NCBI GenBank assembly: GCA_904063045.1 | Contig: CAJFCJ010000025.1 | Location: 868,001 to 932,000 of the forward strand | Source: Dimorphilus gyrociliatus | Taxonomy: Eukaryota; Animalia; Annelida | Length of the DNA stretch: 64,000 nt | Reading direction: 5' to 3' | Shown: positions 1 through 64,000 of the stretch, one piece after another | Position numbering within the stretch: the stretch's first letter is position 1 | Layout: the number at the start of each line of letters is the position of its first letter | Program-made: the position numbers and the translations under genes | The notes under the pieces: model-generated | Seen by the model: only the letters and a program-made list of their open reading frames with translations | Told to the model about the DNA's origin: nothing | Databases searched by the model: none

Positions 1-3000
1 ATTAACTCTACTAATAATTAATAACTCTCTTTCGTCTACAATCGTCTTGAAAAGTAAAATTTTTCTCTATATTGTATAAACATTCACGAAATATTAATTG
101 TCTTCATTTAATTTCTCATTTGTTGATTTGCTAATTTCGAGTATTGCGTTAAGAGCAAATTACAAGACAATTAACTTTATCCCATTAATATACTTATTTT
201 TTTTAACTTAAACGACCGTGGTGCCACCTATTAATCATTCTTTTTTTAATATTCTATTTTGAGAGTAATTAGCCACTTGACTATACCTTTTTTTTTCCTT
301 TAATAACAGCATTTCAGATAAAATATTTAAGAGTTGTTTTTATCACCTACTAAGCTTGTTTACCCCTTTCTGATATATATCTATCAATTTATCTGTTTAT
401 CTATTTATCTTGCATATTTACACTATTCCCTTTTCCTATTATTTTTAAAAACTCTAACGATTGCTTACTGTTATACTTTGAATCCTAAGTCTTATTCATA
501 GAAATATCTAAATCTAGTTAAATTACTGTTATAATTAAAATATTATTATTATGACAAGTAATAGCGATAATAACGATAATAAACCTAAATCTGTTAGATT
601 AAAAAATTTTTCTCAAAGGATTGATTTATTTGTGAAAAATTAATCTCTATAAAGTTTCATTAATAGAATCAGGTTTTTTTCCTTTTAACATCAAAGTGGA
701 CTGTTTTGATGAAAATGTAATTTATAACTACGCAGGTTTTTTTTTCTCCAGTTATTTAAAACGAACTCTTACGTTGTTTGTCAAACTTTAATATGGTTAA
801 GAATATCATTGTTTTGTATTATAGTCTGAAATTATTTATAATTTCAATTTTAATTAACAGTCTAGAAATTGTGTGATAGACAGAAGAGTAGCTAACAAGA
901 AGGCAAACTGAGAAAGGTTGACGAGATGCTACTTAGTTTTTTTGCGTTTAAAAAAAGATATAGAAAATGAGGAGGTGTGGAACGAAACTATAAAGAGAAA
1001 ACCAAGAGTAGGAAGTTGGTGGGTAGGTAGATAGTCAGGTAGATGTGTATAGAGTATATTAGGCACCTAGGTATCTAGGTAGCTAAGGAAGAGAAGAAGT
1101 GTGTATATTTTAAGTAATTGAATAATAAAATAGGTTTAATAAATTCTCTCTTTCTCTACCCATGCATAAAGATAAGTCTTTTATTCCTTAGTATATACTG
1201 CAACAGATTCTTTAAAAATTTTAATAATAAGATAAAACTCTTTTAAATTATTAAGTTAAAATGATGCTCTATCGGTGAGAAATAAGATGAGAGAAAATAG
1301 AGAAAAAAAGCATTGATTTCTTTCTCTTTACCATCAGTCTTTACTAATTATATTCTATCAAAAAAAAGAGAAAAATTTGGCTTTGTATACAGGAAATGGA
1401 ATTAAAAAATATATAATTCTCTAGTCCTCGAGTTAAACAGTCTTAAGGCAGTATTATATTTTTTTGCCTTAGCAGGAAATTGATATTTTCAAAAATCCAT
1501 TCTTTCAATTCAATTACCCCTCTTACAACAACACATTAAGTTCTAATTGAATCATTCTTTTATGAAAGCCTACTTTGTTTATTATAAGAGGATACTCTTA
1601 AAAGATAGTAAAAACGTTACTTTCTTTATCAATGATTTTAATAGTAAAAACGAAACTAATATAATTTTACAAGAATGGAAGTAAAGAGAATAAAAGAATG
1701 AATGAATGATCGATTGATTTAGTGAGTGAGTGAGTGAGTGAGTGATTGAGAAAAAAAAAACAACAACAAACGTTAAATTAGAAAAAGTATTAATCATGCA
1801 AACTGTTTGATTTATCATATTTATAAAAAGCACTAAATTCCCTTTCAACAACCAAGTTTTTCGTTAGCAAATATTTTCAGTTTAACTAATTAAAGTCACG
1901 ACAAATTAATAAGTAAAAGTAAAAGAGTTAAATGCGCTTAATAAAAATATTAATCTTTTTCCATGTATAACTAACTGCGTGCGGTAAATACATTTCTTCT
2001 CTTTTTTGGGGTAAGATAATTAAGGGGCTGTTTTTCTTCTTCTAATCTACTTGTAGCCTCTCTCGCTCTGTCTGTACATGTGCACACGTAAAAATAGCAT
2101 ATTCTATATACCGTTTATACACAATATATAGAAATGGAAAGATTAGTAAAAGGAAGGAAGTTGAATTGCCTGAGCAAAATATAATTTTAATGTGATTTTA
2201 TTATTTCTTTCTAAGAAAGATATTCTAAAAATAATGTCCGTCAGACGATCTAGTCACGTTTCTGCTTAAACTTTTATATGTTCTTTTTATCCGTTATTCA
2301 ATCTTTAAAAATTACAGAATAAACAAGGAAAAGAACTTTTATCAACCGAAGTTTTAAACGTATACTTTCTTTTTTTTATTTGTTTTCTTTGAAGGATGAC
2401 GAAAACAAATTCTCTCAAAAAAGGGACAAGTCGATATTTAATAATAATAAAGAGAAAAAGACAGTTCCTTTTAAACTCCTTCCCGCTCCTCTTCTTCTTT
2501 GTTTTTTTAAGTAAAATGCTTATTGTCATTGTTGAAAGATTTTATAAAGTTTACATTCAGAATGAAAGTTCTTTATTCAATATTCCCTTGGTAAATGTTT
2601 TAGCTTAATTACGAGTATTTAATTAACAAATGGATGAATGAAATAGGTTGAAGATTCTGTTTTATATGAAATATGTTTGCTTCGGGCATAACTTTGTAAA
2701 AGAGGATTGGAGAAAAGGAGAATTAAACATAAATTTTTGCTGTTAACCTAACCAATGAAAATGGTTAGATCGATTTCAGAAAAGCGTTTCTTTCTTCCTT
2801 TGTACTTTTTACCTTTATTTTACCTTATTCATTCTCTAAAGCCTACTCTTAAAGAGAAAAACAATTTTATGGTAAAATACTGTAAACGGAAAGAAATAGA
2901 AGAGAAAAGAAGAAAACTAATTATCAATCAATTGACCATAACTTTTAGTTCTTTACAGTCGGCAAGAGGTTCTTGTATTTGCTTTTTATTTCTGTCATCT

Positions 3001-3388
3001 TGAAAAGAAAAGATTTCTTTTAATCTTATGAGAAAGAAATTAGATAGACGAAAAGTAAAAAAGAAGAAATAAAAATGATTGATTTTTAAATGTTAAAACT
3101 GATTACATCAAGCCGCGTTGTTGTTGAGTGCAATTGAAGTCATCTGGTTTAGGATGAAGAAAGAGCACTATGTCTATATTCTATACTTTTTATTTGCTTT
3201 CTTTTTAAATTGATATACTTATTCCATTAAATTTGTATAAACCTTGAACGTATGAATGTTTTTCTTCCTCTCTCTTCTTGGACTATTATTTAACACATTT
3301 TCGAGGAAGGTTGTTTGCTGTAAAACTCTCTATTTAATATTCAAATAAGCTCTTTTATATAAGTTCATCATTAATAGTATATTGTAAA

Positions 3389-3393
<5 letters not shown>

Positions 3394-3427
<34 letters not shown>
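3394..3427. repeat. (TA)n microsatellite (one of many)
   Basis: Direct read of an uninterrupted TA run. Confidence 0.95.
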
Positions 3428-3430
<3 letters not shown>

Positions 3431-4505
3431 TATCTAAGACATAATTTTATATACATACTGAATAATAGTTAATCTTTGATAGAAATGATGAAGTTTCCAT
3501 CTGTTAGATATAACTGATAAGATTAAAGTCTGCAAAATTATAGACGCCTTACATTTAAAGCGAATAAAGAGATACGTTAGATATACATAAATTAACCTAG
3601 ATATTAATAAAACAATATAATCTATTACAGTTTGAATGATTTGATCTATCATTCAAGTACAGTATATAGTTCTAACACCAAAACCTTTTATTTTCTCACT
3701 ACGGTCGGTGTTTACAGCTTAAATAATCGAACAAGAAATGTTTAATGTCTGTATTGTTTATTTAATAATATTTGTGAAAATAACAACAGCTACGTTTTCA
3801 TCGCCTTGCTGGAGAACGAAGAGGTTGACATTAAATTTGTCGTGGTATGGAATTTCTTGGAACTTGTCGTGAAACCCGTTTCATTCTCATTATTATCTTA
3901 AGAAAAATAGGAACCCTCATACAAGTTACACTTTGAAGACACCACCTTAGGCCAACACTGGCTCCAGAGCAAATAAAACTTCGTATCAGACCATTTCCAG
4001 TTCCTGTGGGTCTTTTTTCCCTATAGCTTTTTACCCTTGACGAAAAAGTGACAGATTATGGAATTGTTCTGTCCCGACCAAATTTAAGACTTTTTCTCAT
4101 TAAAGATTAATTTAGAAAAAAAGTGCGAACAGAAATTATAGAATTATTGAACGATATCTTTTTAATTCATTCAATGAGCCAGAGGAAGGAATATTCGTTC
4201 ATTACTATATACTCAATCCACTACGTTTTGTTAGGTTGTTGATGGCTAGAAGGGAAAGGGGGAATTTTAAGAGACTTTTCAATGCTTACCAGGCTGCTCA
4301 TCAAGGAAATTAATGGCAATCTCTTTGCCATTCTTCTTCCAAGGTTTATATCCATATACAACCGCAGTTTATCTGAGGTAGCGATTTTTTTTGTACAGCA
4401 AGACGAAAAGACAAAAAACAGCAGGAATGAAAGAGAATAGCCAGATAGTCCTCCTTCGTATTCATTCAAGAGTTAATAAAGTTGTATTTACAGTATTATA
4501 CACTA

Positions 4506-4536
<31 letters not shown>

Positions 4537-5571
4537 CTGTATATACAGTAAATGTTGTAAATATGAATTGTCATGTGGTTAATATTCCAAGTAGCATACA
4601 AAAAAATAGAGCTAATTGATCAGAGAACAAAACAGAATGTAAGTACATAGTTTGCAACGTAGAAAACAAAAAAGAGAGGGTATTTATGAGACAATATCTC
4701 GTTCGTAATATGTAAATATTAATTGGTATAATTTTAGATATATACGATACAATATTCATAAGGATTTGTTGAGAAATAGAATTTTCTACCTCTCCTATAT
4801 GTTTATTTCGAATAGCTAAAATAACCTAAAAGGAAGGAATTCAAGAGGAAAATTATAACCATTTTTGGTTCAAATGAACATTATTAATAATGAATGTTTT
4901 ACTTGCCTTTAATATAAATCGTTAAAAGCCTAAACCGTTTCATAAAAGCCCTATTCCTTGTTTGTTATTCCAAAAAGGTTAAAGAGTTATATAATGCTAC
5001 AAAGATTGGACTCTGATTAGGACTTGCTTTGAACGTACTATTTCATTAAAGAGGAGGATGCAGTCCTTGAATATACTGTCGAAAAGATGGTTTTTTTCCT
5101 TTAAATTGATCATTTGGCATAAACAAATGTGAAGTGTGTTTTTATTCATATTACTATGAATGTATAATGAATATATTATATGTTCCATACTATAAGCATA
5201 CAAACAGTATATACAAAACATATGAAATTTTTATATAAACATATATAGATGTGTGTTTTGAAAATAATACAAACAGCCTATTATATATACAGTGTATTGC
5301 ATAAGTATACGCAACTACACAGTATAGAGTCTCTATACAGTCTATACTATACAGTATATGTACAGTATATCTATATATAGTATATATTCCAATATATATA
5401 TATATAGATAACAAAAATATGATTTTATTTAATTTTAATTTTTTTTTGTATTTAACGCTACATAATACATACAAAATTTATACTCTCCTCACTACGTTCG
5501 ACGCGTCACCATACGCTCAGGGCGTTTCTTTTCATTTCTAGCCAACGCTTCGAGCGGCGCTAACGTTAAGG

Positions 5572-6094
5572 ATGTCGTCGGAGAACGCCATAAAAAATTC
5601 TTCAAATTCTACGTTGAATTTTACAGAAGATTTGCTCAATCATTTTGTAATTGATCATTATAAGCAAACTGTTTTAACGATTAAAGAAACTCAGACAATT
5701 ATTCTGTTGGCTTTATATGCTCCTATCCTTTTCGTCAGTTTAATCGGAAATGTGTTAGTTTTACTTGTTATTCTGCCAAATCGACACTTACGAAGTATTA
5801 CAAACTGTTTTATTGTTAACTTAAGCTTTGCTGATTTATTGGGTAAGTTATATACTTATTTTTCTATTAAAATGGCAACTAAGAAAGAATAGAGTGTTCT
5901 TTCCAGCTGTCTATCCGTCAATCTATCTATTTATCTCTTCTTCTCCTTCTTTTCCTTCTTTCTACCTTTTTTAGACGTTTTATTTTTTGTAGTAGCGTAT
6001 ATATTGCTGTGTTTGCTGTATTATATGTATACTTTACCGACTAGTACTGTGGCTACTTCTATCTATTTCTAATCGTGAGAGTGTATATATATAC

Positions 6095-6132
<38 letters not shown>

Positions 6133-9100
6133 TGTATATTTATTAATGTATATATCTGCCACTATAAATATCCCTCACCGTTTATAATTTACCCTAAACA
6201 TATAGAAAAGAACAAGATTGACTAATTAGCTTTTTCTTTTGTTCCAATTATGATCATTATTATCAGTGTCACTTTCCATTCGGTAGATTCAAACTATTTT
6301 TTAAATCTATTTTAGTTCTTTTCCTTTTTTCTCTCAGATATTTTCATAGACGAAGAGTAAAATTAGCTCGCCAGTTTAGAAAGAAATGGAAACTTACTCT
6401 CTAGAGAAACGAAAAGATAAAAAAAAATTAAGATTTTCTTGTTTTTTCCTCTTTCCTTATCATAACGGGATCAGCGTCTATTATTTTTATATTATTCTAA
6501 TAGAAAAATCGTTACTCTCCGGTTTTATGGTATTACTCATTCTTTGGGTCTCTTGCGTAGTAAAGGTGTGTGTGTGTGTGTTAAATGCATACTGTATATA
6601 CCGCATATAGTATACCCAGTAGCTACGTCTGTCCTTACATATTACCCTTATATCTTGGATAATATAGCCTAGTTATTAAATTTTGTTCTATTTTTATAAA
6701 TGCATATGTCTGTTTTTAGTAGAAAAAGATATAAGATAAAGGTTTTAGAAAATATTAAGCAAACTAAACTGTTAAAAAGAAAACAAAAGATAAGAAGGAT
6801 AGGAAAATATTATGTCATTAAGGGTTAAGTAGATACTTAATGAATATAAATGTATTTTACTATGAAGCTATAAACTGGATATATATAAATTTATATACAT
6901 ATATATTGGTATGTCCCGTTTATAAATGTATTTTCTATTATCTCATTTATCTGGTATTAACAGCACATTCCATAGAAAATGTAAAGCAATTTACTGTCTA
7001 TGTTTTTTTTTGCTTTAAGTCTACTTTTTGAACTGAGCTAAGAAAATGGAAATAGTATAGTTCTATTTATGAGCAGGATCGAAATATAATTATCTATCGA
7101 ACAAATAGGCTATATAATGTACAGTATGATTATTGTATACTTTAATTATTTTTCAATTTGGTAGCGAATTACGCAATATACAGGTATATAATATAATGTA
7201 TATTTCATATATAAATATTAGTATATAAATGTTTCTTTCCTCTCACTTTCTTTCTCTTTGAAAATATATTAGGGATATTCTAAATTGACATTAATCCAGT
7301 CCTTATTTACTTCGTCTTAGAGTTGAGAACTATAAACAAGATATGAGCAATATTTTACCAACAGCATTACTGACTTTCATTTAGAAACTACAAATAATTA
7401 GCAAAACTTCAGCATAGTCCTAGAGATGTAGCAACCATTAAATGAGTCATAATATCGTGAGCAGTTCTTTTTAAAAGGCGTGTTCAACTTCGAATAACCG
7501 GCAGTAAATGAAAATTAGTTGAACTACGCATATGTCTATCTATGTGCAACTATTTCCAGAGAAAAGTTATACAAGAACCATTCCTCCATCACTTTGACCT
7601 TTTTTTAAAAAAGTATTAATTTAAAAGGAAAAGAAAGCTGAGAAGTAGTAAATGACGGCACAAAACAAGAGAGGAAGAGACGAAAAGAGAAGACGGAAAA
7701 GAAATAGGAAAAGGGCCAATAGGGAATGAAAATGAGCAGTTTCACTCCTGTTATAACCGTCAAAGTAGCACATAATGCCTTAGTATAGCATATATTATTG
7801 CAACTAAAGCTGAAATATAAGCGATTAGTTTGCCATTTACAGTTTTGTTAGGAAATTATTTAGAGTGAATATATAAACTAATTTCTTCCAAGACTATATC
7901 CTTTAAGGAAATGGCTATAGAAGAAAGTTATACTAGCTGTAGAAGAAGAAGAAGAAGAAGAAGAAGAAGAAATTGCAATTGTAGAATTAGAAATACCGGT
8001 AGAGAGATATACTGTTAACACTGTCTACTGTATATCTTTGCTTAAGTCTTGATATTATTTCCCTATTCAAACCAAATGAATAAAAAGCGAGTTCGTATAG
8101 ATTTTTAATTTTCTATCATGTTTATACAATAAACGACGTTTATTCTTTTTCTAGTTTCCTCCCCAAATAAACTGTATATTGATCCATAAAATAAATTGTA
8201 TGAAACTTGAATTATTCTATCGGAAGTGAACAATTTACACCGTTTTTTAGTATAAACAGTCAAATAAATGTCTAGTTTAATTTTTTCTCACTAAATCCTA
8301 CTAGCTAAGCATTTATTTAAATTATCAAAGGGGTAATTTTTAGAATAAAACCCTATGATTTCTAATAATAAACAAGAAAATTCGAGTAATTATGCTTAAT
8401 TATGTAAATTAAATTGAGTTATTACTGTTTAATATTATTTTTTTTATATAAATCTTTTATCTACTTCCTCTATTGTCTATTCCTTTGAAATAAATTACAT
8501 CGTTTATCTAGCGACTACGATAATTCCACTGTAAAAGGGAACAGTAAGTTATATTTGTAAAAACCTTTACTGACTTGTTTTAATGGAATATTAAATTCCA
8601 ATGAAAAACAACCGTAACAATAAAGATTTTCCTTGCCTTTCTCTCTCTCTCTCAGGTTCTATATATATAGTATATATATATATATATAAATTTATAAATA
8701 TATATATAAATTTATAAATATATATATACATGTATATATATATATGCATAGTTTATAAAGAATGAATAAATTAATTATTCAAATGATTTATTACGTAAAA
8801 AAAACACATAAAAATAGAATAAGGCTAAACACACTTGTTACGTCATTCTTCAATATAATTTTTGTTCTTCTTAATCTAAACAAACTATCTCTTTCTTCGA
8901 TTGGCTAATACAGACGGAAATTAAATGCCCAACGTTCTAAACTGGAACGGAACATCACACTTAAATCCTTCTTAGATAATTTCGATTTTTTTCTCTTTCT
9001 CTCTTCTCTTAGAATACGAATGATAAGAAAGTTTTGTAAAATCTTATGAAATTTTCTATTGATTCTTTTTTATATAGACCATATTTCATTTATATTCGAT

Positions 9101-12100
9101 TATGGTTTTTCTTTCTTTTACTCTTATCTAAGTAGCAATCTTTTGAAGGGTAAGGACAGTATGAAGAAAAAATAGGAGAGATAATTACAATCTAAAGAGA
9201 ATTGAAAGGATATTGGAAGATAGACAGATTAAAAACCTTTAATTTTGTCTAAATAGAAAAAGAATATAGAATCCAAATATAAGAGAAATCTAGAGCATAT
9301 AGAATAACAAATTACAATGAAAACAAGTAAGGGGTCCTATACTAGGCCGAATAAATAAAGGCATTTGGAAAGAACGACGCAATTTGATAGTTAGATTTTG
9401 GATGAAAGCACTCCGTATTCATGAGGCAATTGGCCAAAATTGATCGATTTCTTTCACTTAATCAACCACCTAATTCAAGGTAGACTAGCAATTTAAAGAA
9501 AACAACTTAGGATGAGATAACGTAAAAAATCCAATCAACTTAAACTTCGTGCTAGCGTAATTGTATATAAACTTAGAAGGAGAGAGAGGGAGAGGGGAAA
9601 GCTTAAAGTAAAATTACTCTCTATAGCCTTCAATACATCTTAATCCTTAATACTTTTATAATAGGACGGCTGTGAGTTTAGAAGAAAAAGTTATGTCTCG
9701 CTCTTTAGACAACAGTATTTTCAAGTTTAAGCGTAATTTAAATATGATCTTGCTCCACTGCTTGTATTAGACAATAGGCAATATGAATATACATATAAAA
9801 TGTGATCTATAGCTCTATACTGTTTATGAGACGATAAATACAACTGCTTTTTCTTTCAGTGACTGTCATCTGTATACCAATGTCGGTCAGCATTAAAGTT
9901 TATCATTTATGGATTTATGGAGAGTTCATGTGTAAAATTACCTGGTATTTGCAAGGTATGTATTGCATAATTTATGAATATATATGTAAGGTTTTCTTGG
10001 AAAGTCTTTTCCTTATACTTACAAAGAATTATTAATAATCGTGTTTATCTAAGGAAAAGTGCGAGCAGGTCATGGGTTTCTCCGTACTTTAAAAATTTTC
10101 GCCCACTTAAAATATGAAAGAAACATATTTATATACTACTATATATATATATATATATGGTATAATTTATAATATAGATTATACAGTATATATATAAGTA
10201 TGTTATATAATATCTTACTATAATTTACTTTCTTCTCCCTTCTTTAATCAGTAAAGAAGTAAATAATATACTGTAAATTTGCACGGTACTCGTATAAAAT
10301 TATTTTCCCTGAATAAGGATATGTAGAACCTTAATAAGAGGCTTACGAGTTGGACTGGAGGACAGATAAAAAAGATGAAGGGCGTTTCCACTCATTAGCA
10401 AATATTTCTACTCCTCTAAGCATTCGATTCCGATTGAATTGTTAACAGTCTTTTTATTTATTTCTGGAACATAGACAAAGTCTTAAAACACGAAAATACA
10501 TCAATGCTGTATATATTATAGATATGTTGATCCGCTGCAAATGTACGCGCTATTCAGACGTTCCCTGTTAAGGTCAGTTTGCCAAATAGATACAATTAGG
10601 TACAGTTACATACTCTTGATTGCAAGTAAATAGGATTATACGTTAGAAACGACAATTCTTTGTTGGACATCTTCAAGGATTTTCTTAGAAGAGAATGTGC
10701 GAATTTTTCCTTTCTCTGATAAGAAAGTAAACTTTGTTTTAACTAGGAATTAGGCATATCAGCATATTCTAGGTGAATATGCATAGCGATAAATAGTATC
10801 AGGGAAAAGTAATCCGAACACTCCTGCTTCGCTGACTTCTAACGTAATTTCACATGAGATTTAAGTATTCAGCTTGTTTTGTATTCCTCTATAAGATGAA
10901 AGGAAATAATGATGATGTTTCTATTGGCGAAAGATAGTCCACTCACCTTTAACAATCTGATTCAGCGTATTTCTTCTAGGCAAGCTCTAAAATTCCAACT
11001 GCTCTTCCCTTGTATAATTTTAAAATAGAAATACTCTGGAGCATATAAAGCTTTTTTAGCCTGTCAAAATAAGAATGTTTAATGAAAACTGGAATTAGTG
11101 TATTATTTGTATGAGCATGGACTACTCTAAATAGAATTTTACACTGTATTAGGGTTTTCCCAACAAAGTTATAAATTTACTAAGGATAATATGTTTTTAT
11201 CAGAGATTTGTCTATTTTCTTTAGCCAATATCCACACATTATACATGGAATAAGGAGACATATTGCATATATGTTGCACAGCTAATGATATATATTTTTG
11301 TCATATTCGCTACAGGCATAATTCTATCTCGAAAACAAAAATTTAACATTAGTTTTCGAATGAAAAAAGACAGTTCTACATCTTTATTATTAAGCAGATA
11401 GACGTAGCTTTGTTGTAAAAATTTAATTAGCATCTCTGTCTGACCAGGAAAAAGCTTATTATAGGCTTTTTTGTGAAAATACAAAGGTACTTAAAGGTAT
11501 TTTTAACCCAAGTCATTACTTTTTACTAATATGAAAATAATATAATTAAAATCAGCTATTGATTCAATTTGAATGTTATCTTTCCTTAGAGATAAATAGA
11601 TAAATCTTTTTTGAATCTGTCTAACCTTTTATCTTTTCTATTTGTCTTTCTCTACCTTCCCCCCCTCTCCCTCTCTCTCTCTCTCTTTCTCTATAACTTT
11701 TAGTCCTTCATCATAAGCAGTTTATACCCGTAAATTAATCAGTGTAATTAAAACTTACTAATTAAAATGTGACTTGGGGTTATAACCTTTATGAAAAGAG
11801 ACGAGGCCTTTTTATATTTTATCTTTCACGAGTGTGCAATATTCATCTAGTAATGTTTCTTGCTTATTATTATTACTATTAGTATTATTATTAGTGAGGA
11901 AGTAGATAAAGCACGTAATAATGGGACATAATCAATAATAGTTAGAAAAAGATTTGAAACACCTAGATATTGTTTATTAAATAAAACATATAACAATCAT
12001 ATAAATCTAATATTCAATTATGCAGATATAAGAAATCTACAAAATCAAAATAAGGATTTTCTTAATTTCTAGTTAAAATGTAAAGAGGACAAAAAATAGT

Positions 12101-13942
12101 GCCATGCTTTAAAGAGTCTCATTATTTTCAATTGCTTTCAATATAGGATAAGAGCCTTCTATATTGAGATTTGTTGGAAAGGCTTTTACGAACTTTACTA
12201 TTAATTAATTAATTACTAATATACTTATTTTTGTTGTAATCTTATACAAGAAAGATAGGTATGTTTATTTTGATAAGAGTTATAACCCGCATAATTCAAG
12301 GTCTATCAGCTTGCCTAGAATGAGTCTTATTGTTACATTTTAAGTGGAAAAAATTGTCTCTATTAATATTAAACGAAGATTGGTTCCTTTCTTCAAATGC
12401 AGCGTTTACAGTTCTCCCAGGCGCTTCCTCCACAATCTCACATTTGCCCCCCCGCCCACCTCCCAGTTGATACTTTTTAATACCGAGTTTTATTAGCCTC
12501 CCTGTTCGAGAAGAGCTTATTTTTCTCATTTGCTTTTTAATATTTCATATAGCCTAATTATACGTAGAGATTATACAAAGTATATTTAGTGCATGTAAAC
12601 ATATTTCGTGTATATATTGTATACATATTATACTATCCATATTGTATCATTCTTCTTATTTTTCATTTATTGAAATACTTATTGTTCTGTGCTTTAACAT
12701 CTTGCATAGAGATTTTTTTGTCAGTTTCAAAAGTGAAAACCAAAAAAAAAGCCTTTTAAGGTAGAAATTTTCTAAATTTAATGGTGTAACCATAAAAAGA
12801 GGTAACCGAATGGCTTCGTGTATCACCAGAAACACCTTTTTCTATTAACAAACCAGATTTATTTGTGGCTTAAACGAGCTTAATGAAAATAGTCACACTC
12901 TGTATTTTTCTTTTTTTATATCTACCTTTATTAAGAACATAAATAAAAAGTTCCAGCGTGAAAGACTACATCATCTTATAACTATTAATTATTAATTGTA
13001 CAGTACTACCCTATTCCATATAATCTTTAATATACTAGATATAAGTCTTATGTGGTTAATTATTCAATTTAATATTTCTCTTATCTCAATTATCAACAGG
13101 TGTTTCGTGCTCAGCATCTGTTTTAACTATCATGACGTTGGCCTTTGACAGACATCTTGCTATCAAGCATCCAATTAAATTTCGAAAGTTTAGCACTGGA
13201 AATTATGCTTGGAAATTCATATCAGCAATTTGGTTAACGTCATTAGCAATTATGCTACCTTTGTGCATTGTGCGAGAGATCAGATTCGTTTATCCATTCA
13301 CAGGTGTAGTCTCCCAGGAGTTGCCTTATTGTATGGAGACATGGTCCAGCGATGACGTTCGGATAGCATATGGATTTCTACTTTGTGTATTTCTTTTTGT
13401 TCTACCCACATTAGTATTAGTCTATAGCTATTCAGTTATTGGTAAACAGTTGTGGAGGGAAAATGCTGGCATTCCAGGAGAAATCCAGCAAAGAAAGATA
13501 AATCAGTCTCAATTACATAAAGTTATGTTAAATAGACGAAAAGTTGCGAGAATGTTGGTGATTTTAGCGTTGCTGTTTGCCATTTGTTGGATACCTTATT
13601 ACATTAATTCCATATATTTGGATTTTGTACCACCCACTGATAATTCTGCAAGGAAAGCTTCTGGAGCTTTATCATTTACTACTTATTTGGGGCATTTCAA
13701 TTCAGCTATTAATCCGATATTATACTGCTTTATGAATGCAACATTTAGAAGAAGCGCGCGAAAGCTCTTTTGTAGATCTTGCTACAAAAAGAAGATGAAT
13801 AAGACTAACGAAGGAAATGTATGTATTTAAGTTTACTTTTGTGTTTTGTCTTTTTTTCCTTTTTTCCTCCTTTTTTGCTTTAATTTCTCTTTGCACGAGA
13901 GAGGGTAGACGAAAAGAGAAATACACTAGAGAAAGCGAGGAG

Positions 13943-13980
<38 letters not shown>

Positions 13981-14160
13981 GAGAGAAAGAATGTGATAAG
14001 AAGGGGAAAAAGAAATTAAGAATAGGATGGGTAAATCGCGAAGATTTGAAGTAAATTGAGTAGGAGAGATGCATCAGCCAATTGATTATCTGATATCAAT
14101 ATACTCAAAAGATATATTAATTAACGTAGGAGGATTAATTTTATATGTCATACAAGAGAT

Positions 14161-14199
<39 letters not shown>

Positions 14200-16845
14200 A
14201 TAAGTTTCTGATAGAAAGCTATAAGATTTTGTACTGAGTACTAAAGAGTGAAAATTGATAATTTTCTGCCTCCATAACTAATGCATATTACAACGCTAAT
14301 TTTCACTTCTAGTACAAAATTATATAAAATCTTTCAAAAGAAACGTAATAACTGATTACTCTAAAAATTTGATATCGTCGTTGAATTATTCAAAATAGGA
14401 AAGAGATTAGTCATTCTGTTGCGCAACAGATTTATATTAAAGGCAAGGGTTTTCATCTGCATTACTGTACCGATAGTAAATATGCAAATTAAGGCTGTGC
14501 TATAAACAAATGAACACTTTCTATGTTTATTACTTCATTATAATAAGAAACATGTCCTAATTCATTCTATATAAAACATTAGTTTACAAAAATTATAGTA
14601 AGATGGAAAATTGCTTCTATAGGACTTCGGATAAACTTCATATTCTATATTAGATATAAACCTTATATAGTATAGTATCAGTTTCATGAAAACAATTATG
14701 CTAAAAGAAAAAAAATTCAATAAACCTTAATTTATTTGCCATTTTCCTCTTCTTCTATGTTTATCTTTTATGTTATTTTTAGTTCATTTCTCCTTCTTTC
14801 TCGCTATAAATATCAATTGTAAAATTTATTTAAGGCTATCCTTCCACTGCTCTATCTTTCATATATATATATATATATATATATACTGTGTAATCTATAG
14901 ATAACAGCTTCAAGCATTACAATAACAACAATGTAGTTTACAATTCTTACCTGACAAGTTTTTAATTTTTACCTTTTACTTTTTTCAACACAAATTGAGT
15001 GATGAATAATTAGTTGAAAGATCTATTTCTCAACGTGCTTAAATATGAAAATATAAACATTGCAATTTGATACTACAGTTATTATTCATTTTATTAATAA
15101 ATATATATTGGAAACTAAACAAGTACATGCTTTAATTTTTACTTGTCTGTTTTCTATTATAGTTTTTACTTTATAAAATAGACAATACTATAGAACTACA
15201 TTTTTCCATCTATTACATACAACTTTTAGCTTTGCATATCAAAGTAGAAGATGCAAAAGAAAGAAAAGAAAAGAAATGATGCTTTAATTAACCCAACTTG
15301 CAAAATGATATCACAAGTAATAATTATTAATTAATATAAATTAATAAATTAATTATCCATTGCTAACTGTTGCGTAGAATACAAAGATGCACATTTTCCC
15401 CAGCCGTTTTATTTTTGGATTTAATATTGTCACATAAGTTTACATAGGAGTGCAATTCTATTCTAAAGATGTCATTTAAACTTTCTTCTAAGTATAATTT
15501 CACTCTTCAAAAATTAATGCAATGTATTCTCTATATACAGTATATACTGTAAAGAAATTTTGGTGATTGGTTCTGTCATTATTTACAATATGCATAGAAA
15601 TTTTCCATTCTCTTTCGTGAGAATTTTTCATGAATTATAATCGTTTATTCGATATTACAATGGTAATCGCAGACTATTTGGAAAGGTTCCTACTTGTGAA
15701 AAATGGTAGGCGACGTAGGGTTAAACATGTACGACTTTTCAATGACGATGAAAGTTGCTAACATTTTTTTGTGACATTAAAAAAATGATGTAAGCAAATC
15801 AACACATGCGTAAATGGTCCTAAGCAGTGATGCCTGACTAGCTGTTACCAAGAGATTCAAAGAGAGCTTAAACTAATTTCAAAGGGGAATCCTCCGTATT
15901 ATCCACATCTAATCGGTTGAATAAGGGACAAAGGACAAAGAACTGTAATTTAGGGATTTAAAAATTTAAATACTTATAAAAGCTGTCAATTTGCTGTACA
16001 TTATTGTATAAAAATACTTCATCGATGGGTAATCTGCAAGTCCTAGATTTAGTCTCATGTTGTCCCTGTTTATATTTTGACGCCGAAGGACGGGGTAGGG
16101 GGGGGGGGTGAGTGCATTTTCTGCTTTACATATATACAGTATATAAATTAATATATACAATTCAAACACTAGACATAACTAGATGGACTCTTCCGTCTTT
16201 TTATTATATATGATGTTATACTTATAATGGCAATTCATTTTATTTCGCTTACAGGTGGACATGATGGTTATTTATTCACAGCTGAGATCGAATAAAACTC
16301 GCACATGTCCCATTAACAATAAGCGACACCTTCTACCTCCTCCTCCTTTAGACTCCAGAAGGAAATTTTCTTCTCCTAGATCGACTGGAACACGGACTAC
16401 GTCTTCCGAAACGAGTTGTCCAACTCGCTCGTCTAATGTAAGCCAAAGGTCATCAGAAACTAGATCCACATTTAAAAGATCACCTGAAATCGAACTAGAG
16501 GGGGCCACTTGCCAAGCTGAGAAATCAACAAATAGCGTTTTGGAAATTCTCGAACAATATTTTGGAGATAATATCGATAGAAAACGAAGAGAAATGTTCA
16601 ACTGCACTCTTAGTATACCTACAACGATTAACGAGGAAACATCTCGAAGTAATATTAGCCAATCCCCAATTGCTGATAGACAAACTATGGCACAGATTGC
16701 GGAAGATGACGCTAATCAAGATATAGTTGCTGGGAAAGACTTTTATTTAGAGTCCGATTCTTCCTATAGATTATCCAGATTCTTCCAGAGCACAAGAGAC
16801 ATAGAAGTGTTGAAGGGCGACTTTGAAGCTAATTTTCGAGATTAA
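5572..16845 (+). CDS. Rhodopsin-like (class A) neuropeptide GPCR, orexin/allatotropin/QRFP/NPFF-receptor-like; exons 5572-5842, 9860-9955, 13100-13818, 16255-16845 (558 aa); reading through the 13819 donor stops at 13830 (365 aa)
   Basis: Spliced translation gives 7 TM helices: TM1 GNVLV, TM2 NLSFADLLV, ECL1 W..GEFMCK, TM3 AFDRH, TM6 RRKVARML...FAICWIPY, TM7 GHFNSAINPILYCFM. All junctions are GT-AG and phase-compatible (1,1,0). Exon 2 is too short for the ORF track and was found by eye. Subfamily assignment is from motif resemblance only. Confidence 0.9.
7941..7971. repeat. (GAA)n microsatellite in GPCR intron 1
   Basis: Direct read. Confidence 0.95.
13946..13986. repeat. (GA)n microsatellite
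   Basis: Direct read, one interruption. Confidence 0.95.
15536..15551. mobile_element. Paired Tc1/mariner-type excision footprints TACAGTA-TA-TACTGTA (example; similar at 4535-4550, 55330-55362, 61171-61186)
   Basis: The heptamers match the established Tc1/Sleeping Beauty footprint (TA-CAG/CTG-TA) and sit in TA-rich target sequence. No transposase was seen. Confidence 0.45.
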
Positions 16846-17267
16846 TATATAACAAAGGGCGCATACTGTTTACAAAGTATATTTTTAAATATACAGCGCA
16901 AATGTTATATTCAATCCCTTTCTCCTTGAATTTATCACAATCAATTTAATTCTCTAAGAAAGAAATTCTGCAGCTCGACTTGTAATTAATAATTTGAAAA
17001 GCACAATGGAAATTATATGTATATAAATGCACTATATATACAACAGTTTATATTAAAACTTGAACATATTATTTGTTCAGCTTTACATTACAGAGTGTTC
17101 AAGATAATTTAAATATAAAATATATGTCTATGTATACGTTGAAATGTTTGTAAATAAATAATACGTACAGTATTTATTGAAATTATCAACTTTTAATAAA
17201 ATAAAAACATACTGGTAATTGATGCTTATTCGTTAAGTTTCAACTTCCCTACCCTCTCCCTCTTTCT

Positions 17268-17304
<37 letters not shown>

Positions 17305-19904
17305 CAATATTTTAACTTTCTTTGCGATACCAATAATGTCAACCTGCCGATCCTCTCCTCTCCCTCTATACTTCAGACTAATTATTCTTAAATCAATACA
17401 TTTCTATGTATTGATGTTGATATCTTTCATGTGAAAAAGGAACAGTACCAGCATAGATGAAAAAACTAATCTAATAACTAATTCTATCTAGCACTATTGA
17501 TGAAAAATGCGACCTTAAAGTGACAGTAGCTGTGGCAAACAAAATTGAATAATTAATAAAATAAGATAGTAATCTTCAAGTGTAATTCTTAGTCATAAAA
17601 AGTATTAACCTTTTTGATTAGCGTATAAATTAACCATTTTTTTTAAATATCTAATAGAAAACATGAGAGTGTAAATATTTTATGAATTAATATTACTATT
17701 CTCAAAAGTAATGAGAAAAAAGAGGACAGACTGGAAGAAAAAGAAAGAATTGCTTTAGATTAAACAGTATAATTCTACATTGCAATCAATGATAAGAAGA
17801 AGAAAAAGAATGACACGACTCTTTCTTTGTAATCAGTTAGAGTATTTTTCTATTCATTCTCTTTTATACAGTAATTTTTCACTACAATTTCTTAAGTTTT
17901 GCCTATACCGTTTCGTTGATTCTAATGTTATAATTATATAACTTTAATGGCCTTATTTGATATCTTAAAAGTGAAGAAAGAAAAGACATCTGGTCCTGGC
18001 TTACCAGTCACTTGTTTGTCTTCAGCACACTAAACAATTCTTAACTGATGACCTGCAGAATACAATTGTTTATTTATTTTTCCATTCTTCATCTCTAAAA
18101 TAATGAATGATATAACACTCCATTTTCATTAGAGGAGTTTGTCAAAATATAGATTGCGTTTGCCCAAATGTCAAATATATACTGCTTATTGGTTTTTAAC
18201 ACGTTTTCTTTTTCAGTCTTACTTGTCTTGTTTTTTATCTATAATAACGGCATGAATCTCATTTGCATATACTGTAGTATACTGTCGTCCACTTTATATT
18301 TAACATTCCGTTCTCACATTTCATTCAATCGAAACGATAAAAAAATTACATTTTAGCTTTACTTTTTCCTTTCCTTTTTATCCTCATTTTTTTCCTTTTA
18401 GCCTTCTTGCATAAGCATGAATTATAAAATATATTCTCATCACATTTAAGCGCGGGAAGAAAAGGTTTCTACCGTTACTTATATTATTTATTATTTAGTT
18501 ATTTTTTGAGAAAAAGATATTGACCTATTTACGGTATTTATATCGAAATATAATTCATTAATATTACCTTCATTTTAATGTCAATATATTTCCCAAAAAA
18601 AGAAATATGTTAGTTTTCCATAATCATATAGATGGCGTTATCATACAAAGAGAAAACTTGGCGATTATATCATAAAAATAGAATGATTTAATGTAATTAT
18701 CACAGTAGTTATTGAATAATATTTATTTCTATACAAAAACAATTCAACATCTAATCTACGATTGATTGGAAAGAGAAAAGAGAAGCATTTCAACTATTTA
18801 TTTCTGTATTAACTTTATGTATAAGCCTATAGTTTCAAAATGAAGATAGAGAGAATTTTTACAGACCAACCTATACATTAGTTTTAGTGATATCATCTCA
18901 GATACTGTAAAAGTTTAATTATATCAAAATTACTTGTTTGTATTATTAAATTGTTTATAATTAATATCATTTATCTCATTTTCTTCCGGTTTTCTATGTA
19001 AAATAAGTTGAAAATACGTTTTTTGCCTTAGAATAATGAAGAATACATTAATTAAAAGTTACAGCTTCATTTCCTCTAGTTATTTGTTGAAAAGAGGAAA
19101 AAAATTCATGTGACTAAGAGAATGTTAAATTGATTTCATGTTAGATTAATGGTAGTTGTTAATTAAAGTTGACATTTTCGATGGCATCTTATATTGGGAA
19201 TGGTTTTGCTGTAAAACAGTAGGAAAAGAGAGAACGAGACAGAGACATTGAGAGAGATGAGAGACGTCGTTGTGTTTGGTTAGTAGAGCCAGAGGAGAAA
19301 AAAGAAGAAGGGCAAAATAGAGACGCAATGTGTTCTACTTTTAGCAATATAACAAAGATCTATACCATACGTGAATCTGTATAAGACATACTGTATATTC
19401 TTGTTTAAATAATTTATCCTTTAACATTTGTACGTAAAACGTTGTTTGTAGTATAATAGATGTTTAGTTGTCTAATATATTCCGTTTACTGTACCTGGGG
19501 TATTTGGAGCATCTTTTAGGTTTTGCAGTATAATTTCCAACCAACTCTATCTTTATGAAATTTAACAAAAAGAAACTAGGTTAGGCGTCTATTCTAAATA
19601 AAATAAAACATGTAAATATATAGTTCTATTCGTGTTTATATAAGTAATGAGAATCACTAGGTCGACTGTATAGGTATATTATACATAAATAATTTAAAGA
19701 ATATTTTAGACTAAACACTATATTCATAAAATGTAAAGTACAACAACGGTAAGATTCTGTAACACTCTTTGCATATAGTATTAAATTGGCATAGGCTGAC
19801 AAACTGTTTACCTCTTGAAATTTTGATAATGAATATATGGAAATGTAGGTACATTACTGAAATGAATATTTAATATAATATGACTTTGCGCTACTTATAG
19901 CAAA

Positions 19905-20958
19905 ATGCAAGTAAACGTCAACCAAAACGTTTCAATAAGGTTTAGGATTCTTCTCTTGGATACCTTAGAAGAATACAATAAATGGCTACTTTTAATTGTT
20001 TATCCAATAGTCTTGATCATCGGAATACTTGGAAACGTTTTTCTTATTATTCATTTTTGCAAAGATAAAAGATGGAAAAGAATTTCCAGTTGTCTAATTA
20101 TCTTCCTAAGTATTTCTCAGATAATGTTATGTTCAGCTGTTTTTGCCATTCCAGTTGCATCTTCTTTACTTGAAATAACGGTAATTCGTAACAGTACAAT
20201 ATTAACAGTTGAACAATTACAATATCCTTTGTTCTTAATATTCTGCTATGGCTGTATAAAAGGTTTGATTGGGGTTATCTCCTCTCTACTAGCTGTTATA
20301 GCTTTCGATAGATTTTTAAGCGTCTATATACCATTCAAGTATGAACGGAAAGAGATCAAAACCCTTACCATTTTGCTTATTCTAATATTCTTAACTTTAT
20401 CTGTATTGGCTGGTGATACATCATACACTAACGCCTGTAACGATTGCCAGGCTTTGGTCTTATTATTCGCTATTATGCTAATAAGCCTATTATCGCAAAT
20501 AATCTTTTATCTTTTGATTAGTGTAAGATTGATAAAGCAAAGGAGAACTATCAACGAAATGGTTATTGCATTAAGAGAACATTCCCAGAAAGGTAACTGG
20601 CACTTTAGCATAATATAATAAAGAAACAATATAATTAATCTACTTTTAACCTACTTTTTTTTATTATCTATTTTCATCTTTTATCTTTTTTCCACGCTAT
20701 TTAGCGAGATCTCTCGGCGCATCTGTAAGAAATATAAGGATAATTAAGAGCCTTTTGATGATATCGTTACTCTCTATCATCAGCTTCATACCATTAAATT
20801 TAGTAATATTTGCAGTCAATGAAGAAGGAATTTTCTCTTTCTTTATTCTTGGACTAATAACCGCTTTTGGAATTCCTATCATATTTTTCATCTTTAATCC
20901 TAAATTTAAGGGATTTATTATCTATTTAGTTAATTTAATAAAATTCAAGAGAAATTGA
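19905..20958 (+). CDS. Divergent orphan 7TM receptor A; exons 19905-20592, 20705-20958 (313 aa)
   Basis: TM1 GILGNV, TM3 IAFDRF, TM7 GIPIIFFIFNPKFK. A phase-1 intron (GTAACT...TTAG, 112 bp) in ICL3 joins ORFs 19905..20618 and 20755..20958 in frame. Confidence 0.85.
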
Positions 20959-22545
20959 ACATAGCCATTGTTTTTTATACGCAAACTGTGACATTCAAGT
21001 GCAATATATCGTATTTGTTTGAAGTTATACCTGTTATATAGCAGATATTGTTAAAAAATAAGCGATCATTAATTATTTAAAAATAGCTGATTATAAAGAA
21101 TGCTCTATATAATTTTTTATTCCTTAAACATCGATTTACAGCCCTATACAGCAATTAACCTTTGACTGAAGGTGGAAGAGGAAATTGTACTCATCATTCA
21201 AATATAAACGAAATGATATTATAATAGACAGTATATGTATAGATTTAATCTATGTTTTAGGTAAAAAGCATAAAGATTGAGCAATATGCTTTCTTCCCTT
21301 CTCTTCCTTACTTTGATAAACTTTTTCGCAGAGGCTTTCCAATGTTTCCTTCTCTATTATTCTATTTTTGATCACAACTTATTTTAATTACTTGAAATCT
21401 ATTTTTGCAATTCATGAATCTACGTATATCGATGATATTTTCTACTTTCCTTTATAGACAGCTCTTTTATTTAATAATTTTGGTAATTAAAAGAATATGA
21501 ACCTAATTAAAAATGATTAGATTTTAATGAATCAGAAAATTTGTCGGTTATAATTTGTTAAGTAGATTGTATATATTCATATCTCATACTATTTAAAGAG
21601 AAAGGAATAAGGGGGATAATGGTGAGTCGATATCGTAGTTTATGAAATTATGTAACTTTAGAATAGACTTTTATTAATTTACAAAAATAATAATAATAAC
21701 CGATACGATTAGTTGACTTCCTCTAGGTGATTATATAAGTGACATTTGATAGTAGTCATTACTTTTTTCTCCTAGACTTTGAGAAGGGAGACAGTTTCGT
21801 ATTCAACAAAGTAAAATGAGCTATCTCTTTTTAGAAAATGCAATTTCATCAGTTTACATTACATGCAATGCTGTTTTTTATGTTAAATTTATATAAATGT
21901 ATATATATGCTTAAATGAAATGGTCTAAACAAAAACTACAGTAAGATGATGAGAATTAAAGATAAAATATATACATAAAAGAACACTAGTAGGCAGATTT
22001 TTATTGAAGCTAACTGACCTTGAACATATTATTAATATAGCTAAATTTTTCATATTGAGTAGAGTATATGATTAAGGGGAATAAGGGAATGAAAAAAAAA
22101 CTGTGATAGGTATAATCCTAATTATTTCCCATAATTTAACTCAAACTTAAAAGCTTTTTTAATCTAGATATAAAGTAATAATTTGTTGTAGTTTATTTAG
22201 CCTTGCTCATTTATTCTTATTTATAGTATTCATTACCGCCATGTATTCTTATATTAAACGCCCACCATTTTAATCTACCTCTCTTATTATCATATTCCTA
22301 GGTTTTTTATCCTCTTCTTACTCATGTTTTTTATTATTTTAGCAACAAGAATATATAAATGAACACGATTTTTTTAATTGTTATTGTTATTATGCCAATA
22401 GGGATAAATAATCTTTATTCAATGTTTTGTTATGTAATGCAACTACTGGAAAAAAAAACGAAATAATAGACTGTCTATATCAGCTTACCAACTTCCAAGA
22501 TCTTGCTTGTACATTAAGTGCCCGATACATTGTAAACTATATACA

Positions 22546-22584
<39 letters not shown>

Positions 22585-23807
22585 CTCAATCAAAAATGAA
22601 AGGGAGACTGGACGATAATTAAAATATGATGATGTCGTCGAATATGAAAATTTTATAGTTAGTCTTCAACATAATTATTCCTCTTCTCAATACATTATTT
22701 TTCATCTTTTCACTAAGACTCTGATGCTCAATAAACCATTGTAAATCGTTTCTTCTCCTACGCAATCAATTTTCCGCAACATTTAGTTTACTGAATCAAA
22801 AATCTTGTTCCTGCCAGAGTTCTTTACAGACACTTTGACTAACAAACAAATGTTATGGGTTATAGCAGGGGGCCACTGCCTAGTTAAGTCTCAGCTCTCC
22901 CTGTCCCAGATTTTTTAGACTACTACATTCTAGTATCTTTCAACATTGTATAGTATACCCCATATTTGTAAAACGCGGAACACTAAAGTTTCGTTTTAAG
23001 TATATCTTTCTCTTAATAATAACTTGGTTCAGTTCATCATTAAGCTAGTAAAAGGATTTTTTTGCATTCTTCTTCTTTTTAAGATTTCCCTGCTTGACTG
23101 ACATAGCGAGAGGCAGAAAGACACAGGCAGACAGACACAAAGACGATGAGGCGGACCGATAGACAGATAGAAAAGCTATCCCTTCTATATAGGTATAGCG
23201 AAACTTTACAGTACCTTCTCTTTTCATCTTTAAGTCACTTTTTAGATAGGCGTAAAGTATTGTATAGATCTGACGTACAATATAACTTTTGATTGAAATC
23301 AAAACAATAACAGTTTCATAATCCATTTTAATCATTCATACATATACTGTATATTGGCATATATAAATTTATACATATATATATATATATATGTATAATA
23401 TTGATACAATATTTTCAGGGTTACTGATTGATATTTCTCCTTTCATGTTAGTTCGAGAGATATTTGAACAAAATATTTATTATAGTTCTGTACTTTGAAG
23501 AATAATGCTTCCTTCATCTTTGGCTCTGCTGTATAGTAGAATTTTGGTGAAAATGTTTGTGTTTAGCTTTTATTTTCTCGAATTAAAAAGGCTTAAAAGT
23601 TGAATATTGCAAAATTGAATATTCAAAATTGAATAAGAAAGACAAACAGCACAACAAATTCTTTTTTTTTTTAAAACATAAAAACAGAAATTTCATACGA
23701 AAAGGAATATGATGAGCACATTATACAAAACGTGTTCAATAGATATATATATATATACTAATACATTAGTATATATATATAAAAAGCTATGTATATGCTG
23801 TTGTGTT

Positions 23808-24941
23808 TTAACCAGTTTTACCTTTATGAAAAATACAACAACATATATACTTTTTAAGTAATTGAATGAGAAAGTGTCTAAAATCAGCATTAAATATGCA
23901 AAATATTACGGGATTCCAAGCAGTATTGAAGTATAGTAATATATGTACAAAAAGATCATAACGTTTTGTATGATTATTACTTAACAAAAATATAATATCC
24001 AAAACTATTGTTATAAGAGATACCAAGGATATTGTTGCCATGCTCTTCGTTATTGTTACAATTCTAGCGGGAATTTTTGTTGAACTACCTACAATAAGGA
24101 GAATTGAACGAAACAGATATATTTTTATATTATATGAATATATTATATATGTATAAATTCAATTACCTGAGTGAATCACTTGTCTAAATCCATGTTCATA
24201 CTCAAGTAACTCTATCTTTTTAGATATATTATTTTTAAATTGAACAGCGTATAGTTTTCTTCTCTTCATAATCCGATAGCTTATCAGCGAATATGATGTT
24301 ATCTGACAGATTATACTCAATAGGTAGATTATCCAAAAGCAGAAAAAATTTGAAAAGCATATATCTAGACAAACTACTCTTCCAACATAGCTAGCGGCCA
24401 TTGATATAACAAACATAACTACTAAAGCAATATAAGGTGTTCTTGTAAAGGATTTGTTATTTTTTTTCAAAGGTAGATAGACGCTTATTAGATGGTCAAA
24501 AGCAATCAAACCGAGCAAAGATGCTGTATATGAGACACTAAATATTTTGAAACATCGAAATATTGTCAAAAATTCGGGAGCTTTCATTATAATTAACTTT
24601 TCTGTTTTCGTCTGAAAGACAATTTGAACAGTTGCCTGTTCCGCCATTGGAAGGTATAAAATCAGAAATATTGAAGTAAGAATGTTCATAAGGGAATAAA
24701 GAGACAAGTGAATATTTGATATTTTCATACTCTTCTTTCTCATGCTTAGATGATTAATCAGTAAAAGACTATTCCCTATAAGGCCAATTATGCCCAAACT
24801 TGGAGAGAGAATAAATATATCCCTAGCCTCTTTACTACTGAATAATTCCATATAGGAAACTTTAATGGGTATTTCATCGGGAAAATGCGACATATTTTTA
24901 TTGTGTTTCAATATATAAGAAGTAAAATTCATATCTTCCAT
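23808..24941 (-). CDS. Divergent orphan 7TM receptor B; exons 24941-24167, 24088-23808 (351 aa)
   Basis: First ATG at 24941 (MEDMNFT; the ORF track starts at an upstream TTG). TM1 GLIGNS, TM3 IAFDHL, TM7 WNPVIFCIFNADFR. 78-bp phase-1 GT-AG intron in ICL3. Confidence 0.85.
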
Positions 24942-25523
24942 ACTGTCCTTTTCTTTTATTATCAATCTCTCTCTCTCTCTCTGTTCAACAGTTGACCTTG
25001 AAGTTTTTCACAAACGAAAGAAACAAATTAATTCATTAAAACGTATAGAAAAATCATTTTACTTTAACATTACAGTAATAAAATTATTAAATTATATTTG
25101 CTCAACTTACTTGATGTTATTACTTTCAAGATCTTTAAATTATTTCAATAACAATCTTTCAGTAATGTTTCCTAGCAACTTTACTGTAACAAATATTTAA
25201 CTGAAACTACAACAGGCAATGACATCATAAAGTATTATATCATGCTTTTTTATTACTATTCTCCTATCATTCTCCACTTTCAACTCGACGCTCCATCTAG
25301 AGTGCGAAAGAAAAAGAGACAGTTCAATGACACCTGTTTTAGGATGCGTGCTTTTTTTATTTATTTACATTATTATCCCATCTTTTTCTGATTAAAACAA
25401 CACGAATTTAACAATAATGAAGATGATAAGAAAGTGTAATTTATATATATATATATATATATTGTATACGGCATATATATACTGTATTAATAATATTAAT
25501 AGCAAACTGGAAGGTACACTATT

Positions 25524-25565
25524 ATCCTTTACAAGAACACCTTATATTGCTTTAGTAGTTATGTT
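25524..25565 (+). repeat. Perfect 42-bp inverted copy of receptor B coding sequence (24412-24453)
   Basis: ATCCTTTACAAGAACACCTTATATTGCTTTAGTAGTTATGTT is the exact reverse complement of 24412-24453 (encoding SFTRTPYIALVVM). Confidence 0.95.
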
Positions 25566-26206
25566 AAAACCTTACTATATTGTGCACTGTATACATTTTT
25601 TTCGAAATCTTATAATTAAATTAGCTAAAGGGGCATATAAACTAAGAAAGAAAAGGAGAAGAAAGACTGATACATTGATGATATATAGATAGACAAATAG
25701 ACAGATAGATAGATGGATGGATAGAAAGCAGAGAAGGAAAGGGATTTTTTTTCGTTAATAATTAAGCTAATTTGTTAATTTATTGAAAAAAATTCATTTG
25801 TGTTCTGCTTTAAAAAACATTTATTTTTGCGATAAGACAACATAGAATATAAATGTGTGCACAATTTTTAATAGTCCGTCCGTTATACAGCAAAACTTTA
25901 CAGTCACAAATATAAGTTTCATTTTGATTCAAGGTTTAGTTAAATAGACACTTGGACAGAGAGAGAGAGAGAAAAAATCATTCGCTGCTTTGTATCATTT
26001 TTTTTGGATTCTCATAAAATTAAAGTTGATGCGCTCGGTACTTCTGGATAATAGATAAATGGTTGTTATAGGCAAATTATATCCATTACACACAATATAT
26101 AATAATCAAGATTTCTATTCTTAAACGAATCACCCACAGTTGTATACGTGACATTTAATATCTACTGTATTTTATTGTATACTTCAAAATCTGAAATAAT
26201 TTCCCC

Positions 26207-27255
26207 TTATTCCGAGGTTCTTTTAAAAGGAGTGTTTATGAATTGTCTAAATTTTCTATTCATGACAAGGAAGAGAATTGGGCTCCAAATAGAATTCATA
26301 TATACCGATGAATAGATTAGTAATGAAGTTGATTCAATGACTTTAAAATTAGCTAACCATGTTGGTATAGTTATCACAAATGTTATTATTGAAGTTGATA
26401 AAATGAATATTGTCATATAAAGATTATCAGACTGAATTTCTGCAATAAAAGATATAGATATTGTAAATATTGTATACATACATTGGAATTAAGATCATCA
26501 CTATCTTGTTTGAATATTTGAATATGCTAACCTTTGTCGTCTTCCTCCATATCTTTACCAGTTTCAATTGAATCAGCTTTTGATATTGGTTGAACATTGA
26601 TTACTTTATTCGTGTTACTTTGTAGTTTCAATAGTGTTATAACATTCATAATTAGTTGTAGAATTTCTCCGCTAAAGAATAAAAGTAATAGAGCAATTGC
26701 TTTATAGCACATTCTTGTAGGACAAGAACTTCTTATTCTTAAACCGATCATCAAGCATAATAAGAATATTATTAACACCAGAATGTAATTAATTATCTTA
26801 AACTTTAAATCCCTTTTATTTAAACATATCAATAACTGATCAAACGACATTACCGCCAATAGCATGGATGTAATTGTTAAGACAAATAAGCTAGTTCCGA
26901 AATACGTTGCCAAATTATCTGTTAATTCAATACTAGTTGCAAAAGAAGGTAGAGCAATCTTTACATTAACTTTAATCGTTTTCATTACAGCCGTAAACCA
27001 AATAAGTAAAATTCCGCAAATAATATTTATCGCATTGAATATGATAAGAAATACTTTTGTGGGATTTCGATAAGTTTTCTTCCAGTTCACCAAAAGGAAA
27101 ATTAGCATTAGAATATTTCCCAAAATTGATATTATTCCAGTAATAGGATTGACAACTGTCAGGGCTATTTCCTCATTTTTCTTAAATACCTTGAATAAAT
27201 CCGTAGGTACAATCAAATATTTTAATCTCAATAACTGTGTTAAGTTACCATTCAT
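26207..27255 (-). CDS. Divergent orphan 7TM receptor C; exons 27255-26532, 26439-26207 (318 aa)
   Basis: First ATG at 27255 (MNGNLT). TM1 SILGNI, TM3 MSFDQL, TM7 WSPILFLVMNRKFR. 92-bp phase-1 intron (GTTAG...TTGCAG). Confidence 0.8.
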
Positions 27256-28710
27256 TTCGGTTGAAACTAAATGAGAAACAATTAGAAAAACCAAGAATTT
27301 ATCTAGGCTATAAAGAATGAAATTCGTTTAAATAGTTGCAGAGAGGCTAACAATGTCTCTCAAACCCAACAAGTTTATAAATGATTATTTCCTTAATGAA
27401 CATTCCTTTTATAATAGCCCTTAAACTATTTTTGACACGTATTCTGGATATACTTCATTACTCATTACATCTTCATATTACATAAACATGCAAATCTAAT
27501 AGTAATAATAAATTCATTCCTTATCCTCGAAGGCGTACAAGTTGTAAATTTTAGCTGGCGTATGTAATATTATTAATATGAATATATTACATGTATACAG
27601 TATATATTGTATATATATATACAGTATGTACATGTAATTTTGCATTAAACTTCTTTTTAATAAGAAAATCTTTGTGTTCTTTTTTACATTATTCTAATTT
27701 TCTTTATCTCTCCCTGTTCTCCTTTCCAGCATCTTTTCTATATTAGTTTTAACTATTCATTTGTTGTGTTACTTATCTTTAGATTCAATTCATTTCAAGC
27801 TTAATGTATTTACTGGAATAAATGGAATAACCTACTTTTTTAAATATATTTACTTGATTAAGTTTTAATAAAATTTAAGCTCTAGATGGCACTGTTGTCA
27901 TTATTTATTATGTCAGAATGTATTTTTTCTATCCATCCATCTATCAAACTCTCTATCTATTGAACTATCTGTTCCTCTATTTGTTAGTTTAACTAGTACC
28001 ATTCTACACGAGGCATACAGAGTTTCTCTAGCGTAGAAAAGGCAGAAGAGTGCACAAGAAGTTGCAATAATCTATAAACAGCATATGTAGTAATATATTC
28101 AATTGATACATTACTATTATATAGAAAAAGAAATCTTACAATAGCAATGTTAATTATATACATTAAAATAATATTAATATGTTTTATATAAGAAAGAGAG
28201 TTTCGCTTTTGTTTTTATTAGCATTCAGTGTTTCGTTTATAATAATATTTTGATCTTACGAAGACAATCCTGTTTTTTCTTTTCTTTGTAATTTCTCTTT
28301 TTGTTTTTTTTCATTTATAGAATATATATCTTTAGGCTTAGGATAATCAATCTTTATATCTTGCTGATTGAATATACATAAAAAAATCTCCTATACAAAT
28401 CAAGAAAATATGGATTAGGTTTGATTAAGAAGTATCATTAATTAATTTACAGATTGTTGAAAACAAATATTAATCATAAGCTACTTTTCCAAGTAGCAAT
28501 GGGCATTTGTTAAACTTCTACCAAAATGAATATGTTACATGGAAGATGCGAGAAAAAACTATCCTGGTTTCATCATAATCTTTTCTTTTGTATTTGTATA
28601 GATATAATATAGGCTAGAATAGTACAACATTCCACAATAAACATCAATAAAAATACAAGAGTTTTTTATGTTTTCTTCCTATTTTTCTTTGCAAGTATTC
28701 CCTATTCGAC

Positions 28711-29798
28711 TTAGAAGAGACTACTCTTCATCTTTCTACAAGAACTCGCAATAAATTTGCGAAAGCTAGAATTAAATATAACAAAGATGATCGGATTCCA
28801 AATTGCTGCCAAGTAGACTATTAAATAAACGAGCATTGTTTCACTTGTAAAAGCTTTCAATAAGGCTAAACAAATTGGCACGAATGAAAGTGTTGACAAA
28901 ATAGAGATTGTTACCATACACTTTACAATTTTTGCGTTTCTATTTGCAGTTTGTTGATAAGCTAAAAAGTGAAAAACGAAGGAAATTTTAACAAGAATAA
29001 TGTAGATTTCAATGTATTGTTTATGGTATAAAATCCTTTCTTACCGTTTCTTTGCGGTTCTTTATTACCTGGTTGCTGTTGGCAAGTAGTTTCAGCAGCT
29101 ATTGCTCTACCTCCATTCGTATTCGTTGTCAACTCGATTTGAATAAGATTCTGCCTCCTTTTCATAAGTTTCATTCCAATTAAAATATAAAATATACATT
29201 GTAAAACAACGCTTAATATGAAAATGGCCGCCATTATACAACTTGCAAAACAATAACCTATACAGGTTTTTCTAAACTCAATTCCAGCAGCTAGAGATAA
29301 TATAAAGAATACGACACACATTGCTAAGGACGAAAATTTCAATATTTTACCATTCTTGTTTACAGGAACATAGACGCTTATAAGACGTTCATAAGCAATT
29401 ACTCCTAAAAGTGACGGTGTAAATGTTACACTAAACATTGTTGCGCTTAGGAAAACTTTTACAAAACCTACAAATTCTATCCATAATATTTGTTTCTGGA
29501 TGACGTCATATATAACATTTCCAGTTAGTGAATTGAATATAGGTATAAAAGATATTAAGAATACGCACGATATCATATTATTCAATGAATATATTATAAA
29601 CAACATTTGTGAAACATTCATATTCCTGCGTTTTGAAATATAGAAAGCTAACATAAATGAATTACCAATTGCAGATAGTAGAAATATTATAGGTGATACT
29701 AAATAGACTGACCATAATTCGGCTTGGCTAAATATATCGGCATAGTTGGCTCTATAACTAACAATAGATGAAAATACTTTCGAATGGGATAAATTCAT
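28711..29798 (-). CDS. Divergent orphan 7TM receptor D; exons 29798-29045, 28961-28711 (334 aa)
   Basis: TM1 SAIGNS, TM3 IAYERL, TM7 WNPIIFVIFNSSFR. 83-bp phase-1 intron (GTAAG...TTTTAG). Confidence 0.85.
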
Positions 29799-31224
29799 AA
29801 TTCTATTCAGCTTTACGATATCGTTATTCTCTTCTTTCCGCTCTCTTACTCTGATTATTTATTCTTTATATGTGTCGAAATGTTAAAAAGCTTTATAAAT
29901 AAAATAAGTAAAGAGCACATTCATAACAATATACTACTGTTCTATAAAAATAGAATATTTTCCTCAGCTGCGAACTGGTTAGAAACTACTTCTCAACTGA
30001 TTTTAACACAGTTAAATACTGTATATATTTTAGTAATATAATATATATATATATTAGTGTATTAGTATATAATCCATTTATACATATGTAGTAGTAAAAA
30101 TAATTCTTCGTAACTGTAATTTGTAATCTATTAATTGTATAGAATTCAATACATCCACGAACGCTACAGTGCACTTGATAAGCTTTGCCTTATGCTACTT
30201 TGAGCGTTCTGCATTAATCTCTATTAAATCTATTTTTATTAAACAAATTAGTAACCTTAATACTAAAATGTAAATCTTTATCTTTTATTCTATAAACCTT
30301 TATAGTTAACATCAAAATGTCATGCAAAAGAAGTGCCATACTTATTATATATGGACAGAAATGTAGAAGACTTTTACTCTAAAACTTAACTATAGTAGGA
30401 TTGTGGTTATTTGGTTAAATAGAAGGGGACTTTCTATTAGTTATTACATTTATTTATGACCCTAGTATTTTCAACTTTACCTTATCCTTACAAAAAAGAA
30501 AATAAATGGATAATTAACGATGAAATGTAAACCTGGGTTTCATATTATCATAATTTTTAGCTTTTGATTAGACATGTAGAAAACTATTTATGTGTTAGGT
30601 TGTCATATTCATACAATAGAAACTGGGGTAGGGGATAGCATTAATTGAGTAGCAAATATTCCAGTTTACAATTAGGACAAAGGTACTGCAAGAAAACTTT
30701 CTTGACCAATCACTTCCCCTTTTCAAGTGGAAATGAATATTAAATAACTTTTCATGTTTATATTTATTTTCTACACCTAAATTCTACGGCTATATAAATA
30801 ATATTTAATTGCGCGAAATTCTATAAGGTTGTTGACTATGAATTACTTTAATAGTTGGGGAGACTTTTTCTTATAGTTTTTCTCTTTGAAAAACAGCACG
30901 ACGTTACTTAGTACTGTATGCAATTTTTTCCAATTTTTTTTCCTTATTATTCTCTCTCTCTTTCTCCATTTTCGTTACATATCTCCCTCCATCCATCCCT
31001 CCCTTTCTCTCCTAGCGTTTCTTTTACTCTCTCCTCTCAGCCATTACCCTTTTTTATGCTTTTATTCTCCCTCACTATGAGTGTGTGTGTGTGTCTGTTA
31101 GTCTTTTTTATTGTCTGTTTGTCTTTTCGTTTTTCTTCCCTTTCACTTCCCTATGAAACTCTTTTCTTTGATAAGTATTACTAAATAGTATCATTTCTAA
31201 ATCTACAAGTAAAACAATTTTTAT

Positions 31225-32283
31225 TCAAGAACTATTAATTCTATTAGTCCTTTTGAAACACCTGCAAGTGAACAAATGACCGAATAAAAGCTCCAAAAAT
31301 AATCTAAATTTACAATCGAACATAAAGAGAAGAATCGGATTCCAGATGGCATTAAAAAAAATTATCATGAATAAGAGGAAGGATTCAATTTTAAATAATT
31401 TCAATAGAACCAGACAAATTGGTGTATAAGATATTGTTGTTACTATGAACGTTGATATTAAACATTTAACCACTCGAAAGTTTCTGGCAGAACTCTGAAC
31501 TGTTAAAAAGAGATGAGTAAATATTAGGAAAAGAGTTAATTATTTATTGATTTCTTTACCGTTATTATTTTGATTATTGACATTATTAATGGTTCTTCCA
31601 TCCAAACTCTTAGGTACCGATCTTCTACTCTTTATTCTCTTTATCAACATAATTGCTATTGTAATATAGAATACTATTTGACAAAATGTACTTAATAAGT
31701 ACGTTGTAGAAAGACTAATATTTGAAAAGCAAAGTCCTGAACAGTTTTTACTTGCGTAGATGCTATTCGTTGCCGAAAAAATAATAGATATACAAATAGC
31801 CGAAATGCTAAACCATTTGAAAAACTTTTGCCTTTGGCAAAAAAGCTTATAAATAATAACAAAACGATTGAAGGCTATTAAGCTTAGAAGGCATGCTGTT
31901 GACATAAGAAAAAATAACGAAAAGCATACATATACATTCACTGTAAGAGGAAGCTGAAAGCCTACTATCCTCTTTGGATTTAATTTAATCATCACTTCTA
32001 CAACTGAGTATCTAACTACTAAAGGTACAAAAGCTAAAAAAACTGATACAATAGTATTCAAAAATGAATAGATTAACATCAAAGCATAACATAATTTAGC
32101 AGAGCTGTATTTTTTTTCATAATAAATTATTACTAGAACATTACCAATTATTCCAGCAGTACCAGCGAACGGGGCAAGACAATTAAGAACCAATCTCTCA
32201 CTAAGATTAAACATTTCGATGAATGGTACTTCAGTTGCTATTAATGATGGAGCAGCTATTGGATTAATGTTTGTAATTAGCAT
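31225..32283 (-). CDS. Divergent orphan 7TM receptor E; exons 32283-31560, 31499-31225 (332 aa)
   Basis: First ATG at 32283 (MLITNIN). TM1 GIIGNV, TM3 IAFNRF, TM7 WNPILLFMFDCKFR. 60-bp phase-1 intron (GTAAA...AACAG). Confidence 0.85.
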
Positions 32284-33778
32284 CTTGAAAAATCTTCTTT
32301 GAATTACCAATAACAATAGGTTTATGAGAAAAAGAGTGGCGGAGGTAGAGAGAGCTAGAGAGTTAGAGAGAGAGACAGAGAGAATGTGTGTCTATGCGTA
32401 AGCTATACTCACTAAAGGATATAACATCAAAGCTTTCTCAGCAAGATGATAGGACTTTTATCCAAGCTTAGGGAATAAGAGTTAAGAATTGCTATCTATA
32501 GATTAGTAAATCGAGGAATAAACTGTTTTTAATGATTGTTTACTCAAACACTTTAAATAAATATTATATATCTCCAATAGTAGTACCTTTATGCGTTCAA
32601 CGTTAACAGATGAGACTGCTAAGAGAGAGTATAATTTCGGAAAAAAAAGATAAAATAATGATTTATCGCTCTAAATGTTTTAATATTATGCAATACGTGC
32701 CGTCAAGACTTTTCTTAAACTTTATTTTAAATAAATATTCTACTTGAAATAATTTTCCATGACTGTTTCTTTAGATATCGTAATTATTATTTCTCTCTCT
32801 CTCTCTCTCTCTCTCTGTATCTCTCTTTTTTCACTTCTCCTAAATAACAAATATATATTTACCTATAAAACGGAAATGAGGACAAACAGAAAATTAGAAC
32901 CTTGCAGTACTCCTAGTACTTTGTTCATCTTCTTACTTAATAAGTTATCACTACTTTTCTATCTTCCCTCAAGAGAAGAAATGTCACCTTCAAATTATTT
33001 AAATATTTATCTATTACACTTGAAAGTAGCTATGTCAGCAAACTTCTAAATAATAAATAAAGATTCAGATAGATATTATTTAATACAGACAGCTTCTATT
33101 GGACTAGTTAGAAAATGAGGACATGAACCTTGATGAAGTGTAAAAACTATTAGCCTAAGTTGACTAGGTTTTCCTTTCTTTTGGCTTAAACTAACGAAAC
33201 CCTAGCCCTTATGGGCGTTTACAACAACTTTTAGTTAATATTTCATGATTTAAGGAAGAATTAGGAAAACTGTTTCGATTCGATTTCATCTCTAATCTAT
33301 CCCTGATCCTCTGTTATTCCTCTTTATACAATCGGCTATGCTTCGTCTATAAACTATCAAGCGTATAAATAAAATTAATAACTAGTAATTATATTAATTT
33401 AATAACTGCTTATTTGTCAGTCTAGTAAGCGGATAAGATAAATGAAGCTTACTTATATTGTTGATAGTAAGGATGAAATAGTCCAATGGTTCTCTTAGAT
33501 AGAACGCATATATTAAATTACATTTTTCACAAGGAAATCAACTTTTAAAAGTCCCGATATCAACAAAATGAAGACATAACAAAATTGTATCATTTCAAAA
33601 TCGTTTTTCCTCAATTAATCAATATTTCTTATCTTATTTTTTTAGATAAAAAGAATGCGGAAACTTTAAGCTACTATACATTTTTAAATATTATAAAAAT
33701 AGATATGGAAATACGAAACAAGTTCAACGTACTCTAATAGAATATATAATTATCTATTTAAAAGTAGTTGTAACCCTG

Positions 33779-33788
33779 CCGCCATCTT
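33779..33788 (+). promoter_or_regulatory. YY1 consensus site
   Basis: CCGCCATCTT matches CCGCCATNTT exactly, between receptor E and the moody-like gene. Motif match only. Confidence 0.3.
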
Positions 33789-35060
33789 TTGGAGAAATTT
33801 TATTAATAATTAAAAGAGCTTAAAGTTTGTCATAAAGTTGGGAATATTAAATTTTGACTAAAAGGCAAATATCCTTTCTATATTCGAATAAAGCTTGTTT
33901 TAATGGCAGATATATAAATTAATAAGAAGTAATTCATGAATAATAAATACTACGGTATATTCGTCTAATTTAGGCAACTTTAACGAGCGTTTATATTTAG
34001 GTCAATAGAAGAAGGAAGAAAAAATAGCGAAAAAAACTTCTATATGTATACACAAATGTCTTAACCTTGAAATGTAGGACAGTTATATTTACTTAATAGT
34101 TTTGTATAACTGATTTATAGGCTAGATTTGAGACTATTAGATATTACTATGAAGCCCATCCAACCATTTTATTTCTCTTGGTTTTTTTTTATCTATCCAG
34201 TTTCAGCTAAATCTATATAAGTAAGAACTATTAGGATTTTTAAATAAGGGGACACGATTATAATCTATATATAAGATATAGCATGCAAAATGAATAAATT
34301 AAAAAAAATAACAGTGTAGAAGAATTAATATAGAAACTAATAAAATTCAACTAGCATATCTCGGTTAATTAACTGTAATAAATATATATCCTTCTTTAGT
34401 AGTAATCTTTAGAGAGAGAGAGAGAGTGTGTGGAATGGATAAAAAAAATAACATATTTGTTCTTTACGGTATTTTAACAAATCTCTTCTTATATGTTCGA
34501 TCATTCTCTATTCATGGTTTGTCAGTCCATGCATCGTACAAACTGACCAAACATCTTTTACAAACCATGAAAAATTTTAATTGCAATTATTCATTCCATC
34601 ATAGTTCATAAAAGTATATTTAATTAGTAGTTTCGAAGATATATCTAGGTTCATTTCCCAACCAAACTATCAAGGTCGTAGCAAATATAAATGTGTAGGA
34701 AACTCAAATAGAACTTATGGAGTTTTCCTGGAAATTCACTCCATTCTCACACATAAATCCAATGGTATGAAGAGATAGATAGAGAGAGAGAGAAAGAGAG
34801 CAAACTGTATAAAGGTTGTTGTCTTAAGAGAAAGAGAATTTTCATGAAATTTTCTTAAAAAATTAAAGACAATATTGTAAATATTAAAGATCGTTTGTCT
34901 TTATTTTCTGCATTACTGAAAACCCCTTTTTACGTTCATTTTAGAGAATCGTTCGTATTAATTCCTTTCTTTTCTCTTCGTTAGACTTTAATACAACCTT
35001 TTCTTTCTTTCTTTTCTATTATAAAATAGTTTTAATAATTGTTATTTAGTTTCTGGAAAA

Positions 35061-35210
35061 TGACGTCATTATTGAACTACGTGATGTTTATAGTGAACCT
35101 TTAACCCCAAACTCAAAGAAAATGCAAACTATGTAGATTAATGACCAGGCAGAAAGGCAACAACTGGTAGAACAAAATTCAAATGACGTCACAGATGGTT
35201 ACATAAATAA
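35061..35210 (+). promoter_or_regulatory. Candidate proximal promoter of the moody-like GPCR: two perfect CRE palindromes plus a TATA-like element
   Basis: TGACGTCA at 35061-35068 and 35184-35191, and ATAAATAA at 35203-35210, 50-200 bp upstream of ATG 35259. Confidence 0.5.
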
Positions 35211-35258
35211 GCTGGCGAGACAGAGAAGCTTCAGAGGAGTTTAGGCGTTCTATTTATC

Positions 35259-37315
35259 ATGACAGAAGCGGCATCAGACGACTCAAAGAATTATATTTAT
35301 ATATGTGTCAGCGTATTAATAATATGTATAATAATTATTGTAGGATTAATTGGTAAGTTAAGAATTAGTTAAGTAATTAATTTTTATTAATATTCTATCA
35401 TAATTTTATTATTAAATATTTAAAAAATGGAAGAAATATACTTAATTATTTTAATATATAGGCTTATAATACTTATAAACTGTTTATTACAGTATTTATT
35501 AACTAAATATTTTCTCTTTTTCCTCTTTCTTCGGCTTCTTCTTCTTCTTCTTCTTTGACTTTTAAAATAGGAAACATTCTGGTTATAATTGTTATTCAAA
35601 AAATGAAGAGAAAACTACAAACCTCCTGCAATTATTTGATTATGAACTTGTCAGTTTGTGATTTACTTTTCGTATCAATAGTTTTACCATTTTCGGCTTA
35701 TACTTACATAATTCAACATTGGAATTTATCATGGGTACTTTGTCAATTCTTAGGCTTTTTTAGCTATATGCTTACAGGTAAGAGAATTTTTAATAAATTA
35801 AATAACGTAATTAATTGAGTTATATATACATATATCCTAAATATGTTCATATATACTGTATATAATATATATAATTTATATAAATATATATATATAACTC
35901 AAGGTGACTAACGACCTTGAATGCCCCATGTCAAATTAGTGAAAACTCAAAAGTTTATTTAATGTAACTGTAAACGTCACGTAGAGATTTGGAACACCAT
36001 AACAGAGGAGAACGGAAAGAATATCCATTTTCTTTACACAAACTAAGCTTTTGTAACGGAATAGCTTTCCAATAATTTTTTTATGTAAATTAAAGTTTCC
36101 AAATTGGTTTACAGTTTACTGTATAACTATAAATATTCAACCTTGATTTCTATGCATAAATAAGATAAGTAGCTATGTATGTATATGTTACTACTTTCAT
36201 TTCATCCTCCGTTATACCCTATATGAAATAATTTATTAATCATTTACTTAATCAAGGTCGTTAGAAGCACGTATTTCCCGAGTTGATCGCCTTTAATTAA
36301 GCTCTTTTATACAAAATTTCAAGTATAAAGGAGACCATCAAAGGACTCTCTCTTTTAATATTGTCTTAACCTTTCATAGATTTTTAATATATGTATAAAA
36401 AATGAAATACGTTCCAAGATATTAATCTCCTCTCTTTTCTCTCTCGCTCACTCTCTTCTACTTCTTCTTCTTCGATCTTTAGGTACAACGTTAATCAACA
36501 TAACGCTTATTGCCTGGACTAGATATAATTTGGTAACATGTCAGAAAATAATATTACCGAAGACCGGCTGGAAAATTCGATTGGCTATTGCTTCTTCTTG
36601 GGTGTTACCCGCTTTATGCCTACTTCCCCCTTTAACGAGAGTTTGGGGGCGATTTGATTACGTTCCTATTTTGGTTACTTGTAATCTACTATTGGATAAG
36701 GATTCGAAATCTTTTAAATTAGTTCTTTTAGTAACCAGAGCAGTTATACCGAGTATTCTCTGTGCCATTTGTTATACTTCAATCTACAAAACAACACTAA
36801 AGTAACAATAAACTTAATTTATTTCAAAATAGATACAAAACAAATATTAAGGCCTATCTAAATGATTCTAGGTTGTTTAAATATATTTTATCATTCTCCT
36901 TGTATACTTTCAAAATAATTAGTCTGGAGACAATACTTTAATTAATTGGTTCATTAGTCTTAATTAAGTTTATTATTACTACCGAAGAGCTAAATTTACA
37001 ATGATAAAAAAAGATGGAAGAAGATCGGATAAGAGGGAAATATATCTAACTAGAATGACTGGAGCAATTTTTGCCGTTTTTACTATTTCGTATTTCCCTT
37101 GTACAATTACAAGCGCAATCGACTGGCAAAAACCTCTCAGTAAACATTTTCACATGTTTTGCGCCTTAACGGTCTACATAGGAAGTGCTATTAACCCTAT
37201 TTTATATGGTCTACTCAATCCAACGTTTAAGAGGGCTTACAAGAATTTGTTGCGGAAGAATTATGGTTTGACAGAAACTAAAACAGATAAAGCACCACTA
37301 ACAGATAGGTGGTGA
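35259..37315 (+). CDS. Class A GPCR of the moody/Tre1/GPR84 (melatonin-receptor-like) group; exons 35259-35352, 35571-35777, 36483-36801, 36988-37315 (315 aa)
   Basis: TM1 GLIGNILV, TM2 NLSVCDLLF, TM3 IAWTRY, ECL2 WGRFDY...VTC, ICL3/TM6 REIYLTRMTGAIFAVFTISYFP, TM7 SAINPILYGLLNPTFKRAY, which resemble moody/Tre1 signatures. The last acceptor (AAG at 36985-36987) is the only phase-2-compatible one I found and is weak. Confidence 0.82.
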
Positions 37316-37881
37316 TTGTCTTTATTGATTGTAAGACTATCAGAACAAATGGACACAATTTCGCACCAAGACACGCACATGTACATGTATAAATTATATT
37401 TTATATGGCGCAGAACTATATCTCTTCTATCTAGATAAAAAGTTCATTCTTGAACGCTTAAAACATTCTAATTTCTGGGAAAATTCCTATAGAGTTTCTT
37501 ACTAAAAATACTGTAAAATATTTGTACAATTAATGAGACTTTCTTGAAAAGTAACCGTATTGAATATTAGGGTTTTACTTGAAATACATCATTATTATAA
37601 TTGATTGAATTAATTAATTTATTCATTCATTTGTTATTTATTTATATCATTGTCATTTTCGTATATATAATTCTTTCTTTCTGCTCTTTTTTTCTTTTTA
37701 ATTCGTTATGGAATACATACATCATTATTCAATTAATTATTAGAAAGCAAATGGGAAAGAAGCATGTCAATACGTCATAATAAACTTATTTACACGAAAT
37801 AATGTCATTCATTAGTCTTCTTTAACTCTTTTATATATATATACAGATATATATATATATATTCTTCTCATTCTTCTTCCT

Positions 37882-40800
37882 TTATTTCTTTTTCGTTTTG
37901 GTGTCCTCTTCACTCGATTCTTCTTCGCTGGATTCCTCTTCGCTAGATTCTTCTTCGCTAGACTCTTCTTCGCTACTAGATTCCTTTGTTTCCTTCTTAC
38001 TGGAGGCTTCTTTTTTTGTTTCCTATTTTAGTCGTTTATAAAAGTTTTAAAGAAATAAGGAAAAGATATTATTTAGGTCAGAGTTTATCATACTTTTTTA
38101 TCCTCTTCTTCTTCGCTCGATTCTTCCTCTTCGCTTGATTCTTCTTCTTCGCTGCTAGACTTCTCTACTTTTTTCGCCTTAGTTTTATCATCTTTTTCAT
38201 CTTCAGAAGATTCTTCATCGCTTTCAGACTCTTCACTGCTACTTTCTTCTTTGCTCTCTGATTTAATGGCTGATGTATCCTTGTTATCTTTTCCTTTCTG
38301 AAATTCGTACATATGTTACATATTAGCCCTAACATATACTGTATAAAATATAATGTTTTTCAAGGAAAAGATAGAATTTAACTAACCTTTTCATCAATCT
38401 TTTCTTCCTCAGACTCTGAGTCTGATTCCTCTGAACTCTCCTCGCTTTCACTTTCATTTTTCTGAAGATATAAATGAAACTATTATATGCTGTATAATTA
38501 TTTCTATTGTATATATAATTATATATTGTAATTAACCCTATCAATTTCTTTCTTTTTTTCTTTAGGATCATCTTCACTTTCAGAACTTTCCTCGGAGCTT
38601 TCCTCTTCTTCCTCAGAACTGCTTTCTTTAACTACCGTTTTCTTCTTTTCCTGTAAATTTGCCATAGATTCTTTTTATGCTTGATGCGAAAAAAATTTTA
38701 ATGATGTAGGCTTATTGATTCTCTATCAATTTATAATAAGTCAGGTGTGCTAATTAAGGAATCATTTTAGTCTTAAACAATTTTCAGGGGAAAACTTTTG
38801 GCAGAACGAATGAAAATCTAATTTTAAATTAATGAAAAATTGCTACAAAGTGGAAACAACACTATAACTAATTATAGTTTCTTAATAAATACCTCTTTTA
38901 CTACTGCTGCTTTTTCGTCTTCACTTTCTTCTTCACTTTCCTCGCTGGATTCCTCTGAAGATTCTTTCTTAACTGGTTTCTTCTTTTCTTCTTCGGATTC
39001 TTCTGACGAAGACTCTTCTGTAGATTCCTCTTCAGACTCGTCAGAACTCTCCTGTTTCTTAGCTGGCTTAGTCTACAGAGAATAATATTTGAGTTATTTC
39101 TACGATCTATACAAAAAGCGTTACCTGTGCTTCGGTTTTAGTCTTTTCTTCCTCTTCCTCGCTTGATTCTTCTTCGCTGGACTCTTCTTCCGACGAAGAC
39201 GATTCTTTTCCTTTCCTCCCTTCTTTAACGTTTTTCGGCGAAGACTATCATGTTTACATACAATAACATATACTATGATGAACAATTATATAGATAATTT
39301 ACTTTTTTCTTGTCTTGTTCACTTTCTGCACTCTCTTCACTGCTTTCTTCGGAAGACTCTTCCTCCGAGGATGTTTCTTTTCTCTTTTCTACTGTTTTAA
39401 TCTCATTCTTTTTGGTCTAAAAAAATTATAAAGGGATTATGTGACAATCTTTTTCCGATAAGTAGGTACACAAGTTTAATACAATTAACTAACTTTAGTT
39501 TTCTCCTCTTCATCTTCACTCTCTTCACTCGTTTCACTCTCTTCTTCAGAGGAAGATTCTTTTTTCTTTTCCTTCTTTTTAGTTTCTTCCTTTTTAGCCT
39601 AAAATATTCAATTTAAAGGGCAAAATTATTTCTGATGTATATCTATAATTGGATGATTGCACTTTAGATTTACTGTCTTCATCTTCACTTTCCTCACTGC
39701 TTTCTTCCTCTTCTGAAGATTCTTCCTCGGAAGAAGACTCTTTTTTCTTTTCCTTCGTTTTAGAACCGTCCCTCTTGGTCTAAGATAATTTGTGAAAATG
39801 ATTTTTTGATTTACTAAAACTATACTATATTCTATAAAAGAATGAACTAACTTTAGACTTTTTCTCTTTCTCTTCCTCAGAAGAAGACTCTTTTTTACTC
39901 CTCGTCTTTTTGGCATCTTTTTTCTATACGGAAGAATAATGTAGAAAATTAATTAGGTTAAAAAAATAAAGGAAAAGAGGGGGAGACTAATGCTTTTAAG
40001 GAGATATCCTCATAAAGTGTATAAAAGAAAAGATAATACTATATTGGAGGGTGATGTTACAAATATCAAATATAAGAATTTTTATTAATAATTTCCTTTA
40101 ATTTTTTGTTATCTTCACTCTCTTCGCTCTCTTCGCTTTCTGAACTCTCTTCGGTACTTCCACTTTCTTCGCTTTCACTTTCTGACGATTTACTTGATTT
40201 CTTCTCTTGTTTTTTATCTTTCTTAGGCTTCTTCTGTCGACAAAGCGAATATAAAGTACTGGTATCCTTAATAAGTTTCCATGAAACTTTTGCTCGTATA
40301 TATGAATATGAGTGCACAGTACTTACAGAACTCTTCTTTTTAGCATCACTCTCGTCACTCTCGTCACTTTCTTCGCTTTCCTCACTCTCTTCGGATTCTG
40401 AGTCTTTATCCTTCTTTTCTTTCTTCTTTTTCTTTTTCTAAAAACGCATTTTTTCACTAGATTGATAAATTTATGAAATTTTACTTTGTCCTTTTCTTCT
40501 TCAGTTTCCTCTTCTTCACTAGAGCTAATTTCAGTAGACTCTTCAGATTCTTCAGATGTTTCCTCCTCTTCCGCTTTCTTTTTCGCTTTCTTTTTCTTTT
40601 TCTACAAGAAAGAGCTAATCGTAAGCTAATTAGAATTTGGAGTATGTCTCTTAATAACCTTTTCAGACTCATCTGATTTTGTGGAGCCTGACTCTGGTAT
40701 AGGTTTACTTTTTTTCTTTTTCTTTTTCTTCTTTTTTATGTGAAAAATGAGAAACTAAAGTTATTATTACTGCGGAAAAAAGAGAAGATTTGGTGGTTTG

Positions 40801-41953
40801 TATATACTTTTTCTGAACTGGACGCCGATTTCACAGAATCAGTTTCATCAGAGGATGACTCCTCTTCTTCGCTGCTTTTCTTGCTCTTCTTTTTCTTTTT
40901 TTTCTAAAAACACATAGAGAAAGAAAATAAAGAGCTTTTTTATTTTTTTTTTGTTTTTGTATTGAGTTATTAACTGTAAATTGTCCGTAATAGCCTATGT
41001 TAAAACATCTGGAAATGACTCGCAAGTACTTTGAAAAGCGCCATCTTTATTTTAGACAAGAAGGTAGAAAGTTTATAAATAGTATATTAAAGTGTTGACT
41101 GTTATAGATATGTACATTTGTAAAATGTAGCTCATACATCTTAAATACAGATATTATAAGGGTAAGAACCTTTTTAGGCGACTGTGAGGCATCGCTTCCA
41201 GATTTCGAATCACCGGATTTTGCATTTGAATCACTGCTATCTTCTTCCTTATTACGAGTAAAATAAATAGAACAATGAGAAGAGAGGCAGAGAAAAATTA
41301 AAGTTGCAAGTAAACTTACAGATGAACTCGAACTACTCGAACTACTCGAACTACTATCTGATATTGTCGCTAAATATTCTACTTCATCTTCTGGTATTTC
41401 TATTTTTAGATGAGAAAATAGCTTCTCCGTCTCGAGAGCATCAAAGAAAGCATCATAATCCTTTAAGAAAGAAAAACGTATTAGTCTTATCAATCTTTAT
41501 CTATAACCAAGAGCTAATTAAATACTCCAATGTAATCTTCATCGTTAAAAACTTGAGGAGGAGCTGTACTTTTACCCTCAGTCGTTGCTTTTTCGATCAT
41601 TCTATCCTTATCGGCTTTTCTCCTGGGATTTGATATATCAATAACTTCATGTTCAATTCCCTTTGATTCCAAGGTCCAGACAATATGATCTTGTTTCTTC
41701 TTTAGCTATTTTATCAGGAAGAGAAAAGGGTCACTAATTAAGCGCAAAATACGATTATTTCTGTATAGTTTTCACAATAATCAATTGAATTCGTCTTTGT
41801 AGTATTTTAAACAAAAGAAAAGAGTCTCTTTTATTATTTCTTTGTGTGTATGTTTCTCTTCTATGTACTAAAAATAAGAATAAATGTTTTGTATATTAAA
41901 TAGCCTACCTGCCAACCACCAGGATTGCTGGAAATATATATCTGTAGAACCAT
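37882..41953 (-). CDS. SH3BGR: SH3BGR-family (thioredoxin-fold) protein with a very long Lys/Ser/Glu-rich C-terminal extension; 19 coding exons, about 739 aa
   Basis: Exons 41953-41909, 41705-41526 and 41460-41320 give MVLQIYISSNPGGWQ-LKKKQDHIVWTLESKGIEHEVIDIS...APPQVFNDEDYIG-DYDAFFDALETEKLFSHL, the SH3BGR signature (cf. MVIRVY..S..IKKKQ...PPQIFN...GDYDAFFEA). Tail exons: 41247-41170, 40903-40808, 40730-40659, 40601-40485, 40437-40327, 40233-40096, 39923-39852, 39779-39663, 39598-39494, 39416-39303, 39244-39125, 39072-38893, 38650-38537, 38461-38387, 38297-38094, 38022-37882. All are multiples of 3 and phase 0. The donor after 40096 is non-canonical. The symbol denotes the family. Confidence 0.85.
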
Positions 41954-42970
41954 TTTCACTATAGATAAAGTCTATTAACGTACTAATTATCCTTTTTAGT
42001 TAATCAAATATCTTCTTATTAAATCATTTCTTCGTTTGTTGAGCAATTTTTGCTAAAAATTATACTAAAAAGTAAGCAAATTTAAAAATAGAATCCTAGA
42101 AATATGCAGACGTACCAGTTGCTGTTGCCCTACTTACGCATGTCGGCTTTTCTCTATATGTTTACACTACTGAAATATAACCGGCCATACCTTTTCCCCA
42201 TTTTACTATCCTAAACTTTTTATCTTAAACTTATTCCAACTCCATTTTCTTTCTATTGACGTACATTTTAGAAAGCTCTCTTTCTTTATTATCATCATTT
42301 TCCCCTCTTTTTAATTTAGTTAATATTAACCTTAATTATGTAAATTCTATGTTCTATATTATTCTCACCAAACTTTTAAGTCTTTAATAGAAAATCTCTT
42401 TTCGATTCGAAAACTAATCACAACTTTTTTCAGGCTGATTCGAACGCCATCTATAGTATAATATATATTTTCATTCTTGCTATAATACAAATTGTATTTG
42501 AGGGTATATTTTCAAGTGTAAAATCAAAATTACATAATATATAATTTATGCATAAAAAAAGAGGGCGGAATAAATGAATAGATAATCGCTACGCACTTGA
42601 ACAAAAATGAAATATTAATGTATTTTTTTCTAAAAATAATGAAATAATGAATACAAAAAATGAACAAGTTTCATCATGAATGAGTGAGGCGGTTCTTATT
42701 AAAAATTGGTAGGTCATGACTATTATTAGGATAGCTATATCAAAAATCTTAAGCAATTTTTCTTTTCACTTCTCTCTCTCTCTCTCTGGTTTGTTGTATT
42801 CTCATTCATATACTATAGATATTCCGGTTTCTTTCACTGTTATTTGGATTAGGGAATATGACCAAAAATTTAACTCTGCAGTAGGTAGATAATTACCAAA
42901 GGTATTGTGGTCAACGTCTCCAGGGACACTTTGATTAAGTCTTGAAAATTGAGTTAATTTAATTTCCTTT

Positions 42971-43008
<38 letters not shown>

Positions 43009-43632
43009 CTTCCTAATACTCTCCACTTACTCTATGACCATTTTTAATGGACCATGAAGAAAGAGGTTGAGATGGAAAGGAAAAAATGGGAAAATCGACC
43101 AAATTTCTTTTTCATATAATATTATCGATATAACTAAATCATTCATTCAGTCTCTGTTTCTTATTATAATTGAACAACGTTTGTTGATTGCGACCCTCTC
43201 TATCATTGGTAGAAGAAGGAAAAGAAGAAAACTTGTGTACTTTCAATCAAGTAGAGAAATGATAGATGGCGCTCTACGTATACACTAGGTATTATACAGT
43301 ATATTACAATGTTAACATGAAGCAAGAATTAATAGAAATCTCAATAATTTGATTGCGAGAAAGTGTATTTTTGTCTAAGCGAAAGAAAAATAAAAGTATA
43401 TGAGATTTGTGCCTTAAAGAAAAAAGAGGAAGAAATTAAAGTATCTCCGCTATAGATTTTCAGTTAATTAACTTAATAAAAGAATCTTTAGACAGTGAAA
43501 ACCGTTAATTGAAATAAATCAGCAAGTAAATTAATTGAATATATTTTCTTGCTTCCTTTAAAGTCATAAAGTCCTCACAAAGCGATTATAACATTAATCT
43601 CTTTATAAAGCTTAATAACAAAAGTCAAAGTT

Positions 43633-44688
43633 TTAAAGGTCTCTATAAACTTTTTCTAAGGAATTACGCTGTTGTAATTTAACAAAAACAATTGCTATAG
43701 AAACTGGAATCTCCCTAGGCCAATATGATAAAATAACTTCCTGTTCACTAATTTCTCTGACAGCATCAAAGTACATAAAAAGAATACAAGCCTTTAAGGG
43801 GATTGAAAGATTTACATTAGTTAAAATATTCTTATATGGTTAATTAATTAGAAAAAATATCAACCTGATAAGATGCTATAACAACGAGTAAGTGCCAAAT
43901 AGCGTGAAGATAAGGAAATCTAATTTGTAACCAAAATTCACAAACGAATTTATCCAACAGCCATACAGACACGGCAAATAACCAAGTTAAAAGACATCTT
44001 TTACCTAAGTCGTTTACTTTTTTAATGCTGCATCTGTAACATAAGAAATATGAAAAAGGTGTGTACACAGGACTAAAAAAGAGAAGCCTCTTAAGGGGCT
44101 GACCTCACTTTTTCAATTGTAAGACAAGGACAACTGTTACGGGAATAGCTACAGCTAAAAGTACAAAGGCATTTATTGCCGGATAAGCGAAAGCTAGAAT
44201 AGAAATTTTTACTCCAGCTGCACCTAAAAAATTTCTAAAATGAGTTTTCTTCATGTTTTTGCAAGGCCAAGGCATAAATTCTCTTGGCCACCATAACGCT
44301 GCAGCCGCTATAAGAACCCATAGTATTGCAATCTCGTCTAATAGTTGACCGGCTAAACTGAGTGTTGCGTGAAAATAGACGCTTCCAATCCCAACTACAG
44401 CCAATAACAACCAAACAACATATACGCCAGATGTCATCTTATTTGCATATTGCCTCGAGAGGAGGCAAAGTATTGGAGGGTAGATAAAAAAGAGAGCGTT
44501 ACTTATCTATTCAATTGAGGAATATTTAAAATGAAGCGTTTTCCCAATAAAGAATAAAGCTTATGATATCATTAAAAGTGACTCACTGTGTTAAAAAATT
44601 CAGCGATATATATGGAAATTTTAAAGTTTTCCTCGCACCAATCCACTTTAGACGTCTGATATTTGAACGATTCAAAAATATTTTCCAT
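43633..44688 (-). CDS. ACER2: Alkaline ceramidase (CREST superfamily; ACER1/ACER2 clade, Drosophila brainwashing-like); exons 44688-44587, 44506-44109, 44033-43865, 43791-43633 (275 aa)
   Basis: VDWCEENF...IAEFFNTISN N-terminal motif, GIGSVYFHATLS and FPYLHAIWH Zn-binding motifs, C-terminal YFDA...YWP. All introns are GT-AG and phase-compatible. The symbol marks the closest vertebrate family member, not proven 1:1 orthology. Confidence 0.93.
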
Positions 44689-45928
44689 TTTTACATAAAA
44701 AGTCATGATTTATTTATATCAAAATCTTGTTAAAAGTAACTATTTTCTATTCTATTTTCTCCCTGGTCAATATATATATTAAATATCTTTAACTGCTTAA
44801 TACGTTGATCAATGTTGAAGATAACGCCCTAACGATAACGAAGATAATATATAATTTATAGACCAATAAAAAAGGACGTTTAGAATTTCGTACAAAAAAA
44901 TATGTACGAAACTTTTAGACGTAAGATAGTTACGTATCGAATCAAATGCTTTTTGATATATACAGTATCAGTAAACTATTTGTAGCTACCCTAAAGAGAT
45001 TTAAAAGACTGATATTGAAGATATCAGGTGCTACCTTTTGGAAGGGTGCGTAAGCATCTATATACAAACGCAGAGATCTATGGAGGGTAGCAGAAGAAGA
45101 ATATATAATCCCATATATTGTGAAGCGGTTGGATAGCTAAAGAGAAGACGTTAAAGCTATATCTTTACAATAAGGGCAGTCAGTCATACTAAATATAAAA
45201 AGCTTTGAAAGTTTTTGATAACATTTTCCATTTATATAAATTATAAAGCGGGTTTCTAAAATGGAGTTAAACTAAATTATTAAAACAATAGAAAATGGCT
45301 ACTTTTGAATTTTATCAAAGAAAAGTCATCATTTTCTCCTAAACAATATTCATTTCTAGATATTAATTATTATAAATAATTATAATTTCAAAGTAATTAT
45401 TCATACACATCTTAATATGTAAAATATCAATATTTTCAATATTTTTAACGTGGCGATAAATAGTCTGTTGATACTGTATATTACACTGAAGAGAAAAAGG
45501 TTAGTAATATCACAAACAGAGAAGAAAGAGTGGAAAAGGGGAGAAAGAAAATAAGAGTGAAATATACTACTATACATATTAGAATATACAAAAAACGAGA
45601 TGACGATAACACAAGTAGAATTATTATTAATATTTTATTAAGAAGGAAACGGAATGAAAATGAAAAGGTCGAAGCGAAAATATAGAAATTTTTTCATATT
45701 TGTTCTTTTAACCTTCTTTTTATTTACATTTTTTTATGTCCTTTCTTTTTACTATTTTTTTTACTGTTCTATCATATAAGAGAGATAGAAAGAAGAGAAG
45801 GAGAGAAAATGAAAGATACATTCACAGATAGATAGATAAATAGATAGATAGACAGACATATAGAGGTATTTATGCATTTAAGACTTTTTTTTAAAGAAAG
45901 AGTGTAGGTTAGGATAAAATTTTGAGAC

Positions 45929-45969
<41 letters not shown>

Positions 45970-46302
45970 GAGAGAAAGAAAGAAAAGGATGAGCTTTAAA
46001 AAATAATAATAATGGAAAAAAACAATTTGCATTCATAGTAAAGTGATCGACATAAATTGTCAAAAACTCCTAATTAACAGTTCTTAAATGATAACGATAA
46101 CAATCGATAATAATCACAATTATAATTATAATAATAAGAATAACAATAATAAAAGTATTTACCGACATTGATAGGAACAGATTTTTTGTTTAACTAAACG
46201 TGTTTTAAGACTATACTAAAAGTTATTCTTTTTATTTTCAAGGTTATATTACAAGCTTTTACGCTGCATAGAAAATCTAACGTTTACTTTCTTCTCTTTT
46301 TC

Positions 46303-46332
46303 CTTCTTCTTCTTCTTCTTCTTCTTCTTCTT
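46303..46332. repeat. (CTT)n microsatellite just downstream of the EGFLAM-like stop codon
   Basis: Direct read. Confidence 0.9.
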
Positions 46333-46342
46333 CCTCTCTGTT

Positions 46343-49300
46343 TTAAGTATAATGATGAATATCGTCCTTTTCACATTTCTTTATATTTCTTCCATCTTTT
46401 GCCTTTCCCAACATATCTAGTGTATCGTCATCGCTGATTTTCAAAAACTTTAAACAACCATTTAATCCTATTGTATATTTTCCTTTTGTCTTCTCTGTTA
46501 TATCTTCCATTCCACCTAAGGAGAAAAAAAACCTCCTTTATACATTTTATACTCAGGATAAATAGATGCGGCAAAAAACATTTCTTTGCGGATTCTCTCC
46601 TCTAGAGACTCTTCACTCAATCAGCGTGCCTAATGACCAGATCTTTCTCACGGCTCTCCTTACTTCTCTTATTTGCGTAGGAGAAACCTAGAAAGTGTGG
46701 GAAGATTACCTATAAAAGTACTTCCGTCAACGTTTAACCGGACGTATTCGTTAGGAACAGTCTTCTCGATGGTTTTACCGCCGTCCACCTCCAACAAACC
46801 CCTCTTATCCTGCCTAAAAATAACAACAACAACATCCAAAAAACACATGAGTTTTGCTTTTTAATTGGATATACTAATGCTTACCTTATTGCTCTCACTT
46901 TGTGCCACTTTTCATCTGATACTTTAAAAGTTTTATCGGTAATAATGGCGTCTCCGTGACCCAAATTAAAAGAAAATTCTACATGACCGCCCCTCACTCC
47001 GATGGCCAAGAAATCGGGTTGAAAGGACAAATTCTGACCTACCCAAAAGATTAGACCATCCGAAAAGTTGGTTTTGAAGCTAAATTCGATTTCTGACACG
47101 GAGTCGGTAAGTCTAGAATAAGGAAAAGAAAATTGGTATTAATTCACGCCCGTTTACTATAGCAAGTACAAATAAATACAATGAATGAACTCTATCGTCA
47201 TTGAGTGAGAGCCAGCTGTTTCCTCTGAAGCTGATAGCATCCTCCTTACCACCAATGTCTGAAATGTAATATTTGATTAAGACGGAAGAAAGAGAAAAGA
47301 GAAAAATATCTCTTTATCCTTTTTAAAGAAATGCCTTACCTCTTCTCGTTCGGACTGGGGAAAAAGCAAGGAAAAAGAGAAAGAAAAGGTCATAATTAGT
47401 AGGAAATCGAATTTGATAAGAGCATTAAAAGACTTACTATCCTCGCAATGGGCGTTTCCAAAACCAAGCAAGCAAGAGCACCTAGGGAAAAATAAAAGGC
47501 GTATGTTGTTTATTTGTATATTTGTATACAGAGAATAGAAAATCTGATAGAAATTACTATAAACTGTATATTGAGATAAGAAAGAAAAAGTCATTTACTG
47601 GTAATTATTCATGTTTGGCACGCAGATTCCTCCATTTCGGCAGGGTCTTTCGTTGCAAATATGCTCACATTCGTGAATGTTAATACCGTAAAGTAATTTC
47701 TCTGTCAACTTTAATGGTTTACCATTGATAACAACCTGGTAGGGGAGGCATAGAAATTAAAATGGGCTGGATTTAGGTATTCAAAGGTTAAAGGTTATTG
47801 GGGTAAATTTTGAATATTATAATTAAAGAAGGAGAGAGAGCTAACTTTTTGTATGCATCCAACGAACGAGACATCAACGCCAGCGAGTGGAGAAACTTCG
47901 TAAAAGTCTCTATGGCCACCGATAAATAAATCTAGTTGTAGAGTTAGCATTGAATAATCTCCCTTAGAATACCCAATAGTTCTCAAATCATTATCCAATT
48001 CCATGGAACCTAATTTTAGCCGCCTATGTAATTTTACTCTGTGCCATTGGTCCATTTCGACGGGTGACCGACTCCTAAGAAAATATTTATTATCTTTAAT
48101 TATCTGTAACTGTTCCCTTTCTGATTAATTACTTTTAAGAAGAGTAATACAATTGAATTAAGTTTATGTACTAGAAATCATTTAACTAAAAATCCACTAT
48201 AAAATGGAATAGAATTTATAATATAAAAGAAGGAAAGAATGAAAAAGAAACCTAATAACTGCTGGACCGGTTCCTAAATCGAATCTGAACTCCAAATATC
48301 CCTTCAATAATGCCAAACTAATAAAATCACCACCGCTAGATGAATAACCATTGTATAAAATTAAGCCATTTCTCTTAGATGGCTTAAAAACAACTTCAAT
48401 ATCAGTTTCCCTGTAAATATCTTTGCCTAGGCCGAAAAATTGGAGATAAGAGTAACCAGTAAATTCTGGTACAGTTGACGTTTTTTCTAAAAATTTCAAT
48501 GAAAAATATCAAATATATTGTTTATGTTGATAGGATAAGTGCTTACTAATTTCGCATCTGTCTCCAACTCTTCCATAAGGACACAGGCATATAGCTCTAT
48601 CCGACGAAATGACTTTACATTTTCCGCCTTGTTCACAGTTGATTGACTTACAAAGATGAGATGTACAGGATCCTATATGATTTGTACATGAATAGAAAAT
48701 CCTATTTGCATATCGTCATTAATTAAATAGCAGAAAAATTAGAGATGGTGCTAAAGAGACAGGACTAAAGGGATAAATTTCCATAAATTTTCACTCCAGT
48801 ACACCCTTTATTCCCATTTGTATTACTTATATTATCGCTATATGTTGTCTAAAGTCATTTTATTTCTAGTTTTTTACTTTCCTTTCTATTTTGTCTACTT
48901 TTCTCTATTAATTTATCAATTTTTAGTGAAAGAATAAAATAAATAACAATAGAGAGAAGGAAAGAAAGAAAGAAGTATGAAGAGGTGAAGTTTGAGAGAC
49001 AGGGGGAGAGAGTGGGTTAATATAAGACAGAGAGAAATGGAAAGAGAGAGAGAGAGAGAGAGAGAGATGAAAACAGAAAGAAAGAAAGGAGAAAAAAGGA
49101 AAGAAAATCTTTCGTGATACGCTACTAAAAAAATTCGTCCGTCGATTAAAAGACTTAGAGTCAAAAGCTTACGAGTTAAGACTGCAGGATTTAGGGCGTC
49201 TCCTTCACTTTTCTATTTTGGTGTTAATATATTGGAATTTTTTTCTAGTAAAGGCCGATTTAAATATATAATAAATCTCATGTCCCTCATTAATTCGTAA

Positions 49301-52300
49301 CGAATGAAACAATAACTTCACAATGACCAATGTCACATGAGCTTTAAATTGTTTAATGTTTCGTCATAAAGGTGAATAAATTAATTGGCTGAAACATGAG
49401 ATCAAAGAAAGAAAATAGGGAAAAGGAAAGATGAAAGTAGCATATTTTGTTTTATTAAATAAGAAAACGAAATTCTTTCTCTCTCTCTCTCTCTCTCTCT
49501 CCCTTTTTGTTTTCTTATTATTTATTGTGGTAGAAATTTGGTATGATGTCTAAATGGTAGGAAAATTAATCTTTTAAAGTTTCTGTCGCTTTAGGGCTTA
49601 TATTTTCTTTTGCTTTTGCTTTCTCTCTTTCTTTCTCCTTCTCTTTTATCTCTTTTTTTTTCGTCCTCACTTTTTCTGGTCGTTTTATAGAACGTCTCTT
49701 TTTCGGACTTGTATTCTTACTTATAAAATAATAGATAGCGTTACTAACTCCTGATGGCTTTGTTCTATTAACAATATAGTTGAATGCACACGTTAACGCT
49801 TTTGTTAACAAACTGTCAACAAAGTTGACTAAGCTTCTCTACAGAGTAATTTAATTTAGGAAATTTAACTCATCCCCTCCTCTTCCTCCTCGTCCTCTTT
49901 TCCCTATTCTCATTGTATATCTTATTTATACCAACCGATATCAACTCCATTCAGAACGTCTCCAAACTGAGGAGGAGATCTAACTTGAAAAACTCTATGA
50001 TTCAATTTCAACTTCCTTACGCAACCAATAAAACCAAATTTCATTCCAGTTCTTGAGCCAACTGCTGATAGATTCTTAAAACCTCCCAAATATAAATCTT
50101 GCTTGAACACGATTTGAGCCAGTCTCTGAAAAATTCAACGCAATCATTGTAAATAATGAAAGTACTATTCTTTATGGTGATATTTTTTCTTTTACATATA
50201 TAACTATTACAATGCTGAATATAGAATTCTCAAAAATTGCAAAGTGGCGATGACGTCAATGGGTGACTAGTGACCCATAAACTCTTAGACGTAAGACCAC
50301 TTCAAAATAGTTTATCATTTGTATTTGCAAAAGGAGTGAAAGTATTGAAAGATTCATGATTTCGAGACCAGAAGGGAATATAGAGCATTGGGTAAAATTG
50401 TAGGAAAGGGAATAGTTAACTGTCCTAAATAGGTGACACTATCATATCATACGTTATCAGATTTTTTACACAATGCTTTAGAATTGAGAAAAAATCAATC
50501 AGAAAAACGCGGTAAATTAATTCGATTCTACACACGGCTCTTTGCTGTAAAAACTGCCTTAATGTAGTTTGCTAGCCATTTGTATAATTCTCAATCTGTA
50601 TGGGCTTTATACAAATTGAATTTATTGCACAGGCAAAATTTTGCTGCCAGACTTTCTCTACTTTTTTCTTCTTTAAAGTAAAAATAAAAGTGACTACTTA
50701 CCGCCGATTCTCCGAAGGTAGCGTTTCCTCCATTTAAATATAAGGAACCAGTTCTGTAATACTTGCTAACAACAAGAGTATTCCATTCATTGATCCTCAC
50801 TTCTTCATTCGATCGAATTTTTACAGTTCCAGATCCACAATCGAATCTAAACCAATTAACGTTTTATTATTTTCTTATTTATTCACAAATATGTAAATAG
50901 CCAAATCAACTTTTCAACTACTTATTTTTTCAACTATTTAAAGGCTTATTTCGTAATTTTCCCCTCTTACTACAAGCAATAAATCTGATGATTTTTTATT
51001 GAGTCCCTATAGATATGAAAATATTCATCTATATGCAAATGATGCGTCATTTGACATCTGTAAATGGATAGATAATAATTTATTGCATTATACACAGATA
51101 AAGAAATTCGTATTGTTTGTCATTTTTGAATATATAAATATAAAATATGTAAAATATGCACTTTAAATAAATTGATATAATTTTCTATATACATTTATAT
51201 GTCTATATAAATATATATTCGATTGTAAACGTATAATGTCCCCGTAGCACTTTTTACTGCGTAGACATATCATATGTAGAGTATTTAACTATATTTCTAT
51301 TCCCTTAGCATCTATTACCTGTATTCAACGTATCCACCAATTAGAGCTACTGAGAAAAAGTCGTATTTTCCATCCGGGAATTCGGCACTATATAACAATA
51401 GGCCATTGTTGGTTTCCGGTTTGAATTCGATCTCAAATGTAAAGTCCTTATAGGAATTCCTTAGGTATAATTTTGAGAAGGTCAAGTAGCCGGATCCAAA
51501 GAACCTCGGATAAGATATATCGATTTCTATAGATAAAAGAAATCAGAGGTAATATAGACAACATTATTCGGTTTGATTGTCTTAAGTCTCCTAACTAGAT
51601 AATCTACCCAGACGCCATCTAACGTTCGTCACATCTGTCCTTGACACACTTCCCAAAGACAGGATAAAGAAAAGTAAGATCATAGGAATGACAGATACTT
51701 TAAGTAACTGAGCAGAAGAAGAGGGGGATTGAAAGGTGGTTGGACTATAAGGGTAAAAGGGTTAGAAGATATTTAAAAGGTTAAAAGTGTTGAGTGTAAC
51801 GTGGGTGAATGGAAAGATGACTGGCTGATAGGATATATATAAAAGGAAAGAATAAAGAAGAGGAAAGATTTTTAGAGAAGAAAGAAAGAAAGAAGAGAAA
51901 GTATATGGTCAGTGGTCGATTAACGATTCAAAATTTTTCCGTATTTAAAATTCCTAAAACGCTCGATTATGTTTTATCGGATACTTCAACTTGATTAATG
52001 GGGTAATCCTGATAAATAATTAAAGTTTTTAACTTAACAAAATCGTTCATTGGCAAATGAACCTCTCTCTCCCTCTCTCTCTTTCTGTCTGTCTCCCAAA
52101 AAATTGACTTTTTTTTATAATAGTTTATATTAATATAGTTTTTACAGTAGTATAACTTTGTATAGATTTGTATATTGCATAATATAAAAAATTGGAATCG
52201 TTGCTTTTGTTAGAAAGTTGAATTTTTGTAATAGAAAAAAATGTCATTAACAAAGTTATAAGCGTCAATGTAAATTCAGTATTTACTTACATTAATGGAG

Positions 52301-55300
52301 TTATTTGTGGAAAGTCTGCCCCCGCCTATCGTAATATACTATAGATTGTTCTAAGTAACCAAATTATAGGGCTATAACGGGTTTTTTTTCGTATTTTTAT
52401 TAAAAGATAAGAGAGAGGGTAGATTAAGGTTGAGAGGTTCTCGGTAGAAAGTAGAAGTATGCGAATTGTCATGCTCCTTACACATGTGCAAATAGTATTA
52501 GTATATGTATATACTATATATATACAGTATATACAATACCGTTCATATAGAATATAGCATATTGTATATATTTTTAAGATATCGATGAGTTTGGGTAAAG
52601 AAGTGGAAAGAAAAAAACATGTTGTTATACATTTCAAAACCAAAGTGAAAACAATAAAGTGCTGTTTATTTTTAATTGATTTCGCCTTTTTCGACTACAG
52701 ATTCATTATTTTAGAGAATAAATAATGCACGTGACTAATGAAGCGACCGTCCGGATAGGAGCGGTACTGCAAACAAATAGATCGCATCCTATTCGATATT
52801 TGAAAAGAAGCTGATGAATGTTTGATAGGCGGTTGTCAATCGTCTTTATGTAAACTCGTATAATGGTTCCCGGCTTTATCCCTTTGCTGATTGTTTGCTA
52901 CACGTTAAGCTTATTTCCACGGCTAATCGACTTTCTTAATTTACAAATTCATAATGCACTAAATATCTTATTGTAAACTGTTTTTTTCTCTTGAATTTTG
53001 GTGTTTTTTCCCTTTCCACTAAAGCAACAGACGACAAGAAAGAGAGGATATATCTATCTTCCTCCTACATTTCTTATAACATCAATTCCCTTCTTTTTTG
53101 TCTTGCCACTTTTCTTTCTATCGAATTACCTTTTTCCTACCATTTTAATAACTTACCAATCGATAACGCTTATTAGCGTGTACACGAGCAATTGTGGCGG
53201 TTAATACTGTATGAGCGTCACTCTACTACATTCAAACTGCTATATAAAATATTCTAAAGCATAGTAAGCGTGTGAGTTTTTGTGTTTATAAACAGCCGGT
53301 AGACTAACTAGGATATTAGATAAAGAAGAAATGTTACTTACTCTCTTCACATCTTCTACCCCAATAGCCAAATTTACAAGCACATTTTACACCATTCACC
53401 ATCTCGTCTTCAATGCATTCTCCGTGTAATGAACATTCGATTTCGATACATTTCTTGTAAATCTTTGAAATATCTTCTGTCGGAATCAGCTTAGAGTCTT
53501 GATCGGCTATTGGCTTTTCTTTCAGGGTTTTTCTTCTTCTGGACGACTTTTTCTTACCTTTTTTACCCTTTTTCTTTTTGCTTTTCTTCTTCCTACCCTT
53601 TCTATTCTTTCGTCTGTTGTATTTCCGTTTCGAGTCGCGCATCTTTTTCGTAAGGAAGTCGGAGGATGAGAACTTATGGCTGCGCTTCGAAAGTGAGTTG
53701 GAAGGTTTGGAAGAGAATTGATAAGGATCGAGAACACCAAAATCATATTCGTCGTCACTTATTGATTCGGTTGTTGGTTCCACTCGATTGATTGGTGTTG
53801 AAACTGTATTTAAGAGAATGATAGTGAAAATGAAAATCTTTGTAGACAGATTTTAGAAAAAAGGCAAAGTGACGAGGAAACTTTATGACAGTTTACTTTA
53901 TTTCAATACTTAATCTATAAATAGAAACGAACATGTCTATTAAACAAAGGCGAGAAATTAGACCGATTAGAACAATCGTTCTTCGTGCTTTGCTCTATTA
54001 AGATCATGCTTATTAGTATATTTATGCATTTTTACATTTTACAGATCATTTTGCACTTTTCAATTAATTCAAAGTGTAGTAGAATTTAAAAAAAAAACTG
54101 TTTAAAGTGGACTAAATACGTGGTTAAGAGAGAGAGAGAGAGAGAGAGAGAAAGAAAAAGAAAGAATAAGAGAAAGAGACAGGAGCAGAGAGACAGACAC
54201 AGATAGATAGATAGATAGAAAGTGAGCGAGTGAGATTTTAGATTTTCAGTAAGAATAAAATCAAAAAAGAAAACAATCTAAAAGGAAGATAACGAAAAAC
54301 TTATTTTTTCCTTTTTCACTGTTTATAACCTATAGGGTAATTGACTAGCAATAAATCTTTACAGTCCCTCAACTACCATTAACTATAAAACTTAAAATGA
54401 TTTTAGAAAAAAAGCGTCTCATCAAAGTGTCTTAGCCTGCATTAGGAAGAAAAGCGGTGTGCACTTTATAGAATTTCTAGCTAAATATAATCTTATTGAA
54501 TATTAACTCAAGAATGATACTTGGATAGGGACTTCAGTCCGCTTTGAGTCTCTATCTGATTAAATTTCCCAACCTAGATTAACCAAGACAGAAGAGGAGA
54601 CAAAAGAAAAGAAGGAAAAAAATTGTCTTCTTTATACATTAGCCCAATAAAGAATTAGCAATCAATGCTAGACATAATAAGTTATTGTAATAAAAGGAGA
54701 CGAGCAAGTGGACTCATGTAAAATGGAAAAAAAATACAGTTTGTCAACTGATCGATGTGAATGTGTATAGAGAATAATAAATTATATATGACATTATTTT
54801 TTTTAGAACTATTCGTTTTTCTTTTTTATGTCCAGATTTTTGCAGACAACCGTGTAAAAAATGGAAGATAATACTTGCGCGAAATAAGCAACGTATTGTT
54901 TATAAATAAACAAAACGTAGATATGTATATAAGATATATTAATAAAGACAGTAAATAAATATATATATATACAAATATATACAGTATATACAGTGTATGT
55001 AAAATAAAAGAAATTTATGAAAAAATGTGCCTTTGCCACTCAATTTAAGGTAATGAAAAACTGTTCAAACAATTCTATTAGTGATCATTTCAGGTGTGAA
55101 ACATAAATGAAGATTGATAGTAAAGGTTTAATCTTTTGTTTTTTTTTAAAACTTTTAGCACTTGAACACACTGCAAATTTCTCTACCTGGTAAATTAGTT
55201 TGAACAATATCGAGTATTAAACTGTCGTTTGATGGTGATTTCGATGTCGTTTCGATCGGTTTAGAAAATACTGCAAAAGCTAGCTATTTTAATTAATGTT

Positions 55301-56926
55301 CTTTTTAAAGTGTACATATATATACATTATACTGTATATACTGTATAAAAGCATATACAGTATATACACTTATATATATATATATATATATGCAGTATAT
55401 TGTATGTATTTCAATATCTATAATTGATATTTGTTGTTTTTGTTTGTTTTAGTTTTACCTGTTTCATTTATAGGTAAAATTGATGTTGACGAAACGTTTC
55501 CACTGGAATTTCCTAAGAATTTGCAACCAAAAAAATAAGATGATATATTCAAAGTCTATATATACAATATCTATAAATATTGTAAGGGCATTTAATGTCA
55601 ATATAGAGATAATTCTTAAGTTAAAACTGTAATTTTTTACCCGGGTGCCTTCCAATGATGCTACATTGATTTATTGATTATGTAATTTTTTTTCTTCCTA
55701 ATCTTCCCAAACTGTCGGGTTATTTTATTATGCGTTTAATTTCCAATAAATGTTTTATCAATTAAATCTAGATTAAATTTCAAAGCATTTGGTCTTGTTC
55801 TCAGGATTGAGTAAGTAATCAAACATATTCAAATAGGATTACCAATAAAAAGAGTTGTGTTTGGTGAAACTAAAACCTCTCTTATATATATAAAGGATTA
55901 TCGAATTAATCTATTAAACTCTGAAGGATTGATAGTTTTTACATTGTCGAAAAGAGAATATTAAGATTGAAAAAAAAACAAACAACCCCTGAAATCTCCA
56001 AAGAGTCCTGGGGAGGGGGCGAAAAAACTTGATAAAAATCTTACAGAGTTTACGGAGAGGAAAGACTGCAAATGTTTGCAGTCGAAACATCGCTCATCGT
56101 CTTCATTTCCTCTCCGTCTTTTCGAGGTTTTCTTTTCTAAAATTGATTTGATAAATGGTCTATGACGTTTTTTGGCGTGTGAAAACGATGGAATTCCGTG
56201 ACACGAAAGAATTATTTTTAATTTTTATTTGTTTTTTATTTCATTTTTTCCTTATTTTCTCACTTTTTTTTATATATTTCGATTTTTTTAAGCGGGAGAG
56301 AAATAGGCTAAATTGATGAGGGAATAAATTGGGTAGTTTTATCGAATCTTTGAGAATTGCTTCTATGACCATCGTGGGAATAGACTTTGAAAATGGCTCA
56401 CATTTTTTTTAGGACAAAACCTCGAAAAATATCGATTTTATTTGCATTTTTTTTTTTAAATAAATTATTCCCTAGCCTTGTACTATATATATATATTAGG
56501 CTTAGTTGGGCATTGATTGACCCTCAATAAATCCATTAGCAATTGGTTGGTGGATTGTTCAAGTAGCGCTTGAATCTCGCTCTGTTACAAGAACAGTTAG
56601 GAGAAGAGAGTCAAGGTTTATCTACTTATTGAATAGCAATTGACTGTATATTTATATTAAGGAGTGATAAATCTTCTTTCGTTTAAGGGGTTTCTTATAA
56701 AAAATAAAGAGAGAGAAAAAATGATGTAGGCATAGGAGTCTACGATGTTACTTGTCATATTCTTTATGTATAAATATATACAGTATAATGCAAAAGATTG
56801 CACATCATATTAAAGATCTAATGGCAAAAGTCATATTACGCTTATATTTGTATCTCTCTATCTGCCTCAATCTCACTAACTTACATACAGACAAATATGT
56901 TCATGTGAATATGTGCACGCATGCTT

Positions 56927-56982
<56 letters not shown>

Positions 56983-58902
56983 TCTATTTCTTTATCTTGT
57001 TCTTATTCGCTAATTATTTTCACTATAGATTAAAAATCGTTTTATAATGAATAGAGTACATTCTATGGCTTATAAAATATAAGACTGTACTGAAGTTTAT
57101 ATTCTATTTATGTCTTTTTTCTAACAATTTCTAAGGGTTCATTCGTTGCATTCTTATATTGTGTTTTAATTTCAAAAGTCAAATACCAACCTTTACAGTC
57201 GATTCCATTTTCAATTAATTCATAATTATCGAAACATTGACACTCGTAAAAGTTATCTCCAACATCGTTACACTCCTGTTCGCATATATTCCCAGCATTG
57301 CAGTCGCCTGTATAAAAAAGAAAAAGAAGAGTGCACAATCTATAAGTATAGATATACTGTAGTAGACAAATTTCGTTATTTACTTTTTGTAGTATTGCAG
57401 TGTATAGCCATAAAAAAACAATTGTTACAAATAAAAAAGAGTATATATTTTATAGAGATAATATAATTAATCCTACTAGAAAATTACGGATACGAAGTAA
57501 AAGGAAAAATTGTCACGAACTTGACTGGATAGAAATTAGATTCTGTTATATTATTCATTTCCTAGCTTATCGACCTACTCGAAACTGATCGATAACTGAC
57601 TATTGAATTGATTCTGGCAAATTGAGCAGAGATGTGTCTGGTATAAGACCTACGTAATTGATTGCTTTCAAAGAGGTAAAAGGGTAAAAAGCTTACGATG
57701 TATTACGAGAGTTTGTGTATATTTTAGTAATAATCTTTTTTTGAAGAGAAGGAGGAAGAGAGAGAGAGAGAAAGAGCAAATAAATAATCTCATGGAATAG
57801 CGTATAAACTGCTTATCAGATATTTGTTAAATTACAAAAAATAACATTTAATAAAAAATGTTTCTCATCACAGATAACATTGAAAAAGGGAATAACGTGA
57901 TTTATAAGAAATGTGACAGATAAATAGAATTATTCTCTTTTTCTCTCTCTTCCTCCTACTCTCTCTTTCGTGCGCTTTTCTACTTTTTCAACTGTCTAGT
58001 AATTGAAATTGATCAATTCTCTTAAATGGCGAATCTTTCAACCATTTTTTTCATTTATTATAAAACGAACAGTAAAACTCAAATTACTTTTAAAGAGACA
58101 TTAATTTGTTAAAATGTATTTAAAAATACATAAAAACGTGAAAATCGTATTAAATTAATATTGATAACTGTTGCATACTATTCGATAAACGTGTTAATTT
58201 GTATTTTCACATCATTAGGCCTATATCTTTCTTTTTTTTTAACTAAAGTAATTAACGACAACTGCCTTGTCTATTTCAACGCAAAATCAAATATAATTGG
58301 TTAGATAGAACTAAGCTATTCAATATAGTTAATTGCATTACAAGTACCTTTATCTTTGACGAATTGACAACTTGAAGATAATTAAGGAAAAGTTTTTATT
58401 GGGTTGATTTATGATTCTTTTTCCTCTTCTCTTCGATCAATCTATCTATATGTTTTTTCCACTTCCATCTCAAATACATACATAGATACGTACATACATA
58501 ATATACATGCGTATACTTTATGACTATCCATTAAAATAACGTTCTTTTTCTCTATCTCTTCTTAAATATGCATAGAGAAGTATTGGTTGACAAAATCATT
58601 AGTCTCGCTCAAATAGTCGAGATTATTAATAAGTTATGTCCACGATATAGAGGAGATTTGAGAGGGAAAGAAAAAGGGAGAGGGCGAGAGAGGAAGGGGA
58701 AGAGAGGAAGGAAGAAAGAAACAATGAATACGGGTAGTAAAGATAATTAAGTGCGATCAAGTAATAAAAACTTTATGTTTTTTTTAAAAAATAGAAAATA
58801 TAATGAAACTAGGGTTTACTTACCCGGAAACTGTCTGTTTGCTGAAGACAAAAAACAGGCAACGAAGACGATGAGGATAAATAAAAGTTTATTTGCCTTC
58901 AT
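46343..58902 (-). CDS. EGFLAM: Pikachurin/EGFLAM-like (Drosophila SP2353-like) secreted protein: signal peptide-EGF-basic linker-EGF-LamG-EGF-LamG-EGF-LamG; 15 exons, about 851 aa
   Basis: Exons 58902-58824 (signal peptide MKANKLLFILIVFVACFLSSA), 57307-57191, 53803-53342, 51526-51319, 50846-50702, 50125-49936, 48672-48547, 48486-48252, 48074-47846, 47735-47599, 47481-47438, 47258-47180, 47112-46885, 46813-46710, 46515-46343. All junctions are GT-AG and phase-compatible. Three LamG domains (e.g. FKPETNNGLLLY, DFISLALLKGYLEFRFDLGTG, DFLAIGVRGGHVEFSFNLGHG) and six-Cys EGF modules. Additional small exons in the long introns cannot be excluded. Confidence 0.88.
55990..56475. mobile_element. Possible non-autonomous DNA transposon remnant in an EGFLAM-like intron
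   Basis: GC-enriched end (GGGGAGGGGGCG), a 9-bp perfect hairpin at 56064-56083, and an internal inverted pair TTTTCGAGGTTTT (about 56119-56131) / AAAACCTCGAAAA (about 56417-56429). No clear TIR or TSD. Confidence 0.25.
56931..56978. repeat. (TC)n microsatellite
   Basis: Direct read. Confidence 0.95.
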
Positions 58903-59049
58903 TCTTTTCTAAATCTGAGGGAAGAATATCCGGCAGTGTCGTATTGCATGCTGCGACGCAGCTATGTGACGAGTTTATTCAGCAAACGCTTCATGATTTC
59001 GACTCTCCTCTTTAACCGTTTTCAAAGCGACATCTAATGGTTTGCTAAC

Positions 59050-59065
59050 ATCGCCCTCTAGAGGG
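59050..59065 (-). promoter_or_regulatory. CTCF-like motif in the CpG-rich region upstream of the EGFLAM-like gene
   Basis: The minus strand reads CCTCTAGAGGGCGA (12/14 consensus) and overlaps the 12-bp palindrome CCCTCTAGAGGG, about 150 bp upstream of ATG 58902. Confidence 0.4.
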
Positions 59066-61131
59066 ATATTCTATAGCCCGCTTTTACATTTCAATAAACC
59101 ACTTCAAACATAAATTAATATTCGGTTACGTTTGAAAAATGAAAACTTATATAAACTCCCAAGATAAATTTTCCTTTTTAATTCAATCCATATTTGCTAA
59201 GAAGAACGCTTTTTCTTTCCTACTCTTACTGTACTGAATGCTAGAACCTACCCAGCCGAGTATACAGTATAACTTCAACATCCATTCAAGCAGGGAGAAT
59301 GTTTCCTTATCTTTCTATTTATCTCCTTAAAACAAAGAGAACACAAGTGAAATGAGAATAGATTGTAATGAAGAAAAGATATCGATAAACAGTCATTATT
59401 TTTATAATAATTATAACTATTATTATAAATATTCCAGTTTCTATCGAGCTTAATATTGTTCTTTGAAAGACTAGTGAAAAAGTAATAGAGAAAACAGAGT
59501 GAGTTAGATGAAGAAGAAGAAGAAGAAGAAGAAGAGAGAAAGAGAGACAGAGACGGAGATAGAAAAGCGAAATAAATCGATTTACTCTTATAAAATACAT
59601 CGTTAAAATCTTTTACCGATTTGTATTGGTAATAAATTTCTTTCAGTCAATGTTTTCTTAAACACGTTACGCTTTCAACTCATCATCCCTTTATTATATT
59701 TAATGTTATACTAAAGAAATAAAGAATTGTGACTTGTTGTATGAAAATGTTAATTGCTATCATTTCCTTTTCTTAAACGTCACTTCTGCTTTCTTTAAAA
59801 AAGGAATTTTCCCTCGCAATTGTTAATACTTGTGCTATTAGAAAATCCAATTTTATTAGACGTCGCCGATTTCCGCTGAAAAATTGATATTTAATATTAT
59901 ATTTATAGTTTTTTATATTAAACAGTACCCTCTTACTTCTCTTTTATAACCATATGAATAATTTCTTTCTCTTTTTAGACGCTCTAGACGCTCCAATTAA
60001 CAAGTTCATTTTTTTTATTCGTTTTCTCATCTTTTCTGGCGGCGGAACTATCAAAGACTACTGCCATCTTGCGGAGTTTATATCGTAACTCTTCCAGCTC
60101 GTAAAATTATTTTTCATTGTAATAATGGAAAAGGGGAAATGGCAGAACGTTAGACTATACAGTATATAAATATATCAATGTTTCGCTATTGTTTAGATCT
60201 ATTGCTCAGTTTGATACATTTTGCCAATCTCCTAACGTTTCTTTGACAAACTGATCATATAGTACGCGCTTCAGAATATCTTTTGGCTTCAAATTGAAAG
60301 TCTTCTTTGCCTATACCATTGCTTTCTCTTCCTCTTTCACCTTTACATTCGTTTTGTTTTCGTTGTTTTTATTACGCTGTATTGGAGTAATATATCATAT
60401 CCTTAAGTGCTATTTGCGTAATAATAAGCAGTTACGAGTAAACACAAGAAGAATTATTGAACGTATTCAATAGTTACGGTTAAAACTGAAAGAAGTTCCT
60501 TAATATTCTCTTGGAAGTTTCTTTAATATTATCATTGTTTTTATTGAATTAATGAAATATCTATAGATTTTTCCGCAATTGTTAGACAACATTTGATTGA
60601 AAAACGAAATAATCTATACATTTGCTTCAACATATCTATTGTATCAGTAATTTCTCTTTATGATTGATTTTAATTAAATTCCTTATTCTACTCTTGGGAA
60701 TAGATTTTCTCTAATTTATAAATGTTTATCTAAAAATCTGAATGAATAAGTTAATGAAATATAAATAGGAAGTAAGTTTTTCTCATGTTTTTCTCTCCTT
60801 TCCAATGTATTTCAATGTTAATTGGATAGAAATAGAGTCGAATAACTTATCTTAAAAGAAGTTAACTATCACAGGTAAAAGTACTTTCGACTTCTCTGGC
60901 CTTAGTTTCAACAGATTCAATATTTTAGCTAAAATATCCTAGTCTTTTTAAACAAGTCCTACAAACCGGTAATAAACTCTTAAAGAGTATTTATCTTTAT
61001 CTTGTCCTTGATTTGGACTGATTGGTTGTTTTCTAACACATATAAAAAAACTCTACATGGGACTTCCTTCTTCCCCCTTTTTCTGAGAATCGTTCGAGAG
61101 GCGAGTAAACAATTTATCCTTTTCCTACAAT

Positions 61132-61145
61132 CCCCTAGATGGCGC
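61132..61145 (+). promoter_or_regulatory. CTCF-like motif (best copy in the window)
   Basis: CCCCTAGATGGCGC matches 13/14 positions of CCASYAGRKGGCRS. Confidence 0.45.
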
Positions 61146-64000
61146 AAAATATATATACTAAACATTTATATACAGTATATACTGTATATATACATTGATG
61201 GTAAAATATTTGCTAAGTGACAGTTATAATGTATAGTCTACCAATGAAAAACTAAGATTCAATGATAATTATACAGCTCAATTGCATGATACAAAAATCC
61301 GTCTATACTAAAAAACGGAAACAGGTTGTCTGAGTTTGATTGGTGCGGTCTTTAACCCTGACTAAAAGAGAGGAGGTCTAAAAGGTTCCAACTTGTTAAA
61401 AGTTATAGAAAAGGGAACTTTTACTATAGAAAAACTATTGAAAGATTAAAAGAATACTGCACAAATAAATCTTAAAGTTTGTTTTTTTAAAGAAACAAAA
61501 AGGAAATAAAAGAAAACACTATCGTAGTGTTGACTATGTTATTATTGAATTTTGACTATACACTTTATCATTAATTTCCAAGTTGTCTCCGACAAGTTAG
61601 AGGTATTTGAACTTTCTTCCAAGCTTACGTCATCGTGCGTTCATTTCAATTCATCATACAGTCGTACCCGATTGAATTTCAACTTTGTAATTTTCACTAT
61701 TTGCTAATGGCGGAAGTTCTTTAGCAATTCCCGGATGAGGTTTCGTATCCGTTTTATCCTCGAAATATACGTTATGTTCTTTAAAGTCCTTTTTCCTTTT
61801 TTAATACTAAATAATCTCTATGTTGGTCATTTATGTTTCCACAATTGTCTTTTATTAGTTTATTCAATTTATAAGCATTTTCCTTTCGTGCTTTATTGTT
61901 AAATTAACGATAAAATGGAAAGATTAGTCATTATCTACATTATATCTAAACCAATGTTATATTTATATGTTTTTTCCTACAATTTTTTCCCTTCCCCAAA
62001 CACTCATTCTATCATAAAAAACATCACAAATTCAATTGCCTACGTTGTCTCTTCCACAGAAACCATTCTTTGCATCTTCTGCAGCAGAAACCCGTTAAGA
62101 TTCTACCAGCTCTTTTGTAACAAATTTAAAGTTTGATAAGAAAATTACGAACACGGAGCATCTTCTCCCATTCGACTTTGTTTTTTTGTTTATTTTCTTC
62201 TCTTCTCTACCTTATTCTACTCTCTTTTTCTCTAATATAATATTTTATTCCACTTTTTCATTTTACTATATTTCTCTTTCTCTCTTTTCCGTCCTTGTCT
62301 TTTCCAATCTCCTCCTTTTTCACCTTCCCCCTTCTCATCTTTCTAATTATGTTAGACTTGCGAATATAATTATTGGGCGCATTGCCAATTGAATAGTTAT
62401 GAAAAGTTGATAAGATTTTAAATTGCATAATTCCCTAAACGGATTATGAAAGAATAGAATATTTAGGCATAGTCTACTAATGACTTTTGATCTGACGTCA
62501 ATAGAGACAGATCATGAGAGATGAAAATGAGAGAATTTACGTCTATTACGTAATCTACGTAGAGATTATCCCTCATCACCTTTTAACCCTAGACTAGTGG
62601 AGTGAGCATATCTAACACGAATATATAAAAAAATAGACGATTGCTAGGAGATAAGTATTTATTTATCCTTTGGCTTTTATAGCAATGTTAAAAATCTAAA
62701 GAGGAAAACCGAGAGAACGAAAAGAATAGGAGATTTATTAAACGAAGCTTTAGTGGTCAGCTTGATCGCCTCTTTCCCAGTCTTAATTTTTGTTCATTAA
62801 AATTCTTTCCTTCTCTTCCTCTCTCTCTCCTTTTTCCCTTTTTCAGCTTTCCCTCGCTATTTCAATTATTCCTTTTGTATACCAATTGTCAATTTTACTT
62901 TTGTTTCTTACTAAAAGTGATTTCACTTAAAGAAACAGGAAAAAAAGATTCTAATTAACTAACCGTTAAAGAAATAATGATAATATTATTCAAAGATTTG
63001 CTTTGAATAAAAAATGAGTGGTTGATTAGCAGAGAATATGAAGTAGCATAGATTATATCGATGGAAACATTAGATAAACCTAAGAAGAGTTTTAGAGAAA
63101 GGAAAAGTGATAAAAATTCAACTCTGTAACGAAAATGATTACAATGGAGATGATGATGATGATGATTATAAAATGGCGAATTTCGTTCTTGTTTGATATA
63201 CTGGAGCACGTTTCTCTTTCCTTTCAATGAACCTCCAGCACGTAGCCTCTTCTTCCTTTACAATCTTTTCATCGTGTTCGCTTTTCTTACGATGGGAGTG
63301 AATCGAAGCAGAATAAATAGGACGCTTTTATCTAACAACGACATAAACCTTATACTTTTCCTTAAATTGGATGCATCCGACTATTTTTATAGAATTTATT
63401 TGACGATCCAAGCAAAAAAGGAAAAAAAACCAAAAACCTAGTTAAATATAGTTTTACCGTTTAAAACGTTAATCCAGGATTCATAGAATTATTACGCAAT
63501 TCTTTACTTAACTAACAATATACAATATAGAAATATATCAAAATTGTATATCATGTCGTATATTTAGCTGCCGAAGCTAAGATTTGGTCTGCATCATCAC
63601 ACTTGGAATTTTATTTAAAATTGGGTAATGGAATCGTTTATACGGATATATATATATATATATACAGTTTATATATATATACATATATATATATACTGTA
63701 CATAGTATATATGTACTTAGGCTATTGTTCAATACATGCTCGCTACATGCATATTTGAAAATTGGATTACATAACAGTAATAAATAATAATTTTTAATTG
63801 ATGAAGGCTTCGTACAGTTTCTAACATTCAAGTCTCCTTTGTTTTTCATCTGTTGTCTGATAGTTTTTGTTTGTTCTTGAATTTGTATACAAACAAATAA
63901 ATAAAGAGCAAAGGAAAGATAAATTCATGAATTGTTTAAAAAAATGGAGAAGAAGAAGAAGAAGAAGAAGAAGAAAGAGAAGAAGAGAATTAAAACAAAA

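Follow-up and report, generated by a model that had tools for sequence, protein, structure and literature searches.

The proteins of the SH3BGR/SH3BGRL family are actin pointed-end cappers and have been renamed TPEC (PMC12827327). They act on actin in the cytoplasm, and what their variable C-terminal extensions do is left open in that work (PMC12827327). In yeast, Aip5 combines a small actin-binding domain of thioredoxin fold, lacking CxxC, with a very long low-complexity disordered region which drives higher-order assembly (PMC6838200). Nopp140 and Treacle are built in another way, from alternating basic and acidic-serine blocks dense in casein kinase 2 (CK2) sites. In TCOF1 there is roughly one repeat per exon.

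We analyzed a window of 64,000 nucleotides of the Dimorphilus gyrociliatus genome (contig CAJFCJ010000025.1, positions 868,001 to 932,000; all positions below are those of the window). It holds a gene which shares features with each of these systems. We estimate with a probability of approximately 0.6 that its product combines an actin pointed-end-binding head with a phosphorylation-tunable polyampholyte tail, a function that we infer from the family of the head and the composition of the tail.

One gene and one spliced transcript

The gene lies on the minus strand. Its coding sequence runs from the ATG at 41953 to 37885 and is followed by a TAA stop codon at 37882-37884. There are 19 exons, all in phase 0, encoding a product of 739 aa, and 17 of the 18 introns are GT-AG. 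The X2 transcript contig (3314 nt, spliced, 0 mismatches) spans the full coding sequence of all 19 exons, and the coding length calculated from it, 2217 nt, was identical to that of the exon model. The head-to-tail junctions 41320/41247 and 41170/40903 are phase-0 splices within this single contig. Two junctions of the gene were found again in X1, a marine metatranscriptome run from a second study. Because one spliced, mismatch-free contig covers the whole coding sequence, the head and tail exons are one gene, expressed as one spliced transcript.

The sequence-only reading had described here an SH3BGR domain followed by a block tail of approximately 620 aa in 16 exons. Its location and content hold, with a PF04908 head and a tail of 617 aa in exons 4-19. 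It had also considered that transcripts might assign the head and tail exons to separate genes, whereas the 3314-nt contig joins them. Contigs cannot prove a single molecule, and the X2 contig, which extends 898 nt past position 42100, may be a merger of neighbouring transcripts. Nevertheless, we regard it as extremely improbable that the model is an artefact put together from two adjacent genes. All junctions, head-to-tail included, are phase-0 splices within one contig, and we saw no start codon or promoter gap between the head and tail exons at this locus. Further, the orthologue in a related worm species (L004) has the same layout, and an environmental contig from JGI (L008) and a Tara metatranscriptome protein (P0097) each have both parts on a single transcript-like sequence. 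We rejected an isoform that retains intron 3 (in frame and free of stops): the contig splices this intron out, and the orthologous L004 intron is 89 nt long and contains a stop.

The SH3BGR head and its relatives

Exons 1-3 (122 aa) encode the SH3BGR head, itself of approximately 105 residues, and a Ser run. Exon 1 (41909..41953, 15 aa) contains the start codon, with an in-frame stop directly upstream, and strand 1 of the SH3BGR fold, in agreement with the earlier statement that the protein has no signal peptide. The X2 contig is continuous from 42100 to 41909 and is then joined to 41705; the DNA identity of this exon to L004 is 98%. Exon 2 (41526..41705, 60 aa) encodes the thioredoxin-like core with the KKKQ and PPQVF motifs. 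Exon 3 (41320..41460, 47 aa), whose splice joints are supported by the X2 contig, encodes the last head helix (DYDAFF), a subfamily motif near P-E-D-E-V-E-Y and then a run of 12 Ser.

Exon 2 alone matched Pfam PF04908 with E = 1.3e-10 (41.8 bits, cut-off 21, profile positions 17-78 of 99), and a whole-genome scan with PF04908 recovered the locus. The exon aligned end to end with the SH3BGRL2 chains 2ct6_A and 8iah_Z, the latter being chain Z of the spectrin-actin junction structure 8IAH. The motifs KKKQ (helix 1), PPQ-I/V-F and G-DYD-x-FF, shared with the family, are all present in exons 2 and 3. There is no cysteine in the whole 739-aa protein and hence no CxxC redox site in the head, as in the rest of the family. 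Identity of the head to vertebrate SH3BGRL proteins is only about 33-38%. The fold was assessed on a homologue, the subfamily member P0019, which is 46-54% identical over exon 2. Its residues 1-130 were predicted with a mean pLDDT of 74, and the head model matched 1u6t, 8iah_Z (TM 0.89 by target, rmsd 2.0) and the Aip5 structures 6m4c and 6abs (TM 0.70-0.81 by target). Sequence identity to the Aip5 fold is just 17-21%, and the match does not imply a shared ancestry of the two architectures; the disordered region of Aip5 lies at the N-terminus (residues 1-1131) and does not form a copolymer of K and acidic-Ser blocks.

By its sequence, the gene belongs to the SH3BGR family, and by homology within this family its head probably binds actin pointed ends. 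The label of redox-fold adaptor, proposed earlier, is outdated for a head without Cys in a family of pointed-end cappers (PMC12827327). The D. gyrociliatus genome also encodes two SH3BGRL-like paralogues that are short, about 95-105 aa.

L008 and P0097 have an SH3BGR head and tails of K blocks and acidic-Ser blocks. In a tree of the 60-residue head (63 columns, moderate support at the key node) they grouped with the D. gyrociliatus gene (clade support 85/97). A post-head motif (alignment A2), specific to this subfamily, is common to the gene, L004, P0019, P0097 and L009 and absent from mollusc and fly sequences. Vertebrate SH3BGR and insect Sh3beta also carry an acidic disordered C-terminal extension after the head. 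Named long-tailed orthologues included insect Sh3beta isoforms of 401-539 aa and mollusc proteins of 323-344 aa, with 4-19% K, 4-12% S and no acidic-Ser runs in their tails. The sequence-only reading had asked whether equally long block-charged tails are already known. The longest named relative retrieved, from Eurosta (539 aa in all), has a tail of about 434 aa without blocks, in contrast to 617 aa here with 23% K in runs, 25% S and 17 acidic-Ser runs.

The protein search with the head alignment A1 returned mostly insects; among the named long-tailed proteins that it retrieved, none came from an annelid or rotifer. The word-index protein search with the head region of Dreissena P0086 returned only P0086 itself. 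The same kind of search with the 421-aa L008 tail scored 0 among 8000 candidates, for which composition correction is probably responsible. The HMMER search of all libraries with exon 2 gave 93 matches, mostly exon-sized fragments of environmental contigs; the long matches P0022 and P0090 were rejected as unrelated repeats. A 464-aa SH3BGR cluster, commonest in Rotifera, was noted as an atlas lead. We found no published description of an SH3BGR head with a K/acidic-Ser block tail in a literature search. The architecture was earlier called possibly undescribed, and this stands with respect to the literature searched, but the same design is present in L004, the JGI contig and the Tara protein.

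Composition and origin of the charged tail

Exon 4 (41170..41247, 26 aa), the first of the tail, is an acidic/Ser linker with KK at its end; its contig joints are 41246/41319 and 40903/41170, and it is 62% identical (aa) to L004 exon 4. A K block followed by an acidic-Ser block is encoded by exon 5 (40808..40903, 32 aa, 75% aa identity to L004 exon 5), exon 7 (40485..40601, 39 aa), exon 8 (40327..40437, 37 aa) and exon 9 (40096..40233, 46 aa). In exon 6 (40659..40730, 24 aa) the K block leads to a Ser/Thr/acidic stretch. Exons 5 and 8 were placed by contig splices and exon 7 by the contig and comparison with L004, while the acceptor of exon 6 was set by arithmetic on the contig record (exons 4-8 total 474 nt). 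Exon 9 has a genomic donor GA, not GT; at the joint 39923/40096 the intron ends are CT..TC in the contig alignment, and the orthologous donor in L004 is GT. Exon 10 (39852..39923, 24 aa) is a short K/Ser/Glu block. Exons 11 (39663..39779, 39 aa), 12 (39494..39598, 35 aa) and 13 (39303..39416, 38 aa) are copies 1, 2 and 3 of a repeat unit in an exon-plus-intron tandem triplication, the last two supported by contig and self-alignment. Exon 14 (39125..39244, 40 aa) leads from a basic stretch to an acidic-Ser block. Two block pairs are present in exon 15 (38893..39072, 60 aa), one in exon 16 (38537..38650, 38 aa), an acidic-Ser block in exon 17 (38387..38461, 25 aa) and two block pairs in exon 18 (38094..38297, 68 aa; 67% aa identity to L004 exon 16). 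The exon 15-16 junction is among those present in the X1 contig. Exon 19 (37882..38022, 46 aa and TAA) encodes S-S-E-E-E repeats and then a K-rich C-terminus, and contains a 15-nt unit in 4.6 copies (TRF). Exons 10 and 14-19 rest on contig splices.

The tail consists of 31.8% E, 24.6% S, 23.2% K and 5.8% D. As described before, it is nearly devoid of hydrophobic residues (AVILMFWYC 5.2%, aromatics 0, Cys 0) and rich in S-x-x-E, with 81 such motifs, 96 S/T-x-x-D/E and 17 acidic-Ser runs of at least 8 residues. Kappa-type charge segregation was 0.32-0.36, compared with 0.12-0.16 in shuffles (maxima 0.17 and 0.23 for the two blob sizes). In charge maps most tail exons start with a basic block, continue with an acidic-Ser block and end with K. 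A Pfam scan of ten tail exons gave no family with an E value of 1 or lower, although composition filters may hide weak matches. The tail is intrinsically disordered and is made of approximately 15 units of a lysine block and an acidic serine block.

We compared the tail with the Nopp140 gene of the same genome. The density of CK2-type sites (15.6 vs 15.0 per 100 aa) and the number of acidic-Ser runs (17 vs 14) were similar to those of the Nopp140 repeat exon, and K and S content and blockiness were close. The tail has roughly one repeat per exon, as in TCOF1, whereas the genome's own Nopp140 carries near-identical 37-aa units in one exon. The basic blocks are almost pure K or K/E here and K/A/P/T-rich in Nopp140. 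The Pfam scan did not detect SRP40_C (PF05022) in the last exons of the gene. The sole SRP40_C match in the genome lies on another contig (G000:C1:2021406-2021681), in a complete Nopp140 gene. There is no LisH at the N-terminus, where the SH3BGR head sits, and no Treacle repeat (PF03546) was matched in the ten tail exons scanned, although composition filters may hide weak ones. Judged from these domains, the gene is not a member of Nopp140 or Treacle, and the likeness would be one of possible working, not of ancestry. The comparison with Nopp140/Treacle made by the sequence-only reading holds for the tail statistics and does not extend to the domains or to the locus, Nopp140 being a separate gene.

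The same statistics are what could be expected if the protein were a nuclear or nucleolar Nopp140-like factor. The K blocks would then be import signals, the acidic-Ser blocks, once phosphorylated, would attach to basic nuclear proteins or promote condensation in the nucleolus, and the head would have nothing to do with actin. The tail contains 29 K-K/R-x-K/R matches resembling classical import signals, which would suit nuclear import equally well and in this respect point away from a purely cytoskeletal role, and one insect long-tailed orthologue was automatically named HMGN5-like. We consider such a nuclear or nucleolar role unlikely, as LisH, SRP40_C and Pfam matches in the ten scanned tail exons are lacking, a complete Nopp140 gene is already present at another locus, and the family of the head works on cytoplasmic actin (PMC12827327).

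A self-alignment of 328 nt (66% identity) matched introns 10-12 with introns 11-13, indicating the triplication of exons 11-13. Short DNA tandem arrays of period 9-18 were present inside several exons. Tandem duplication of phase-0 exons accounts for at least part of the growth of the tail. The gene had been called chimeric. A fusion is unlikely because SH3BGR proteins with long disordered acidic tails are widespread and this tail comes partly from tandem exon duplication. The comparison with the genome's own Nopp140 gave no sign of captured Nopp140 or Treacle sequence; we rejected exon capture from Nopp140, as the two genes differ in the sequence of their repeats and in their structure, and part of the array is accounted for by the self-alignment.

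Conservation and possible function of the tail

The L004 orthologue encodes 713 aa in 18 phase-0 GT-AG exons, and the neighbours are kept there in the order ceramidase, SH3BGR-head gene, GPCR. Its tail has 596 aa in 15 exons (vs 617 aa in 16) with 32.4% E, 24.0% S and 22.7% K. All differences in exon length are multiples of 3, whereas alignability of the introns is now limited to the initial 38 nt of intron 1. Synonymous divergence of the head was about 0.75 and tail dN was 0.18. The Nei-Gojobori dS of the tail is invalid (pS 0.91), K and E codons being two-fold, and therefore the comparison of the tail is limited to dN and lost intron alignability. The middle exons have turned over, and exons 10-17 are without clear one-to-one partners in L004.

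This turnover, the unequal number of tail exons and the period 9-18 arrays are consistent with a low-complexity tail that was expanded by replication slippage and exon duplication, is largely neutral and serves no function. We find such neutrality distinctly unlikely. Frame, phase and length were kept although the introns diverged past alignment, composition agrees within about 1-2 percentage points, and tail dN is well under the synonymous divergence of the head. Moreover, Ser uses all six codons, and the design recurs in more distant sequences. Selection on composition and charge pattern, not on exact sequence, probably keeps the tail and, jointly with the pointed-end-binding head, is the best explanation.

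A phosvitin- or calsequestrin-like role, as a cytoplasmic high-capacity buffer of Ca2+ or polycations with phosphoserine/Glu clusters near the contractile apparatus, would fit the acidic content (37.6% D+E, 24.6% Ser, 17 acidic-Ser runs). Vertebrate SH3BGR is a muscle protein, which is also in its favour. Still, it is very improbable: the lysine blocks between the acidic ones (23% K) would cancel a large part of the acidic charge, dedicated Ca2+ buffers are without such blocks, and the protein lacks the signal peptide that a lumenal store would require.

With a pointed-end-binding head and a tunable tail, the mechanism could be as follows. The tail would have grown by tandem phase-0 exon duplication and then been held by selection for composition and charge pattern. 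CK2-type phosphorylation at approximately 96 sites would strongly shift its net charge, which would make this charge phospho-tunable, and would change the attraction of tail blocks to each other or to other charged partners. The tail may thereby act as an electrostatic scaffold, spacer or condensate former at filament ends. More speculatively, and only as a tentative proposal, the gene may represent a conserved invertebrate subfamily of pointed-end cappers, not described so far, with a block-polyampholyte tail of approximately 220 nm contour length, in which CK2-type phosphorylation switches between collapsed or self-associating and extended states.

The gene carries an extreme, regular and conserved C-terminal extension in a family recently shown to cap pointed ends (PMC12827327), found in a very compact genome in which idle sequence tends to be lost. 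It shows clearly a charge pattern like that of Nopp140 which arose independently by exon duplication. Even without a function, the tail would remain a well-documented example of a disordered region conserved at the level of composition. The gene offers a natural test of the effect of a long phospho-tunable polyampholyte tethered to a filament end. If the proposal is true, the pointed ends of filaments would bear a tail that works as a tunable electrostatic brush, ruler or condensate seed, comparable in role to the disordered region of yeast Aip5 and in construction to Nopp140.

Gene structure and transcript support

The gene lies on the minus strand of the window, where its 19 coding exons run from 41953 to 37882 and encode a product of 739 aa (stop codon TAA at 37882-37884). 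All exon lengths were multiples of 3 nt and all introns were in phase 0. The introns measured 47-266 nt, in agreement with the published median of 66 bp for the D. gyrociliatus genome (73.8 Mb, no operons, no trans-splicing; PMC7854359). The assembly that we scanned comprised 77.9 Mb in 349 contigs.

We identified a single contig of 3314 nt in a 2017 transcriptome run (X2), which aligned to the minus strand from 42100 down to 37875 with zero mismatches. It was spliced at the junctions of the exon model, including those that join the SH3BGR head to the tail (41320/41247 and 41170/40903). The remaining junctions were checked by record arithmetic: positions 1412-1885 of the X2 record correspond to the sum of exons 4-8, 474 nt, and this sum placed the otherwise ambiguous exon 6 acceptor at 40730. 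From ATG to stop the record measured 2217 nt, which equals the coding sequence of the model. Small contigs from a second study, a marine metatranscriptome (X1), spanned the exon 2/3 and exon 15/16 junctions. A merged model, in which head and tail exons belong to separate genes, is disfavoured, since the X2 contig is spliced across the head-to-tail junctions and the orthologous locus of a related species (L004, a 12-kb contig) has head and tail too. Head and tail exons form one gene; nothing suggests two, although assembled contigs cannot prove a single molecule.

The X2 contig extended 898 nt past position 42100, which gives at least ~1045 nt ahead of the ATG. The extra sequence may be a 5' leader of great length, may include non-coding exons further upstream, or may overlap the alkaline-ceramidase gene at its 3' end; that gene is located upstream on the same strand (43844-44437, minus). 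On the other side lies a convergent rhodopsin-type GPCR gene, whose C-terminal exon (37001-37315, plus) has its stop ~570 nt from that of the SH3BGR gene. The same order of the three genes was observed in L004.

Splice sites were GT-AG throughout, with the sole exception of the exon 9 donor, which is GA in the genome (40094-40096, minus strand, context AAG/GAAATT). Splicing took place there in the X2 contig, and the orthologous L004 donor is GT; either the intron is genuinely GA-AG, or the GA stems from a polymorphism or an error in the assembly. Intron 3 (41248-41319) is 72 nt long, in frame and without a stop, so that its retention would place a 24-residue hydrophobic insert between head and tail. 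Its open frame is probably due to chance, because it was removed in the X2 contig and is not conserved in L004, where the counterpart has 89 nt and a stop.

The head and the block-charged tail

Exons 1-3 encode 122 aa, namely the SH3BGR head followed by a run of 12 Ser. The head was assessed exon by exon, and exon 2 alone matched Pfam PF04908 (41.8 bits, E 1.3e-10, cut-off 21). Exon 2 could also be aligned over its whole length with SH3BGRL2; among the SH3BGRL2 chains was chain Z of 8IAH, a structure of the spectrin-actin junction. The fold model was made on P0019, a subfamily member homologous to the head (mean pLDDT 74). It matched SH3BGRL (1u6t), 8IAH chain Z (TM 0.89 by target, rmsd 2.0) and yeast/Candida Aip5. 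The head thus belongs to the SH3BGR family and has its fold, the latter as modelled on the homologue. The redox role that had been considered for it is excluded, because the whole 739-aa protein contains no cysteine.

The 16 tail exons (4-19) encode 617 aa, composed of E 31.8%, S 24.6%, K 23.2% and D 5.8%, with 5.2% hydrophobic residues and no aromatics. We counted 96 S/T-x-x-D/E sites, 81 of them S-x-x-E, and 17 acidic-Ser runs of 8-28 residues each. In per-exon charge maps the unit opened with a basic block, passed into an acidic-Ser block and closed on basic residues. Kappa-type charge segregation was 0.32-0.36, far over the 0.12-0.16 of shuffles (maxima 0.17 and 0.23 for two blob sizes). 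The description given by the sequence-only reading, an SH3BGR domain with 16 block-charged exons, was therefore borne out completely.

A self-alignment of 328 nt with 66% identity across exon-plus-intron units 11, 12 and 13 indicates that tandem genomic duplication generated at least some of the array. Short DNA repeats within exons (period 9-18) point to some slippage as well, but all six Ser codons are in use.

Conservation, relatives and Nopp140

In an all-library HMMER search the best match to exon 2 was P0001, the unspliced gene call of L004 (83% identity). The L004 model encodes 713 aa in 18 exons, every one in phase 0 and with GT-AG splice sites; the tail of 596 aa (E 32.4%, S 24.0%, K 22.7%) is near the window values. 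One-to-one partners could be assigned for exons 1-9 and for the last two large exons (51-100% aa identity), with length differences that are all multiples of 3, while the middle of the tail has undergone exon turnover (16 tail exons in total in the window, 15 in L004). Among the introns, alignment was limited to the initial 38 nt of intron 1. For the head, dS was ~0.75 and dN 0.11; tail dN was 0.18, and the Nei-Gojobori dS of the tail, being invalid, was left out of the comparison. Neutral expansion of the tail is disfavoured, as frame, length, composition and phase are kept despite diverged introns at this dN. Selection therefore maintains the tail in its frame, length, composition and pattern, and constrains its exact sequence less tightly.

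Two further SH3BGR loci were found in the genome, L001 (G000:C3) and L003 (G000:C19). Both are short SH3BGRL-like genes (~95-105 aa) that lack a tail but share the three-exon organisation of the head, and both sit on very long branches of the head tree.

The design is not unique, as it is shared by L004 and two environmental sequences. In P0097 (260 aa, marine metatranscriptome catalogue) the head is followed by K blocks alternating with acidic-Ser blocks, and the sequence ends inside the tail. L008, a 2270-nt JGI contig, has the head, one in-frame TAA (609-611), 421 residues in the same frame, a frameshift (about 1834-1874) and 145 further residues of the same block pattern reaching the contig end. 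The TAA could reflect stop read-through, which would produce a short and a long form, or an error in the assembly; a ciliate-type code seems unlikely because the Gln codons of the head are standard. A motif of approximately P-x-D-E-V-E-Y just past the head was common to the window gene, L004, these two environmental sequences and several exon-sized environmental fragments, and was not found in the aligned mollusc and fly sequences. The exon 2 region (60 residues) yielded a tree in which they formed a clade (85/97) separate from insect Sh3beta, molluscs, fish and the short paralogues of the worm. This support is moderate, given so short a tree.

Named long-tailed family members were found in Dreissena (344 aa), Pinctada (323 aa, partial), Glossina (Sh3beta, 401 aa), Anopheles (469 aa) and Eurosta (539 aa, auto-named HMGN5-like). 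Their tails are acidic like the window tail but lack K runs and acidic-Ser runs of at least 8 residues (0 found), with S at 4-12% and 1.5-4.9 CK2-type sites per 100 aa, compared with 15.6 in the window tail. A 464-aa SH3BGR cluster, commonest in rotifers, provides a further lead. Another unusual architecture is P0033 (324 aa, ENA environmental), with three tandem heads and no tail. Protein word-index and all-library searches retrieved no named annelid orthologue. Literature searches found no published description of the head plus block-tail architecture, which may nevertheless be catalogued in databases.

The only SRP40_C match of the genome, on contig C1, is its own Nopp140, a separate locus (L007, G000:C1:2019906-2023181). 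Just upstream of SRP40_C, a single repeat exon of at least 399 aa (locus positions 147-1343) consists of 37-aa units with K/A/P/T-rich basic and D/S-rich acidic parts; their near-identity is a sign of recent homogenisation. The window tail is close to this exon in K%, S%, run count, CK2-site density and blockiness, but the gene is unlike Nopp140 in sequence, gene structure and terminal domains, and exon capture from Nopp140 is not supported. LisH and SRP40_C were not found in the window gene, nor any Pfam match in the ten tail exons scanned. The gene thus resembles Nopp140 in charge pattern but is not a member. The proposal of a chimera is likewise unsupported, since long-tailed SH3BGR proteins exist, Nopp140 exon capture lacks support and the array arose partly by tandem duplication.

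Possible role of the protein

Two rival explanations, both less likely than the best reading, are a nuclear or nucleolar role, suggested by 29 import-signal-like matches in the protein, and a tail serving as an ion buffer. The best reading is a head that would bind the actin pointed end. It draws on the fold match of P0019, on published work locating SH3BGRL2 at the pointed end within the junctional complex of red cells, and on the parallel with Aip5, a thioredoxin-fold actin binder whose 1131-residue disordered region drives higher-order assembly and condensation (PMC6838200). Such a head would thereby anchor the tail, which may be a disordered block polyampholyte of ~220 nm contour length, tunable by CK2 phosphorylation.
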